The position numbers and the translations under genes are program-made. Below, piece by piece: positions 1 to 64,000 of a stretch of DNA of 64,000 nt. The DNA lies in the NCBI GenBank assembly GCA_965218285.1, contig OZ244616.1, positions 1,472,133 through 1,536,132 on the forward strand. The letters are read 5' to 3'. The DNA comes from Candidatus Poribacteria bacterium (GTDB lineage: Bacteria > Poribacteria > WGA-4E > WGA-3G). The notes beneath the pieces are model-generated. The model saw only the letters and a list, made by a program, of their open reading frames with translations, did no database searches and was not told the DNA's origin. Positions within the stretch are counted from its first letter, which is position 1; every line of letters begins with the position of its first letter.

Positions 1-386
1 AATTGGTTAACAATAGTACCAAATTGAGTTTGCGCTGCGTCATAGTCTTTTTGGCGATAGGCGTGCATCCCGAGACGATAGTGTGCCTCTGCAGCTTCAT
101 CGCTTGTGGGTGCTTCAGCAATGACCGCTTCATAAGTTTCAATCCCTTGTTCGGGTTGATGTATATGCTCAATGTAGAGTTCACCTATTGCAAGTTGTGC
201 TGCGCGCGCGTCAGCAGTACCGGGTTTGGTATCTACAACATTTTGATAGACTTCTAATGCACCGCGATAGTCTTTCGTCTCACTTAATTTTTCCGCAGTA
301 CCCATCGCACCACCGGACAAACATCCGATTTGCATTACTGTTATAAGAACAAAAGTAGTAAACAGACAGAAGTTGACAAATTTCAT
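1..386 (-). CDS. TPR-like repeat lipoprotein / secreted protein, 3' end truncated at the window edge (start ATG at 386-384).
   Basis: Reverse-complement translation gives MKFVNFCLFTTFVLITVMQIGCLSGGAMGTAEKL... with no stop before position 1. AGGAGA lies 7 nt upstream. A signal peptide is followed by TPR-like helical repeats (AEAHYRLGMHAYRQKDYDAA). This gene is missing from the ORF track because it runs off the edge. Confidence 0.55.
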   Translation of the reverse strand, partial: MKFVNFCLFTTFVLITVMQIGCLSGGAMGTAEKLSETKDYRGALEVYQNVVDTKPGTADARAAQLAIGELYIEHIHQPEQGIETYEAVIAEAPTSDEAAEAHYRLGMHAYRQKDYDAAQTQFGTIVNQ

Positions 387-568
387 GATTTTTCTCCTTA
401 CCAAGTAGAAATTAACAGGGACGTTTAGAATTTAATTCACAAAACCAGATAGGAATGCTTGCAAACAGATGCTATTATTCTATGAGAGTTTTCTCTTATA
501 GATAGATTTAAGGGACAATTCCGCTAACAGAAAATTGGCATTTTACAACAGACCGCAGCGCGGTCGTA

Positions 569-1756
569 TCAAAAACCACTGATGAGTTTTCGGAGGTATC
601 CCGTATTCACATCCCACAGATGGACGCCATGCCTATTGGCACCTGCGATAGTCTTTCCATCCGGACTGAACACCACTGCAAAGATGCTGGGGTTTCCTAA
701 AATATGTCCGCTGAACCGGTCCCGACGCGGTGGGTTATTCTCCCGATACCCTGTGAGTGTTCGTAGGAGTTTTCCCGTGTTCACATCCCACAGATCAATA
801 TCCTTCCAATTGTTACATGCAATCATGCTTCCATCCGGACTAAATGCCAAGTTCTTACGATAAGGAGACGTGTTTCTTGCGATTGTTCGTAGTTGTTTTC
901 CCGTGTTCACATCCCACAGCCAAATAGTCTGGTCATCACCAACACTTGCGATCATCTTTCCATCAGGACTAAAAATTACGGTATTGAGAGGATGCTTGTG
1001 AGGATGCTTGGGCAGATGCGAATGCCATGTGATTGTTTGTAGGAGTTTACCTATGTCCGCATCCCACAGACAAATGGTCTGGTCTTGACTGCGACTTGCG
1101 ATAGTTTTTCCGTCCGGACTAAACGCCACGCTCCAGACAAAATCCGTATGCCCAGAGAGGGTGCGTACGAGTTTACCTGTGTCCGCATCCAACAGATAAA
1201 GGTTTTTGTCAGGACTGCCACCTACGATCATCTTTCCATCCGGGCTAAACGCGACGTCAAAGACCTGATACCTGAATGTTCGTAGGTTTCTTCCCGTGTT
1301 CACATCCCATATACGAATGGTCAGATCGTGAGTGACACCGGCACTTACGATAGTCTTTCCGTCTGGACGAAATGCCACGTTGTGGACTGTATAGGTATGT
1401 CCTGCGAATTGGACAAGTTCATGACCTGTCTGTGCATCATAGAGCCAAATACCGCTACCACCTGCCACCGCGAGCTTTGTGCCGTCTGGTGAATACGCTA
1501 TATCATTGATCCTGTCTTTCTTGATGCGCCCTTTCGCGCCTTCGGGTAAATGCTCTTGCTGCGGGGCTTGCTGTGGATCATGCAGCGGATCCTCCAATGA
1601 GCCGGGCGGGAGACTGCAGCTCAGAAATGTTAGTTTTATAAACAGTGCTGTGAAAATTGAAAACAATCTGTTTCTCATGGGTGTGTTCTCCTTTTGTGCT
1701 GTTCTAATACCGATTAACGTTGTGTTTATTCTACTATGTGTTGGATTAAATGTCAA
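569..1756 (-). CDS. WD40 repeat (beta-propeller) protein with N-terminal signal/TM segment.
   Basis: At least seven repeats ending in WD/YD dipeptides (IWDVNTG, LWDADIG, LWDVNTG) with the FSPDGK motif repeated. Confidence 0.8.
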   Translation of the reverse strand: MTFNPTHSRINTTLIGIRTAQKENTPMRNRLFSIFTALFIKLTFLSCSLPPGSLEDPLHDPQQAPQQEHLPEGAKGRIKKDRINDIAYSPDGTKLAVAGGSGIWLYDAQTGHELVQFAGHTYTVHNVAFRPDGKTIVSAGVTHDLTIRIWDVNTGRNLRTFRYQVFDVAFSPDGKMIVGGSPDKNLYLLDADTGKLVRTLSGHTDFVWSVAFSPDGKTIASRSQDQTICLWDADIGKLLQTITWHSHLPKHPHKHPLNTVIFSPDGKMIASVGDDQTIWLWDVNTGKQLRTIARNTSPYRKNLAFSPDGSMIACNNWKDIDLWDVNTGKLLRTLTGYRENNPPRRDRFSGHILGNPSIFAVVFSPDGKTIAGANRHGVHLWDVNTGYLRKLISGF

Positions 1757-1782
1757 AGGTTCTGTCTAAATCTCGGATTGTC

Positions 1783-2180
1783 TGAACCAGGATGGACAGG
1801 ATTATGGGATTATCAGGATTAGTATGCTTTTAGATGGATAGCTATCTTCTGCTAGTACCTATACTCCGCACTTCTGATTTCCGATTTCGGTATTTATTTC
1901 TCAAACCTGCGTGGTCCCTACATTGAGTAAGCAATTTCAGGTGAACCAGAAAAAAGACAAGTGGAAAATAGAATCTTAATTCACAACTCCAAATCTCCCC
2001 TATCCTGTGCGAATCCTTTCGTGACACGGGTTTGTCGTAAAAATACCAAAATGTGTCAAAACAAGTGCGGAGTGTAGGCTAGTATTATCTTCAAATCTAT
2101 ATTTCTCGACAAAGTCCTTGTTCATTTGAGGAAGTATCTATAATCCTGAAAATCTGATAATCCTGAAAATCCTGGTTCAG
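1783..2180. repeat. About 400-bp structure bounded by about 40-bp imperfect inverted repeats, with a second nested inverted-repeat pair inside. MITE-like or a large regulatory palindrome.
   Basis: The outer pair is CTGAACCAGGAT..CAGGATTAT..GATTATCAGGATT at 1783-1823 versus its reverse complement at 2138-2180. The inner pair is GCTAGTACCTATACTCCGCACTT at 1848-1870 versus AAGTGCGGAGTGTAGGCTAGTAT at 2063-2087. Confidence 0.5.
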
Positions 2181-2231
2181 ATAATATACGCGTATACATG
2201 TTACATGTCAACTTTTTCTGATAAAAAGAGA

Positions 2232-2260
2232 AGACAGGTAACCGCAAAGTTACCTGTCTA
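2232..2260 (-). terminator. Rho-independent terminator for the 2294-3058 gene.
   Basis: Perfect 11-bp stem AGACAGGTAAC/GTTACCTGTCT, followed on the minus strand by a T-rich run. Confidence 0.5.
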
Positions 2261-2293
2261 TTGTTATTCATACTGATAAATGTGACATAATTT

Positions 2294-3058
2294 TTAATCT
2301 AACGACACAGTCGCAGTATAAGTCTCTTCATACTGTGACATATCTGACCATCGATAAATGACCGCTGTTATCAGAAAACCTCCAGTATGCATTGCACCAC
2401 TTGGGAACGTGTAACTGAATGTAGATTCAGTTGTCGTGCCGTCACCTGAGTCACTCCCTATATATGATCCGCGTTCACTTGTCTCCCAAGGTGCCTTCAC
2501 ATACCAATACACATAGTAATAAGGTGCATCTGTGACAAGTCTGTACTCATGTGCTTCGCCGGGATAAGGAGTGTCATCTGGATCTACGGGGGATATGCCC
2601 AATTGTGGTTCGGGGTTGGTGGGGTTGGTGGCGGGTGGAGGATCAGGAGGAGGCATCGGCTCTGCAGTGTCGTCAGCGTAGGCGGTATACCAGGTTCTCC
2701 CTGTGTCTTGCCCACTAGCATATGCATAAACATAGCCTGAGTTTTCTTCAAACTGAAAATCACGGTGATCCCAAAGCCAGATGTGACTATCAACAGGATA
2801 TTCATTTTTACTATTGGACCATACGTTAGTTATCGCAAGATATATAGACAAGTAACCATTTCTCGCTCGGTCAGTACTAGAAGCCCTTGCATACAAATTG
2901 ACATGTAATCTGTTTTCATTTCCGCCAAAGCGACGGGCATCTACAGAAGCTTCATAGGGACCTTCACGCTGAAAATCTGCTGCTGAAATTTCACTAACTA
3001 CACCACCGAAGAGGATGCCTGAACAGAAAATTAGTAAAAGAACACGATACAATTTCAT
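2294..3058 (-). CDS. Secreted hypothetical protein (signal peptide, Pro-rich central region).
   Basis: N-terminal hydrophobic signal MKLYRVLLLIFCSGILFG and a PPPDPPPATNPTNPEP linker. No recognisable catalytic motif. Confidence 0.5.
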   Translation of the reverse strand: MKLYRVLLLIFCSGILFGGVVSEISAADFQREGPYEASVDARRFGGNENRLHVNLYARASSTDRARNGYLSIYLAITNVWSNSKNEYPVDSHIWLWDHRDFQFEENSGYVYAYASGQDTGRTWYTAYADDTAEPMPPPDPPPATNPTNPEPQLGISPVDPDDTPYPGEAHEYRLVTDAPYYYVYWYVKAPWETSERGSYIGSDSGDGTTTESTFSYTFPSGAMHTGGFLITAVIYRWSDMSQYEETYTATVSLD

Positions 3059-3068
3059 TTTATTTTCC

Positions 3069-3827
3069 TTACCTCGTTAAATCGAGGAATTTGTAGGGGT
3101 CTATACCCCTGTCTGGGTACTCATAAATCTTTATACCTGATGTCTCAGTGTCATGCGTTACGTCTGTGCGCTCAAACATACGGTCAGTAAGGTATAAGGA
3201 TTGCCACTTTTTAGCAGTATTTCCGTCACCGCTTACTCTACCGGCATACCGTCGCCCTACTAAATCTGGGTCACCTTCTTCAATGTAACGCCATTCTACG
3301 TAAAGGACACCAGGAATGGATGGATAAATGAGACCATTATTAGGATCAAACATGGCACCTTTAGTTTGTGTGCCTTGTTTCCATAACTTAACACGGACTC
3401 GGACTAACAACTCATGCTCTGGCGTGGCATTATCCCAAAGTTGTTCCTGAAACGGATAATCAGCGGGAACTTCAGGATACGCACCAAATCCAAAGGGAGA
3501 GATAGGAGCATCCGCAGTTAATTTTGTGTTTATCTCAAACGTGTCGGTTTTTTCTGTTGTCTTCTCTGTGGGAACCGACGTATCCCTAACAGATTCAGAC
3601 CTATTTTCTACAGATTCAAGGGATTCTATCAGCGGCACGTCTGTCTGAACGGTTTTTTGTGCCTTTTGAGATAGATCCCCTTGAAGGACAATATCACCGG
3701 TAGCCGATAACTGTTGTTGGAATGACGCTATATCGTGTTGGTACCAGAAGTAACACAGCACAGCGAAAACAATAAGAAAACCGAAGCCACCGATAAACCA
3801 TTTATTTGTCCAAATGTCGCGAAGCAT
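3069..3827 (-). CDS. Membrane-anchored hypothetical protein, possibly the anti-sigma partner of the upstream ECF sigma factor.
   Basis: A single N-terminal TM segment (WFIGGFGFLIVFAVLCYFW). It is tightly linked to the sigma factor gene, with a 1-bp gap. Confidence 0.4.
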   Translation of the reverse strand: MLRDIWTNKWFIGGFGFLIVFAVLCYFWYQHDIASFQQQLSATGDIVLQGDLSQKAQKTVQTDVPLIESLESVENRSESVRDTSVPTEKTTEKTDTFEINTKLTADAPISPFGFGAYPEVPADYPFQEQLWDNATPEHELLVRVRVKLWKQGTQTKGAMFDPNNGLIYPSIPGVLYVEWRYIEEGDPDLVGRRYAGRVSGDGNTAKKWQSLYLTDRMFERTDVTHDTETSGIKIYEYPDRGIDPYKFLDLTR

Positions 3828-3828
3828 A

Positions 3829-4608
3829 TTATCCTCCGTTTCGTGGCGTTTGCTTTGTGGATTTCTTCCACTGCTTTATCACACGTTTCACGCATACTTC
3901 AACATTAGTCAGGGAAACACCTAATTTTTCACTAATATATTCGAGAGGTTGATTATCTAAATACCGTTCCATTATTTTCCGTTCTTGAGATGGAAGGTTA
4001 TTAAGCAGTTCGTCTAATCGGTGAGCAATCGGGCTCAACCACTTGAGTATCCGCTCCCATCTTTTCTGAACTGCTTCCGGTGTGGAGTCTATCACTTCAG
4101 CAATCTGCTTCGGCTTTAGTCCATCTAATAGGTATTCTACAACCTCAAGATCCTTTCCTGAGAGAAGTCGCAGGAGACGAGTTAACAGATATTGATCAGT
4201 CTCAATCTGCTGTGCCTGCTGTACCGCAAGTATTGATGCGGCTGCAGCTTCTCTTTCACCGTCCAAATTATCAAGAGAGACTAATTCTGGCATCCTGTCA
4301 ACATCTCGTCGTCTGGCTCTTAATCGGTCAATCGCCGCATTTTTCGCGGTCTTATATAACCAACTCACGAGCTTCTCAGGATACTTGATCGTTTCTCTCT
4401 TATTGAAGGCTTTGAGGAAGGTTTCATTCGTAATTTCATCTGCATCTTGATGATCTTTCAAGATCACGAAAACGTGACTACAAATCGACTCATGGTACTT
4501 CTCCATAAGCAAACGCAGTGCTTTTTCGCTGCCTGTTTCCAAAAACCGCCGATGCAGCGCACCATCCTCAACTTCCCCTTCGCTGTAAAAATTTTCAAAT
4601 GTTTTCAT
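3829..4608 (-). CDS. ECF-type sigma-70 family RNA polymerase sigma factor with an extra C-terminal region-4-like HTH.
   Basis: Region 2 is ETFLKAFNKRETIKYPEKLVSWLYKTAKNAAIDRLR. Region 4 is LLRLLSGKDLEVVEYLLDGLKPKQIAEVIDSTPEAVQKR. A second HTH-like segment is LPSQERKIMERYLDNQPLEYISEKLGVSLTNVE. Confidence 0.75.
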   Translation of the reverse strand: MKTFENFYSEGEVEDGALHRRFLETGSEKALRLLMEKYHESICSHVFVILKDHQDADEITNETFLKAFNKRETIKYPEKLVSWLYKTAKNAAIDRLRARRRDVDRMPELVSLDNLDGEREAAAASILAVQQAQQIETDQYLLTRLLRLLSGKDLEVVEYLLDGLKPKQIAEVIDSTPEAVQKRWERILKWLSPIAHRLDELLNNLPSQERKIMERYLDNQPLEYISEKLGVSLTNVEVCVKRVIKQWKKSTKQTPRNGG

Positions 4609-4690
4609 TGGTAGTTACGTAAATTTGGGGACAACTCCGACATATAATCGTATATTTTTTTGATAATATTGATTTATACCCATATACATG

Positions 4691-4892
4691 CAGGGCTATT
4701 TAGTTTTAAGAATTATCAGTTGATGAGTGTTACTGAAAGTTTATATTGTAGGTTGGGTAGAGCGATAGCGAAACCCAACATTTGCGTATACTTGTTGGGT
4801 TTCGCTATCGCTCTACCCAACCTACGATACTATTATAAGCATTAACGTGTGTGATAAAATGCGTCAGAAATATAGAAAACTAAATAACCCTG
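4691..4892. mobile_element. MITE family A, 202 bp, with 17-bp terminal inverted repeats CAGGGYTATTTAGTTTT and a 9-bp target-site duplication ATATACATG.
   Basis: Perfect TIRs CAGGGCTATTTAGTTTT / AAAACTAAATAACCCTG. The flanks ATATACATG are duplicated at 4682-4690 and 4893-4901. The interior carries an about 33-bp-stem palindrome (GTAGGTTGGGTAGAGCGATAGCGAAACCCAACA...). A second copy lies at 49082-49653. Confidence 0.8.
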
Positions 4893-5236
4893 ATATACAT
4901 GGCTAATTTAACCAATACACATATCCCTAACGATACTGAATATCCATAGTAGATTTGACAACAAATGGAAAATAGAGTAAAATACGGTCAGAGTTGAAAC
5001 TCCTTATATCTCCTTATATAGTAGGACTTATGCAAAAGCCCGACATTAATTGACCAAACAGCGGTATACGACACCTTTCATAATTTTAAAGACACAGTAT
5101 TATTAATGACACAGTATTAGGTAGGAAAGGGTGCATAGTATGAAAAATATTGAGTCTCATCTCTAAAAATGGATATTGCGTAAATCCTAATATAAAAGGA
5201 AAATTGAGTTTGTATGACGAATCTGAGGAAGCATTT

Positions 5237-6286
5237 ATGCGTAAAACAAGAAAAGTTGTGATGAGAAATGATGCGGGTCGCATCTTGACAGAGGAGCAGG
5301 AAACACCTGCACCGAAACCGGGGCAGTTGCTGATTGAAGTTCACGCTTCAATGGTTAGTCCCGGCACAGAACTTGGCGGTATCAAACGGAGACGCGAAAA
5401 TCCAGGTTCCGAAACACAGAAGCATTCGTTCGGATATACTAATGCCGGCGTCGTCATCGGTAAAGAGGGAGATTGCGACGAGTTTGAGATTGGCGATAGG
5501 GTTGCAGGTATGGGCGGTGGTTATGCTCTGCACGCTACGTATGCTTGTGTGCCGCATAACTTATGCGCTAAGATACCTGAAAACGTCAAGGCTGAAGAAG
5601 CCGCATGCATTCACCTCGCGGCGACAGCATTGCATGCCGTGCAACGTGGACGTATCCGTATCGGCGAAAACATTGTCATTGCAGGATTAGGTGTTCTCGG
5701 GCAATTTGCGAGCCAGGTTGCCAAAACTGCTGGTGCGTATGTGATCGGTTTAGATCAGCTGCCTTTGCGGATAGGGATTGCTGAAAACGCGGGTATTGAT
5801 TTGGCAATAAATGTCTCTGAAACAGACCCGATTCCGATTGCAAAGGAATTCACCAGAGGATATGGGATGGATTGTGGGATTATCGCCTTTGGTGGGGATG
5901 CAACGAGTGCCTTTCAACAGATTCGCGCGATGTTGAAAACAGCACCGGATACACACAAAATGGGACGAATTGTTATTGTTGGCGGGGCAAGTATTACGCA
6001 CGGTTTTGCGGCGGGACTTGGGAATGTGGATGTTATCAGCGCGGCACGCACCGGACCGGGATACCACGATGAGGATTATGAACACGGTGCTGATTATCCG
6101 CCAGTACTTGTGCCGTGGCCAACACAACGCAACTTAGAACTCGCGTTACGATTGATAGCGGAAGGTAAAATCAAGGTGCAACCGTTGATAACGGATATTG
6201 TGTCAATTGACCAAGCCGCAGACGCATGCGAAAAATTAATTCAAACTCCAAATGAAGCTTTAGGCGTTATCTTCACTATGCAGTAA
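5237..6286 (+). CDS. Zn-dependent medium-chain dehydrogenase/reductase (sorbitol/threonine dehydrogenase-like).
   Basis: GroES-like N-terminal domain followed by a Rossmann glycine loop (VIAGLGVLGQ). The start is placed at the ATG at 5237, which has GAGGAAG 9 nt upstream. The ORF track begins earlier, at 5150. Confidence 0.65.
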   Translation: MRKTRKVVMRNDAGRILTEEQETPAPKPGQLLIEVHASMVSPGTELGGIKRRRENPGSETQKHSFGYTNAGVVIGKEGDCDEFEIGDRVAGMGGGYALHATYACVPHNLCAKIPENVKAEEAACIHLAATALHAVQRGRIRIGENIVIAGLGVLGQFASQVAKTAGAYVIGLDQLPLRIGIAENAGIDLAINVSETDPIPIAKEFTRGYGMDCGIIAFGGDATSAFQQIRAMLKTAPDTHKMGRIVIVGGASITHGFAAGLGNVDVISAARTGPGYHDEDYEHGADYPPVLVPWPTQRNLELALRLIAEGKIKVQPLITDIVSIDQAADACEKLIQTPNEALGVIFTMQ

Positions 6287-6305
6287 CTTTTGTTAGGACA
6301 CATAA

Positions 6306-7517
6306 ATGGAAATTAGAGCAGCTCAGGAATCAGAATTAGAACAAGTTGTCGAACTCAACTGCATGGCGTTCAATCCGAACCAACATGAACGCTATTGGCA
6401 ATATGTCCGAGGTGATAGTAGCTACAGACTCTCACAAACCCGTGTCGTTGTTGTGAATGATCGGGTTGTTTCGACTTTACGTGTTTGGGAACGAAGGATA
6501 AGGATTGGTGCGTCCCTCGTGACGATGGGTGGTATCGGTGGTGTCTGCACACATCCGAAATATCGTGGGGTGGGTTATGCGTCAGCACTCATGCAACAGA
6601 CAATCGCCTATCTAAAAACAACAGGATATGACCTCGGTGTGCTGTTTACTATCATTCCGGAGGAATTTTACCACAAATTCGGGTGGACAACATTTCCGCT
6701 AAATGGCTTCACGATAGCACTTGACTCGGCAACGTTAGATGAAAAACTATCGGACTGGCAGATTAGAGATTTCAACTTAGAAACGGATTTAGATGCTGTG
6801 GCATCAATACATGACATTGCTAACAGACAACAAAGTGGAACCCTTTCTCGGACACGCGCTTATTGGGATATGGAACCTTCGCGCATACGTGGTATTTTTC
6901 CAACCGTTGTCGCACATCAAGATGGGAACATCGGTGGCTATCTGAACTATCAGATCGATGGAAAGTGTGCGGAGGGGCGTGAAGTAGGGCATCTATCCGA
7001 TAATCCAGATGTTTTGGACGCGCTTGTCCACTACCTTTTGCAGGGGTGTGAAGCAGCACAAGTTAAAGAGATCAAGGGGATGTTCTCACCCCAACATCCG
7101 TTTGTCCAACGGCTCATAGCAACGGCCAACAGTGAGATTAGTTTCATCACAGATACAGCAATGATGCTCTATGTCGTCTGTCTACTCGTGCTTTTGCGTC
7201 GTCTCGTAGTAGAGTGGGAATCGCAAATTGCTGCTTCCGAGGAATCGTTTCCGCAAATCGCAGTAAAATTTCCGATTATCAACAACCAACAGGCAGTGTT
7301 GCGTTACAATGGTAATGACACGATCCAAATTGTGGAGGATGCCTCGGATGCGGTTAGTTTGGATATAAGCGAAGAGGATTTTTGGCAACTACTGTTCGGG
7401 GCAATAGGATGGGATCAGGTCAATTCGGATGTATCGGTTTCTGCGGAGGTTTCGGCATTTTTAGGGGCGTTGTTTCCGAAACGTGATGTAATTTTTTGGT
7501 ATCCAGATCGATATTGA
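6306..7517 (+). CDS. GNAT family N-acetyltransferase, Eis-like, with a C-terminal extension.
   Basis: Acetyl-CoA binding motif RGVGYASALMQ within an N-terminal GNAT fold. The about 400-aa length is typical of Eis-like two-domain acetyltransferases. Confidence 0.6.
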   Translation: MEIRAAQESELEQVVELNCMAFNPNQHERYWQYVRGDSSYRLSQTRVVVVNDRVVSTLRVWERRIRIGASLVTMGGIGGVCTHPKYRGVGYASALMQQTIAYLKTTGYDLGVLFTIIPEEFYHKFGWTTFPLNGFTIALDSATLDEKLSDWQIRDFNLETDLDAVASIHDIANRQQSGTLSRTRAYWDMEPSRIRGIFPTVVAHQDGNIGGYLNYQIDGKCAEGREVGHLSDNPDVLDALVHYLLQGCEAAQVKEIKGMFSPQHPFVQRLIATANSEISFITDTAMMLYVVCLLVLLRRLVVEWESQIAASEESFPQIAVKFPIINNQQAVLRYNGNDTIQIVEDASDAVSLDISEEDFWQLLFGAIGWDQVNSDVSVSAEVSAFLGALFPKRDVIFWYPDRY

Positions 7518-7531
7518 GGTACATAGAAAGT

Positions 7532-8446
7532 ATGGATAAATCAAACTCAGAATCTCAAAAGCAGGGCACCCAGACAAGCGCGTTCGGCACACCCGGAAGA
7601 ATCAACCATGACTCCACCGAATTTTATAAAGGGAAACTCTACGCAGAGCAGGAGATACCAGAACCTGATAATTGGATAGAAAACGCTATTCCACCTGAAA
7701 GTCTTGACCAACTCTATTGCACATCTAGCGATCAGATGTCTGCAATTCCAGATGCAAGCATCCATCTGATGGTTACCTCGCCACCCTACAATGCGAAAAA
7801 GGAGTACGACGACGATTTGTCACTGGATGCGTATAGGGAACTTCTCCGATCCGTGTTTGCTGAAACCTATAAAAAACTGGTGACTGGTGGCAGGGCGTGT
7901 ATTAATATCGCTAATTTAGGGCGAAAACCGTATATCCCGTTGCATAGTTACATCATAGAAGATATGTTAGAAATAGGCTACTATATGCGTGGTGAGATCA
8001 TCTGGGACAAAGCCGCAAGTGCGGGGAGTTCTACGGCATGGGGAAGTTGGTTATCGGCGGCGAACCCTGTGTTGAGAGATGTTCACGAATATATCCTCGT
8101 TTTTTCTAAAGATTCCTTTTCTCGAAAACGCAATGGTAAGGAAAATTCTATTCGCAAAGAAGATTTCTTAACGTGGACAAAAAGTGTCTGGACATTTCCT
8201 TCTGTTTCAGCGAAACGTATCGGGCATCCTGCTCCGTTTCCTGAAGAGCTGCCGCATCGCTTAATTCAACTCTATACTTACGTAGGGGATGTTGTTTTGG
8301 ATCCATTTTGTGGGAGTGGAACGACCTGTTTGAGTGCTGTAAAATCTGGTAGGCACTATATTGGTTATGATATTGAGGAAAAATATATTGAACTGGCAAA
8401 CGAACGGATCAGACAGTATACCGATCAACTTCGTTTGCCACTATAA
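7532..8446 (+). CDS. DNA methyltransferase (N6-adenine or N4-cytosine, beta-class). No cognate restriction gene is visible.
   Basis: Motif IV (V)TSPPY precedes motif I FDPFCGSGTT, which is the beta-class order. Start chosen at MDKSN. The ORF track M at 7496 overlaps the upstream gene. Confidence 0.75.
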   Translation: MDKSNSESQKQGTQTSAFGTPGRINHDSTEFYKGKLYAEQEIPEPDNWIENAIPPESLDQLYCTSSDQMSAIPDASIHLMVTSPPYNAKKEYDDDLSLDAYRELLRSVFAETYKKLVTGGRACINIANLGRKPYIPLHSYIIEDMLEIGYYMRGEIIWDKAASAGSSTAWGSWLSAANPVLRDVHEYILVFSKDSFSRKRNGKENSIRKEDFLTWTKSVWTFPSVSAKRIGHPAPFPEELPHRLIQLYTYVGDVVLDPFCGSGTTCLSAVKSGRHYIGYDIEEKYIELANERIRQYTDQLRLPL

Positions 8447-8545
8447 GCTGCCATAAACATTTCATCCTTTGAATCAACATGAGTCCGTCAAATTCGCGTG
8501 TTAATTACTTGGACACTGTGGTAGGTGCGGTTTCCTAACCGCACC

Positions 8546-8833
8546 ATTAGCGTCAATTTAAGGAAATAAACCTATATTTTGGATATCTTAGCCCCAGCGG
8601 GGCGGAATGTGTATAGACCACGATCCATACCAAACTCAAGCCCCAGCGGGGCGAAAGGTGTATATGGGCACATGTTGTCAGACACCTGTCACCCCGCTGG
8701 GGTTCAAGAGACTGTTGGATACCGTTTTCTATGTACCTGTCGCACCGCTGGTGCTAAGATGTGATTTACCAAAGCTCGGGTAGGCGAAAGATGTATCAGA
8801 CGCACTAACGTTACGCACTAAATTGACGCCTAT
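8546..8833. mobile_element. MITE family B, shortened copy. TIRs ATTAGCGTCAATTTA / TAAATTGACGCCTAT, interior made of REP-like GCCCCAGCGGGGC hairpin units, flanked by a duplicated 22-bp palindromic target.
   Basis: Direct repeats GGTGCGGTTTCCTAACCGCACC lie at 8524-8545 and 8834-8855. Full-length 357-bp copies lie at 49168-49524 and 59260-59616. Confidence 0.75.
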
Positions 8834-9100
8834 GGTGCGGTTTCCTAACCGCACCTACCGCGTTGGGGACCCCTAATTGGAGTTGAAGTGTTAGTGCGGG
8901 GGATTTCTCCCCCGCAAGGAGGAATACCAACTCATAATGAATTGTTATTCGGGGGATATTATTAGTATGCCAAATCAACGTCAAACGTATATAACGTATA
9001 TTTGGCATTCGTCGCCTCTCCCTATGGCGAGATGTTATGTCTTTTGCAACATCGTCATTTACACAGAACCCAAGATGATCTTGGACCTTGCTCTACATTC

Positions 9101-10348
9101 CTAAAGCGATTCAAGAAAAGCAATGACGGTTTGTTGTTCTGTCTCGGACAGGTTGAAAAATGCTTCTTTCGCGTTCTGAGCCTCACCACCATGCGCTCGA
9201 ATTGCGCCTTTAAGCGTAGTGGCGCGTCCATCATGAAGGTAAAACGGTGTGCCACCAAGGAATTTCGCTACTAAGCGAGTTCCCCAAAGCGGCGCAGTCC
9301 GCCATTCTCTACCTGTCGCTGCCCCATCAGGTCGGTTGTCCGCTAACTCCTCACCCATATCATGCAAAAGAAAATCAGAGTAGACGTGAGCATCCACTTT
9401 GTTCAATGCAGGAATAGAGGACGGACCGGTCTGCATTGTTGGGACGTGGCAAGTTGCACACTGAATTGTATCAAAAAGTTTCTCTCCCTGTCTAACTTCT
9501 TCTGTAATTATATCACGTGGGGGTGGTGGTGAAAGCAAACGCATAAATATAACAACATCCATAACGGTTGAACTATCAACTTCAGGGTCAGGAACCGTGT
9601 CTCCAATACTGGAGAGTTCATTTTCTAAAAACCCGTTGGTAATTCCCATGTCTTGTTGAAAAGCCGTTGCGGTCTGTTGTGCTAATGATGAAACAGATGC
9701 CTTTCGCCCGAATCTACCAAGTTGTTCTCCCGGTCCACCGCCAATTTCGGTAGTTGGAACAAAATCTGGAGCGATTACCCAGTGAGGTCTGCCTGAAATA
9801 CCGTCGCCATCAGCATCAAACTCGTCAGCGTAAGACAATATTGTTTCAACTGGTATATTTTCTATAAGTCCCACTCCAAAAACGGGTGGTGGAAGACGTG
9901 TTGATTTATCAACTCCCGTAGGAAGAACTTCGTAAGGAACATCGGATATGGCTTTATCTTGGAACTGAGGTCCGCCCATATCAAGCATAAGATTATGACC
10001 TCTGCTAAATCGGATGAGAGTTAAATCTGGTGTGCCTCTGCCATTTCCAGGGTGGCAACCTACACAACTGGTATTATTAAAAATTGGACCTAACCCTTCT
10101 TCCACTAAAAAATCCTTTTGAAATGCCTGCTCTCCTCGTATGAATGTAGCATTCAAATCATAAGAAAGCATACCAAAAGGTGTCATGTAATCATCGTTTT
10201 CTGTTTGAAGTTCAACATCGTCTTGAATTAATGGTTTCGAAAACTTAAAAACCATCTCATTACACCCACTCATGCTTATAAGTGTGATTAAGATAAGAAA
10301 TAGTGTGATTAAGATAAGAAATAGTGTGTACCAACTTTTCAATTCCAA
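9101..10348 (-). CDS. Di-haem c-type cytochrome, peroxidase or di-haem oxidoreductase family, secreted.
   Basis: Two CxxCH haem-binding motifs (CVGCHPG and CATCHVP) and an N-terminal signal/TM segment. Confidence 0.65.
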   Translation of the reverse strand: MELKSWYTLFLILITLFLILITLISMSGCNEMVFKFSKPLIQDDVELQTENDDYMTPFGMLSYDLNATFIRGEQAFQKDFLVEEGLGPIFNNTSCVGCHPGNGRGTPDLTLIRFSRGHNLMLDMGGPQFQDKAISDVPYEVLPTGVDKSTRLPPPVFGVGLIENIPVETILSYADEFDADGDGISGRPHWVIAPDFVPTTEIGGGPGEQLGRFGRKASVSSLAQQTATAFQQDMGITNGFLENELSSIGDTVPDPEVDSSTVMDVVIFMRLLSPPPPRDIITEEVRQGEKLFDTIQCATCHVPTMQTGPSSIPALNKVDAHVYSDFLLHDMGEELADNRPDGAATGREWRTAPLWGTRLVAKFLGGTPFYLHDGRATTLKGAIRAHGGEAQNAKEAFFNLSETEQQTVIAFLESL

Positions 10349-10835
10349 TCCTCCTATTATGTATTTGTTGATTTGTAGTGCTGCGGTTGATTTCGTGCAA
10401 AATGAACAATAATTTGTCTTTGCTAATCCGTAGAGACCTCTTTATCGGAAACTTTGAATCAAGTTAATTTGGTATAATAGCTTTGATATTTCTAAGTTCT
10501 AACTATACATATAAGCCATATCAAGACGAATAATTATGTTTAGCATATAATTATCATATACACGTCTTATTAGGGTTAATTATACTCAACTTCACCATAT
10601 ATGTCAATTAAATCTCACGAAAAATGTTAATCTACTGTAAATGTGTAAATGATTTATATCAAATTTCCGAATTTCAGGGTTTAGTCAACTTCCTGTCAAA
10701 TCAACGCTACATAGGTTTTGGCATTCGAAAAAATCGGGTTTACAAACCCTCCTACAAGAGACTGTAGTTGATGTTAGTAACTTTACACACCCAAAAGAAA
10801 AATTAATTTGATTAAAAAGAAAATATATTATATAA

Positions 10836-11282
10836 TTTATCGAGTTTCGGTGTCAAAACCCAATGCTTTAGCTTTGGGATGTAGACACCGCCCTCTTGTA
10901 TTAGACCAAAACTTTTTCTTGACATAAAACACGATTCTTGCTATAATCTCTTTTCGTAACTCCACGGGTTGTGAGCAGGCGTTCTGGGTGCTACATACCG
11001 AGTGAACTCACGTAAAGTTGCGACACAAGCGGTAGAAGTCTTTGACACCAGATAGTTGCTGATGGAAGCTTAGAGTGTAATGGGAAAGAGTGGTAGGACA
11101 CCATCCCGAAAACAGCACTCTCAAAAATGTTCATAAGACACCTTCGGGTGTGCAGGCGGGGCATCGTCTGTTGGAGTAGAGGGTGTTAGACTTGCTTAGC
11201 AAGCAACCCTTGTTGATACCACAATCTACACAGCAGGTGGGACAAAAGAACCCCACTGCTTTAGCTGTGGGAGTATGTCAGA
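10836..11282 (+). mobile_element. 447-bp ORF-less element with IS200/IS605-like subterminal hairpins and an internal consensus sigma70 promoter (copy A, intergenic).
   Basis: Identical to 47313-47759 across the shared 447 bp as read. Left hairpin CCCAATGCTTTAGCTTTGGG at 10859-10878 and right hairpin CCCACTGCTTTAGCTGTGGG at 11252-11271 share the loop TGCTTTAGC. No ORF longer than 60 aa. Confidence 0.7.
10919..10947 (+). promoter_or_regulatory. Consensus sigma70 promoter inside the 447-bp element: TTGACA, 17 bp, TATAAT.
   Basis: TTGACA at 10919-10924, a 17-nt spacer, and TATAAT at 10942-10947. The same promoter lies at 47396-47424 in copy B. It would drive an about 330-nt non-coding transcript toward the right end of the element. 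Confidence 0.6.
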
Positions 11283-11314
11283 ATTAACATTGTGGTACTA
11301 TGTTATACTAACTA

Positions 11315-11390
11315 TAGTTTGGACAATTTCTATCTGTTTCATGTTGTTTTCTCAAGTCCTTTCTATTTTTCTACGAGTTTTGTGTGAAGT
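11315..11390. repeat. Intergenic repeat family D (TTTGGACAATTT..TGTTTCATGTTG...TTTCTATTTTTCTACGAGTTTTGTG). Second copy at 17775-17870.
   Basis: About 75-90% identical stretches at 11315-11390 and 17775-17870. The motif AATTGTCCAAA recurs at least seven times in intergenic DNA (11700, 17775, 18061, 18275, 18541, 22068). Confidence 0.5.
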
Positions 11391-11414
11391 TGTAACCCAC
11401 AGAAAAACTATTAT

Positions 11415-11549
11415 AACGTGAGTTTGATAAAAACAAGATGTCGGGCTTCTCGTAGGGGCGAGGTCTTCTCCCCCGTAGGGGTTAGGTTACCTAACCCCTA
11501 CGAAAATGTCCATTTATGTTTAGAATTTGCTATATATCAAACTCACGTT
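11415..11549. mobile_element. MITE family E, about 135 bp, with 15-bp TIRs AACGTGAGTTTGATA / TATCAAACTCACGTT (copy 1).
   Basis: Perfect TIRs, flanking ATTAT duplicated, internal hairpin CGTAGGGGTTAGGTTACCTAACCCCTACG. Confidence 0.75.
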
Positions 11550-11569
11550 ATTATAGGTTCAGCAAAGGC

Positions 11570-11640
11570 AGCCCCAGCGGGGCGAAAGGTGTATAGAAAC
11601 GCGGGTGAACAACCCTCTTAGCCCCAGCGGGGCGAAAGGT
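11570..11640 (+). repeat. REP-like doublet: two direct copies of AGCCCCAGCGGGGCGAAAGGTGT separated by 21 bp.
   Basis: The same unit builds the interior of MITE-B. A second stand-alone doublet lies at 18420-18500 followed by the same about 90-bp downstream sequence (..TAAGGTGTTTCC.TTGACC..AAAAATTGTCCAAAG..). Confidence 0.7.
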
Positions 11641-11733
11641 GTCCCAATAAATCTTATATTGATGTCTAAGGTGTTTCCATTGACCTTGACTATCACTCAA
11701 GAACTCTAAAAATTGTCCAAAGTATAGTATACT

Positions 11734-11866
11734 AACGTGAGTTTGATAAAACAAGATGTCGGGCTTCTCGTAGGGGCGAGGTCTTCTCGCCCGTAGGGGT
11801 TAGGTAACCTAACCCCTATGAAAATGTCCGTTTATGTTTAGAATTTGCTATATATCAAACTCACGT
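11734..11866. mobile_element. MITE family E, copy 2, in direct orientation 185 bp from copy 1.
   Basis: Same TIRs, TATACT duplicated at the flanks, a few point differences from copy 1. A REP doublet lies between the two copies at 11570-11640. Confidence 0.75.
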
Positions 11867-11932
11867 TTATACTAAGTTAAAAATTGTATTTTGTTAGAAA
11901 CCGTGGTTTTCACACTTGTATTTGTTAAACTT

Positions 11933-13300
11933 ATGAATTCCTTGAAACATCTTATTCAACGTTGTCATGAACGGCACGAAAAACCACTTCGGCAGCGAAA
12001 GACAGTGGTAACACCTGCGCTGTACAATAAGGGTTCTCCTTATCTCTTTACAACTTATTGTGCACAGAGATACCCTGTGCTGCTCGTTGACTTGGAACAA
12101 GCCAACATCTCGTTTATGCCGATAGGACAGGCTCCTGATAATGATCGTGGACCTCGGACTTTGGGGGGTGAACGTTTCTTGAAACGTCAGAGGATACGAG
12201 ATTGGGGAATGAGACGGTGGCACGCATCGTGGGGGATTCAGATATATACCGGTATTCCTTCCGAGCTTGATGGTGCACGGTGGCACGACTTCAATTTTTC
12301 GTATAAAGCCTTATGTGACGCCCCTGATGCCGTTCTTACATGTTTAGAGGCTCTTATTGACGCTGTTCCGAATCCACTTTTGACGATGTCAAAATCTGGA
12401 GGGTTACGTTTTTCTTGCAGAGTGCCTGATTATCTCCATCCAAATAACAAAGAGGCGAAATATTACATCTACAAGCATGCCTCCACTGCTGAAAATCCAC
12501 ACAAACGAGATGTGTATCTTAGAGTCCGTGGTAAGGAAGGACATAATCGATGGGATGCGCGCAATGAGATTCTGCTTGGAAACTTATTAGAACCGCCCAT
12601 CATAGCCAAAGAAGTTGTCTTTGCACCTATTGATGCGCTTCGTGCTGTGCTTCATGAACCCGTTTCCGAAAAAATAAAACTGGTAAAATTTGTCCCTGCA
12701 GTACCAATCTCCCTCGGTTCATACAATCTCGATCTCGCAAAAGAAGCACTTATGAATCGAGGTTTTTCTTATCTTCGTCAAGAAAATGTCTCTCACCTAT
12801 GGAGACCACCCAACAGTGAAATTGACGACAGGCATATATTGCTATGGGAAAACGAAGGCACGGTGTGGTTACGCGCATCAGCACCTGATATAGGACTGCC
12901 CACGGTGTCCACACCAATTACGGATATATGGGACAACACCGGGATAATCGCCCTAAAACCTCTTGCTGGTATATCTATCTCTAATAAGATACTTACAGTC
13001 CAAAAAGGCAAACTTAGTCCGTTGGCAATAAAACGCCCCTCGCCTATGTTGCACAAGTCACAACAGAAAGATAAGGTTTATGAGACACTTGAAAAGAATG
13101 GTGTTGAAATCCAGAATATCTTTGAGCGAACGGACAGCATTATCGGACTGATTGCGGACACAAGGTCAAAGAAACACTATGAAGCAGTATCCTATGTCAG
13201 CAAAGGTAGTGCCACTTGCGTAAACATGCCAACCTATAGGCATGCAGAAAAGTTAGAAACCCGCTATCAAAACCGCAATATACCATTGTCCCAACGCTGA
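11933..13300 (+). CDS. Large hypothetical protein with weak archaeo-eukaryotic primase / PrimPol-like motifs.
   Basis: Candidate AEP motif I is VLLVDLEQ, candidate motif II is SKSGGLRFSCRVP, and candidate motif III region is RDVYLRVRGKEGH. The segment is Trp/Arg-rich. No P-loop. Start chosen at MNSLKH; the ORF track M at 11891 abuts the MITE. The assignment is tentative. Confidence 0.3.
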   Translation: MNSLKHLIQRCHERHEKPLRQRKTVVTPALYNKGSPYLFTTYCAQRYPVLLVDLEQANISFMPIGQAPDNDRGPRTLGGERFLKRQRIRDWGMRRWHASWGIQIYTGIPSELDGARWHDFNFSYKALCDAPDAVLTCLEALIDAVPNPLLTMSKSGGLRFSCRVPDYLHPNNKEAKYYIYKHASTAENPHKRDVYLRVRGKEGHNRWDARNEILLGNLLEPPIIAKEVVFAPIDALRAVLHEPVSEKIKLVKFVPAVPISLGSYNLDLAKEALMNRGFSYLRQENVSHLWRPPNSEIDDRHILLWENEGTVWLRASAPDIGLPTVSTPITDIWDNTGIIALKPLAGISISNKILTVQKGKLSPLAIKRPSPMLHKSQQKDKVYETLEKNGVEIQNIFERTDSIIGLIADTRSKKHYEAVSYVSKGSATCVNMPTYRHAEKLETRYQNRNIPLSQR

Positions 13301-13309
13301 AAACCGCGT

Positions 13310-15322
13310 ATGTACCTGTGGGAGCAGGTAAAGAATATACCTATTGACGTTCGTATGGTAACTCCGTTTCAATTGGGTAATGTCTGTGAAGATCCGGAAC
13401 GGTGTGATGCGCTTGAAGAAAAGGGCGGTGATGCGCGTAAAAGCATCTGTCCGCAGTGTCCTGTCTATACGCAATGTCAGCAACGTGGATTTTTATCACA
13501 ACCCTCCTCATTACAACTCGCCCAGACACAAATATTAGCACTCCCCCAACTCTTTTTTGACCCACAATACGCGGAAATGGCAGAAGAAATCCTCATGCAA
13601 ATGGATGAGACCGAAAGGCTTTGCATCATCGACAGAACACAAGCCTACAAACTGTTTCCCGAATGTACACTATCGAAAAAGACATTGAAGGAATGGAGTG
13701 CCAATTGGCACGGAGGTGCCTTGGGTAACTTTGCCAGAGCTTTATTGCATGCAGTAGAAATCAAGGACAAACCTCATGCAGGTGCTGTCAAGCGGATTCG
13801 TGCAGTGATACATGCCTTTGAATGGCAGCAAGAGAGACTCATTAAACAGATGTGCCAAGTTAATGTCATGGGTAGGGTTGTCACACGCGAGTTTATTGAT
13901 CCTGACACCGGAAAGCAATTAGCACGTTTTACCGTTGAGTTCAAAAGCGGAACATCTGCTTACGTTCCTCTAAACAATGACGCTGCAGAAAAACTCACAG
14001 CCAAAAGATTACCCATTTTTTCATTGCCATCACTTGCGCTTAACGAAGACCTGAAAATTTGCACGCCGATTTCCAAAGCCATCGAATTAGGTATCTTCGC
14101 TATAGAGGACGTTGAAGACATCCAGAAATTACCGACAACCTGTCCAAATCCAGACTGGACGTATTGGCATCAACTCAAAAATTTCTTCGCGCACTACACT
14201 CAAGATGCCGACGCTCCGATACGGTGGACTAACAAAACACTAAAATTCTGGGTGCCACCGGTTCTGCACCCCAACGTCAAACGGCTGTTGTTAATGTCTG
14301 AAAACCTCTCCGAACAACATCTCCGTAGAGCATTCCCAGAGAAGAAAATTGAGGTGCGCCGTACCGAACCGACTCCTTGGGTCGCTGGAAACCAGGTCTT
14401 TCAAATACGGACAGGTGTCTATCCGCGCAAAGCGATTTTAGATTACAACAGCAACTGGGACCTTGTCGGTATATCTAAACTGGGACAACGTTTTTTTCTC
14501 GGTATCCATAATGAGATTGAAAAAGATCCGAGCATTAAGCATGCGATTATCACCTATAAATCAGTTGCCACACGGTTAGCGGATCTCGCAAAAAAAGAAA
14601 ATGTTTGTCTCGTGACAAATTTCGATAAGATGGATGGATTGACTGACGCTTTTGAAGAAGCACATGTTGTCTGGATAGTCGGCACACCAACACTGAAACA
14701 AAGACTCATCTGGCAGCGAGCACAAGTTTTGTTTGGAAACGACAAAGAACCCCTCTCTTATGAAGAAGATACAGAATACGGACACTATAAAGACGAACGA
14801 GTACAAAGTGTTTATGAACACGGTATCATCCCCAAACTTTCTCGCGCTGTACAATGTGCTAAGTTGGACAAGTTACCGAACAAGAAGGTCGTATTAATCT
14901 CAAGTTTGGCACTTCCACAAATCACTGACAGACCTGAAACACTGCTTTTCGACTGGGAAGATTTTGAGGTTGCTGGTGGACTTGACAAACTCTCTGAAGT
15001 GATTGTGATACGCGAACGTTTTGAAACAGAACGTGACAATCTAACTGGCAAATCCAGTAGAGAAAAAGTGGAGTATATCTTGGGATGCTCCTCAAGACAA
15101 GCGAACCGAGTTTTACACAAACTCAGAGGGGGAAAACCGCTTCGTATACCTTTCCGCGAACAGATCCTATCTCTGCTTGCCGATGGCGAGAAGAGAACTG
15201 CAGAACTTATTGAAGCCATTGAGGGACATCCAAAAGCCGTAAAAAATGAACTCAGCCGCCTTGTAGAAGTTGGTGAAATTGCAAAGGTACAGTGGGGTGT
15301 TTATTCCCTTCCAAAAACGTAA
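13310..15322 (+). CDS. Large hypothetical protein (670 aa) with an N-terminal Cys4 zinc-ribbon-like cluster and a C-terminal winged-helix domain.
   Basis: Cys cluster C-x5-C...CPQCPVYTQC in the first 60 aa. C-terminal wHTH-like segment EKRTAELIEAIEGHPKAVKNELSRLVEVGEIAKVQWGVYSL. No NTPase motifs. Separated from the upstream gene by a 9-bp gap, so a likely operon. Confidence 0.35.
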   Translation: MYLWEQVKNIPIDVRMVTPFQLGNVCEDPERCDALEEKGGDARKSICPQCPVYTQCQQRGFLSQPSSLQLAQTQILALPQLFFDPQYAEMAEEILMQMDETERLCIIDRTQAYKLFPECTLSKKTLKEWSANWHGGALGNFARALLHAVEIKDKPHAGAVKRIRAVIHAFEWQQERLIKQMCQVNVMGRVVTREFIDPDTGKQLARFTVEFKSGTSAYVPLNNDAAEKLTAKRLPIFSLPSLALNEDLKICTPISKAIELGIFAIEDVEDIQKLPTTCPNPDWTYWHQLKNFFAHYTQDADAPIRWTNKTLKFWVPPVLHPNVKRLLLMSENLSEQHLRRAFPEKKIEVRRTEPTPWVAGNQVFQIRTGVYPRKAILDYNSNWDLVGISKLGQRFFLGIHNEIEKDPSIKHAIITYKSVATRLADLAKKENVCLVTNFDKMDGLTDAFEEAHVVWIVGTPTLKQRLIWQRAQVLFGNDKEPLSYEEDTEYGHYKDERVQSVYEHGIIPKLSRAVQCAKLDKLPNKKVVLISSLALPQITDRPETLLFDWEDFEVAGGLDKLSEVIVIRERFETERDNLTGKSSREKVEYILGCSSRQANRVLHKLRGGKPLRIPFREQILSLLADGEKRTAELIEAIEGHPKAVKNELSRLVEVGEIAKVQWGVYSLPKT

Positions 15323-15409
15323 AATATCGGATATCTCTGAAAGAATGGTTGTATCAATAAATTCGGTTCTATACCTTCCTAAATGTTTATACTGAATTAA
15401 TTCGTAGGT

Positions 15410-15505
15410 TATACCCAATTAACCCGATTTGTCTTATTTCCCGGCCAGTAGGTGCGGTTTCCTAACCGCACTTACCGATTGGAATCTCGTTAATTTGGTA
15501 TTATA
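15410..15505. mobile_element. MITE family C, about 96 bp, with TIRs TATACCCAATTAAC / GTTAATTTGGTATTATA and a central hairpin.
   Basis: TIRs at both ends. The central hairpin AGTAGGTGCGGTTTCCTAACCGCACTTACC is the same palindrome that is duplicated around the MITE-B copies at 8.5 and 59.3 kb. Other copies lie at 52753-52848 and, reverse-complemented, at 18595-18690. Confidence 0.65.
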
Positions 15506-15657
15506 TAATTTGGAAAATATAACCTCTCGGCAGGGGCACAAAAACCTCACACTTCAGGTTGATTCATTAGATTTATTAAACAAAATCTTCCTGAAGAACT
15601 ACTAAATTTCAATTATATTCACTGTTTTCATTTTCAAAATGACAACGAAAGTCGCAA

Positions 15658-16557
15658 ATGTTGATAAAACGTTTTCAAGTATCTTATTACATACTCATTC
15701 TCGGTTTCATTTTTGTGGTTGGCGGATGCCAAGATTCGACTTCTATTAACGGATCTGAGAATGATTCAGAAGTCGTGCTACAAGACTATCGGCTTTCAGG
15801 TGACGAAACTTGGGACCCAGAAAAAACCTATATTATACACGGAACATTGGAGATTCCATCTGATGTCTTGCTTGAGATATTGCCCGGAACGGTCGTTAAA
15901 TTCAATAGAAATGCGCAAATTAAGGTTAGCGGACTAAGAGCAATGCTGAAGATCGGAACTCCGTTATCACAAGAGAAGTTGGATGAACCAGTGTACTTGA
16001 CCTCGGATAACAGTAATCCACAATCTGGTGATTGGAATGGCGTCCTGTTTGACCTTACGCGCGATAGTGAGAGTTTCCTGAGAGGCGTAGTAGTAGAATA
16101 TGCGAAAATTGCACTTGACATCAAAACGACTTCTCCAAATGTGTTAGATTGCACGCTTCGTAATAATGAAACTGCAATTGCTTTAGATGGAAGTGACTCG
16201 ATAATCCAGCATAATGCAGTGCTTGATAATGAGATCGGTATTAGTACCATAGGCAGGCAAAATCGTCCACAAATTGAGAGTAATTATATTTCTAATAATG
16301 AATCGGGAATCATCTGTGAGAATGTTCAATCCATAATTCAGTACAATAACCTCGAAAATAACGATTACTCGCTAAAATTAGGGGTAAAATTTAATCTTGA
16401 TGTCAGAAATAATTGGTGGGGAACTCTCGCTAATGATGGAATTGACAAAATTATTCTGGATTCTGCTGACACAGACATTATAACGAAACAACTCGGCACA
16501 GTATTTTATGAACCTATTGCCCAAACACGGTTCTCAGATGCTGGTCCACGGGAATAA
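15658..16557 (+). CDS. Secreted right-handed parallel beta-helix repeat protein (NosD/pectate-lyase-like fold).
   Basis: Signal peptide followed by repeated N-x-I/L 22-residue beta-helix rungs (NNETAIALDGSDSIIQHN, NNESGIICENVQSIIQYNN). Confidence 0.5.
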   Translation: MLIKRFQVSYYILILGFIFVVGGCQDSTSINGSENDSEVVLQDYRLSGDETWDPEKTYIIHGTLEIPSDVLLEILPGTVVKFNRNAQIKVSGLRAMLKIGTPLSQEKLDEPVYLTSDNSNPQSGDWNGVLFDLTRDSESFLRGVVVEYAKIALDIKTTSPNVLDCTLRNNETAIALDGSDSIIQHNAVLDNEIGISTIGRQNRPQIESNYISNNESGIICENVQSIIQYNNLENNDYSLKLGVKFNLDVRNNWWGTLANDGIDKIILDSADTDIITKQLGTVFYEPIAQTRFSDAGPRE

Positions 16558-16562
16558 GCGAT

Positions 16563-17765
16563 ATGTTGACAGTCCTGAATATCTCACAAAATCATTTCAT
16601 TCGCGGTGGATCAGACCGTTACTTTTTTACGATGGCGGAGTTATTGCAAAAACATGGACATAACGTAATTCCATTTACCGCTGCGAACCCGAAAAATGAG
16701 CCGTCGGAATGGGAACAGTATTTTCCTCGCGCAGCCGATTTTGAAAAGCCGGGACCGATTGACCTACTACGTTTTATTTATTCACGCGATGCTGCTAAAT
16801 CAATTCAACGACTGTTGAAAAATACAAATGTGGATATTGCCCATTTTCATATCTACTATGGCAAGTTGACTGCATCAATTTTGGGAGGTTTAAAAAAAGC
16901 AGGTATACCACTTATACAAACATTACACGAATATAAAATAACATGTCCCGTGTATAGTCATCTCTCAAACGATGAGATTTGCGAGGCATGTGCTGGCAAA
17001 CACTTCTGGCGTGCCCTTCCGAAAAGGTGTAATAGAAACTCACTGGCACGCACTGCCCTGAGTGTTACTGAATCTTATGTATCACGTTCCCTTGGCTCCG
17101 TTGATAAGTTTGACCACTTTATCTCTGTCTCACATTTTCTTCGGAAAAAGATGATACAATACGGGATGCCTGAAGATAAGATTTCAACGGTTCATAACTT
17201 TACAGATGTTTCTGACATAACGCCAAATTTCTCTGAAGGAGATTATGTGCTTTATTTTGGGAGGGTGCATCGGAGTAAAGGGATCTTGACGCTTATAGAG
17301 GCTGCTGCACCACTGAAACAGGTTCCACTCTATATCGTCGGTGACGGTGAAGCGATGCCTGAAGTGAAGCAAATTATCAAGCAAAATAGGTATGAACATA
17401 TACACCTGTTAGGTTTTAAACGGGGTGAAGAACTTCAAGAACTGATCTTGAACAGCATCTGTACTGTTTTGCCATCAGAATGGTATGAAAACTGTCCTAT
17501 GTCCGTTTTAGAATCTTATGCTTATGGAAAACCGGTTATTGGTGCGGATATTGGCGGTATTCCTGAACTCATCGTGGATGGAGTTGATGGTTTTCTTGTG
17601 CCATCTGGAGAACATGAACCACTGCGCGACCGTCTGCTATGGATGTCCGAGCATAAAACTGAGGCTGCTGAGATGGGGAAAGCAGGACGCCGTAAAATGG
17701 AAACCGAATTTAACGCAGATATTCACTATCAAAAGATAATGGATGTCTATAAGCAGTTTTTGTAA
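16563..17765 (+). CDS. GT4-family glycosyltransferase.
   Basis: EX7E motif region PSEWYENCPMSVLESYAYGKPVIGADIGGIPELIVDG with a GT-B fold layout. Confidence 0.8.
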   Translation: MLTVLNISQNHFIRGGSDRYFFTMAELLQKHGHNVIPFTAANPKNEPSEWEQYFPRAADFEKPGPIDLLRFIYSRDAAKSIQRLLKNTNVDIAHFHIYYGKLTASILGGLKKAGIPLIQTLHEYKITCPVYSHLSNDEICEACAGKHFWRALPKRCNRNSLARTALSVTESYVSRSLGSVDKFDHFISVSHFLRKKMIQYGMPEDKISTVHNFTDVSDITPNFSEGDYVLYFGRVHRSKGILTLIEAAAPLKQVPLYIVGDGEAMPEVKQIIKQNRYEHIHLLGFKRGEELQELILNSICTVLPSEWYENCPMSVLESYAYGKPVIGADIGGIPELIVDGVDGFLVPSGEHEPLRDRLLWMSEHKTEAAEMGKAGRRKMETEFNADIHYQKIMDVYKQFL

Positions 17766-18106
17766 ATTATAATAAAGTTTGGACAATTTTTGTTTGTTTC
17801 ATGTTGAGTTTTCAAGTGTTTTTCTATTTTTCTACGAGTTTTGTGCGGGTCGAAACTCGTAGAAAAAGTCTGCTGTCTGAAACGCGTCTGCAAATAAACT
17901 ACCATTAGTCAGTGCGTCAGGTTTTTCGGTTATACTAATGGATACTGAGTGTGTGAAGCACTGCTTCAACCTCAAGTGGTGGGTCATCTTTTTGCGGGGA
18001 GACTTTCGATGTTGGTTTTGTTTTCTGAAAGGATAACCTCTTTTCGGCTTTCTGTTACGAAAATTATTAAAATTGTCCAAATTTTGATAATAGTTAGGTA
18101 ATCATT

Positions 18107-18195
18107 TTATCGAACTTCGGTGTCAAAACCCAATCCTTTGAATCAACGCTGAATGCACGCATGGCATTCAGCGGGTTTGGGATGTAGACACTGCC
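18107..18195 (+). repeat. Partial copy of the left end of the 447-bp IS200/IS605-like element.
   Basis: TTTATCGAACTTCGGTGTCAAAACCCAAT...TTTGGGATGTAGACAC matches the first about 60 bp of the element at 10836. An extra internal hairpin GCTGAATGC...GCATTCAGC is present. It lies about 500 bp upstream of a TnpB C-terminal remnant. Confidence 0.5.
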
Positions 18196-18594
18196 TTCGT
18201 GTCCCAGACCAAAGCGTGGGACAGAGAAAAAACAGTTGAGATATTTTATAGGTTTTGTTATAATATCTACTAAAGTTTGGACAATTTGTGTGATATTCAG
18301 GCAGCCCTTTCAAGCCGTAAGGCGTGCTTTGGCTCGAAAATCTGTCTAATATTCTGCGATTTTGTTTCTTTAAGACAACTCACAGAAAAAGCGACTTCGG
18401 ATCCAGCAAACAGCAGCCCCAGCAGGGCGACAGGTGTATAGAAAACCAAGCCCCTCACGACATTCAAGCCCCAGCGGGGCGATAGGTGTATAGAAAATCT
18501 TATACGAATGCATAAGGTGTTTTCGTTGACCCAGCCTATTGAACGAGAATTCTTAAAAATTGTCCAAAGCTTAGTAATATCTATAGCATTGCTA

Positions 18595-18690
18595 GTAATA
18601 CCAAATTAACTTGATTCAAAGTTTTCTAATAGCGGTTAGCATTGCGAGGCACGGGGACCTCGCACTACAAATCCCGTTAATTGGGTATAA
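18595..18690. mobile_element. MITE family C copy, reverse orientation, with a different central hairpin (GCGAGGCACGGGGACCTCGC).
   Basis: Ends TAATACCAAATTAACTTGATTC ... CCGTTAATTGGGTATAAT are the reverse complement of the family C TIRs. Confidence 0.55.
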
Positions 18691-18699
18691 TGTCTTAAG

Positions 18700-18900
18700 C
18701 ATGGTAGACATTTGTTGAAAGTTGATCGTTGGATAGCGACTACGAAGCCTTGTTCTGAGTGCGGATATAAAAATGAAAATCTCTCTCTTGAAGATAGACA
18801 TTGGATATGCCCCGAATGTGGTTCTCACCCGATAGAGATGTCAACGCTGCTATCAACATTTTCATGGCGGGCTTAGTCGCCACTGTGGAGCAGACATAAG
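18700..18900 (+). pseudogene. tnpB: Frameshifted C-terminal remnant of an IS200/IS605-family TnpB (RuvC-III / zinc-finger end).
   Basis: Reading-frame pieces KVDRWIASTKPCSECGYKNENLSLEDRHWICPECGS and then, in the +1 frame, DRDVNAAINIFMAGLVATVEQT*. This is the characteristic TnpB C-terminus. No intact N-terminal part is present. Confidence 0.65.
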
Positions 18901-19010
18901 ACCTTTTAAAGAAGGCGAACTGCGACGAAGCACAAGCACAACCCTCTGAGTTTGGGTACTATGACAAATAAGTGTAAAAGAATTACACCACTTCAGAACA
19001 TAGGAGTCAT

Positions 19011-21170
19011 ATGCTAATGAAGAAAAATATAATCTCAAAAAAGCAACAACCTACCGAAAAACGCGCTTTTACTCGACGTGATTTCCTTTCAACCAGTATG
19101 AAAGCTGGTGCTGCCGCTTTCACTACAAGTTTTTTACCAACACTTCACGCTTCTGCTGATGAACGATATAATGTCCTATTTATCATGGTTGATGATTTAA
19201 GTACTCTGCTTGGTTGCTATGGTCATCCAGAGATGCACACCCCTAACATTGACAAAATTGCTGATCAAGGCGTCGTCTTTGACCGGGCGTACTGCCAATA
19301 TCCACTTTGTGGCCCGTCACGAGCTTCGCTTCTGACTGGATTACGTCCTGACACAACGGGAATAATGGATAACTGGCCTAGTCCTGCAGATAGGTTACCG
19401 GGCATTACTATTCCTCAACATTTCAAAGATCAAGGTTATCACACACGCTCTGTCAGTAAAATTGCCCACTCGTGGTATGCATGGACAGATAGAGTTTCTT
19501 GGAGCAAACCGATATGGAAGCTGAGTTTTGAGGACGAGTATTTTGGTGCTAAACCAAGGGATTGGAAGATACTTGATGTTGCCGATGATGAACTCCGAGA
19601 TGGAAGAGCTGCCCGTGAGGCGGTAAAAGTGATGAATGAGATAAAAGAGTTGCCATTTTTTCTTGCCGTTGGTTTTGACAGGCCTCATACTCCCTACCAC
19701 GCGCCACGAAAATATTTCGATCTATATTCGCCAGAAGATTTCACCTTACCAACACATTCAAGTCTACCCGAAAATGCACCATTGTTCTCTATTTCTAATG
19801 AGTCGTTTAGGAATTCTGATGAGGTCACATTGCAATTTACGCATGCTTACGCTGCATGTATAAGTTATGTAGATGCTCAGGTTGGGTTATTGCTTGAACA
19901 GCTTGAGAATTTGGAGTTGGCTGAAAAGACAATCATCGTCCTGATGGGGGACCATGGCTATCACATCGGGGAGCATGCTCGGTGGCAAAAAGACACACTA
20001 TTTGAGGTAGGTGTGCGTTCCCCGTTGATTGTTAGCGTTCCCGGGCAGTCGCATGTTGGTGTCACAACAGATGCCCTCGTTGAACTCGTGGATATTTTTC
20101 CGACATTATGTGATGCATGCGAATTGCCGATTCCGAGCGAACTTGAAGGGCAAAGTTTTGTTCCGGTTATTGAAGAACCGACACGCCAGTGGAAATCTGC
20201 GGCGTTTAGCCAACTCAGACGGACGAATGCGGAAACTTGGTACAGGAGATATTCGCTATCATCTCTCACTGGGATTGAAATCACAGATAACAACAGTGTA
20301 GATGGTTACTCCATGCGCACTGATCGATATCGATACACCGAGTGGAGGGCATATTCTGAACATGGTGAGAAACTCGCCGATGTCGGTGTTGAACTCTACG
20401 ATTATCAGACTGATCCCGATGAAACCGTCAATATAGCGAATCTTCCGGAGAATGCAGAACTTGTCGTACAACTTAGTGAACAACTTCAATTGGGATGGCA
20501 ACATGCTTTGCCTGGAATGCAAGAAGGAAGCACTGCTGTTTCACCAAACTTTCCATGGGATATAAACGAGGATGGTATTGTGGATATTCAGGATCTGCTT
20601 CTCGTCTCGGAAAATTTTGGGATAGCAATTCAGGAATATCCTAAGGCTGACGTTAACCAAAATGGTAGCGTTGATATTATTGACCTCCTTTTAGTCGCAG
20701 CACATTTGGGTGAATCCAATAATCCATCAGCTCCGCTGGCGCACACCGAAATATTACCCGAACATTTTGACATTTTGCAGAAACGTCTTTCTGAAGCCCG
20801 TTTAGCCGATGATGGTTCTGCTCTTTTTCACAAGGGGATTTCGGTTTTAGAAACTCTGCTGAATGCTGCTATTCCAAAAAAGACTGTGTTACTGCCTAAC
20901 TATCCAAATCCTTTTAATCCAGAAACTTGGATACCCTATGATTTAGCACAGGATGCAGATGTAAAGATACACATCTATGATTTAAATGGCAAATCTATCC
21001 ATCAATTATCTCTTGGTTTCCAGACCGCTGGTACCTATCATTCTCAATCGCGTGCAGCGTATTGGGATGGAAAGAATTCTGCTGGAGAGTATGTTTCGAG
21101 CGGGGTCTATTTTTTTACACTATACGCTGGACAAATTCAAACTACACGCAAAATGGTTGTCAGAAAATAA
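19011..21170 (+). CDS. Formylglycine-dependent sulfatase with Tat-like signal, dockerin-like repeat pair and T9SS/FlgD-like C-terminal sorting domain.
   Basis: RRDFLSTSMKAGAAAF twin-arginine signal. Sulfatase signature CQYPLCGPSRASLLTG (C-x-P-x-R). Dockerin repeats DINEDGIVDIQDLLLV and DVNQNGSVDIIDLLLV. CTD LLPNYPNPFNPETWIPY...YWDGKNSAGEYVSSGVYFFTL. Confidence 0.85.
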   Translation: MLMKKNIISKKQQPTEKRAFTRRDFLSTSMKAGAAAFTTSFLPTLHASADERYNVLFIMVDDLSTLLGCYGHPEMHTPNIDKIADQGVVFDRAYCQYPLCGPSRASLLTGLRPDTTGIMDNWPSPADRLPGITIPQHFKDQGYHTRSVSKIAHSWYAWTDRVSWSKPIWKLSFEDEYFGAKPRDWKILDVADDELRDGRAAREAVKVMNEIKELPFFLAVGFDRPHTPYHAPRKYFDLYSPEDFTLPTHSSLPENAPLFSISNESFRNSDEVTLQFTHAYAACISYVDAQVGLLLEQLENLELAEKTIIVLMGDHGYHIGEHARWQKDTLFEVGVRSPLIVSVPGQSHVGVTTDALVELVDIFPTLCDACELPIPSELEGQSFVPVIEEPTRQWKSAAFSQLRRTNAETWYRRYSLSSLTGIEITDNNSVDGYSMRTDRYRYTEWRAYSEHGEKLADVGVELYDYQTDPDETVNIANLPENAELVVQLSEQLQLGWQHALPGMQEGSTAVSPNFPWDINEDGIVDIQDLLLVSENFGIAIQEYPKADVNQNGSVDIIDLLLVAAHLGESNNPSAPLAHTEILPEHFDILQKRLSEARLADDGSALFHKGISVLETLLNAAIPKKTVLLPNYPNPFNPETWIPYDLAQDADVKIHIYDLNGKSIHQLSLGFQTAGTYHSQSRAAYWDGKNSAGEYVSSGVYFFTLYAGQIQTTRKMVVRK

Positions 21171-21461
21171 ATTATTAAAACAAATTTACCTCATTTAAAC
21201 GAGGGGTGCGCATAAATTCTAATAACAAAATAGTCTGATATTTCTTACAATCGTGCAGGACCCAATAACAATCACCATAAAGAAGGTATAACGCCCTGAA
21301 AATGCGATTTGTTTTGTAGATTTTTCTTGATTTTTAGCGCATGAGATACCATCCTAATTAGATCTGATTATTAATGCTGGCTGCAAAGTAGTATTATTGA
21401 CACCTTCTTTTGAAGGCAGCATACACGACAAACGCATCGCTGATATACTATAGGATACTGT

Positions 21462-21700
21462 GTGCCAAGTGGCAGTGTATTGTATCAAGATTCCGGTTTT
21501 CAAGGTTTTACCCTTCCCGGAATAAACATCATTCAACCTCAAAATAAACCGAGAGGCGAGAACTCACTATTGAAGAAAAAAAGAATCGCGACATTGCGTT
21601 TGGACGCATATGTGTTGAACACGCGATTGCTGGTACCAAAAAATACCGTATCGTCCAAGATAGGTTGTGCAACTGGAAGAAAGGTTCAGTGATATAGTCA
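21462..21700 (+). pseudogene. Remnant of an IS4/IS5-family DDE transposase C-terminus, frameshifted.
   Basis: The pieces YQDSGFQGFTLPGINIIQPQNKPRGE and, in another frame, LTIEEKKNRDIAFGRICVEHAIAGTKKYRIVQDRLCNWKKG match the conserved IS5-type C-terminal block. Confidence 0.5.
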
Positions 21701-22212
21701 TCGAAACTTGTTACGGACTACATAACCTCCGACTAAACTTTAGACCCTGGTGTTATCAAACACCTTCGATTAAATCATTATAATGTCTAATGAATACCGA
21801 AGTCGTTGACAAATAACCTTAACGCTTATCCTTTCCGCTATGGGTTGTATTGTGAAGATTAGTTTTGTCAAACTTGCTGCAACGAAACTGAGCTGCACAA
21901 AACGATTGACGAACGCTTGGAAAGCGCAAAATATTGTTGGTTGAATAAACAACAAAAATCTGATAGAATTGTTTCTAAGCAGAGAAGGATGTCCATTTTA
22001 CTTTCTATTCAAAAAATCGTTGTTTCCGAAAGGGTGCCTCCTTTTCTGTTTTTTGTAACCATAATTCGTGAAAATTGTCCCAACTTAGTTTACGAATAGA
22101 TTGGATGTGTTAAAATACTTACAAAGTTTTGTAAGTCAATAGTGTTTGAAGGACACTGGAGACTACAAATATATTAACAAACTTAGACCTTCAAAGGTAA
22201 AGGATAATTAAC

Positions 22213-22824
22213 ATGACAAAATTTAAATTAACATTAATTGCTATTTTGATTGGCTCAGTTGTATTTGTATCGTGTGAACGCGCCCCACAAATCATGAAAC
22301 CCACGCTACAGGATATGGACGTCATGGATCCCCCAGACATGGTTGACCCCGATAAAATGATGGACGAAATTATGAAAGGGTCTCCTGTAGTGATTAACGA
22401 GCTGATGGCAGATAACGACAATACCGTTGCTGATCCACAAGAGGACTATGATGACTGGCTTGAGTTACACAATCTTACCGATAACGCTGTGCTGCTTGCA
22501 GGCATGTATCTTTCTGACAAAGAGGACGAACCCACGAAATGGCAATTTCCCGAAAATATAGAAATTCCTGCCAATGGGTACTTGATTGTGTGGTTAGATG
22601 AAAATGGTGAAGATGCTCCAGATGGGCTGCATGCCAACTTCAAACTGTCTAAAAATGGTGAAACCGTCATGCTTGTGGATACAGATGCCCGTGGAAATAT
22701 GGTGTTAGATCAAGTCACATTTGGAGAGCAGGAGACTGACGTTGCTTTTGGACGTTTGCCGAATGGCACTGGAGATTTCCAAGTTGTACAGGTGACACAT
22801 GGGGCAGAAAATAGGATTGAATAG
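22213..22824 (+). CDS. Lipoprotein with a lamin-tail domain (LTD).
   Basis: Lipobox VFVSC. LTD signature VVINELMADNDNTV...DYDDWLELHNLTDNAVLLAGMYLSD. Confidence 0.55.
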   Translation: MTKFKLTLIAILIGSVVFVSCERAPQIMKPTLQDMDVMDPPDMVDPDKMMDEIMKGSPVVINELMADNDNTVADPQEDYDDWLELHNLTDNAVLLAGMYLSDKEDEPTKWQFPENIEIPANGYLIVWLDENGEDAPDGLHANFKLSKNGETVMLVDTDARGNMVLDQVTFGEQETDVAFGRLPNGTGDFQVVQVTHGAENRIE

Positions 22825-23022
22825 AGTCATGGTTGTCACTTACAAAATACTTCAGTGAAGTCCACTAATTGAATGTATATCTAGGACAAGATCCAACTAT
22901 GGCGGATAGTGAAAGGCTGAGAGATTAGAAGATAGCGACAATTTGTTAGATTCTTTTATTCCTTTAGCCTTCCTCAATATGTATGTTTGTTTTCTATAGA
23001 CGATTAAGGAGTATAAAATCTC

Positions 23023-25323
23023 TTGAAACTTTTCACATTTTCCGAATCAACTCGTACACAGTCCTCAAGCCGGAACTTGGGACTCACTCATCTCATCAGT
23101 CTAATTTTCACTGTGTTCATGCTTTTTATTACACCACACTGGATAGCAACTGCACAGACCGTCCAGATTCCGGACCCCAATCTCCGTGCTGCCCTTGAGT
23201 TAGCATTAGACAAAGAAGCAGGTGCCGACATCACTCAGGCGGAGATGGCAAGTTTGGAATCACTCCAAGCTAGCAAATGTCGCTTTTTGATGTTGTCGGA
23301 AATTGGACGGTGGGTGGCACACCGATGGGAATGTCAGTCTCCTAAAGATGGAGAGGATGCTCTTCGTGAAGCGTTGATGCTCAGTTTTGAATCCGGTATT
23401 CAAAATTTAACAGGTCTTGAGTTTGCTACCAATCTAACACACCTCTCTCTTAGTCTCAATCGTATATCAGATTTGTCTCCACTCAAAAATTTGATAAATT
23501 TGACACACCTCTCTCTTGGTCTCAATCGTATATCAGATTTGTCTTCACTCAAAAATTTGACAAATTTGACACACCTCTCTCTCAGATACAACCGTATATC
23601 AGATTTGTATCCACTCAAAAATTTGACAAATTTGATAGAATTGGATATTCAAGACAATCATATATCAGATTTATCATCACTCCAAGATTTGACAAATTTG
23701 ACACACCTCTTTCTTAGAGGAAACCGGATATCTGATGTGTCCCCACTCGAAGATTTGACAGAATTGATAATGCTAGATCTTCAACTCAACGTGATATCTG
23801 ATGTGTCTCGACTCAAAAATTTGATAAAACTGAGACACCTTGATATTGACAACAATGAAATATCTAATGTGTCTCCATTCGAAAATTTGATAAACGTGGC
23901 ATTCTTGGATATTTCCGATAACCGTATTTCAGATTTGTCTCCACTCAAAAATTTGACAAATTTGTCGATAGTGCTGGATATTGACGACAACCAAATTTCA
24001 GATTTGTCTCCACTCAAAAATTTGACAGAGCTGCGTAAACTGGACGCTGACGACAACCAAATTTCAGATTTGTCTCCACTCAAAAATTTGACAAATCTAA
24101 CATGGCTGGATATTGACGACAACCAAATTTCAGATTTGTCTCCACTCAAAAATTTGACAAGACTGACATACCTTGATCTTAACGCAAATCAGATATTTGA
24201 CGTGTCTCCACTTGAAAACTTGATAAATCTAACGGAGTTAGATCTTGACAAGAACGAGATATTTGATGTGTCACCACTCAAAAACTTGACAAATCTGACC
24301 GTTATAGATCTTCATAACAACAAAATATCAGATGTGTCACCACTCAAAAATATGACAAATCTAACAGAATTAGATATTGATGACAATGATATATCAGATG
24401 TGTCACCACTCAAAAACTTGATAAATCTCACGATACTTGACCTTGATGGCAACGAAATATCGGATGTGTCACCACTCAAAAACTTGATAAATCTGACAGA
24501 ACTTGATCTTCACGACAACGAGATATCGGATATATTGCCACTCAAAAACTTAATAAAACTAACAGTGTTAGATCTTAGCGAAAACCAGATAGCGGATTTT
24601 TCACCTATTGCCGGATTAATAGTGAATTTAGTTGAATATGATGCCAGCAACCAATCAGTTCCAACCTACAAACCTGAAGATGTGAACCGAGATGGCACTG
24701 TAAATATAGCAGATCTTGTTTTAGTTGCATCAAATTTTGCCGATCCTGATTTGGAGGCTCTTGCAGGTACAAACATCTATCCGGATGTCAATCATGATGG
24801 TGTTGTTAATCTGATAGACTTGCTCCTTGTTGCGGTAGAGATGGGTTCTGATACTGCAGCCCCCGCACTCAGCAAAAGTCAAGTTGAAACATCTAATCTT
24901 ACTACAGAAAACCTCGTGCAGTGGATTCGACTCGCCAAGAAGATTGATGTCAAAGAGCCGCGTCTCCTAAACGGCATTGCGATCTTAGAGCAACTCTTAG
25001 CACTTCTTAGCACTGTTGAGACATTGCCGAAAGCGACAGCACTGCTGGCAAACTATCCAAATCCGTTTAACCCTGAGACGTGGATACCGTATCAGTTGGC
25101 AAAACCTGCAAAGGTTTGTGTCTCAATTCATTCTACAGATGGGAAACTTGTTAGGATATTGGAGTTGGGGCAGTTGTCTGCAGGCATATATCACAGCAAG
25201 TCCCGCGCGGCATATTGGGATGGTCGGAATGATTTGGGTGAGTCTGTAGCAAGTGGAGTCTATTTCTATACGTTTACCGCAGATGATTTTAGTGCTACCA
25301 GAAAAATGTTCATCCGAAAATAA
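23023..25323 (+). CDS. Leucine-rich-repeat (internalin-like, about 22-aa repeat) surface protein with dockerin-like repeats and a T9SS-like CTD.
   Basis: More than 20 tandem repeats of the LSPLKNLTNLTxLDLxxNxISDVSP type. DVNRDGTVNIADLVLV and DVNHDGVVNLIDLLLV. C-terminal ANYPNPFNPETWIPYQL...YWDGRNDLGESVASGVYFYTF. Confidence 0.8.
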   Translation: MKLFTFSESTRTQSSSRNLGLTHLISLIFTVFMLFITPHWIATAQTVQIPDPNLRAALELALDKEAGADITQAEMASLESLQASKCRFLMLSEIGRWVAHRWECQSPKDGEDALREALMLSFESGIQNLTGLEFATNLTHLSLSLNRISDLSPLKNLINLTHLSLGLNRISDLSSLKNLTNLTHLSLRYNRISDLYPLKNLTNLIELDIQDNHISDLSSLQDLTNLTHLFLRGNRISDVSPLEDLTELIMLDLQLNVISDVSRLKNLIKLRHLDIDNNEISNVSPFENLINVAFLDISDNRISDLSPLKNLTNLSIVLDIDDNQISDLSPLKNLTELRKLDADDNQISDLSPLKNLTNLTWLDIDDNQISDLSPLKNLTRLTYLDLNANQIFDVSPLENLINLTELDLDKNEIFDVSPLKNLTNLTVIDLHNNKISDVSPLKNMTNLTELDIDDNDISDVSPLKNLINLTILDLDGNEISDVSPLKNLINLTELDLHDNEISDILPLKNLIKLTVLDLSENQIADFSPIAGLIVNLVEYDASNQSVPTYKPEDVNRDGTVNIADLVLVASNFADPDLEALAGTNIYPDVNHDGVVNLIDLLLVAVEMGSDTAAPALSKSQVETSNLTTENLVQWIRLAKKIDVKEPRLLNGIAILEQLLALLSTVETLPKATALLANYPNPFNPETWIPYQLAKPAKVCVSIHSTDGKLVRILELGQLSAGIYHSKSRAAYWDGRNDLGESVASGVYFYTFTADDFSATRKMFIRK

Positions 25324-25453
25324 TACCAAATCACTTAATCCATTAAGTTTGGATTTCTGCGTCTCGCGGTTTGTTAAGTTGAAATGTTCTCTTAGAAGAT
25401 CAATATCATTGATGCTTGTAAACGCGTTTTAGGCATGTATATCACGAGGGAAA

Positions 25454-28120
25454 ATGCGAATTTTAATATTGTCATTAGTTGTTTTTTGTTTGCTCCCTAC
25501 AGCGTGGAGTGAAATTCAATTTGAAGATGTCTCACATCAGGTTGGAATCACACGTATTGGTGAAAGTTGGGGAAATGCGTGGGGTGATTTTGACGGAGAC
25601 GGTTACCTTGATTTATGGGTTACTAACCATAAGCACAAACCCAGTCTTTATCGAAATAATGGAAACGGCACTTTTACCGATATAATTGACGAAGTATGGA
25701 ATGCATATCCTTTTGCGGACACACACGGTGTCGCATGGGCAGACTTTGATAATGACGGGGACCAAGATTTGATTGCCTTATGTGGCGGAGGTGGTGGGAC
25801 TAATCGGTCAAACATAACACATTATAATCACTTCTATGTCAATGAAAATGGTAAACTTATTGAGCGCGCTGCTGAATTCGGTATTGACATGCCGTTGCTG
25901 CGAAGTAGGGCACCCCTCTGGTTTGATTGGAACAAGGACGGACTACTTGACTTGCTTGTCACAGGAAAAACCCAAACAGACCAAACAGGAGTGCTTGTGG
26001 CTTCAACGATATTTGAACAAACCCAGGGAACATTTAAGGATGTAAATGCGGAATCAGGGTGCCACATTGAAAAAGATGCCGCATTAGCACAACTTGCTGA
26101 TGTTACCGGTGATGGAACTATGGAAATCTTTGTAGATGGTAGTCTATATCCAGCACATATATATGATACGTCAATTACCCCCTTTAATGATTTAGCTGCT
26201 ACACTTAATTTTCCTAAAGTCTATAGCGTGCAAGATGCAACGTTTGCCGATTTTAATGGTGATCTGGTCCCAGATGCGTTTTTGGCACGTGGGGTGTATA
26301 GATCCTTCATTGATACTTCGGAAGCAGAAACTTTGCGGAACTCAGTCGATCCGCTTGATCCTGAGGTTAATTTTTACAAAATACAAGTAAATGTAAAGAT
26401 TAACACTGGGGAGAAAGGGTTAAGTTTTAAGACAGATGGAATTGTCAAGTTTGAAGTTCATTCCGATTGGGCATCTCAACTCCACCACTTAGCAATCGGA
26501 AAGAATGCGCATAACGTGTATGTTTTTGATGGAGAATACGTCCCAACAGATCGCGAACGAAATGTTTCTTCCTTCACATTTGTGCTTGACCCCGCAGACC
26601 CAAAGGTTGTTGGGTTGGCAGATCGTCCGAAAAACGAGAAATGGAGAACTTATGTGGGGTATGACCCTGATTCAAACCGATGGACAGTATTATACCATAC
26701 AATGCCTCCTATTGACACGAATTGGACAGGATTTGAGGCTCATATATCTGCGAAAAACCCGATAGCAGAAGTTGAACCAATTAATTTCAGCGGCTTTGAT
26801 CTTTCCTATGAACCGAAATCAATACTTTGTATAACAACTCCACCTAACAATTTCCGGAGAATTAATTTTTCTGAGACAGTTGAAGCACGTTCCGTGGCAG
26901 CGGGGGATTTTGACAACGATATGGATGTAGACCTCTATATTGTTCGTTCAAATAGTGCTGCTAATCTGCCCAACCAACTTTATGAAAACCAAGGTGATGG
27001 TTCTTTCATTCAAGTTGCTGGAGCAGGCGGTGCAGAAGCAAACACAGAAGGGAAAGGAATGAGCGTTACGATGGGAGACTACGACATGGATGGTTACCTT
27101 GACCTTTTTGTTACGAATGGTAGAGGGATCTATCCATATAACAATGGTCCGGATCAACTCTACCGTAACATCAGCAGTGGCAATAATTGGATACAGATTG
27201 ATTTGGAGGGGAAAGTTTCAAATAGAGATGGAATCGGTGCGAGATTGTTCGCAACAACACCTGATGGAAAGACTCAGCTTCGCGAACGTAATGGAGGAAT
27301 CCACTGGTCTCAGCAAGACCAGAAACGTATCCATTTTGGGCTTGGACAGAATGAGGTGGTCAGTGAATTGATTATCAATTGGCCAAGCGGCATTGTTCAA
27401 AAGTTAAAGAATGTTGAGGTGAACCAAGTGTTGCGTGTAGTTGAAGATGGAATTCAAACGTTACTCACGGGTGATGTTAATATGGATGGACAAGTTGATA
27501 TTATTGATCTACTTGTAATTGTCGCTCATTTTGGAGAAAGCCCCCCTTCAAATTCAAAGTATGATACAAATAAAGATGGAAAAGTGGATCTTCAAGATGT
27601 CATTTTGGTAATTAAGAGTATTGAAGAAAACCAGAATGGTACTGCAGCACCACCCCAAACACCCATTCCCAAAATTAAAGCCACCGATATCTACTCCCTT
27701 TCAGATCATCACATTGCACTCCTCCACGCATTTTACGAAAAAATTGAAGAATTGTCTGATGATACTACACAAATATCAATAGTGAAACGTTTTTTAGAGA
27801 ATCTGTTGATGCCTGCTGATGGTCCTCTGAAAACGAAACTTTTCGCAAACTATCCTAACCCGTTTAATCCGGAGACATGGATTCCTTATCAACTCGCTGA
27901 GAATGCAGAAATTACCATACGTGTATATAACACTGCTGGTAAGACAGTGCGGACACTCTTCACTGGGCATCAAACGTCAGGATTTTATATCAATCGTGAG
28001 CGAGCCGCATATTGGGATGGCTCTAACGAATTTGGAGAAGCTGCCGCAAGCGGTCTATACTTTTACGAATTGTCCACGCCTACATCTAAACAGACGAGAA
28101 AATTAGTCATCATAAAATAA
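25454..28120 (+). CDS. CRTAC1/ASPIC-UnbV-type FG-GAP repeat protein with dockerin-like repeats and a T9SS-like CTD.
   Basis: N-terminus FEDVSHQVGITRIGESWGNAWGDFDGDGYLDLWVTNH. Repeated FG-GAP Ca-binding loops DxDxDG. GDVNMDGQVDIIDLLVIVAH. C-terminal ANYPNPFNPETWIPYQL...YWDGSNEFGEAAASGLYFYEL. Confidence 0.75.
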   Translation: MRILILSLVVFCLLPTAWSEIQFEDVSHQVGITRIGESWGNAWGDFDGDGYLDLWVTNHKHKPSLYRNNGNGTFTDIIDEVWNAYPFADTHGVAWADFDNDGDQDLIALCGGGGGTNRSNITHYNHFYVNENGKLIERAAEFGIDMPLLRSRAPLWFDWNKDGLLDLLVTGKTQTDQTGVLVASTIFEQTQGTFKDVNAESGCHIEKDAALAQLADVTGDGTMEIFVDGSLYPAHIYDTSITPFNDLAATLNFPKVYSVQDATFADFNGDLVPDAFLARGVYRSFIDTSEAETLRNSVDPLDPEVNFYKIQVNVKINTGEKGLSFKTDGIVKFEVHSDWASQLHHLAIGKNAHNVYVFDGEYVPTDRERNVSSFTFVLDPADPKVVGLADRPKNEKWRTYVGYDPDSNRWTVLYHTMPPIDTNWTGFEAHISAKNPIAEVEPINFSGFDLSYEPKSILCITTPPNNFRRINFSETVEARSVAAGDFDNDMDVDLYIVRSNSAANLPNQLYENQGDGSFIQVAGAGGAEANTEGKGMSVTMGDYDMDGYLDLFVTNGRGIYPYNNGPDQLYRNISSGNNWIQIDLEGKVSNRDGIGARLFATTPDGKTQLRERNGGIHWSQQDQKRIHFGLGQNEVVSELIINWPSGIVQKLKNVEVNQVLRVVEDGIQTLLTGDVNMDGQVDIIDLLVIVAHFGESPPSNSKYDTNKDGKVDLQDVILVIKSIEENQNGTAAPPQTPIPKIKATDIYSLSDHHIALLHAFYEKIEELSDDTTQISIVKRFLENLLMPADGPLKTKLFANYPNPFNPETWIPYQLAENAEITIRVYNTAGKTVRTLFTGHQTSGFYINRERAAYWDGSNEFGEAAASGLYFYELSTPTSKQTRKLVIIK

Positions 28121-28232
28121 ATTAAGTTAATTTTTGCTACCATAAGGTATTTTTAACCCGTTATATTTATAAGGAAAGTCGGTTAACATTACGCGAGTAC
28201 ACGTCATTTAGTTGTTGTGAAGAGGTATTGCT

Positions 28233-29228
28233 ATGCAAATCTTGGTGCTTGACATAGGTTGTTCATATTCGAAAGGTTATCTGTTCAATAATACGTTAGA
28301 CATCATAGCAGAATATAAATTGCCCACCGATATTACATCACCAAGGACGCTTGAGGCATGTGTCCGAGATATTTTGTCTAAGTTTAACAATTACACATAT
28401 CAGGCAATCTTTCCGCTTAGTTTCGGAGAAGGCGTTGTTTATAACAATGTGCTTTATGAACCTACCCATAATCGTGTGCCTTTATCTGAGGATCATTATG
28501 AGTTGACAGGCACACCAACGGATGTCAAGCGGGATATCGGTTCAGCATTTCAATCGCTTCTAACGTTTCCTTCCTATTCTGACGGACCAGCATTACCTGT
28601 TTCAACCTATATCGCATCTCGGCTTGCAAATGCTGAAATAAATACTTGGGATTTGACACACGCTGGCAATAGTGGTATGTTAAACTTTTCTCAGCGACGT
28701 TGGGCTGTTGAACTTCTTAAGAAATATCAATGTGAACCCTTACCTTTTTCTTCTGAATTCATGAGTTCAGCATCAATCATTGGGAACACAGAAAGCGGCG
28801 TTGCGGTCTTTGCTGGCGGGCATGATCATAGTTGTATCTCTGTGTTTAATCCGAAGCCAATTATCATTGCGGGGACATGGGTGGTGATCAGTCAGCCAGA
28901 AATTTCATTCTTACCGAGACAAGATGAGAAATTGGAGGGGATACGTTGGACGATTACAGCAAACGGTAGTTTTCACAAACAGGTCGTCAAAAAAGTTTCC
29001 AATCCAATTACTATTTCTGAAATGAATTACATCATTTCGCTGTATGAGTTGATGCAGGTTCCCGAAAAATCAGAGATATACGTTATCGGTGGATACGGTG
29101 AAAAACTGGCTCCTGAACTGGATAAACTGGACAGTCCTTTCCACTTCAATTCTCCACAAAAGGCAGAGGTGTACCAACATCGGCAAACAGCCAAATATGC
29201 ATTTAGAGCATTGGAACTTCAAACGTGA
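28233..29228 (+). CDS. ASKHA-superfamily sugar kinase-like protein, first gene of the polysaccharide locus.
   Basis: N-terminal phosphate-1 motif ILVLDIGCSYSKGYLF. The later Gly-rich segment VAVFAGGHDHS is read as the adenosine motif. The specificity is unknown. Confidence 0.35.
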   Translation: MQILVLDIGCSYSKGYLFNNTLDIIAEYKLPTDITSPRTLEACVRDILSKFNNYTYQAIFPLSFGEGVVYNNVLYEPTHNRVPLSEDHYELTGTPTDVKRDIGSAFQSLLTFPSYSDGPALPVSTYIASRLANAEINTWDLTHAGNSGMLNFSQRRWAVELLKKYQCEPLPFSSEFMSSASIIGNTESGVAVFAGGHDHSCISVFNPKPIIIAGTWVVISQPEISFLPRQDEKLEGIRWTITANGSFHKQVVKKVSNPITISEMNYIISLYELMQVPEKSEIYVIGGYGEKLAPELDKLDSPFHFNSPQKAEVYQHRQTAKYAFRALELQT

Positions 29229-29626
29229 AGACTGTTTTAATTACCGGTTGTTTTGATCTATTTCATTATGGACATCTAAAATTTTTTGAGGCATCGGCTG
29301 CATGTGGTGATCGCCTCGTGGTCGGTGTTGCTGAGGATGATACGGTTCGACGCGTTAAAGGTGAAAATAGACCTATCTATCCACTTGAACACCGTATCGC
29401 ACTGATAGAAGCCTGTCGGTATGTGGATGCTGTAGAAATCTTTTCTTTGGAGTCGCAGCTGGACTTAGTTGCTCAGGTATCACCCGATATTTGTGTTGAA
29501 GGGGCAGATGGAAATGCAAGACTTCGAGAGATACTCCAAGAACTAGGATTAGAAATTCCTGTCCAAACGGTTTATACAGATTATATCCATACAACAGACA
29601 TTGTCCAGAAGATCCTCAACGAATAG
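29225..29626 (+). CDS. Cytidylyl/adenylyltransferase of the HxGH nucleotidyltransferase family (TagD / RfaE domain II-like).
   Basis: VLITGCFDLFHYGHLKFF contains the (T/H)xGH motif. The 133-aa length fits the family. The start overlaps the upstream gene by 4 bp. Confidence 0.7.
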   Translation: MKTVLITGCFDLFHYGHLKFFEASAACGDRLVVGVAEDDTVRRVKGENRPIYPLEHRIALIEACRYVDAVEIFSLESQLDLVAQVSPDICVEGADGNARLREILQELGLEIPVQTVYTDYIHTTDIVQKILNE

Positions 29627-29739
29627 CGTTGGCATCCTGCAAATTCTCAACAACTGGATTTTTAACTTTTGCTAATCACTAAAATCAACAAGTCAAAATT
29701 CTGGTTATCATTATAGGACATTTGAGAGACTATTAGAAC

Positions 29740-31107
29740 TTGAAGTGGACTCGCGAGCATAACTCGTTCCAAAAGATAGGTAAATTAGTAGAAAAGTTGA
29801 GACATTCTCCAACTCGTTGGGTGATGCTAATTACCTTTACAGGAATGGCGTTAAGTCTCTTATTCCATGTATTAATTCCCAAACATCTTGGCGCAAGTGA
29901 AACAGCGGATGCTTTAATTGCTACATTAAAGGTAGTTCTATTAGTTGATACTGTACTCAGAGAAGGTGCTAAATTTAGTCTTGTTCCGCTATTTATAAAT
30001 GAAGAGCAGTCGAGAAGTCCAACCGAATTTCAACGTTTTACAAGCGGCATCTTAAATTTTTCACTCTGTGTTGGTGTGGTTTTCATGCTGCTAATAGAGG
30101 TGTTTGCAACAGGGATCGCAAACATCTTGTTATCAAATAGTTCAATGGTAGCAAGGGCGGAGATGGCAACCTTTTTGCGGTTGTGTGCGCCTTTAGTCAT
30201 CTTCGGTAGTGGAAGCACAATACTGGGGGCGTTTCTCAATAGTCAGAGACGTTTCAAAACTGTTGCCTTTCGAAACGCGCTTCCACCGGGGATTGCTACT
30301 TTAGTTTTCCTCCTGCTGTCAGGTGCGGAAAACCTCGCAAATTCTGTTGCGATAGCCTACGCATGCGGATTTATGATATACTTCGTATGGTTATCCATCG
30401 GCATGCACCGAACTGGATATCAATACCGAATAACGTGGGTCTCACTTGATGTGCTACGTTCATTGAAGAATACAGTCACACTGCCGACACTCGGTTTCGC
30501 AATCCGACAGATGACTGCTCGTTTGTTTGTTGAAGTGTTCTTAGTAGGGAAACTTGGAAAAGGCGCAATTACACTTTACAACAGTGCCTTTCGGATTTTT
30601 TCTGCGATACAGACGCTTATTGGGATAAGCATTGCAACAACAGGATTGCCTGATATGGCAGCAGATAACGCTGAAGAGAATAAACAAAAGTTGAGACAGA
30701 CACTATTACGCAACTTGCGAACTGTATTATACATCGCAGTCCCAATTACGTTGTTACTTTTATTGGGTTCAACAAAAATGGCGCATATCCTTTATGGAAG
30801 GGGTGAACTTGCTGACCGATCTGTTCAACAGATTGGTCAAATCCTTTTCTGTTTAAGCATTGGTACAGTATTTTCTTGTTTGATTCCTGTTCTAAACGCT
30901 GGACTCTATGCGCAAAAAGCGTATGGACTCATTTTTAGAAACATGGTCACAATGGCGGTTTTAAACTTCGTTGTGGCGTACGGACTTGTGACGGTATGGG
31001 AACTAACAGGAATTGCGATTGCTATTGTGGTTACTGCAGTTCTTGCCGTGGCAAATTTAGTCTTTCTACTTAGAAAAACGGGTGTTTCTCTATATTCAAA
31101 AGGTTGA
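29740..31107 (+). CDS. Polysaccharide flippase of the MOP superfamily (Wzx/MurJ-like) with multiple TM helices.
   Basis: Twelve or more predicted TM helices. The MVK/RPK-like N-terminal region is typical of MurJ/Wzx. It begins with TTG in the ORF track, so the true start may be the downstream M at 29824. Confidence 0.55.
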   Translation: MKWTREHNSFQKIGKLVEKLRHSPTRWVMLITFTGMALSLLFHVLIPKHLGASETADALIATLKVVLLVDTVLREGAKFSLVPLFINEEQSRSPTEFQRFTSGILNFSLCVGVVFMLLIEVFATGIANILLSNSSMVARAEMATFLRLCAPLVIFGSGSTILGAFLNSQRRFKTVAFRNALPPGIATLVFLLLSGAENLANSVAIAYACGFMIYFVWLSIGMHRTGYQYRITWVSLDVLRSLKNTVTLPTLGFAIRQMTARLFVEVFLVGKLGKGAITLYNSAFRIFSAIQTLIGISIATTGLPDMAADNAEENKQKLRQTLLRNLRTVLYIAVPITLLLLLGSTKMAHILYGRGELADRSVQQIGQILFCLSIGTVFSCLIPVLNAGLYAQKAYGLIFRNMVTMAVLNFVVAYGLVTVWELTGIAIAIVVTAVLAVANLVFLLRKTGVSLYSKG

Positions 31108-31278
31108 GAATTTGTTTTTAGGAATAGTAGAGATTAACGTGAGTTCGACTAATATTCTATTGTTGGATTTCGCTTCGCTCTACCGAACCTATGAACTGTT
31201 TTGAAGTTGTTCCGTTTGTAGTCGCGCAATTCACGTACCGTGGGCGTTCAAGGAGTCGTTTTAGATTTAGATGGGAAT

Positions 31279-32316
31279 ATGTTAACTTCAACAAAAAAGG
31301 TCAGTGACTACCAATATCTGATTGTTGGCGGAACAACAAAAGCTGCGACGACATCGTTGTTTGCCTATCTTGCCGACCATCCATCAATTTGTGCTGCATC
31401 CTACAAGGAAACGCGATTCTTTCTTGACACCGATTATCCACTGCCTTCAAAATTTCGTTTCAAAGGCGACGTTGAAGAATATAATTTGCTGTTTTCAGAA
31501 TGTGATGAAAACCAATTCAGACTTGAATCTACGCCAGACTATCTGTATTGTCCAGCTGCGCTTGAGAGAATGGCAAAGTTTCTGCCACACGCAAAGTTAA
31601 TTTTTAGCCTCCGTGAACCGATTTCGCGTTTGATTTCGTGGTACCGATTCGCAAAACAGATTGGAAGATTGCCACAAAACATGAGTTTTGACGGTTATGT
31701 CGAAGAACTCTTCAATGTTGTAGATGCAAAACCACCTGATAGTGGACAAGTTGCCTACTCGCAAAAAGAAAAGACACAACCCACCGAAGAAAATGCAGAC
31801 CAGGAGACAGAGGACACTAAGGATAATTTAGGGACTGAACAATATTTTCAAACGCTCCAACAAGGACGTTACGCTACCTACCTGAAACACTATCTTGAAC
31901 GTTTTGGAAAAGAGCGCATCTACACACTTTTTTATGAAGACCTTGCCGAAAACCCATTGAAAGTATTGAGTGATTTATGTCGTTTTGCTGATATAGAACC
32001 TGATTATTATGAGGATTACACATTTAAAGTTACAAACCGCACCGAGACTATGAGAAGTTCAGATTTTCATCAGAAATATAGAGCATTTAGATTTCAGGTG
32101 CGCCGATGGACACACAACAAACCAATAATTCATAAATCGTTACGTGTAATGCGGCGAGCAATTGAACCCCTCTATCTCCTTTTGAACACCCGCCCTGATG
32201 AAAACGTCTCTGTTTCTGAAAAGGCGCAAAGTCGTTTAATTGACTATTACAAACAAGATGTGGACGATCTAAGAGAATTGATTGGTAAACAACCACCATG
32301 GCAACCTTTTTTATAG
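31279..32316 (+). CDS. PAPS-dependent sulfotransferase (1 of 4 in the locus).
   Basis: 5'-PSB motif IVGGTTKAATTSL and a 3'-PB-like block SLREPISRLISWY. Start taken at the internal ATG; the ORF track starts at a GTG at 31240. Confidence 0.7.
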   Translation: MLTSTKKVSDYQYLIVGGTTKAATTSLFAYLADHPSICAASYKETRFFLDTDYPLPSKFRFKGDVEEYNLLFSECDENQFRLESTPDYLYCPAALERMAKFLPHAKLIFSLREPISRLISWYRFAKQIGRLPQNMSFDGYVEELFNVVDAKPPDSGQVAYSQKEKTQPTEENADQETEDTKDNLGTEQYFQTLQQGRYATYLKHYLERFGKERIYTLFYEDLAENPLKVLSDLCRFADIEPDYYEDYTFKVTNRTETMRSSDFHQKYRAFRFQVRRWTHNKPIIHKSLRVMRRAIEPLYLLLNTRPDENVSVSEKAQSRLIDYYKQDVDDLRELIGKQPPWQPFL

Positions 32317-32325
32317 GTAGACAAC

Positions 32326-33234
32326 TTGATAAAAAAATATCAAACTAAAAACATTCAACTGATGATTGTGGGTTCGCAGAAGTCAGGAACGTCTTCGCTA
32401 TTGCGCTACTTAGCACAGCATCCTGAAATCTACACACATCCCCAACCAGAGATGACTTTTTTTCTTCAAGACCATGAATATACGCGTGGTTATGAATCGG
32501 CGTTCGTAAAATATTTCTCAAAATGTCCACCAGAGAAACAGTTGATCGCCAAAAATGTTATGGTAATGTCTTCACAAGAAATTATGCAACGGATATATGA
32601 ACACAACCCTGAAATACACCTTGTCGTTCTGCTACGCGAGCCTGTGGCGCGCGCCTACTCTGCATACTGGTGGGCACGCCGCAGAGGATGGGAAAATATA
32701 AAATCGTTTGAAGATGCACTTGCAGCGGAAGAAACACGTCTGAATGAAAATTGGTTCAAATGGCGACAGTGTGCATATAAATTCAATAGCAACTACTACC
32801 CACATGTCAAAAACTTGATTACACAGTTCGGAGAAGATCAAGTGCACTGCATCTTAACAGATGAATTGAAAACCGATGCTGAAAAAGTGTGCCAACGTCT
32901 CTTCAACCTAATTGGTGTCAGTGTCGATTTTGAACCGATAGTAGGACAGCGACACAATCAAGCGGCGGTACCACGGTCTGAAAAATTCGGCTTTCTGTTT
33001 ACGCAATTTCTTGCATCTCGTAATCCGCTAAGGCGTGCAATTCGGAAACTTGTCCCAGATGCAGCTGCTTACAAACTCAGAAAAGCGGTTTTGGACTTAA
33101 ACGAGAAACCTTTTACGCCTCCGCCACTGAATCCGAAGACGCGAGAGGAATTAACCCACTATTTTAAACCATATAATGAGCAATTAGCAGAATTATTGGG
33201 ACAAGATCTAACACATTGGCAAACGTCTAATTGA
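32326..33234 (+). CDS. PAPS-dependent sulfotransferase (2 of 4).
   Basis: 5'-PSB motif IVGSQKSGTSSL and 3'-PB block VLLREPVARAYSAYWW. Confidence 0.75.
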   Translation: MIKKYQTKNIQLMIVGSQKSGTSSLLRYLAQHPEIYTHPQPEMTFFLQDHEYTRGYESAFVKYFSKCPPEKQLIAKNVMVMSSQEIMQRIYEHNPEIHLVVLLREPVARAYSAYWWARRRGWENIKSFEDALAAEETRLNENWFKWRQCAYKFNSNYYPHVKNLITQFGEDQVHCILTDELKTDAEKVCQRLFNLIGVSVDFEPIVGQRHNQAAVPRSEKFGFLFTQFLASRNPLRRAIRKLVPDAAAYKLRKAVLDLNEKPFTPPPLNPKTREELTHYFKPYNEQLAELLGQDLTHWQTSN

Positions 33235-33243
33235 CATTGAACG

Positions 33244-34617
33244 TTGATTAACCGCTTAATAATTGATATGGCAATACTTTATTTTCTCACCGGATACTTT
33301 GCTTTTGAAGAGTTTGTGCTGAAGTTTTTACCTGTCAGCGATTCAGTCTATTCTTATTTAAGATTCTTAGGCGAAATTCTCATTTATGCTGCGTTCGGAA
33401 GGCTTGTTTTCCACAAACTATACAAAGGTATTCCGTTTGTCAAAACTCCCATAGATTTGCCGGTGATAGGCTTCTACATTGTGGTTTTCCTGTCAATAGT
33501 GATAAACCGTTCCCCGCTAATTGGAAGTTTATACAATATCCGTCCACTTGCCCGTTACATCGTACTTTTTTACCTTATTGTTAATTCCCCGCTATCCAAA
33601 CAACGGATTACCACCCTTTTGCGGATAATTTTAGGTATCGGTATAATCCAGATCGGGATAGGTTTAATCCAGTGGCATGGCGGTCCTACCTTATATGATT
33701 TATTCTTACCTCGTGCTTCCACACTTGAGGTCGCGGGGTTCACCAAAGAATATAGGTTACTTGAAATCGGCAGGGAAATCGGCAGCATCTATGGCACATT
33801 AGGCGATACCGTGATCTACGGTGTCTTCATGATTGTTATCCTTGTCATCTTTTTATCGCGTATCAAGCGACTTGAGTATCTGAATTTACTTGGTATAGCA
33901 ATACTATTGATGTTTATTGCACGTTCCTATTCACGGGCAGCAACATTTTCTGCGCTGCTTGCTTGTGTTGTGTGGTACTTTTTTCAATACGGATGGAAAA
34001 AAACACTCCGTATATCTCTGATATGCTTATTGATTTTCAGCGTTGTCTTAGCAATACTGAATCCGTTTGAATTGGATTACGTTAATCCCCGTAAAGCCAA
34101 GGTTGGACTTGTGGGTAACGTTACAGGTGTTTTTTCGGGTTCTTATGTGAAGGTTGCACAAAAGCAGCGTCTCGGTGCTCTAATTGGGAATGTTCCCACA
34201 GTCCTTGCGAACAAACCGATTTTAGGGTACGGTGCTGACCAAAACACCACGATTGAAAAACTCAACAAGAGTAAACGTACTTTTTTGCTAAAAATACTTA
34301 GTAAGAAGGGATTTAAAGATGTGTATTGGGTTGCAATTCTCTGTTTCTATGGCGTGTTAGGATTAGGGTTGTTCATGTTCATATTTTACCGACTCTTTAT
34401 GGCATCATTGAAACTTTACAAGCGGACATTAAGTAAATTTACAAAAGAGATGGCGATGGTAATGCTTTGTCTTGTCGTTGTCACTATGTTTCTGCTCTTT
34501 TTCAACAGGACACTTGAATTTCGTGGATACGGTTTCTACTTTTGGATGTGTGCTGGCTTAATGTTCGCAAGTGATAGTTCAATACAAACTTACAAAAGAA
34601 TACGAATAACTCTATGA
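33244..34617 (+). CDS. Polytopic membrane protein, O-antigen ligase / Wzy polymerase-like.
   Basis: Ten or more TM helices with a central periplasmic loop. The position between sulfotransferases and a glycoside hydrolase in a wzx-type locus supports the assignment. Confidence 0.4.
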   Translation: MINRLIIDMAILYFLTGYFAFEEFVLKFLPVSDSVYSYLRFLGEILIYAAFGRLVFHKLYKGIPFVKTPIDLPVIGFYIVVFLSIVINRSPLIGSLYNIRPLARYIVLFYLIVNSPLSKQRITTLLRIILGIGIIQIGIGLIQWHGGPTLYDLFLPRASTLEVAGFTKEYRLLEIGREIGSIYGTLGDTVIYGVFMIVILVIFLSRIKRLEYLNLLGIAILLMFIARSYSRAATFSALLACVVWYFFQYGWKKTLRISLICLLIFSVVLAILNPFELDYVNPRKAKVGLVGNVTGVFSGSYVKVAQKQRLGALIGNVPTVLANKPILGYGADQNTTIEKLNKSKRTFLLKILSKKGFKDVYWVAILCFYGVLGLGLFMFIFYRLFMASLKLYKRTLSKFTKEMAMVMLCLVVVTMFLLFFNRTLEFRGYGFYFWMCAGLMFASDSSIQTYKRIRITL

Positions 34618-36239
34618 GAATTAAGAACCCCGAGCGATCTGAGAAAAAGAACTCTTATCTACCTAAACTCTTCCTAATTTGCAGCCTAATTGTGGTATGT
34701 GTGCTATCCTTTATACTAATTAGAGGGTGTGAAAAGAAGGAGCCAATTTCCGATACTGTGCGATTAGAAATTGATACAAAAACCACAACGCCATTAAGAA
34801 AAGAACTCTACGGTTTCAATACGAACATGATCAGTGGGGATTACGGCTATCTTGATACAGATTTTATTGCTTTAACAAATGTGCTTCAACCGAAGACACT
34901 ACGTTTTCCCGGCGGAACAGTAGGCAATTTCTATCATTGGAAAACTGCGGGTTTCCTTGAAAATGAAATGACAACAACTCTTAGTTCTCAACTTAATAAA
35001 CGGAACAAGGGAAATTACGTTAAACTTCAAAAGCGGCGAAATGGAAAAATCTCTTTTGACGATTTTATGCAGCTGTGCAATGACTTAAGCATAACGCCAA
35101 TTGTAGTTGTCAACTTGTGGACCGGGAGTCCTGATGAAAGCGCAGCGTGGGTTCGCTATTCCAAAGAGATGGGATACGACGTTAATCACTGGGAACTTGG
35201 AAATGAGTACTATTTGGAACAATATGCCAACAAATTCCCTACTGCTGAAACCTATATGAAGGTAGCCAAAGAACACGCATTAGCAATGAAAGCGGTGAAT
35301 CCTGATATAAAGGTTTCTGTGTGTGCATCACCTATAGCATTCCACAGAGAAGGATGGCTGAAAAAGATAGCACAACGCAAATGGGATGAAAAGTTGGCTG
35401 AGGACAGTACTTCTTCAACGACTCACTGGTATGATGCTTATACTGTTCATGTCTACGCCTATAAAACTGTAAAGAAAGTTGAAATAGAAGAGATGCGAGG
35501 TTACCTCTTTGGTTGGATTCACAATGAATTTGAAGAGGCACTGGATTACTATCAAAAGTTATTTCCAAATAAAGAGATGTGGGTGACAGAATGGAATATA
35601 GCGAACCCTGCTAATCGTGTAGCTAACACACAACTTCACGCAATGTACGCAGGCGATTTTTTTCTTAGAATGCTTAGTAAACCGAACATAACCCAAGCAA
35701 ACTTTCATGTAATTGCGGGGCCGGGCAAAGGCTTCCCTGTCTTTTCACCAATTACCCCTCCATCACAACGTACCTTTTGGAAATATGGTGGTGAACCCGA
35801 ATCTGATTATGGCGACACAATTCGCCGCACTGTATACTTCTCTTTTCAATTAATTGGCGAGGCTTTTAAAGTGTCAGATACGCAGTTTGATGTTTCGCTA
35901 CCAAATCTGCCGATGTTTGAGGGAGGATTGGATTATAAAGGCAAGCAGATGCCCGGAATACAAGTTCAAGCCATCGGAAACACAGAAAACGTCTTCATTC
36001 TTGTAAGTAATCGAACAGGCACCGATCTCACGCCACAACTCTTTATTGATGAAAAACGAATGAATAGTGAAATAAACTATCGTTATGTTGCCAATGAACA
36101 ACTCACAGCAACGAATGGCGGCAATGCTGAGATGGAAGGTTCTGGAAAAATTGAGGTAGAAATCCAAGATTGGATTGGAAATGCGAAAGAACTAACAATT
36201 CCAAAAAACAGTTTTGGCGTGCTTGAGGTCAGAAAGTGA
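34614..36239 (+). CDS. Clan GH-A glycoside hydrolase (GH39/GH30/GH79-like).
   Basis: Catalytic acid motif WELGNEYY on beta-strand 4 and nucleophile region VTEWNIA (Glu on strand 7). Signal/TM N-terminus. Confidence 0.6.
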   Translation: MRIKNPERSEKKNSYLPKLFLICSLIVVCVLSFILIRGCEKKEPISDTVRLEIDTKTTTPLRKELYGFNTNMISGDYGYLDTDFIALTNVLQPKTLRFPGGTVGNFYHWKTAGFLENEMTTTLSSQLNKRNKGNYVKLQKRRNGKISFDDFMQLCNDLSITPIVVVNLWTGSPDESAAWVRYSKEMGYDVNHWELGNEYYLEQYANKFPTAETYMKVAKEHALAMKAVNPDIKVSVCASPIAFHREGWLKKIAQRKWDEKLAEDSTSSTTHWYDAYTVHVYAYKTVKKVEIEEMRGYLFGWIHNEFEEALDYYQKLFPNKEMWVTEWNIANPANRVANTQLHAMYAGDFFLRMLSKPNITQANFHVIAGPGKGFPVFSPITPPSQRTFWKYGGEPESDYGDTIRRTVYFSFQLIGEAFKVSDTQFDVSLPNLPMFEGGLDYKGKQMPGIQVQAIGNTENVFILVSNRTGTDLTPQLFIDEKRMNSEINYRYVANEQLTATNGGNAEMEGSGKIEVEIQDWIGNAKELTIPKNSFGVLEVRK

Positions 36240-37261
36240 ATGTAGAAAAAATGCTTTTTGTCGTCGGTAACAGTCGAAGTGGAACAACGATGATGGGGCG
36301 TATTTTGGGAAATCACCCAGACGTTTTTACTTTTGGTGAACTCCATTTTTTTGGACAATTATGGTCACCCGCGTTTCCATCCGAGTTAAATATGTCAGAA
36401 GCAGAAGAATTGGCTTCTAAACTGTTCTGCATTCAACGTGAAGGCTATCGCAAACAAGGAAATTCAAAAAGTTTTCTTGAAGATGCGCGAAAATTCTGTG
36501 AGACTTTGTCTGATTTTCCGTTAGCACCAACAGAACTTTTTTCTGCGTTCTTGCGTTATGAGGCATTGCTGAACGGTAAAACTATCCCTTGTGACCAGAC
36601 ACCGCGCAATGTCTTTTATATTGATGAAATTCTGAAATTCTATCCGCAAGCTAAAATAATAAATATGATTCGTGACCCACGTGATGTGCTTTTATCCCAA
36701 AAGCGCAAATGGAAACGTCGATTTCTTGGCGGCACAGATTTACCCATCAAGGAAAGTTTCCGAGATTGGATTAACTATCATCCTATCACGATCAGTCGAA
36801 TTTGGCACACAGCAGTTGCTGCTGCAGATAGATTTTCTAATAATGACAATGTTCTTTCAATATATTTTGAACAACTTCTTGCAAACCCCGAAACCACTGT
36901 TGAAAATATCTGTAAATTTGTAGATATGGACTATTCAACCGACCTACTTCGGGTACCACAAGTAGGTTCGTCTGTTAACGAAGACAACGTTGAAACACTT
37001 GGCATAAATCCAAATCGCGCTGGCAACTGGAACGAAAGCAATGTTAATGCAAGTAAACTTAATTCGTCAGAAATATACATTAGCCAAAAACTAAATGGAA
37101 CCTTGATGAAAAAGCACAACTATGATCCCATTTTAATTCGTCCTAACATCTTTAGTTTGTTGGTTAATTTGGTCTCATTCCCGATAAAATTAACGTTAGC
37201 ATTTCTCTGTAACCTTGACAGGATTAAGAATATCCGAGAAACCTTAAGAAGACGTTTGTAA
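36236..37261 (+). CDS. PAPS-dependent sulfotransferase (3 of 4).
   Basis: 5'-PSB VVGNSRSGTTMM. 3'-PB MIRDPRDVLLSQ. Confidence 0.75.
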   Translation: MNVEKMLFVVGNSRSGTTMMGRILGNHPDVFTFGELHFFGQLWSPAFPSELNMSEAEELASKLFCIQREGYRKQGNSKSFLEDARKFCETLSDFPLAPTELFSAFLRYEALLNGKTIPCDQTPRNVFYIDEILKFYPQAKIINMIRDPRDVLLSQKRKWKRRFLGGTDLPIKESFRDWINYHPITISRIWHTAVAAADRFSNNDNVLSIYFEQLLANPETTVENICKFVDMDYSTDLLRVPQVGSSVNEDNVETLGINPNRAGNWNESNVNASKLNSSEIYISQKLNGTLMKKHNYDPILIRPNIFSLLVNLVSFPIKLTLAFLCNLDRIKNIRETLRRRL

Positions 37262-37298
37262 GGAATTAGACTATTCCAAAGGTTTTTACTTAAAATAC

Positions 37299-38300
37299 AT
37301 GATTGCCCAGCTTAATTCACGCTACATCAAAACGCGACCAACAAAAGCACTAACTCGGCTTATTAGTTATGCCTTCTTTGAAGGACGTCCCGCAACTACA
37401 AAGGGACGATGGATTAACCCGCTTGTATTTTCTTTTCTAAAAAGTGTGTCGTCAAGTAAGAGACAATTCAAACCTGTTGAAAAACCGATCTTTATTTTGG
37501 GGACAGGTCGGAGCGGGACGACAATCCTTGGCATGATCCTCTCAATGCATCAAGATGTCGGCTATCTAAATGAACCGAAGGCGATATGGCACCTTATCCA
37601 TCCACAAGAAGATGTCATCGGTAGTTATAGTAAGGATAAAGGGATGTACCGTCTGACATCTGAAGATGTTACCGATGAAATGTGTCTACGCGCGGAACGG
37701 TTGTTCGGGGCTTATTTAAGCACCACATTTTCGCAACGCGTTGTAGACAAATACCCTGAACTTATTTTTAGAGTTGATTTTGTGCGTGCCCTTTTCCCTG
37801 ATGCACGTTTTATCTTTTTAGTCCGAAATGGATGGGATACATGCCATTCCATTGCTGCCTGGTCCGAACGACTTGGCGTTCAAGTCAATGGTGAAACGCA
37901 TGATTGGTGGGGTGTGAATAACCGTAAATGGCAGCTATTGGTGGAGCAATTAGTTGCCACAGACGTTGACTTGAAAGACATCGTCGAAGATGTGAAAAAT
38001 TGTGATCGGCATCTGGATAGAGCCGTTATTGAATGGATTGTGACAATGCGTGAAGGTCTAAATGTAAAACAAAACTTCCCTGATTGTACCTACACAGTTC
38101 GTTTTGAAGAGTTGACCACAAAGCCTGAGGAAACGCTGTCGCTTCTATGTGAGTTCTGCGAATTGCCGATAGACAAAACTTTTCTGGATTATGCGCGGCA
38201 TACCTTACATCCGGTGCCACCCAGAGTCCCGTTTGATTTACACCCAAAGATCGCACCTATTTTTAATGACACGATGAAGAGATTAGGATATAATAGTTAG
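37299..38300 (+). CDS. PAPS-dependent sulfotransferase (4 of 4).
   Basis: 5'-PSB ILGTGRSGTTIL. 3'-PB LVRNGWDTCHS. Confidence 0.75.
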   Translation: MIAQLNSRYIKTRPTKALTRLISYAFFEGRPATTKGRWINPLVFSFLKSVSSSKRQFKPVEKPIFILGTGRSGTTILGMILSMHQDVGYLNEPKAIWHLIHPQEDVIGSYSKDKGMYRLTSEDVTDEMCLRAERLFGAYLSTTFSQRVVDKYPELIFRVDFVRALFPDARFIFLVRNGWDTCHSIAAWSERLGVQVNGETHDWWGVNNRKWQLLVEQLVATDVDLKDIVEDVKNCDRHLDRAVIEWIVTMREGLNVKQNFPDCTYTVRFEELTTKPEETLSLLCEFCELPIDKTFLDYARHTLHPVPPRVPFDLHPKIAPIFNDTMKRLGYNS

Positions 38301-38370
38301 CGAGTGTGCCTATAACAATTGTTGTTTCTTCGGTAAAAGACACTTTCACTAAAAAAGGAACCATTCTATT

Positions 38371-40464
38371 ATGAAGCAAAAAATAATCTCACAAGCACAA
38401 GAACAATCTTCAAAAAATCGCTCTTTTACCCGACGTGATTTCCTTTCAACGAGTTTGAAAGCCGGTGCTGCTGCTGCTTTCACTACAAGTCTTTTACCGA
38501 CATTTAACGCTTCCGCTGATGAACGATATAATGTTCTATTTATCATGGTTGATGATTTACGTCCTCTGCTCGGTTGCTATGGTCATCCAGAAATGCATAC
38601 ACCTAACATTGATAGACTTGCCCAAAGGGGAACGCTCTTCAATCGTGCCTATTGTCAATATCCTCTCTGCAGCCCTTCCCGCACTTCAATGTTAACAGGT
38701 CTCAGACCAGATACAACCCGCGTTACAAATAATAGAGCCTTTTTTCGTCAGACTGCACCTAATACCGTTACGCTACCACAACATTTCAAAACTTACGGCT
38801 ACCATACACAATCGGTTGGTAGAGTATTCCATCTCCCAGAATTTCAGGACGATGCAAACTCTTGGAGTGTTCCATCATGGAGACCGAGGTGGAGACCCTT
38901 TGATCACGAGACGACTCCATCTTGGCAAGCACTTGAGGCAGAAGATGATGATCTTAGAGATGGCGAAACGGCAAAACGAACAGTTGAAGTGTTGGATAAG
39001 ATCAAAAACAAACAATTCTTTTTGACTATTGGATTTTATAAACCTCATTTACCCTACAACGCTCCAAAAAAGTATTTCGATTTATATGACATCGAAACCT
39101 TCAGTATACCTGACATTTTAGATGAATCCACAGCAGAGATAATACCACCCCATTGGAATGAAGTTAGACCTTTTGAAGATGTTCCATCAGGGGCAACACC
39201 GTTGACGTATGAAAAAATGTTGGAACTTATCCGCGCTTATGCTGCTGCAACAAGTTACACAGATGCGCAAATAGGACGGGTATTGGATCAACTTGATGCA
39301 CTTGGACTCACAGAAAATACAGTTATTGCTTTTTGTGGTGACCATGGATACCACCTTTCCGAAAACGGAACATGGGGCAAAAATATCATTTATGATGCGA
39401 CGTTACATTCACCTTTGATTGTCAGCATGCCCGGGCAAGGTACAATTGGCACTACAACAGATGCCCTTGTTGAGCTTGTTGATATTTTTCCTACATTTTG
39501 CGACGCATGTCAAATTCCAATTTTGGATGAATTGGAAGGATTTAGTATGGTTCCGGTCATTGAAGAACCTACACTCACGTGGAAAACAGCTGCTTTCAGT
39601 CAGTTCAAACAATCACGCTCCATCAGAACTGATCAATATAGATACACTGAAACTGGTAGACTTAAAGAACTTTATGATTACGGTACTAACACGAATTCTG
39701 AACAGAACATCGCTAATTTTCCTGAAAATGCAGATCTGGTTGCAAACCTCAGCGAACGCCTCCATGCTGGCTGGCAAGCAGCATTACCTGAAATCCCACC
39801 CCGTGTCCCTCATGCTCAAACGCTAACGTGGGACGTAAACAGTGATGGTGTTGTTGATATTCAAGATCTTCTTTTGGTTTCAAACAGTTTTGGGGCAGAT
39901 GTACTTGAAAATCCGAAAATAGATGTAAATAAAGATGGAACCGTTGATATTATCGATTTGCTTTTAGTCGCATCACATATAGGTGAACCCCGCAATGCAG
40001 CACCGAGTTTAAGTACACTCCCGCTTCAGTATGTTGACGACATTGAAGAATGGATTTCTGAAGCCCGTTTAGTTGATGATGGTTCTACCATTTTTCGCAA
40101 GGGAATTGCAAACTTAGAAACCTTGATAAATTCAGTTATACCAAAACAGAGCGTGCTTCTCCCCAACTTTCCAAACCCCTTTAATCCAGAGACATGGATA
40201 CCTTACGATTTGGCTGAAGATGCTGATGTCAATATCCACATCTACAATCTAAAAGGTGAATCTGTGAAACAACTTAGCATTGGCTTTCAAGCTGCTGGTA
40301 GTTATAGGACACAATCACGTGCAGCATTTTGGGATGGACGCAATTCTACTGGCGAACCTGTCGCCAGTGGAACCTATTTTTACGCATTGACAGCACGATA
40401 TAGAGATAACACCTTATCTCAAAACCCTCTTATAGCAACACGCCGAATGGTAATTGTAAAATAG
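38371..40464 (+). CDS. Formylglycine-dependent sulfatase with Tat signal, dockerin-like repeats and a T9SS-like CTD.
   Basis: RRDFLSTSLKAGAAAAF. CQYPLCSPSRTSMLTG. DVNSDGVVDIQDLLLV and DVNKDGTVDIIDLLLV. LLPNFPNPFNPETWIPY. The first about 200 nt are near-identical to the paralog at 19011, which suggests recent duplication or gene conversion. Confidence 0.85.
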   Translation: MKQKIISQAQEQSSKNRSFTRRDFLSTSLKAGAAAAFTTSLLPTFNASADERYNVLFIMVDDLRPLLGCYGHPEMHTPNIDRLAQRGTLFNRAYCQYPLCSPSRTSMLTGLRPDTTRVTNNRAFFRQTAPNTVTLPQHFKTYGYHTQSVGRVFHLPEFQDDANSWSVPSWRPRWRPFDHETTPSWQALEAEDDDLRDGETAKRTVEVLDKIKNKQFFLTIGFYKPHLPYNAPKKYFDLYDIETFSIPDILDESTAEIIPPHWNEVRPFEDVPSGATPLTYEKMLELIRAYAAATSYTDAQIGRVLDQLDALGLTENTVIAFCGDHGYHLSENGTWGKNIIYDATLHSPLIVSMPGQGTIGTTTDALVELVDIFPTFCDACQIPILDELEGFSMVPVIEEPTLTWKTAAFSQFKQSRSIRTDQYRYTETGRLKELYDYGTNTNSEQNIANFPENADLVANLSERLHAGWQAALPEIPPRVPHAQTLTWDVNSDGVVDIQDLLLVSNSFGADVLENPKIDVNKDGTVDIIDLLLVASHIGEPRNAAPSLSTLPLQYVDDIEEWISEARLVDDGSTIFRKGIANLETLINSVIPKQSVLLPNFPNPFNPETWIPYDLAEDADVNIHIYNLKGESVKQLSIGFQAAGSYRTQSRAAFWDGRNSTGEPVASGTYFYALTARYRDNTLSQNPLIATRRMVIVK

Positions 40465-40530
40465 AGTTAAATTAATCATTGAAGATAGCTTGTTAGCAGA
40501 ATTCAAAGTCTGTGAAGGGATAAGAATTTA

Positions 40531-42549
40531 GTGAAAAAAACAATAGAAAACCAGGTTATTCCACGTTCCTATACTCGGCGTGACTTTCTTTCAACGAGCC
40601 TCAAGGTTGGTGCGACTGCCTTTACAACAAGTTTGTTACCACGTCTAAATGCAAAAGCTGAAGGAAAGCATAATGTATTGTTCATGATTGTGGATGATTT
40701 GCGTCCTATGCTTGGTTGCTACGGCATTCCTGATATGCACACCTCAAACATTGACAGTTTAGCTGCACGTGGAACACTCTTCAATCGTGCCTATTGCCAA
40801 TACCCACTTTGTAATCCTTCTCGGGCTTCTATCCTAACAGGGTTGCGTCCGGAGACAACAGGAGTACACGACAATTCCGCAGATTATAAAATCACAGTGC
40901 CAGACGCGGTGGATGTGTACCAACATTTTATGGAACAAGGTTATAAAACATATACTGTAGGAAAAGTGGGGCACTATCCTGCCCCTTTTACTCATGGTCC
41001 ATCTTGGAATGCCCTTGATGTTTCAGACGACGAACTAAGTGATGGTAAAACTGCAAAACAGACAGAGGAACTTTTAGAAAATATTAAAGACCAACAATTT
41101 TTCTTAGCTGTTGGCTTCGACAAACCACATTTACCCTTACATGCCCCTCAAAAATATTTCGAATTATACAATCCAAATCCCTTTATATTACCCCCTACTT
41201 CAAGTTATCCACTTAATTCACCACCTGATGCCCACAACAAGATAGATTTATTTAGACTTTATCGGGATATTCCATCTGGTGACGAGCCTATTTCTGTTGA
41301 GAAAACATTAGAATTGATTCGCGCTTATGCGGCTTCAACAAGTTATATGGATGCACAAGTTGGTCGTGTCCTGCGTCAATTGGACACACTTGGGTTGACT
41401 AATAACACAGTTATTGTTTTCTGTGGTGATCACGGTTTTCATCTTGGTGAGCATGGGACATGGCGGAAAAATACACTTTTTGAGATTGGTGTTCGTTCAC
41501 CTTTACTTATCAGTGTTCCAGGACAACAGCCGTGCCAGACAAATTCCTTGGTAGAATTGGTAGACATCTATCCTACTTTGTGCGACGCATGTGAACTTCC
41601 AATTCCTTCACAGTTAGAAGGTTTAAGCTTAATGCCTTTAGTAGAAGAACCGACCCTCCCTTTGAAAAGTGCTGCTTTCAGTTATCTAACCCGAGCAGGA
41701 TCTAAATCCACTTCAATGCGTACCGAAAGATACCGATACACAGAATGGGGAAGGATAGGTAAATTCGGCAGTGAACTTTACGATTATCTTGATGATCCGA
41801 ATGAGACCGTTAATGTAGTCGATCTTCCAGAAAATGCAGAACTTGTTGAAGATCTAAGTAATCGGCTGCGTGCCGGTTGGAAAGAAGCAATGTCTAATGT
41901 TCAGGGACATATCCCAATTCCACATGCACTTCCTTGGGATATAAATAATGATGGGATTGTGGACATGCAAGACCTAATCCTCGTCTCAAACAGTTTTGAT
42001 GAAGAAACACTTGAATATCCGAAAGCAGATGTGAATAATGATGGAAATATTGATATTATTGATTTGCTCATAATAGCTGCACATCTTGGAGAATCCTGCA
42101 CCGCCTCAGCTCCGTCAACACCTTTATCTGTTTCCCCAAACCATCTTGACAGTATCGCAGAATGGCTCACTGAAGCCTACCAAGCAGATGATGGGTCCGA
42201 TGTCTATCGCCACGGGATTGTCAACTTAGAAGCTCTCTTTAATAACGTAGTCCCACAAAAAACTACTCTTCTACCGAACTTCCCAAATCCATTTAATCCG
42301 GAAACGTGGATACCTTACGACTTGGCACAGGATGCGAATGTGGACATCAAAATATATAATCTCAAGGGAGAAACTATCAGAGAACTCAAAATAGGATTCC
42401 AAAACGCGGGCACTTATCGCACCAAGGAACTGGCAGCATATTGGGATGGACGTAATTCAGCTGGTGAACCTGTCACAAGTGGGGTCTATTTTTATACCCT
42501 CTTTGCTGATCAGGTAAAAGCAACACGCCGAATGGTAATCCGCAAATAA
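40531..42549 (+). CDS. Formylglycine-dependent sulfatase with Tat signal, dockerin-like repeats and a T9SS-like CTD.
   Basis: RRDFLSTSLKVGATAF. CQYPLCNPSRASILTG. DINNDGIVDMQDLILV and DVNNDGNIDIIDLLII. LLPNFPNPFNPETWIPY. Confidence 0.85.
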   Translation: MKKTIENQVIPRSYTRRDFLSTSLKVGATAFTTSLLPRLNAKAEGKHNVLFMIVDDLRPMLGCYGIPDMHTSNIDSLAARGTLFNRAYCQYPLCNPSRASILTGLRPETTGVHDNSADYKITVPDAVDVYQHFMEQGYKTYTVGKVGHYPAPFTHGPSWNALDVSDDELSDGKTAKQTEELLENIKDQQFFLAVGFDKPHLPLHAPQKYFELYNPNPFILPPTSSYPLNSPPDAHNKIDLFRLYRDIPSGDEPISVEKTLELIRAYAASTSYMDAQVGRVLRQLDTLGLTNNTVIVFCGDHGFHLGEHGTWRKNTLFEIGVRSPLLISVPGQQPCQTNSLVELVDIYPTLCDACELPIPSQLEGLSLMPLVEEPTLPLKSAAFSYLTRAGSKSTSMRTERYRYTEWGRIGKFGSELYDYLDDPNETVNVVDLPENAELVEDLSNRLRAGWKEAMSNVQGHIPIPHALPWDINNDGIVDMQDLILVSNSFDEETLEYPKADVNNDGNIDIIDLLIIAAHLGESCTASAPSTPLSVSPNHLDSIAEWLTEAYQADDGSDVYRHGIVNLEALFNNVVPQKTTLLPNFPNPFNPETWIPYDLAQDANVDIKIYNLKGETIRELKIGFQNAGTYRTKELAAYWDGRNSAGEPVTSGVYFYTLFADQVKATRRMVIRK

Positions 42550-42588
42550 ATTAGTCATTTTACATTTATTTCAGGAGAAACTCAACAA

Positions 42589-44217
42589 ATGTCTCTACGC
42601 ATCGTACTTATATTATGCACAATTATTCATTTTTGCTATTTACCTTTTGGCGAAGCCGCATCTCTAATCAACGTCCCACTTAACCCTGATATATCCGACT
42701 TTAATACTGAAACCTACCGCTTTATTCATCGTTTACTTAATAAACGTGTGTTATCCGGTGTAGCGCGCGGTTCGCTGCCGTTTACGCGAAAACAGGTCGC
42801 CTCTTTCCTCATGGATGTCTCTCAAAAACAGGAAAAGGGTGAAATTGAATTGAGCGTCAATGACCAGAAAAGGTTAAATGCATTGTTAGCCTTTTATGCA
42901 GAGGCTGGAACACAAACCGCTCCCAATCGCCGCTTACATTTGATGACACTCACAGACGACTCTACCTATCGCTTCTCCTTCGATTTACGGGCTGCGCAGC
43001 AAGAAATCACACGGTTAGTTGATAACGTGTCCGATATGCCTGCTGATGAAGGGAATATGCACATTACAACACTGTATCCGCATTTATACGGACAGTTTGA
43101 GGAGAGTTTTGCATTCACAACAGATATGGCATACAGATTCTTGTATGGAGACATTTTTGATGATGTTTTCCGTGATGAATCAAAATATAGACAATTAGAG
43201 GGTGAACTCAAAAACAGAACTACTGTCAATAGTTATCTCAAATTCAAAATGCCTTGGTTTGAAATGCAGTTTGGGCAAGACAATCTGCAGTGGGGACCTG
43301 GTTATCACGGTAATCTAATGGTTTCACCAAACCCTACTGCTATTGACATGCTGAAGTTTCAAACGATATTCAAAACCGTATCTTTCACAGCATTCACAGG
43401 TGTTTTAGAAGACAGATCGGAAGACATTAATGAGAAATATATTTCTGGACACAGAATAGAAGGTTATTTCTGGGATAGGTTCGGTTTCGGGATGTCTGAG
43501 GTTGTTGTCTACGGTAACCGTTTTGAACCTGGATATTTGAATCCTGTTAACATCTACCTCATAAACGAGCAAACTATATCGCGGGCTGATAGTCGTGCCC
43601 CAGGTAGTGGAGACAATGTGCTTGCAAGTGTTGATCTGCGCCTCCGTCCCATAGACAATTTTGAGATATATGGTGAGGTGTTGGTTGACGATGGAAATCC
43701 TGCAGCGAGTTTTTATCATTGGGATACGAAGTTCGGTATCCTCGGTGGAATTTATCTTACGGATCCGTTTGGATTACCAGATACTGATTTCCACGTCGAA
43801 TATACTTTTATCAACCAATACACATATACACACGTCAATCCAGTAAACGTTTATAAACATTTTACCTCTGTTATAGGGCACCATATTGGTTCAGATGCGG
43901 ATAATCTATGGATTGAGTTACGCAGACGTTTTACGGATAAACTTGAAACCGTTTTTGGTTATGAATTGGAACGCCACGGTGAAGGGGATATAGATAAAAA
44001 CCATCCCGAAGACGCACCAAAAGATGACGTGTGGACACCACTATCTGGAATCACGGAAAGTGAGCATCGTTTGAGAATCGGGTTTAACTGGGTTGAAATT
44101 GGACATTATTCAATATACGGTGAATGGGCTCGGGTTTGGCGAAGAAACTTAGGAAATCGTCAGGACGTTCATGAAACCGGGAATGAAATTCAAGCAAAGG
44201 CACTTTATCGATTCTAA
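42589..44217 (+). CDS. Outer-membrane capsule-assembly Wzi-like protein.
   Basis: Signal peptide. The N-terminal helical motif ETYRFIHRLLNKRVLSG...FTRKQVASFLMDV is read as the Wzi signature Y..L.RL......TR.E.A. A Tyr/Gly/Phe-rich beta-barrel body follows, ending in a C-terminal aromatic residue (...YRF). It is adjacent to the initiating sugar transferase. Confidence 0.45.
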   Translation: MSLRIVLILCTIIHFCYLPFGEAASLINVPLNPDISDFNTETYRFIHRLLNKRVLSGVARGSLPFTRKQVASFLMDVSQKQEKGEIELSVNDQKRLNALLAFYAEAGTQTAPNRRLHLMTLTDDSTYRFSFDLRAAQQEITRLVDNVSDMPADEGNMHITTLYPHLYGQFEESFAFTTDMAYRFLYGDIFDDVFRDESKYRQLEGELKNRTTVNSYLKFKMPWFEMQFGQDNLQWGPGYHGNLMVSPNPTAIDMLKFQTIFKTVSFTAFTGVLEDRSEDINEKYISGHRIEGYFWDRFGFGMSEVVVYGNRFEPGYLNPVNIYLINEQTISRADSRAPGSGDNVLASVDLRLRPIDNFEIYGEVLVDDGNPAASFYHWDTKFGILGGIYLTDPFGLPDTDFHVEYTFINQYTYTHVNPVNVYKHFTSVIGHHIGSDADNLWIELRRRFTDKLETVFGYELERHGEGDIDKNHPEDAPKDDVWTPLSGITESEHRLRIGFNWVEIGHYSIYGEWARVWRRNLGNRQDVHETGNEIQAKALYRF

Positions 44218-44400
44218 ACTGTTAATCTTGACATTGGAATAACGTTTAAATGAAGATTCATATAGGTCAGAGCATCAAAGAAATTAGCATTTATCATATA
44301 AAATGATTACAATATATAGTGTGGATAAAGGTTTCATCTCCAAATAACGTAAGAAATAGTATTGTCGGAGCAGATACGCCACCATACGGAAGGATTTAAC

Positions 44401-45522
44401 ATGAGGATTCGGGTATTAGGCATTCGAGGACTTCCCGCAACCTATAGCGGTTCCGAGACAGTAATGAGTGAACTTGCCCCACGCTGGGTTGAAGCAGGAC
44501 ATGAAGTTATCATCTACTGCCGAAGCGGTTTTTTCAAGGAAAAACCAGCGGAATGGAAGGGCATAAAGTTAGTCTATTTACCTAGCATTGAACATAAAGT
44601 GTTTAGTACCCTGAGCCACAGTTTTCTCGCTTCTTTGCATGCTTCTTTTTCTCCATCTGATGTGATTTTCGTATGGAATGCTGGCAACGGTCCTTTTGGG
44701 TGGTTTTTTCGTATGACAGGTAAAAAAGCTGTTATCAATGTTGACGGCATGGAATGGCTTCGTCCAAAATGGAAAGGGATTGGTGCAGTCTATTTCAAAT
44801 GGGCAGCAAAAATGGCTACTTCCGCCTTTCCGCTTGTTATAACTGATGCTGAAGAAATGAAACGATTGTATCTTGAGGATTTAGGTGCTGAAACAACATA
44901 TATCGCTTATGGTGCTAACATTGAACCTTCTGAACATCCTGAAGTTATTGAGAATTATGGACTTGAATCGAGAGGGTACTATCTGATTGCCAGTCGTCTT
45001 GTCCCTGATAACAACGCTGACCTGATTTTGGAAGCATTTGTGAACTCAAACAGTAAGAAAAAACTCGCAATAGCAGGTGGGGCAGACTATAAAGGCAACA
45101 AACTTGAAAATGAATTTTTAGATAAATTGAAAAGCATCGCTAATGAAAACGTCATGTTTCTCGGACATATTGACAGTTCCGAACATGTAAAAGAACTTCA
45201 CCATCACTGTTTCGCATACATCCACGGGCATCAATTCGGCGGTATTAATCCTTCCATATTAAAAGCGTTAGGATTTTCTAACTGCATTCTTGCGCTAAAT
45301 ACACCGTTTAACCATGAAGTATTAGAAGGCGGCAATTACGGTGTACTCTTCGACAAAAACCCAGAAGCACTCAAAGCTGAGATTGAGGCATTAGAACAGG
45401 ACCCGGAGAGGGTTGAGAACTTTCGACGACGTGCCACAGAACAGATCCGAAAACGATTCAATTGGGATCACATTGCGGAACAATATATTGAAGTGTTTCA
45501 AAATCTACAAAAGAAAAAGTGA
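44401..45522 (+). CDS. GT4-family glycosyltransferase.
   Basis: GT-B fold. C-terminal E-x7-E-like motif region FAYIHGHQFGGINPSILKALGFSNCILALN. GGAAGGA RBS lies 8 nt upstream of the chosen ATG. Confidence 0.7.
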   Translation: MRIRVLGIRGLPATYSGSETVMSELAPRWVEAGHEVIIYCRSGFFKEKPAEWKGIKLVYLPSIEHKVFSTLSHSFLASLHASFSPSDVIFVWNAGNGPFGWFFRMTGKKAVINVDGMEWLRPKWKGIGAVYFKWAAKMATSAFPLVITDAEEMKRLYLEDLGAETTYIAYGANIEPSEHPEVIENYGLESRGYYLIASRLVPDNNADLILEAFVNSNSKKKLAIAGGADYKGNKLENEFLDKLKSIANENVMFLGHIDSSEHVKELHHHCFAYIHGHQFGGINPSILKALGFSNCILALNTPFNHEVLEGGNYGVLFDKNPEALKAEIEALEQDPERVENFRRRATEQIRKRFNWDHIAEQYIEVFQNLQKKK

Positions 45523-45604
45523 AATCAACGCATCTCATGTAGGATGAAGGACAAAGTCACATTTGCCAACTAAATTGTACGTCTCCAAAACAGACTTCTC
45601 ATAT

Positions 45605-46216
45605 ATGAATGACACAGGAACTCGAACTTCAGTTGAAAGACTTTCCTCCTTTTACGCAAAGCGAGGCAAATATCTATTCGATTTTGTAGCCTCATTTTTC
45701 CTGATTCTGATATTTTCCCCTTTGATGATTTTGATCGCGATACTGATAAAACTGTCTTCGCGTGGACCAGTCTTTTTCTCACATAAGAGAGTAGGATTAA
45801 ATAGTAAACTCTTTGTCATCCTCAAGTTCAGAAGTCTTCATATTGATACACCCTCCTATTCTGAAAAACCCGATTCTACAGAAGATGTCCGCATTACATC
45901 CATAGGGAAATGGATTCGCAAGACAAGTTTAGACGAATTGCCTCAACTTTTTAACGTGATTAAAGGCGAAATGAGTCTCGTCGGTCCACGTCCCGAAATG
46001 CCGTTCCTTGCTGAGAATTACGAGCCTTGGGAAAATCAACGCCATCTTGTACGTCCAGGAATGACTGGATTGTGGCAGTTGAGCCCGCGGCGCCGTGGTT
46101 CAATCCGTGAGGGAATACCTGTTGATTTGGAATACATTGAAAATTTGTCCCTATGGAACGATTTCAAGATACTGCTACGAACTTTCAAAGTTTTTTGGGA
46201 TGACAATACTTACTAA
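45605..46216 (+). CDS. Initiating polyprenyl-phosphate sugar phosphotransferase (bacterial sugar transferase, WbaP/WcaJ C-terminal type).
   Basis: Signature DELPQLFNVIKGEMSLVGPRPE plus a single TM. The ORF-track start is 45563. Confidence 0.8.
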   Translation: MNDTGTRTSVERLSSFYAKRGKYLFDFVASFFLILIFSPLMILIAILIKLSSRGPVFFSHKRVGLNSKLFVILKFRSLHIDTPSYSEKPDSTEDVRITSIGKWIRKTSLDELPQLFNVIKGEMSLVGPRPEMPFLAENYEPWENQRHLVRPGMTGLWQLSPRRRGSIREGIPVDLEYIENLSLWNDFKILLRTFKVFWDDNTY

Positions 46217-46291
46217 TCATCAACGAACATAGGTTCTGGCAGGAGGGTTTCAACCCCGATTTCCAACCAACACAGCAAAAGGTATAATGAA

Positions 46292-46645
46292 ATGCGTGAT
46301 AAACTCAGAAGAATCTTCAGGTGCGGTTTTGGACTTAAGTGTCCTCAATGTGGAGAAGGTAAACTCTTTCAAAAATGGTTCACTATGTTTTCGCATTGCA
46401 CCGTGTGTGAGTTGGAATTTGAACGCGAGCAGGGATATTTTATAGGGGCAATGTATATCAACTATGGTGCAACAGTATTCCTCGTCTTTCCGGGCTGTTT
46501 TGCCTTTGAACTTTTTACCGCTGTCCCTTTCCTTGTCAATTTTTGCATTTGGGGAACTGTTTCCGCAGTATTCCCAGTCTTTTTCTACCGCTATTCAAAA
46601 AGTTTGTGGCTAAACATAGACTACACACTGAACTCAAACTGTTAG
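46292..46645 (+). CDS. Small membrane protein with an N-terminal zinc ribbon (DUF983-like).
   Basis: CPQCGEG...CTVCELEF followed by two TM helices. Confidence 0.45.
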   Translation: MRDKLRRIFRCGFGLKCPQCGEGKLFQKWFTMFSHCTVCELEFEREQGYFIGAMYINYGATVFLVFPGCFAFELFTAVPFLVNFCIWGTVSAVFPVFFYRYSKSLWLNIDYTLNSNC

Positions 46646-46678
46646 CATCATCCGATCATACCGTATTCTTGAATTCAC

Positions 46679-47870
46679 CTATCTGGTGGAAATTTGCCCA
46701 CGCATATAAGAACCTTCATCGGAAGCCAGAAACGTCAGCACTCTCGCAACACCAGCGGGATCACCCAAGGATTTCACCGCATTGGCAACGGCTTCATCCG
46801 GGTCTTTTCCATCAAGTTTTGCAGACTGCGCAATTTGTCCGAGTTTAAGCGGTGTAGCGAGTCCACCAGGGCATATCGTGTGTATGCGGATGTTAAGTGA
46901 AGCGACTTGGTTTTCTACTGTCATCACAAGACCGTTAACACCGCCTTTGCTTGAAGCGTAAGCGATTGATGAACTTCCACCGCGAATCCCCGCCCCTGAA
47001 GCAATGCAGAGGATAACACCCCCGCCACTATTTCCCATTATAGGCACAGCATGTTTGAGCGCAAAAAAAGTGCCTTTAAGGTTAACATCAATTACTGAAT
47101 CAAAAGTTGCCGCATCAAAATCTTCTATACGGACACTTGCTCCCTGCAAGATACCCGCACAAGTCACTAAAGTATCAATTCGACCATACGTATCTTCAGC
47201 AGCATGCATTAGATTGGAGACGTCGACTTCAGAAGTGACATCGGTGTAACAGAATTTAGCATCACCGCCATTTTTCGTTATTATTTTTAACGTCTCTTGT
47301 CCATCAAGTCCGTTTATCGAGTTTCGGTGTCAAAACCCAATGCTTTAGCTTTGGGATGTAGACACCGCCCTCTTGTATTAGACCAAAACTTTTTCTTGAC
47401 ATAAAACACGATTCTTGCTATAATCTCTTTTCGTAACTCCACGGGTTGTGAGCAGGCGTTCTGGGTGCTACATACCGAGTGAACTCACGTAAAGTTGCGA
47501 CACAAGCGGTAGAAGTCTTTGACACCAGATAGTTGCTGATGGAAGCTTAGAGTGTAATGGGAAAGAGTGGTAGGACACCATCCCGAAAACAGCACTCTCA
47601 AAAATGTTCATAAGACACCTTCGGGTGTGCAGGCGGGGCATCGTCTGTTGGAGTAGAGGGTGTTAGACTTGCTTAGCAAGCAACCCTTGTTGATACCACA
47701 ATCTACACAGCAGGTGGGACAAAAGAACCCCACTGCTTTAGCTGTGGGAGTATGTCAGATCTCCCATAACAACTTTAGCCCCTGCTTCAGCGTATGCAAG
47801 GGCAGTCGCAGCACCGATACCTGTTGCCGCACCAATTACCGCAACCTTATCTGAGAGTTGGATATTCACT
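46679..47870 (-). pseudogene. Short-chain dehydrogenase/reductase gene interrupted by a 447-bp element inserted after codon about 40.
   Basis: The N-terminal Rossmann segment VNIQLSDKVAVIGAATGIGAATALAYAEAGAKVVMGD is encoded at 47870-47760. The rest (GLDGQETLK...YASSKGG...) is encoded at 47312-46679. The catalytic YxxxK is read as YASSK. Precise removal of 47313-47759 restores one continuous in-frame ORF. Confidence 0.75.
47313..47759 (+). mobile_element. 447-bp IS200/IS605-like ORF-less element, copy B, inserted in the SDR gene in antisense orientation.
   Basis: Identical to 10836-11282 across the shared 447 bp as read. Carries the consensus promoter at 47396-47424. No target duplication, which is consistent with IS200/IS605-type insertion. 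Confidence 0.7.
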
Positions 47871-48015
47871 TAATTTTCTCCGTAGTGGGTAAGGATATAA
47901 AAGAGTATAGAATTAATCTTTTTACAAGGCAAGTGATTTTTGTGAGGGAGAAACAAATGTGCGTAGAGGATAACAAGGTTGGAAAGTGAAGGTAATTGGG
48001 TAAGTGTGAATTAAT

Positions 48016-48927
48016 CTAACCTTTCAAACTGAAACGATACGGAATTCGGAGACGTTGACTAACAAAGATTTTGCCTTGCATTGCAGGTGCAAATGACGAG
48101 GATTTGAGTGCTTGAATTGCAGCTTCTTCACAACCGAGTCCGCTAATTTCAATTACTTCAACAACTTTGATCTTACGGGCTTTTCCATCTACACCAATTG
48201 TGGCTTCAAGAACAACTAAACCCTGTTGATGTGAAAGCCGTGCGGATTCGGGATATATCGGATCAACCTTTTTCAGGAAAGTTGCGTTTTGAGTCGGTTT
48301 AGTAAAGGTCGGTATGTCAAGCGGAACAGGAGTTAATTGAACCTGATCTGAGGTTAGTGAACTTATATCAGATATACGTTTCGTGCGTTGCAGCAATAGA
48401 TTAACTGATGAAACATAAACACACTTCTTTTCCACAGCGGCATAAAATGGACGTTGCATTCCTGATATAGTACTTTGTGAGTCGTCTAAGGCTAATATTC
48501 CATCTATAGGTGCAGGAGAGGTGATTGCTGGAATTTGTGGTATTTCTGTCTTAAGTACAACCGTGGATGTATGAACGATTTGATGTGTAGGACGATGCAG
48601 GTTAACGTGTTTCGGATGAACTGATTTAGAGATGCTTTTTTCTTTAGGGGGAAGTGTTAAAACACGTTTAGGCGATGGATTTGAGAGGATATCAATTTGC
48701 ATTGCAGTGGGATGAATATCTGTCGTTTTGATTGATGATAGACCAATAATTGATGCGCCTATCAGATGCAGACAGACCGACAACATGAGCGAGGTATTCG
48801 GTATCAAACTGCCTGAAAAAACACGCGCAAAAGGTTTTCCAATACCAGAAACGTTCTGCGTATTATGCAGTTGATTCCGCCTTGCGAAAAATAATAATTT
48901 GTTCATTAATTGGACAACACTGTTCAT
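48016..48927 (-). CDS. TonB-family energy transducer (N-terminal TM anchor, Pro/Thr-rich linker, TonB C-terminal domain).
   Basis: C-terminal domain ...YPESARLSHQQGLVVLEATIGVDGKARKIKVVEVIEISGLGCEEAAIQALKSSSFAPA. TM segment LIGASIIGLSSI. Confidence 0.65.
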   Translation of the reverse strand: MNSVVQLMNKLLFFARRNQLHNTQNVSGIGKPFARVFSGSLIPNTSLMLSVCLHLIGASIIGLSSIKTTDIHPTAMQIDILSNPSPKRVLTLPPKEKSISKSVHPKHVNLHRPTHQIVHTSTVVLKTEIPQIPAITSPAPIDGILALDDSQSTISGMQRPFYAAVEKKCVYVSSVNLLLQRTKRISDISSLTSDQVQLTPVPLDIPTFTKPTQNATFLKKVDPIYPESARLSHQQGLVVLEATIGVDGKARKIKVVEVIEISGLGCEEAAIQALKSSSFAPAMQGKIFVSQRLRIPYRFSLKG

Positions 48928-49081
48928 AATATTTACACCCGCTCACTAATCAGTTCTATGAAACCTCATATATAGACAATACACAACCGCATTGTTATGA
49001 TATTTTCGTCTGTTCTTAGGTTGGGTCCTTAAACTAAATGAGCAAATTTCGTGCCATTAAACTTTACACACCATCATCAAG

Positions 49082-49653
49082 CAGGGTTATTTAGTTTTAA
49101 GAATTATCAGTTGATGAGTGTTACTGATAGTTTATTTCGTAGGTCGGGTAGAGCGGTAGCGAAACCCATAGGCGTCAATTTAAGGAAATAAACCTATATT
49201 TTGGATATCTTAGCCCCAGCGGGGCGGAATGTGTATAGACCACGATCCATACCAAACTCAAGCCCCAGCGGGGCGAAAGGTGTATATGGGCACATGTTGT
49301 CAGACACCTGTCACCCCGCTGGGGTTCAAGAGACTGTTGGACACCGTTTTCTATATACCTGTCGCCCCGCTGGGGCTAAAGAGTTGTGGGTATCACTTTT
49401 TCTATACACCTGTCGCCCCGCTGGGGCTAAAGAGTTGTGGGTGCTTTCGTTGCTATAAACATATCGTCCCTACGGGACTAAAGAGGGTTTCTCGGACACG
49501 GAAAACCACTAAATTGACGCTTATGGGTAGAGCGGTAGCGAAACCCGACATGAACTAAACGTGTCGGGTTTCGCAAACTCTACCCAACGGACAGGTAGTT
49601 TATATAGAAATGTGAAAAAATATAGCAGAAAAACCGAAAACTAAATAACCCTG
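49082..49653. mobile_element. MITE family A, copy 2, with a 10-bp TSD CATCATCAAG, carrying a nested MITE family B insertion.
   Basis: TIRs CAGGGTTATTTAGTTTT / AAAACTAAATAACCCTG. CATCATCAAG at 49072-49081 and 49654-49663. The internal palindrome arm GGGTAGAGCGGTAGCGAAACCC is duplicated around the nested element. Confidence 0.8.
49168..49524 (+). mobile_element. MITE family B, full-length 357 bp, nested inside MITE-A. Interior is a tandem array of REP-like GCCCCAGCGGGGC hairpin units in both orientations.
   Basis: TIRs ATAGGCGTCAATTTA / TAAATTGACGCTTAT. A 22-bp direct repeat GGGTAGAGCGGTAGCGAAACCC flanks it at 49146-49167 and 49525-49546. Two about 40-bp tandem units TATACACCTGTCGCCCCGCTGGGGCTAAAGAGTTGTGGGT are present. 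The ORFs 49201-49458 and 49229-49558 from the ORF track are artefacts of this repeat. Confidence 0.8.
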
Positions 49654-49738
49654 CATCATCAAGAAAAAACTTGCAATATCCAAAAATATTTGGTAGAATT
49701 ATAATGAATTCGTTTCATATCAGGAGGAGATATACCAA

Positions 49739-49969
49739 GTGGACATTAGAATTGAGTACTGCACATCCTGAAACTATAAACCACGGGCAGCCAGTTTGGC
49801 AGAAGCCTTAGAAGAAAAATATAGTGGTCAGGTTGAAGACGTGAAACTCGTTGAAAGTAGTGGTGGGGCTTTTGAAGTATATTTAAACGAGGAGTTGCTC
49901 TACTCTAAGTTAGAAAGTCGACAATTTCCTACAACTGAGCAAATCACCAAATCTATTGACAAAGCATAA
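49739..49969 (+). CDS. selW: SelW-like (Rdx family) selenoprotein with an in-frame TGA (Sec) codon at 49769-49771.
   Basis: Translation gives VDIRIEYCTS-U-NYKPRAASLAEALEEKYSGQVEDVKLVESSGGAFEVYLNEELLYSKLESRQFPTTEQITKSIDKA. This matches the Rdx consensus IEYCxxU.Y..RA..LA..L....V..V.L..SSGGAFEV.L...L.YSK.....FP. RBS AGGAGG lies 10 nt upstream of the GTG start. A perfect terminator hairpin follows. Confidence 0.7.
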
Positions 49970-49976
49970 CTAATAG

Positions 49977-50010
49977 CAATGGGCATGGTAGTAGTTACCA
50001 TGCCCATTCT
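49977..50010. terminator. Bidirectional rho-independent terminator between the convergent selW-like and lactonase genes.
   Basis: Perfect hairpin ATGGGCATGGTAGTAGTTACCATGCCCAT followed by TTCTTCTT. Confidence 0.6.
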
Positions 50011-50031
50011 TCTTAACATTTCTCTACGTTT

Positions 50032-51093
50032 CTATACAAAAAGCACCCACATCGGGTTTTTCCCCACCGCATAACTTTCAATTAGTGATAGCAATCCACT
50101 TTCCCGATTGATACGGTAAGTAGCAAGTTTACCTGATCCTTGTCCACCAACAAATAGGTAGTTCCCAGTCTCGTCAATGTTAAAAACGCGAGGTGTTGGC
50201 TCTGTGAGTTGATGTCCCAAAGCGGTTAACTCTCCACTCTCATCATCAATTGAAAATATCGCAATGCTGTCATGCCCGCGATTAGAGACATAAAGAAACT
50301 TCCCGTGCGGATCAATGTGAATTTGCGCGCAGCTATTATGCTCATCAAAATCCTCAGGAAGCGTGGAAAACGTTTGAAATTGCCACAAAAGTCCGGGAGC
50401 ATCATGAACGGTGTAGTCGGGAGCACCTGATTTTGGGATTGATACCTCTGGATCACCTTTCTGAAGGTTGTAAGCAGAAACACTTGATCCCTGCTCATTT
50501 GAAAAATAAAAGATCGGTTTGTTCGGATGTTCGCAGTAGTGCCGAGGTCCATCTGGGTCATCAGGATTAAAATTCCCAAAAAAGTTTTGGGTCAACTTGC
50601 CAGTATCAGCATCAAAATGGAATTGGTAGATAGCGTTCCGAGGAACGGTGTGTGGGACAAAAGCAAAACGGTTTGATACGTCTGTTTCAATATAGTGGGC
50701 GTGTGGAGCTGTTTCAATGGTTTGGATCGGTTCACCTTGAGCAGTTTTATCATCACTGATCGCATGCACGGTAACCTTACCAGCACCGTAATACGCGGCA
50801 AGCAAAAAGTTACCCGTTTTGTCTGTTGCGATGTAGCATGTATCCGCATCCAGTTGAATAGTTCGCAAAAGTGAGAGACCTTTACTCTCCTCATCAATAC
50901 GGAAAGTGGCAATTTCTCGGCTGGAGCGAAGCCCCGCATATAAGTAGTTACCACACGGTGACAAAGTTAAAGGTCCAGGAGACCCATTAACATCAACATT
51001 TTCCTGTAACTCAATTGCACCATTAGATACATCAAACGTATAAATGGCGATTCTGTTTTCGCCAGCAATAGAAAGATAAACGTGAGATTGCAT
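50032..51093 (-). CDS. 7-bladed beta-propeller lactonase (6-phosphogluconolactonase / carboxy-muconate lactonizing enzyme family).
   Basis: Repeated blade motifs (LYVSNRGHDSIAIFSIDDESGEL, LFVGGQGSGKLATYRINRESGLL) characteristic of the lactonase propeller family. Confidence 0.6.
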   Translation of the reverse strand: MQSHVYLSIAGENRIAIYTFDVSNGAIELQENVDVNGSPGPLTLSPCGNYLYAGLRSSREIATFRIDEESKGLSLLRTIQLDADTCYIATDKTGNFLLAAYYGAGKVTVHAISDDKTAQGEPIQTIETAPHAHYIETDVSNRFAFVPHTVPRNAIYQFHFDADTGKLTQNFFGNFNPDDPDGPRHYCEHPNKPIFYFSNEQGSSVSAYNLQKGDPEVSIPKSGAPDYTVHDAPGLLWQFQTFSTLPEDFDEHNSCAQIHIDPHGKFLYVSNRGHDSIAIFSIDDESGELTALGHQLTEPTPRVFNIDETGNYLFVGGQGSGKLATYRINRESGLLSLIESYAVGKNPMWVLFV

Positions 51094-51197
51094 ATTATTT
51101 CCTCAAGTTATGGTTCTTATACATTTCTTTAGATTTGTAGCGTTTGTAGTCGCGCAATTCATTGCGTCTCGGACATTAACAGAAAATAACTACGGTG

Positions 51198-52181
51198 TCA
51201 TTTTTTGCCTTTATTGAGAGTAGATTCAATCATTGCATGGGTCTTTGGTTCGCTACATAGACTCAGAAAAACCTCGTGTTCAAGGTCCAGTAAGTACTGT
51301 TCAGTAACAAACTGCGGTGCTGAAAGCATACCTCCACAAAACACGTAAGCCAATTTCTCAGCAAGAAACATCTCATAACCATTGATCGTATCATCCTGAT
51401 GTAATTCCTGAAGGTACTGTTTTAGTCGGTTCGCCCCTTCCTCTCCTAATACAAACACTTGCCGAGGTTGAGGCGGTTGATAACCGCTATTCCAAAGTGA
51501 GAGGACTAATTGTTTGGCATCATGGAGGTGATTGTCTCTTTGCGTAGAGATAAGGTCAGTTTTGCGAAGATAACCGAGTCCTACCGCATCTGCAGCATCT
51601 TTCGAAACCTTTGCTTGACGAATAGCTTCAAGTGCCGTAAGCACAGGTGCAATTAGCTGCTGAATTGGTGCTGATGTGTGTTGACCGTCTAAACAGCGAA
51701 ATGCCATCTCAGTTGTTCCGCCTCCGCCGGGGATCAATCCAACGCGAAGTTCAACAAGTCCCAGTTTGCTACTACTGAAAGCTTGCACCGCATCTGCACC
51801 GAATGCAAGTTCGCATCCACCACCGAGTGCCATGCCTGCCGTTGCTGCAACGACAGGTTTTTTCGAATAACGTAGGCGGGTGCAAACCTGCTGCAGATTT
51901 CTAAGTGTTTGTGAAATTGCATCCCAGTTTTTGCTTCGGGCGCGTTCCTGTAAAAGAATGAGGTTCAGTCCTACAGAAAAATTGTCCGCTTCTGTACCGA
52001 TCACCATCCCCGAGTAATTCGTTTCGACCTCATCCAATGCAGAATCGAGAATCTCCAACGTGCTATCTTCTATAATGTTCAATTTTCCATGTAGTTCCAA
52101 ATAAGTGATACCATCACCTATATCAATTAGACTGGCTTCTGCGTTGGAAATGATAGGTTTTGTATCTGCTGTTTTGAACAT
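51198..52181 (-). CDS. Enoyl-CoA hydratase/isomerase (crotonase) family protein with a C-terminal extension.
   Basis: Oxyanion-hole signature VVAATAGMALGGGCELAFGAD and LVELRVGLIPGGGGT. Confidence 0.65.
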   Translation of the reverse strand: MFKTADTKPIISNAEASLIDIGDGITYLELHGKLNIIEDSTLEILDSALDEVETNYSGMVIGTEADNFSVGLNLILLQERARSKNWDAISQTLRNLQQVCTRLRYSKKPVVAATAGMALGGGCELAFGADAVQAFSSSKLGLVELRVGLIPGGGGTTEMAFRCLDGQHTSAPIQQLIAPVLTALEAIRQAKVSKDAADAVGLGYLRKTDLISTQRDNHLHDAKQLVLSLWNSGYQPPQPRQVFVLGEEGANRLKQYLQELHQDDTINGYEMFLAEKLAYVFCGGMLSAPQFVTEQYLLDLEHEVFLSLCSEPKTHAMIESTLNKGKK

Positions 52182-52228
52182 ACTAAAATTACCTCAATAG
52201 TGAAACTCAAGCTGCTTTGAACAAGAGG

Positions 52229-52621
52229 TTACGCATCAAAAATGTAGTTGATTTGGTCGAAAGAATCTCGAGGAAAGGTGAATATAAAAACCAGCGGTTC
52301 AGTTCCAGTGCAACTGACAGTATGCTTAGCATTGGGAGGGATGTAGACTGCTGAACCGGGACCGAGCTCTGCTTCACAATCTTCAATCTTCATGTGTCCA
52401 TAGCCACTGATGACATAATACGTTTCTTCAGGTTCGTGGTGGTGAAGCAAAAGTGAAGCACCGGGCGGCACCTCTGCTATACCTGTGACAAGACCGCTGC
52501 TTGGTCCGCGTTCACCTGTGATAAGAAGTTTCCAACGAACCGGACTTTTGGCGGCGATGTCTGGGTCATCCCAACCTTCCCAGTCAAGATCCGACTGATT
52601 GATTATTATAGGTTTTAGCAT
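52229..52621 (-). CDS. Cupin-domain protein.
   Basis: Cupin motif 1 G..LLLHHHEPEETYYVISG and motif 2 GSAVYIPPNAKH. Confidence 0.65.
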   Translation of the reverse strand: MLKPIIINQSDLDWEGWDDPDIAAKSPVRWKLLITGERGPSSGLVTGIAEVPPGASLLLHHHEPEETYYVISGYGHMKIEDCEAELGPGSAVYIPPNAKHTVSCTGTEPLVFIFTFPRDSFDQINYIFDA

Positions 52622-52752
52622 AATTATAACTGCTCCTTCTGTTTGGACAAGCGTATATCTAATCAGATTAATTCAAGCAACCTTACATGACACGCTAATT
52701 TATTTTCTGGGTGCATGTCTTTTCGATTGACAATCGCAACTCTTTGCGTTAT

Positions 52753-52848
52753 TATACCCAATTAACCCGATTTGTAGTGTGAGGTCCCCGTGCCTCACAA
52801 TGCCGACTGTATCCGAAGACGTCGAATCAAGTTAATTTGGTATTATAC
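52753..52848. mobile_element. MITE family C copy, immediately upstream of the MazG-like gene.
   Basis: TTATACCCAATTAACCCGATTTGT ... GAATCAAGTTAATTTGGTATTATA with central hairpin TGTGAGGTCCCCGTGCCTCACA. Its right end supplies a TATTATA -10-like box 15 nt upstream of the MazG RBS. Confidence 0.6.
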
Positions 52849-52863
52849 AGGAAAAGGAGAATT

Positions 52864-53148
52864 ATGACAATTCAAAAATTTCAGGAACAGATTGAAGCTA
52901 TCTATTACACGCGGGATGCTGAACGTGGAGTGCCATTAACGTTCACATGGTTTGTTGAAGAGGTAGGGGAATTAGCCAAAGAGATTCGCAAACAACCGCA
53001 GGACATGGAACGTTTGCGTGAAGAATTCGCCGATGTTTTGGCATGGCTGTCTACATTAGCAAGTCTGCTTGATATTTCTCTTGAGGATGCAGCACAAATC
53101 TATGCAGAGGGGTGCCCGAAGTGCAACGCTATACCCTGCAGATGTTAA
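52864..53148 (+). CDS. Small MazG-like nucleoside triphosphate pyrophosphohydrolase with a C-terminal Cys cluster.
   Basis: MazG core TFTWFVEEVGELAKEIRK...EEFADVLAWLSTLASLL with the EExxE/D metal-binding pattern. C-terminal CPKCNAIPCRC. RBS AAAGGAGA lies 6 nt upstream. Confidence 0.65.
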   Translation: MTIQKFQEQIEAIYYTRDAERGVPLTFTWFVEEVGELAKEIRKQPQDMERLREEFADVLAWLSTLASLLDISLEDAAQIYAEGCPKCNAIPCRC

Positions 53149-53174
53149 TTTATTATAGATTCTCTAATTTGTTG

Positions 53175-54545
53175 TCATTCAGGGAGTGGACAGACACCCT
53201 CAAATTCAAGTAGCGCGGAATCTTCGTTTATATCATATTGAAAACGCTGCCCTTTAAATTTAACTTGTAATGCTGTTGGATTGAGTAGTTTCAAATCTAA
53301 TTGGAGTATATCTTCAACCGTGTTTGATAACTTCAAATATAGTACAGAAATTAAACGGGCGAACTTCTCAAATGTTTCTGGCGTTCTTTTGAAATGTTGG
53401 TAGAGTTCAGGGATAGGTGAAGTAAGGGCTTGGAGTCTATTTCCATATTGTGATGAGAGTTCACCCCGGATCTGAACCTCTAACAGCATCTGATCAAAGA
53501 CATTTGCTTGCATTAGGGATGAACTAACTGTTTCTAACTTTTCATCAAGGAGGAGACGTTTAGCACGCGTATTAGCAATCTGATCTAATGTAAGATATTC
53601 AAAATTAACTTTCTCTGTTTGATGCTTAAATGTCTTTCCTGTCGTGTCCTCAATGAGAATAAGTTTCCACACAGTCTCCTCTTCAGTCGAAATTTGTGTT
53701 ACCTCTCGCGGCTTTATCCATGCCGCATCTTCTTTATGTGCGAAAGCAAGTAGATCATGTTGATCTTTCCGCAATGAACATAGAAAAGCAGCATGTTCAG
53801 ATGAAGTAGGGGTAAGTGTTATAGAAATCTCCTTTGAATCCCACTGCACCTCTTGAAACGGAATGAAATAATGCTGTCCTTCTACTGAGCGAAATAAAAC
53901 GCAGTTATCGTTTTCCTTTTCTTTATTGCCTGCAGCGTTTACAGGTTCAGAAAATTCGGATGGTATAACGTCAAGAATCTTCTGAATACCAATATCCCAG
54001 TCCTCATGAAGATTAACATATTGAAGATCTTGTAGAGTTACACCCTCTCCAATATTAATATCAGGAATCTCACATTCGTTCAATTTTACAGGGATAAACC
54101 AAACCTTATCAACAGGTTTTTGTTGAAGTTTATCAATTGCGATTGACAGTTCTTCATTCATGTAAGTCTTGTCGCGAACGTTATATTCCTTTGAAAAACA
54201 TGCAATAAAGAAATCTCCGTGATGAATTGCTTGTTGAATCGCTTGTTTCCAGGGCGTTCCAGGGTTTAAATTATCCCAATCCACCCAAACAGTGACGTTA
54301 TTTGAGGTAAGGGCATTGCAAAGTTGGTCTACAGCAGCCTTGTTCTCATGGCAGTAGGAGATAAAGACATGCCGCATTTCTCTGGCGTGTTTAATCTCCA
54401 TGTTAACATGGTTGATTAAGCGTGCTCGGAAAACTTCACGACGTCTTTTATGTGCTTCGGGTCCTCGTCGGATTTGGGACGGATCGGGTGCGTTATCACG
54501 CGTATAGGCTTCATAGTCGAATTCAACTTCTTTTGTAGTATGCAT
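53175..54545 (-). CDS. TIR-domain protein of 456 aa: a short N-terminal segment, a TIR domain, then an about 250-aa uncharacterised C-terminal domain.
   Basis: TIR_2-type core RHVFISYCHENKAAVDQLCNALTSNNVTVWVDWDNLNPGTPWKQAIQQAIHHGDFFIACFSKEYNVRDKTYMNEELSIAIDKLQ. A conserved Glu sits in the NEEL helix. The start codon lies inside the 3' end of the upstream BrnT-like gene, a 23-nt overlap. Confidence 0.75.
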   Translation of the reverse strand: MHTTKEVEFDYEAYTRDNAPDPSQIRRGPEAHKRRREVFRARLINHVNMEIKHAREMRHVFISYCHENKAAVDQLCNALTSNNVTVWVDWDNLNPGTPWKQAIQQAIHHGDFFIACFSKEYNVRDKTYMNEELSIAIDKLQQKPVDKVWFIPVKLNECEIPDINIGEGVTLQDLQYVNLHEDWDIGIQKILDVIPSEFSEPVNAAGNKEKENDNCVLFRSVEGQHYFIPFQEVQWDSKEISITLTPTSSEHAAFLCSLRKDQHDLLAFAHKEDAAWIKPREVTQISTEEETVWKLILIEDTTGKTFKHQTEKVNFEYLTLDQIANTRAKRLLLDEKLETVSSSLMQANVFDQMLLEVQIRGELSSQYGNRLQALTSPIPELYQHFKRTPETFEKFARLISVLYLKLSNTVEDILQLDLKLLNPTALQVKFKGQRFQYDINEDSALLEFEGVCPLPE

Positions 54546-54801
54546 TTAGAATTTTTCCTTTAGCCTCATAAGCGGTAATTAAACGATGGAATTCTTCACC
54601 TTCCGCGATGTAAATAATTATTAAAACCCGATTAGTAACAGTTTTTCCTACATACATCCATTGATCTGGATGTCCTTGCGGATCTGGGGCATCGAATCCA
54701 TGGTGATCATCAAAAGCAGAAACAACTTCATAGAACTGGACGTTATGTTTACTTTGAACCTTCGCATACTTATCAGCATCCCATATAAATCCAATATCCA
54801 T
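54523..54801 (-). CDS. brnT: BrnT-like (DUF497) ribonuclease toxin family protein.
   Basis: FIWDADKYAKVQSKHNVQFYEVVSAFDD...NRVLIIIYIAEGEEFHRLITAYEAKGKILNAYYK follows the DUF497 pattern FxWDxxKxxxNxxKHxVxFxEAxxVF...RIISAR+A. Length is 92 aa. Confidence 0.65.
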   Translation of the reverse strand: MDIGFIWDADKYAKVQSKHNVQFYEVVSAFDDHHGFDAPDPQGHPDQWMYVGKTVTNRVLIIIYIAEGEEFHRLITAYEAKGKILNAYYKRS

Positions 54802-54867
54802 TCAGCGGACTCCATACGTTTACACGAGAAGCAGAAATGTAAATGCGCCTTTAGACAGTCAAACCAG

Positions 54868-56148
54868 TTAGTTTCCATTCAAAAACCGATCGAAATTACC
54901 GCCGAACAGGTTATTAACATCTCGCTCAATTTCTGACTTCGTAAGTGTCCATTGCACATCCAGGAGAGATTGATATTTTTCCACCAAAACGTCCGCAATG
55001 ATCTGGCGCGAGTGCTTCCACTTGTAGACGAGCTGATCTAATATTCGCGCATCCGAATGTTGTGGGATGACACTCAATCCAAGCAACTCAATCCGCTCAC
55101 GGGTGATTTCTTCAATAACACTCGGATTGTTCATAAACCACCAACATCCAAATATCATCAGATTTTTGAATTTTCGTCCTATCACGCACAACTCATGTTG
55201 GTTTTCGCGAGAGAGAAGCGTCACAAGGAATTTATTGTCAGGGTTTTCACGGAGAAGTGTTTCCAGACTCGTCAAGTCAGCCTTTCCAGTGCCATCACCT
55301 GCCATTCGGAGTTGAGGATTCACAGCACGTTTAACACCAATCATCAGCGCAAATGGGACGTTGAATTCACGCGAAATAGGTAAAATGCAGTTGTCAAACA
55401 ACCGTCCGAGTATACCATCATCACGGTATTGGAAGTCTGGTGGGAGAGAGACTGCCATGTATTTTGGGTTCATCCGCTGAATCCACGTCTCTAAAAATCT
55501 GCACACCTCTTTATAACTTTTCTCTGATGAAAGTGTTGGATCTACGTCGTAACCAAGACTTTTGAGATGTTCATACGCAGTTTCTTGATAGTTATTGATA
55601 AGTACATCCATCCGAAGCGCAGCCTCAAAACGTTCATCGCCCGTATCTTCCGATTCCCATACGGGTGCCTCTGCAGGATCAAACGGGTCATTCGTCATAA
55701 CGACTTTAGAGACATTCGAACTTTCAAAAACTGTGTCAATAAATGCGTCAACTGTAGTATCAGCAAAATAGTCTCGGTAGTCTTGTAGATTTCGCGAACC
55801 AACATCCAATCCTAAAGCATTCAAAGTTGTCACAACCCCGCGGCACGCCTCACTAATCGGTGAGTTTTCAATAAAAAGCGTCTGCCAAATCAGCTCCGCT
55901 TGCTGCGATTTTGTCATAGCCCAAAATTCCGGATATGAGACGTCTGACTTACGGAATACCTCTGCTATGAGATAGTGATAGGTCAGAAGTTCATCAATCC
56001 CCCACAACAAGAGTTCACCAAAAGGCTGACTAAAAAGATGTGTGTGAATATCTGTAATGCTCTGGGTGTGGACTACTTCTGAGATGATAGTTTGAAGTTG
56101 ATCAACAGTTTTTATTATCTGATTGTGATTCGGTTGTGGGGCTCTCAT
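54868..56148 (-). CDS. uxaC: Glucuronate isomerase family protein (UxaC-like, amidohydrolase superfamily).
   Basis: N-terminal ITDIHTHLF...LTYHYL corresponds to the UxaC D-x-H-x-HL...GDHYKWR region. C-terminal FGCWWFMN...LGLSVIPQHSDARILDQLVYKWKHSRQII parallels the UxaC FGSGWWFND...[30 protein letters not shown] block. Confidence 0.55.
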   Translation of the reverse strand: MRAPQPNHNQIIKTVDQLQTIISEVVHTQSITDIHTHLFSQPFGELLLWGIDELLTYHYLIAEVFRKSDVSYPEFWAMTKSQQAELIWQTLFIENSPISEACRGVVTTLNALGLDVGSRNLQDYRDYFADTTVDAFIDTVFESSNVSKVVMTNDPFDPAEAPVWESEDTGDERFEAALRMDVLINNYQETAYEHLKSLGYDVDPTLSSEKSYKEVCRFLETWIQRMNPKYMAVSLPPDFQYRDDGILGRLFDNCILPISREFNVPFALMIGVKRAVNPQLRMAGDGTGKADLTSLETLLRENPDNKFLVTLLSRENQHELCVIGRKFKNLMIFGCWWFMNNPSVIEEITRERIELLGLSVIPQHSDARILDQLVYKWKHSRQIIADVLVEKYQSLLDVQWTLTKSEIERDVNNLFGGNFDRFLNGN

Positions 56149-56626
56149 CTTGCGACTCCGAGTTCAGTTTGTGGTGAATAAAATTTACTATTTCTTCAGG
56201 AGGGTGTTTGCCAAATCTGACGTAAACGCCACGGAAGTTTTCAAGACGTGTCGGTTTAGAAAAGGGGCTTAATAGCACACCGTTTCTGTCAACATAATAA
56301 CTACGGAACGTTGACCAAGCGCGTTCCATCTTATGGCAACATGCTGTGACAACTAAACTTTCTATTCCGCAGTGGTAATGAAAAGGTATAAAATATTTGT
56401 AGAGTGGACCGATCAGAAGAATTGCTGATAACAAACTAACGAAAAACGACTTAAACCCAAAATAGATACCAACAAGAATAAGAGACAGAAACAGAAATAA
56501 CAGCACGGACCGCTTCCAACTTTCAGCAAGCGGATGCACACGCCACGAGATTACTCTGGCGCGAGTCTGTTCAGATACAAAATCCATAGAATCCGTATCT
56601 TCAACGGTCCGATGTTTTTCTAGCAC
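56102..56626 (-). CDS. Hypothetical membrane protein with two TM helices.
   Basis: LLFLFLSLILVGIYFGFKSFFVSLLSAILLIGPLY. Overlaps the uxaC-like gene by 47 bp, so the true start may be an internal Met. Confidence 0.35.
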   Translation of the reverse strand: MLEKHRTVEDTDSMDFVSEQTRARVISWRVHPLAESWKRSVLLFLFLSLILVGIYFGFKSFFVSLLSAILLIGPLYKYFIPFHYHCGIESLVVTACCHKMERAWSTFRSYYVDRNGVLLSPFSKPTRLENFRGVYVRFGKHPPEEIVNFIHHKLNSESQDESPTTESQSDNKNC

Positions 56627-56757
56627 GGGTTACTCTGTATCTTCTGTAGGTTCAATGGTGCCTTTTGAATCTTCATCAGGCGTTTCTGCTGGAGTTTCCT
56701 CACCGTTTTCTTCTTTGGTCATGATAGTGTCTTTTGGATCGTCTTCAGTCGTATCCT

Positions 56758-57093
56758 CTACTCCTCTACAACTTCCCCAGCGTTTTCTGTTTCAGCAGGT
56801 TCTTGAGCATTTTCGGTTTCTTGTTTGATAGGTGCAAGGGTACTAGTATCTGTTTCTCCATAAAAACGCATCAAGAAAAGTGAGATAACCATAAATCCGA
56901 TAGCTACCCAAGTGGTGAGTTTGCTTAGAAATGTTGCTGCACCGTGTCCACCAAGGACAGATTGTATCCCTGACCCCCCAAAAGCACTGGATGAAAGCCC
57001 TTCGCCTTTGCTATCCTGTAAAAGAATAATCAACGTCAGGAGAACACATACTGGGACGAAGAGAATGACCGCCATGATTACTACGATTCCCAT
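56758..57093 (-). CDS. secG: Preprotein translocase subunit SecG.
   Basis: LLQDSKGEGLSSSAFGGSGIQSVLGGHGAATFLSKLT matches the SecG Gly-rich loop between its two TM helices. A Glu-rich C-terminal tail is present. Confidence 0.8.
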   Translation of the reverse strand: MGIVVIMAVILFVPVCVLLTLIILLQDSKGEGLSSSAFGGSGIQSVLGGHGAATFLSKLTTWVAIGFMVISLFLMRFYGETDTSTLAPIKQETENAQEPAETENAGEVVEE

Positions 57094-57137
57094 GAAAAAA
57101 TCCTCTCTGTTTTTGCCTATAAGGCTGGAATAATAAA

Positions 57138-57904
57138 TTATAAAGCGCGTTTAACGATTTGTGCGAATGATTCAGCTGCAAGGCTTGCGCCTCCAACGAG
57201 AGCACCGTCTACGTCCGGTTGTGACATCAGTTCTGCTACATTCTCAGGTTTCACACTACCGCCGTATTGAATACATATCTGAGATGCGACTTCATCTGAA
57301 AACGCATTCTTTAGCAAATCTCTGATAAATTTGTGAACATCTTGTGCTTGATCGGGAGTAGCGGTTTTTCCTGTTCCGATTGCCCAGACCGGTTCATAAG
57401 CAATTATGCAAGACAACATTTCAGTGGCAGATAGTTCTGCAATGCCGCCAGTAACATGGTTTTCAATAACTGATTCTGTGCGACCTGCTTCCCGTTCTTC
57501 AAGCCTCTCACCAACACAGATGATCGGTTTCAAGTCGTGGGATAACGATGCTTTTACCTTTAGGTTGACGGTATCGTTTGTCTCTCCGAAGTATTGCCGA
57601 CGTTCTGAATGACCGATAATTACATAGTCGCAGCCTATATCTTTTAGCATTGGTGCAGAAACTTCACCTGTAAATGCACCACTATCCTCCCAATAAACAT
57701 CCTGTGCAGCGAGACAAATGTTACTGTCTTTTATGACTTTACTAACGGCATCAAGTGCTGTAAAGGTCGGTGCGACTACAATTCTAATGCCGCTGCATCC
57801 CGAAACTAAATCCTTTAACTCAGTTGTGAGCGTAACCGCCTCTGAAATTGTGTTATTAAGTTTCCAATTTCCTGCAATGATAGGTGTTTGCATAGTCCTT
57901 CCCA

Positions 57905-57905
<1 letters not shown>
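57138..57905 (-). CDS. tpiA: Triosephosphate isomerase.
   Basis: IIAGNWKLN, IIGHSERR, IAYEPVWAIGTGKTA, IQYGGSV: the complete TIM signature set. Confidence 0.9.
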
Positions 57906-58951
<1,046 letters not shown>

Positions 58952-59259
58952 TCAATGTTCAATGTATACATCTACAATCTCCCGTACCGATGATGAATTT
59001 ACAACACAAAAAATATTGGGAGATATAACAATTCTTTGGTCCCCGTAAGATGTGCTAAGAGATGAAAACTTATGAGATATGGTAACCAAATAATATCTTT
59101 TGAATTTCAGAATTACCCTGTTTTAAACATTAATCTTCTTAATTATACCTTAAAATACACCAAATTGCAACTATACCTGTGCTAAAGGCAGAGCCATTCA
59201 ATTTCCATTTTCGGTCTGGCTTTACCCGGATCCGGTAGATGTGGTTTCCTAACCGCACC

Positions 59260-59616
59260 ATAGGCGTCAATTTAGTGGTTTTCCGTGTCCGAGAAACCCT
59301 CTTTAGTCCCGTAGGGACGATATGTTTATAGCAACGAAAGCACCCACAACTCTTTAGCCCCAGCGGGGCGACAGGTGTATAGAAAAAGTGATACCCACAA
59401 CTCTTTAGCCCCAGCGAGGCGACAGGTATATAGAAAACGGTGTCCAACAGTCTCTTGAACCCCAGCGGGGTGACAGGTGTCTGACAACATGTGCCCATAT
59501 ACACCTTTCGCCCCGCTGGGGCTTGAGTTTGGTATGGATCGTGGTCTATACACATTCCGCCCCGCTGGGGCTAAGATATCCAAAATATAGGTTTATTTCC
59601 TTAAATTGACGCCTAT
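59260..59616 (-). mobile_element. MITE family B, full-length copy in inverse orientation relative to 49168-49524.
   Basis: Same 357 bp with a handful of point differences. Flanked by 20-22-bp direct repeats TGTGGTTTCCTAACCGCACC / GATGCGGTTTCCTAACCGCACC. The ORF-track ORFs 59139-59555 and 59326-59583 are artefacts. Confidence 0.8.
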
Positions 59617-59728
59617 GATGCGGTTTCCTAACCGCACCTTCCAGGCAGCAGGTTCTTAGCGCGTAACTCTTTTCTCAAATTGATACTGATGGGTTGAACA
59701 ACGGTTAACTTAGATAGTGAAGTGAGAA

Positions 59729-62700
59729 CTATTCGCCAAATTGGCTTACCTCAGCAAAAGCACCGACACGGCAGGATCGCTTATATGCACAATAGTTACA
59801 AGGTTCAGTTTTATCTTTAGGGACAACCGGAGTATCGCCTTCTTCTTCAGAATTCACAAATGTATCAACGCGCGTGATAAGGGGAAAGGTTCCTTCAGAT
59901 ATGCTTTCAACGTACTGGTCAACGTAACCTGAAACGCGAGTAAGAATTTCGTAAAACACTTCTTCATCTAATAATTGTCTACTGGTTGCACCACACTTTC
60001 CCCACTCTGAACCGTTGTATTTTTTATACCTAATTCCGTTTAAATCTTTCCTTCCAATACCGAGTTCAACTTCGCATTCTGCCAGTCTGATTTTATGAAA
60101 AAGTCCCGCTGTAAGTTCTAATCCAGTTTTTCCCTTTTCATCTAACAGTTTCTTTACGATTTGTAGGTAGATAGGGATTTGGAGTGCGCGCCCTTCAAGA
60201 ATATTTTGCTTTTTAGGTAATGTGCTTCCGGTTTTGTAGTCAACTACATTAAAATATCCTTCTCCGATGTCAATGCGGTCAATTTTGCCTTCCATTTGCA
60301 CGTTGCCGATAGGAATTTGATCAGGACAACTGAGTTCCGGGTCTCTTTGTCCAGGCGATCTGCCAAAACAGACTTCAAAGTAGCGTGGCATAACAGGCAG
60401 ATCGTAGGCGCGCTCCGCTTCAATCCATTTATGCAGTGCAGCCCGAAGTTTTTCTATTTCTATTTTCCAGAATAGATTGTTTTCGTCAATTTCGCTACGT
60501 TTGTCACGTTTTTCTTCAGATTTGGTAACTAAAATATCGTTTAATTGGTTTTTAGCTTTTGTGAAGGTATCATCACAACATTGTGTGATTGGTGGATCTT
60601 CGTTGTTCCGACGATTTTTGTAGAATTCGTAGAGAACTTCATGAATCAACGACCCTTTTTCAGGGCTAGAAGGTTCGTCCTCATCCTCATCCGCTTTCAC
60701 TTTGGGCATCAGTACTTTTGAAACAAAGTACTGGAACGGGCATTTAGCGTAAGTCTCTAATTCTGTCACTGAATAAGGTTTATCACGGAGTTTTTCCAAA
60801 TCAGACCGACCTTCAGGAGTGAGTTCATCTTTAACTAAAAATCCTTCATACGGAGAATGATTGTCTATTTGCTCGCGGCTCTTTTCAACTTCAACTGCAT
60901 GCTTTATCAGAGGGCGCATGCCCGCGATTTCTGCAGGAAATTCCTCTTCAGATGGATTCTCTGTTGTCCATACATGGTTGCCGTATACACTGAGGAATCC
61001 CGGGATGCTCCCTAATGAAGAATCCGTAACCTCTGTTGTCGTGATGTCGGCGATTGCCTTTAATTGTGTTAAGAACAGAGAAGGGATAAGTTCGGATACA
61101 CCTTCACGCTCAGGTGCAAGGAGATACAACTGTTTGCGAAAAGACTTGAGAACCCGATAGAATAGGAATCGGTTGTCGTGCAGTTGTTCATCTTCAGTAC
61201 GATACGGGGTTTCTGGAAGCAGCGGATCCGGACGATAATTCTGTGGGAATCCACCGTCTACAAAATCACCTAAAAAGACAGTATTAAACTCTAAACTACT
61301 AAGTTCACCGAGTGTCGCAATCTTGACAACTTCACCTTTTGTCAGCGCACTATTTTGATAGTGTGTGTGCTTTGTAATGTAGTGAAGTTTTTTAATATAA
61401 TAATTAAGTTGATGTGACTCATCCCCTTCCGACTTCAATACATCACAAAATTCTTTAACTATTCTAATAAATTGATGATAAGCGTTTATCTCGCCTTCAA
61501 CAATCTCCGGATTTTTCTTAAGCATTGAGTTTAGAATTCGTTGAAGAACTTCGCCAGTATTAAGTAAATTGTCAACATAGTCCTGAAATTCATTGGGTTG
61601 AAATGTGCGCGTGTGGGATGTAGGTTCAACATCAGAGAAATAGGAATCGCCTATAGATTCTCGGTTTGATGAAAGCCGGGAAAAGATCGCTTTGACCACC
61701 TCTGATTTCGTCAATGGGATGCTTTCTGAAAGTGAATAAGGGATATCAAAAGAGGAAAATGTTTCCGCAATGCGCTGTTGATATTGACTGAAGTTGTAAT
61801 AAGCAACACAAATATCCCCTAAGTTACACTTCCCAGTTGATACGCGTTGCTGGATTAGATGCGCAATCTGCTCTACCTCGTCGGATCGATCAGCAGGTCT
61901 CAAAAATGTAATCTCATCTGTTAGATCACTTTTGTGATCCGAAACAGCATTCGATCGGAACAGATTATCGGCAAAATGTTGGTGTCGGTTCGGATCGCGT
62001 TCATAATCTGAATCTATGTGAGCTTCCACATCTTTGAAATGTGAGACAAGTTCAATAATATTCTTATAGAGGTCCCCATTCTCCTCAACACAGTCAGTGC
62101 GGAACCACATCTCAATGTCAGACATTTCAGCAATACGTTTCAACAATTTAATGTCGGCTTTTGAAAGCACAGTGAAACCCTCAACAACAACCATGTCGAC
62201 ACTTGGAAATGCGTGCTTGAAGAACTCATCTTGGAAATTGTTTGCAAGGTAAAGGTGTTTTCCTTTCTCATCTATCCAGCCATTCTGAAGTTTCGCTTCA
62301 TATTCATTATAAATGTGAGCAAGGTCAGTCGTGGTATTATTATCTGTTACAAAACTCAGTTCGGTTTCACCTTGATCTCTTAGGTGATTTATCGTGTCAG
62401 TGATGAGGGAGAGTGTGCTATCGGGAACATCACTGTTTTCAATTGGGCGAAATGCGTTATATCGGTAGGTATCGGCTGAGTCCGGATCCGCTATTTCTTG
62501 GATCCATAGGCTTTGAAGTCCTGATGAAATGTGTTGTCTTGATGGACGAACTTGATTGTATAGTCTCTGCACGAAATTTTCAATGTCATACACCAGCAAA
62601 TTGGCAACTGCTCGGTTGGGGTGATAACTAATCAACTCGCGTTGGCGTTTCAAACGCGCTGCATCATTAGGCACAACAACAACAAAAGTTGCTGCCTCAT

Positions 62701-62743
62701 CATTCTGGATACGGGTTTTAAGGGTGGTTTCTATATCATGCAT
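59729..62743 (-). CDS. AddB/RexB-like PD-(D/E)xK nuclease-helicase-related protein (1004 aa) with a C-terminal Fe-S cysteine cluster. No addA partner is visible.
   Basis: C-terminal nuclease motif IDRIDIGEGYFNVVDYKTGS (D...DYK) and a Cys cluster C-x2-C-x5-C (CNYCAYKRSCR) as in AddB/Cas4-like nucleases. The N-terminal ATPase motifs look degenerate (FVVVVPNDAARLKRQ). Confidence 0.55.
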   Translation of the reverse strand: MHDIETTLKTRIQNDEAATFVVVVPNDAARLKRQRELISYHPNRAVANLLVYDIENFVQRLYNQVRPSRQHISSGLQSLWIQEIADPDSADTYRYNAFRPIENSDVPDSTLSLITDTINHLRDQGETELSFVTDNNTTTDLAHIYNEYEAKLQNGWIDEKGKHLYLANNFQDEFFKHAFPSVDMVVVEGFTVLSKADIKLLKRIAEMSDIEMWFRTDCVEENGDLYKNIIELVSHFKDVEAHIDSDYERDPNRHQHFADNLFRSNAVSDHKSDLTDEITFLRPADRSDEVEQIAHLIQQRVSTGKCNLGDICVAYYNFSQYQQRIAETFSSFDIPYSLSESIPLTKSEVVKAIFSRLSSNRESIGDSYFSDVEPTSHTRTFQPNEFQDYVDNLLNTGEVLQRILNSMLKKNPEIVEGEINAYHQFIRIVKEFCDVLKSEGDESHQLNYYIKKLHYITKHTHYQNSALTKGEVVKIATLGELSSLEFNTVFLGDFVDGGFPQNYRPDPLLPETPYRTEDEQLHDNRFLFYRVLKSFRKQLYLLAPEREGVSELIPSLFLTQLKAIADITTTEVTDSSLGSIPGFLSVYGNHVWTTENPSEEEFPAEIAGMRPLIKHAVEVEKSREQIDNHSPYEGFLVKDELTPEGRSDLEKLRDKPYSVTELETYAKCPFQYFVSKVLMPKVKADEDEDEPSSPEKGSLIHEVLYEFYKNRRNNEDPPITQCCDDTFTKAKNQLNDILVTKSEEKRDKRSEIDENNLFWKIEIEKLRAALHKWIEAERAYDLPVMPRYFEVCFGRSPGQRDPELSCPDQIPIGNVQMEGKIDRIDIGEGYFNVVDYKTGSTLPKKQNILEGRALQIPIYLQIVKKLLDEKGKTGLELTAGLFHKIRLAECEVELGIGRKDLNGIRYKKYNGSEWGKCGATSRQLLDEEVFYEILTRVSGYVDQYVESISEGTFPLITRVDTFVNSEEEGDTPVVPKDKTEPCNYCAYKRSCRVGAFAEVSQFGE

Positions 62744-62781
62744 TTTGAGAGTTTACGGCACGTGGGATATGCCTACTACTT

Positions 62782-64000
62782 TTACTTTACTTGTGTGCCA
62801 AGTGGGACTTCCATTTCTGGCGTTAGCAATACCACAGAATCACTACTCGCAGCGAGAATCATGCCGTGTGATTTAACATTGCGAATCGTAGCAGGTTCTA
62901 AGTTTACGACCAAAATCACCTGTTTTCCTATCAAGTCATCCGACTTATAGTGCTCTGCAATTCCTGCAACCACTTGCCGTTTCTCTGTGCCGAGGTCTAC
63001 TTGCATTTTGAATAAGCGGTCAGCACTTTCAATCGGATCAACTGCAATGACGCACCCAACCCGCAAATCCAGTTTTTGAAACTCGGCAAAGGAGATAAGA
63101 TCAGTCGTTTTATCTGCCGACTTCTGTTTGGGTTTAGTTGTTTTTGGCTCTGATTGTTTCTGCTTTTTGATGTCAACACGTGGGAAAATCGGTTCACCTC
63201 TACTAACTTTTTGATCCACAGGTAAACGTCCCCATGCCACAACGGTATCAAATTCCGTTAAACCGATCTGTTTCTGTATTTTCTCAGCAGTATCCGGAAT
63301 AAACGGAAAAAGCAGAACAGAGATGAATCGCAATGCTTCTAAACTATTGTAAAGGATAGTTCCCATTCTCGGTTTTGTCTCTGGCTTCGCAAGGGTCCAG
63401 ACTTCGGTCTGTTGCACATAGCGGTTAATCCGACGAACAAACTCCCAGATAGTCTCCAACGCGCTGTCAAATGCAAACACCTTCATATACGCCTCTACAT
63501 TATCAAGTGTCTCTTGCGCCATCGTCGCAATCTCGTCGTCAAATTCACCCGGGGTTGTCGGTGCTGGTATCCCATCAAAGTTTTTATTGACCAACCCGAG
63601 GACACGATTCAGCAGATTACCTAAATCGTTTGCAAGGTCTGCATTGTAGCGTTCATGCAAACGAGCAGGACGGTAGTCACCATCGTTCCCAAAGCTAAAC
63701 TCGCGCAGCAGATAATAACGGAACGCGTCCACACCATAAGTCGCAATGTCGGTATCCATATCAATGGAAATACCACGCGTTTTGCTCAACGCCTCGCCAT
63801 CCTTTGTCAGCCAACCGTGTCCGACGATCTGCTTCGGAAGTGGTAAGTTAGCAGACATTAACATCGCAGGCCAAAGCAACGCGTGAAAACGGGTGATGTC
63901 CTTCGCCATCATGTGTACATCAGCAGGCCAAAACGTTTGGTAACGCTCACTTTCGGTTTCATAACCAAGTGCTGTCATATAGTTACTCAAAGCCTCTATC
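62782..64000 (-). CDS. metG: Methionyl-tRNA synthetase, C-terminal two-thirds. The 5' end lies beyond the window.
   Basis: Anticodon-binding helical domain plus a C-terminal EMAP/Trbp111-like tRNA-binding domain (LDLRVGCVIAVDPIESADRLFKMQVDLGTEKRQVVAGIAEHY). A KMSKS-like ALSKTRG is present. The ORF continues upstream of the first Met to the window edge. Confidence 0.75.
   Translation of the reverse strand, partial: IEALSNYMTALGYETESERYQTFWPADVHMMAKDITRFHALLWPAMLMSANLPLPKQIVGHGWLTKDGEALSKTRGISIDMDTDIATYGVDAFRYYLLREFSFGNDGDYRPARLHERYNADLANDLGNLLNRVLGLVNKNFDGIPAPTTPGEFDDEIATMAQETLDNVEAYMKVFAFDSALETIWEFVRRINRYVQQTEVWTLAKPETKPRMGTILYNSLEALRFISVLLFPFIPDTAEKIQKQIGLTEFDTVVAWGRLPVDQKVSRGEPIFPRVDIKKQKQSEPKTTKPKQKSADKTTDLISFAEFQKLDLRVGCVIAVDPIESADRLFKMQVDLGTEKRQVVAGIAEHYKSDDLIGKQVILVVNLEPATIRNVKSHGMILAASSDSVVLLTPEMEVPLGTQVK

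Follow-up and report, generated by a model that had tools for sequence, protein, structure and literature searches.

Does the in-frame UGA at positions 49769-49771 end a ten-residue peptide, or is it decoded as an amino acid within a longer protein? The question is raised by a short GTG-started frame on the forward strand of a 64,000-nucleotide stretch of genome from an uncultured Candidatus Poribacteria bacterium, the whole of which we analysed and refer to here as the window. With a probability of about 0.93, we read positions 49739-49969 (+ strand) as a standalone gene of this bacterium that encodes a 76-residue SelW-like (Rdx family) thiol/selenol oxidoreductase, its UGA specifying selenocysteine (Sec, U).

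A UGA codon within the redox motif of a SelW-like protein

The first-pass annotation, made from the sequence alone, described a GTG-started ORF interrupted by an in-frame TGA at 49769-49771, and direct reading of the sequence confirmed it. The frame opens with GTG at 49739-49741, reads V/M-D-I-R-I-E-Y-C-T-S (VDIRIEYCTS) and then meets the TGA, which is codon 11. Sixty-five sense codons follow (NYKPRAASLAEALEEKYSGQ...SIDKA), not 66 as initially counted, before the TAA at 49967-49969. The distance between AGGAGG and the GTG likewise needed correction, from 10 nt to 11 nt. The features of the locus are as follows.

49671-49699, + strand: putative sigma-70-type promoter; -35 TTGCAA (49671-49676), 17-nt spacer, extended -10 TGgTAGAAT (49691-49699); 9 of 12 matches in a consensus scan, plus TG
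49722-49727, + strand: Shine-Dalgarno sequence AGGAGG, 11 nt 5' of the start codon; conserved in the 81-sequence upstream alignment
49739-49969, + strand: SelW-like (Rdx family) predicted selenoprotein coding sequence, 76 codons plus TAA, GTG start; from Pfam, PDB matches and AF2/Foldseek
49760-49771, + strand: candidate redox motif C-T-S-U, TGC ACA TCC TGA; from TGA conservation, alignment with CxxC and Sec/Cys pairing
49785-49808, + strand: putative bacterial SECIS hairpin; lower stem 49785-49788/49805-49808, bulged A 49789, upper stem 49790-49793/49797-49800, apical loop GUU 49794-49796, internal loop 49801-49804
49978-50008, no strand assigned: terminator-like 13-bp hairpin between the convergent SelW-like (+) and lactonase (-) genes; from a scan, -21.7 kcal/mol

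The family assignment is clear. Scored with C in place of U, the 76-residue product matched the Pfam Rdx family PF10262 (SelW/SelT/SelH/Rdx12) at 87.6 bits (E=6.4e-25) over profile positions 2-73 of 74, the gathering score being 22.6 bits. Sequence matches in the PDB comprised MIEN1 (2ljk), mouse SelW (2npb) and the bacterial SelW-related structures 2fa8, 3dex, 2p0g, 2ojl, 2obk and 2oka. An AF2 model, made on a homologue (P0001) that is 91% identical to the window protein and carries W in place of U, reached a pLDDT of 93.4 and showed a b-a-b-b-b-a topology, in agreement with the thioredoxin-like fold given for the Rdx family (PMC3527542). Foldseek placed this model closest to 2fa8 (TM 0.93, rmsd 1.0 Å), with mouse SelW and thioredoxins lower down. 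Strand 1 spans residues 3-8 and helix 1 residues 14-27, and C8-T-S-U11 lies in the loop between them. In the alignments with the solved Rdx structures 2fa8, 3dex and 2ljk, U11 falls opposite the second Cys of CxxC. The predicted function is thiol/selenol redox chemistry in which the Cys8-x-x-Sec11 pair would cycle between a selenenylsulfide and a reduced form.

Conservation of the UGA codon and translation of the upstream frame

A scan for relatives with one genome per species returned 80 loci at 62-92% amino acid identity, 77 of them titled Poribacteria and three 'uncultured bacterium'. TGA occupies codon 11 in every one of these 80 loci, each from a different species genome, and the peptide is kept on either side of it. 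Across the 81 sequences, codons 2-10 retain their amino acids while varying synonymously (ATT/ATA/ATC at I5; all four ACN codons at T9). The frame upstream of the UGA is thus translated and under protein-level selection. This supports the initial judgement that Sec read-through is likelier than a truncated 10-aa peptide. The annotation had named as evidence against read-through the case in which homologues all stop at this position; they do not stop there.

The start codon differs between the window and its relatives: GTG in the former, ATG in all 80 related loci, which indicates a recent A-to-G change. The genome closest to the window, L001 (OZ250160.1), has neighbouring genes 94-98% identical to those of the window and reads CCAAATG where the window reads CCAAGTG.

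A conserved hairpin downstream of the UGA

Sec decoding in bacteria, as the first-pass annotation pointed out, calls for a SECIS hairpin immediately 3' of the UGA. We found a hairpin 16-39 nt downstream of the UGA, its GUU loop lying at 22 nt with G in first position. Besides being conserved, it shows no variation at its paired synonymous sites and covaries among distant relatives. Counted with the U of UGA as position 1, the lower stem pairs 17-20 with 37-40, A21 is bulged, the upper stem pairs 22-25 with 29-32 (GCCA/UGGC), the apical loop is G26 U27 U28 and the internal loop covers 33-36. According to two papers (PMC1088965; PMC13582414), a bacterial SECIS has a small apical loop with G at the first or second position; G26 is invariant in the 81 sequences.

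Taken alone the hairpin is modest, at -8 kcal/mol, and its single-sequence z of -0.99 for the 62 nt after the UGA is not significant; we therefore relied on comparative analysis. The RNAalifold consensus of the 81 sequences is exactly the proposed hairpin. Pairing holds in 520 of 520 cells (100%), whereas sliding the 3' partners lowers the figure to 24-51%. Stem changes within Poribacteria are one-sided and pair-preserving (G-U to A-U or G-C; G-C to G-U), and the invariance of the stem leaves no double-sided compensatory changes there. In the upper stem, two Ala codons dictate two of the four pairs.

The signal is strongest at synonymous sites. Codons 16 (CGG), 18 (GCC), 19 (AGT), 20 (TTG) and 23 (GCC), whose third bases lie in the stems or loop, have zero synonymous entropy, as against 0.24-1.9 bits for the other 19 conserved codons from families with at least four codons. 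The third bases of codons 15, 17, 21 and 24, which are unpaired inside the element, do vary. By chance, exactly these five codons would rank lowest of the 24 once in 42,504 times. These data show that the hairpin is selected at the RNA level, beyond its codons. At the gathering threshold Rfam gave no hit of any family in the whole window, and none of its SECIS models matched 49650-50050 at E<=10.

In the mechanism that we propose, UGA codon 11 would be read as selenocysteine rather than as a stop because the mRNA folds, 16-39 nt past the UGA, into a SECIS hairpin in which a bulged A separates lower and upper stems of 4 bp each and the loop is GUU. The hairpin, predicted to bind SelB, would recruit SelB carrying GTP and Sec-tRNA(Sec), and selenium would probably be incorporated at codon 11.

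Cysteine and UGA forms in the wider family

Searched exhaustively, the 50%-identity representatives yielded 275 relatives, the best 150 of which were aligned. The first position of the motif is Cys in 140 of these best 150. At the Sec position 86 print W, which stands for UGA, 45 have Cys and seven have G. The statement that Rdx/SelW proteins carry CxxU or CxxC at exactly this position is therefore borne out both by this pairing of Cys with UGA and by the PDB alignments. At the DNA level, all seven W forms checked have TGA, and TGC and TGT were confirmed as the Cys codons of two others (L084 and L089, respectively). TGA at the same codon in 80 of 80 species genomes and in seven of seven distant relatives checked is far beyond chance. 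The seven distant relatives with G at the Sec position (CxxG) have long N-terminal extensions.

A small-loop hairpin lies 15-36 nt after the UGA in all seven distant UGA forms; the loop sequences, GUU, GGA, GUU, AGUUG, GUC, AGUUA and AGUU, have G as their first or second base. Four of the seven share the register of the window's hairpin exactly. The peptide of the distant sequence L087 is different (A-L-S-L-R), and both partners have been replaced in three of its four upper-stem pairs. The distant Sec forms show 100% pairing with three of four pairs compensatory, all of the compensatory pairs coming from L087; 6 of 500 shuffles matched this result, and slid controls paired at 18-39%. The two Cys forms gave a mixed picture, the hairpin being lost in L084 and present as a weak 4-bp version in L089, and so we do not rely on Cys forms as a negative control. 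The L089 hairpin (L089:301-534, protein P0069, TGT) has G first in its loop and stands at SECIS distance; it may have been left over from a Sec ancestor, or it may simply follow from the A-A-S-L-A codons.

Selenocysteine machinery and possible decoding as cysteine

Neither SelA, SelB nor SelD was detected with Pfam among 40 window ORFs (the 39 largest and one of 130 aa). No tRNA was found in the 64-kb window, or by ARAGORN in the 80 related loci with 3-kb flanks on each side. In Table S4 of PMC5649159, SelA, SelB and SelD COGs are listed for the Poribacteria genomes bin44, bin70 and WGA-3G, and PMC13582414 reports Sec-type group 4 hydrogenases in Poribacteria. From these published data on other Poribacteria, it is reasonable to infer that the present organism has Sec machinery.

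We leave a slim chance that the UGA is not, or not only, a Sec codon: a tRNA-ReC/SelC* would insert Cys, and this phylum-wide, strongly promoted gene would be subject to conditional Sec/Cys recoding by selenium supply in the sponge host. The chance is slimmer still that the UGA is decoded through its SECIS as cysteine, whether by a tRNA-ReC (SelC*)-type tRNA or by SelB with a mischarged tRNA under selenium scarcity. tRNA-ReC-like tRNAs do read UGA as Cys with a SECIS, in ~13-17% of the genomes surveyed according to a 2026 study (PMC13582414), and our results do not tell Sec from Cys insertion. SECIS-dependent Cys insertion is nevertheless unlikely because Sec machinery is reported in the phylum, both as SelA, SelB and SelD COGs in three genomes and through the Sec-type hydrogenases. 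Moreover, a plain UGC would be the simpler way to a Cys product, yet a Cys codon occurs in none of the 80 Poribacteria loci, and the literature text covered contains no report of tRNA-ReC in Poribacteria. In a milder version of the idea, retention of the Sec form in all 80 species with no Cys switch would mean that the phylum is obligately selenium-dependent.

Termination, annotation and the genetic code

Less probable again is that the UGA terminates translation, leaving a 10-residue peptide and/or a 57-residue protein started at TTG 49796, or a pseudogene. Annotation does take this form: mechanical ORF calling yields only the TTG-started 57-aa fragment (49796-49969), so that the gene was indeed missed by the ORF track as first noted, and the public NCBI/JGI annotations give the same 57-aa fragment. 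In 81 sequences, however, the ten upstream codons show synonymous variation and protein-level conservation; they provide strand 1 and the CxxU motif, and without them neither the Rdx fold nor the redox site is complete. The upstream alignment places a conserved Shine-Dalgarno sequence directly before codon 1. A nonsense mutation, for its part, would not last in 80 of 80 species.

Databases carry a second form of the protein. A protein search returned 28 relatives, the named ones being Candidatus Poribacteria, and 18 sequences were retrieved. Eight of the 18 are fragments that begin just past the UGA (seven of 57-58 aa, one of 64 aa) and the other ten are full-length (76-86 residues), every one of the ten printing W at the Sec position. 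The calls with W (P0001-P0017 and P0029 onwards; L085-L092) come from contigs of ~0.5-1.7 kb, and long contigs truncate the protein to 57 aa. We think that the W calls are an artefact of a gene caller that switched to code 4 on short contigs. Within the window, TGA terminates 12 of 40 large ORFs, and 11 of these have a second stop 1-23 codons further on. The code in use is the standard one, with TGA an ordinary stop elsewhere in the window. Least probable of all, then, is a reassigned code in which UGA is a sense codon for Trp (code 4) or Gly (code 25): it could draw on the ten full-length W forms and on the G of the seven more distant relatives, but it is opposed by this ordinary use of TGA, by the 57-aa calls on contigs of several Mb, which show that code 11 was applied there, by the short contigs behind the W forms, and by the family partner at the Sec position, which is Cys and not Trp.

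A second selenoprotein candidate in the window was rejected. At 11891-15322 (+), ORFs of 469 and 670 aa lie in the same frame, split by TGA 13298-13300 and three codons; the pair has no Pfam family and no Shine-Dalgarno sequence, and a SECIS-like hairpin with G in its loop follows. Homologues read through this position as one uninterrupted protein with a genuine TGG (Trp) codon, or with R or Y in two others. TGA 13298 is a TGG-to-TGA nonsense change, that is, a split gene, a pseudogene or a sequencing error. The UGA of the SelW-like gene differs from this true nonsense codon, and the window illustrates how Sec-UGA and nonsense-UGA are told apart: by frozen synonymous sites in the SECIS and Cys/UGA partners on the one hand, and by TGG partners on the other. 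No other credible TGA-bridged ORF was found in the intergenic gaps of the window.

Relation to known SelW-like proteins and SECIS elements

Bacterial SelW-like CxxU proteins were described in 2005. Among prokaryotic selenoprotein families they ranked first in abundance both in the Sargasso Sea, with 48 genes (PMC1088965), and in the GOS data, with 427 Sec against 56 Cys genes, especially in marine samples (PMC2398784). The gene studied here shares with them the Pfam family, a length of ~75-85 aa, the N-terminal CxxU, the marine source, a coding-region SECIS that directly follows the UGA and has a small, G-containing apical loop, and the excess of Sec over Cys forms. It shows every testable defining feature of this already-known family, of which it is a misannotated member. 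There is no fundamental difference, and Candidatus Poribacteria is not singled out in either study (PMC1088965, PMC2398784). Particular to the Poribacteria gene are the fixation of the Sec form in 80 of 80 species and a SECIS that is nearly invariant in nucleotides. The passages covered of the literature on Poribacteria and selenocysteine make no mention of this gene.

The Cys-containing Rdx proteins 2FA8 (Atu0228), 2P0G, 2OBK, 2OJL, 2OKA and 3DEX have the same fold (TM 0.90-0.93, rmsd 0.9-1.4 Å, 25-33% identity) and the motif in the same place; they differ in having CxxC, no UGA or SECIS, and ~100-108 residues with extra termini. Mammalian SelW (2NPB) and MIEN1 (2LJK) are likewise Rdx proteins of thioredoxin-like b-a-b-b-b-a topology, with CxxU (SelW) or CxxC (MIEN1) in an exposed loop past strand 1, although their structural similarity is lower (TM 0.60-0.69).

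With regard to decoding, the E. coli fdhF SECIS is a SelB-binding hairpin in which 11 nt separate the UGA from the minimal hairpin. The Poribacteria hairpin has in common with it a position directly 3' of the UGA, a small loop exposing G-U, a bulge on the 5' side of the upper stem and overlap with coding sequence. Sequence and stem lengths differ, and the UGA lies 18 nt from the upper stem in the Poribacteria gene as against 11 nt in fdhF. Eukaryotic SelW depends on a 3'-UTR SECIS with SBP2 and eEFSec and not on a SelB hairpin within the coding sequence (PMC1088965).

Selenoprotein biology as known is unchanged by this gene, and its value lies in annotation. In at least 80 Poribacteria species genomes the gene is entered either as a 57-residue fragment that has lost the active site or at its full 76 residues with a spurious Trp. 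Corrected, it provides one clear selenoprotein for a phylum of sponge symbionts and implies selenium use by that phylum.

Transcription unit and genomic neighbourhood

A promoter-like sequence precedes the SelW-like gene at 49671-49699, and the pattern cTTGCAAT...17 nt...TGGTAaAAT is conserved in nearly all 80 Poribacteria loci, which suggests promoter function. Downstream, the first-pass annotation reported a strong terminator. The 13-bp hairpin at 49978-50008 (about -21.7 kcal/mol) upholds that description in part; the + strand tail, CTTCTTAACATTTC, is only moderately T-rich, and the consensus scan called a terminator on the - strand only. Most of 15 sampled relatives also have terminator-like hairpins past the stop codon, followed in several by T-runs. 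The flanking genes lie on the opposite strand, with a TonB-C protein upstream and a lactonase, an enoyl-CoA hydratase and a cupin protein downstream. This arrangement, together with the gene's own conserved promoter and terminator hairpins, indicates that the SelW-like gene is monocistronic; it would be transcribed from its own conserved extended -10 promoter, with a predicted start near 49706 and an end at the hairpin terminator. Synteny around the gene is only partial among the related loci, and the genomic context offers no hint of a partner for the SelW-like protein.

Repeats occur on the upstream side. The intergenic region directly before the putative promoter is filled by a member of a dispersed repeat family with internal repeated units (49167-49527). 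Other copies, 97-99% identical within the window, lie at 59258-59617 (inverted), 8544-8757, 4673-4892, 11570-11643 and 18415-18505. Related copies are present in the loci L004, L019, L024 and L031, and the equivalent spacer of L001 differs in content. Further upstream, a 447-bp element occurs twice in the window with 100% identity, at 47313-47759 and 10836-11282. The copy at 47313 splits a short-chain dehydrogenase (SDR) gene on the - strand into a C-terminal part (46679-47209) and an N-terminal part (47738-47869); the C-terminal part has a full-length, uninterrupted alignment in other Poribacteria. We found no terminal inverted repeats, long ORF or Rfam family in the 447-bp element.

On the downstream side, 53175-54545 (-) encodes a 456-aa protein with a TIR_2 domain (E=1.5e-25). 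This gene is variable, being found beside the SelW region in 3 of the 80 related loci, and is possibly defence-related. Elsewhere in the window, a cluster at 19011-42549 (+) contains three sulfatases with dockerin and FlgD-Ig/Por-secretion tails, four sulfotransferases, a MurJ-like flippase, and Wzy-like, LRR and FG-GAP proteins, and is followed by Wzi, a glycosyltransferase and a sugar transferase. The cluster is typical of the carbohydrate and sulfated-glycan equipment of Poribacteria.
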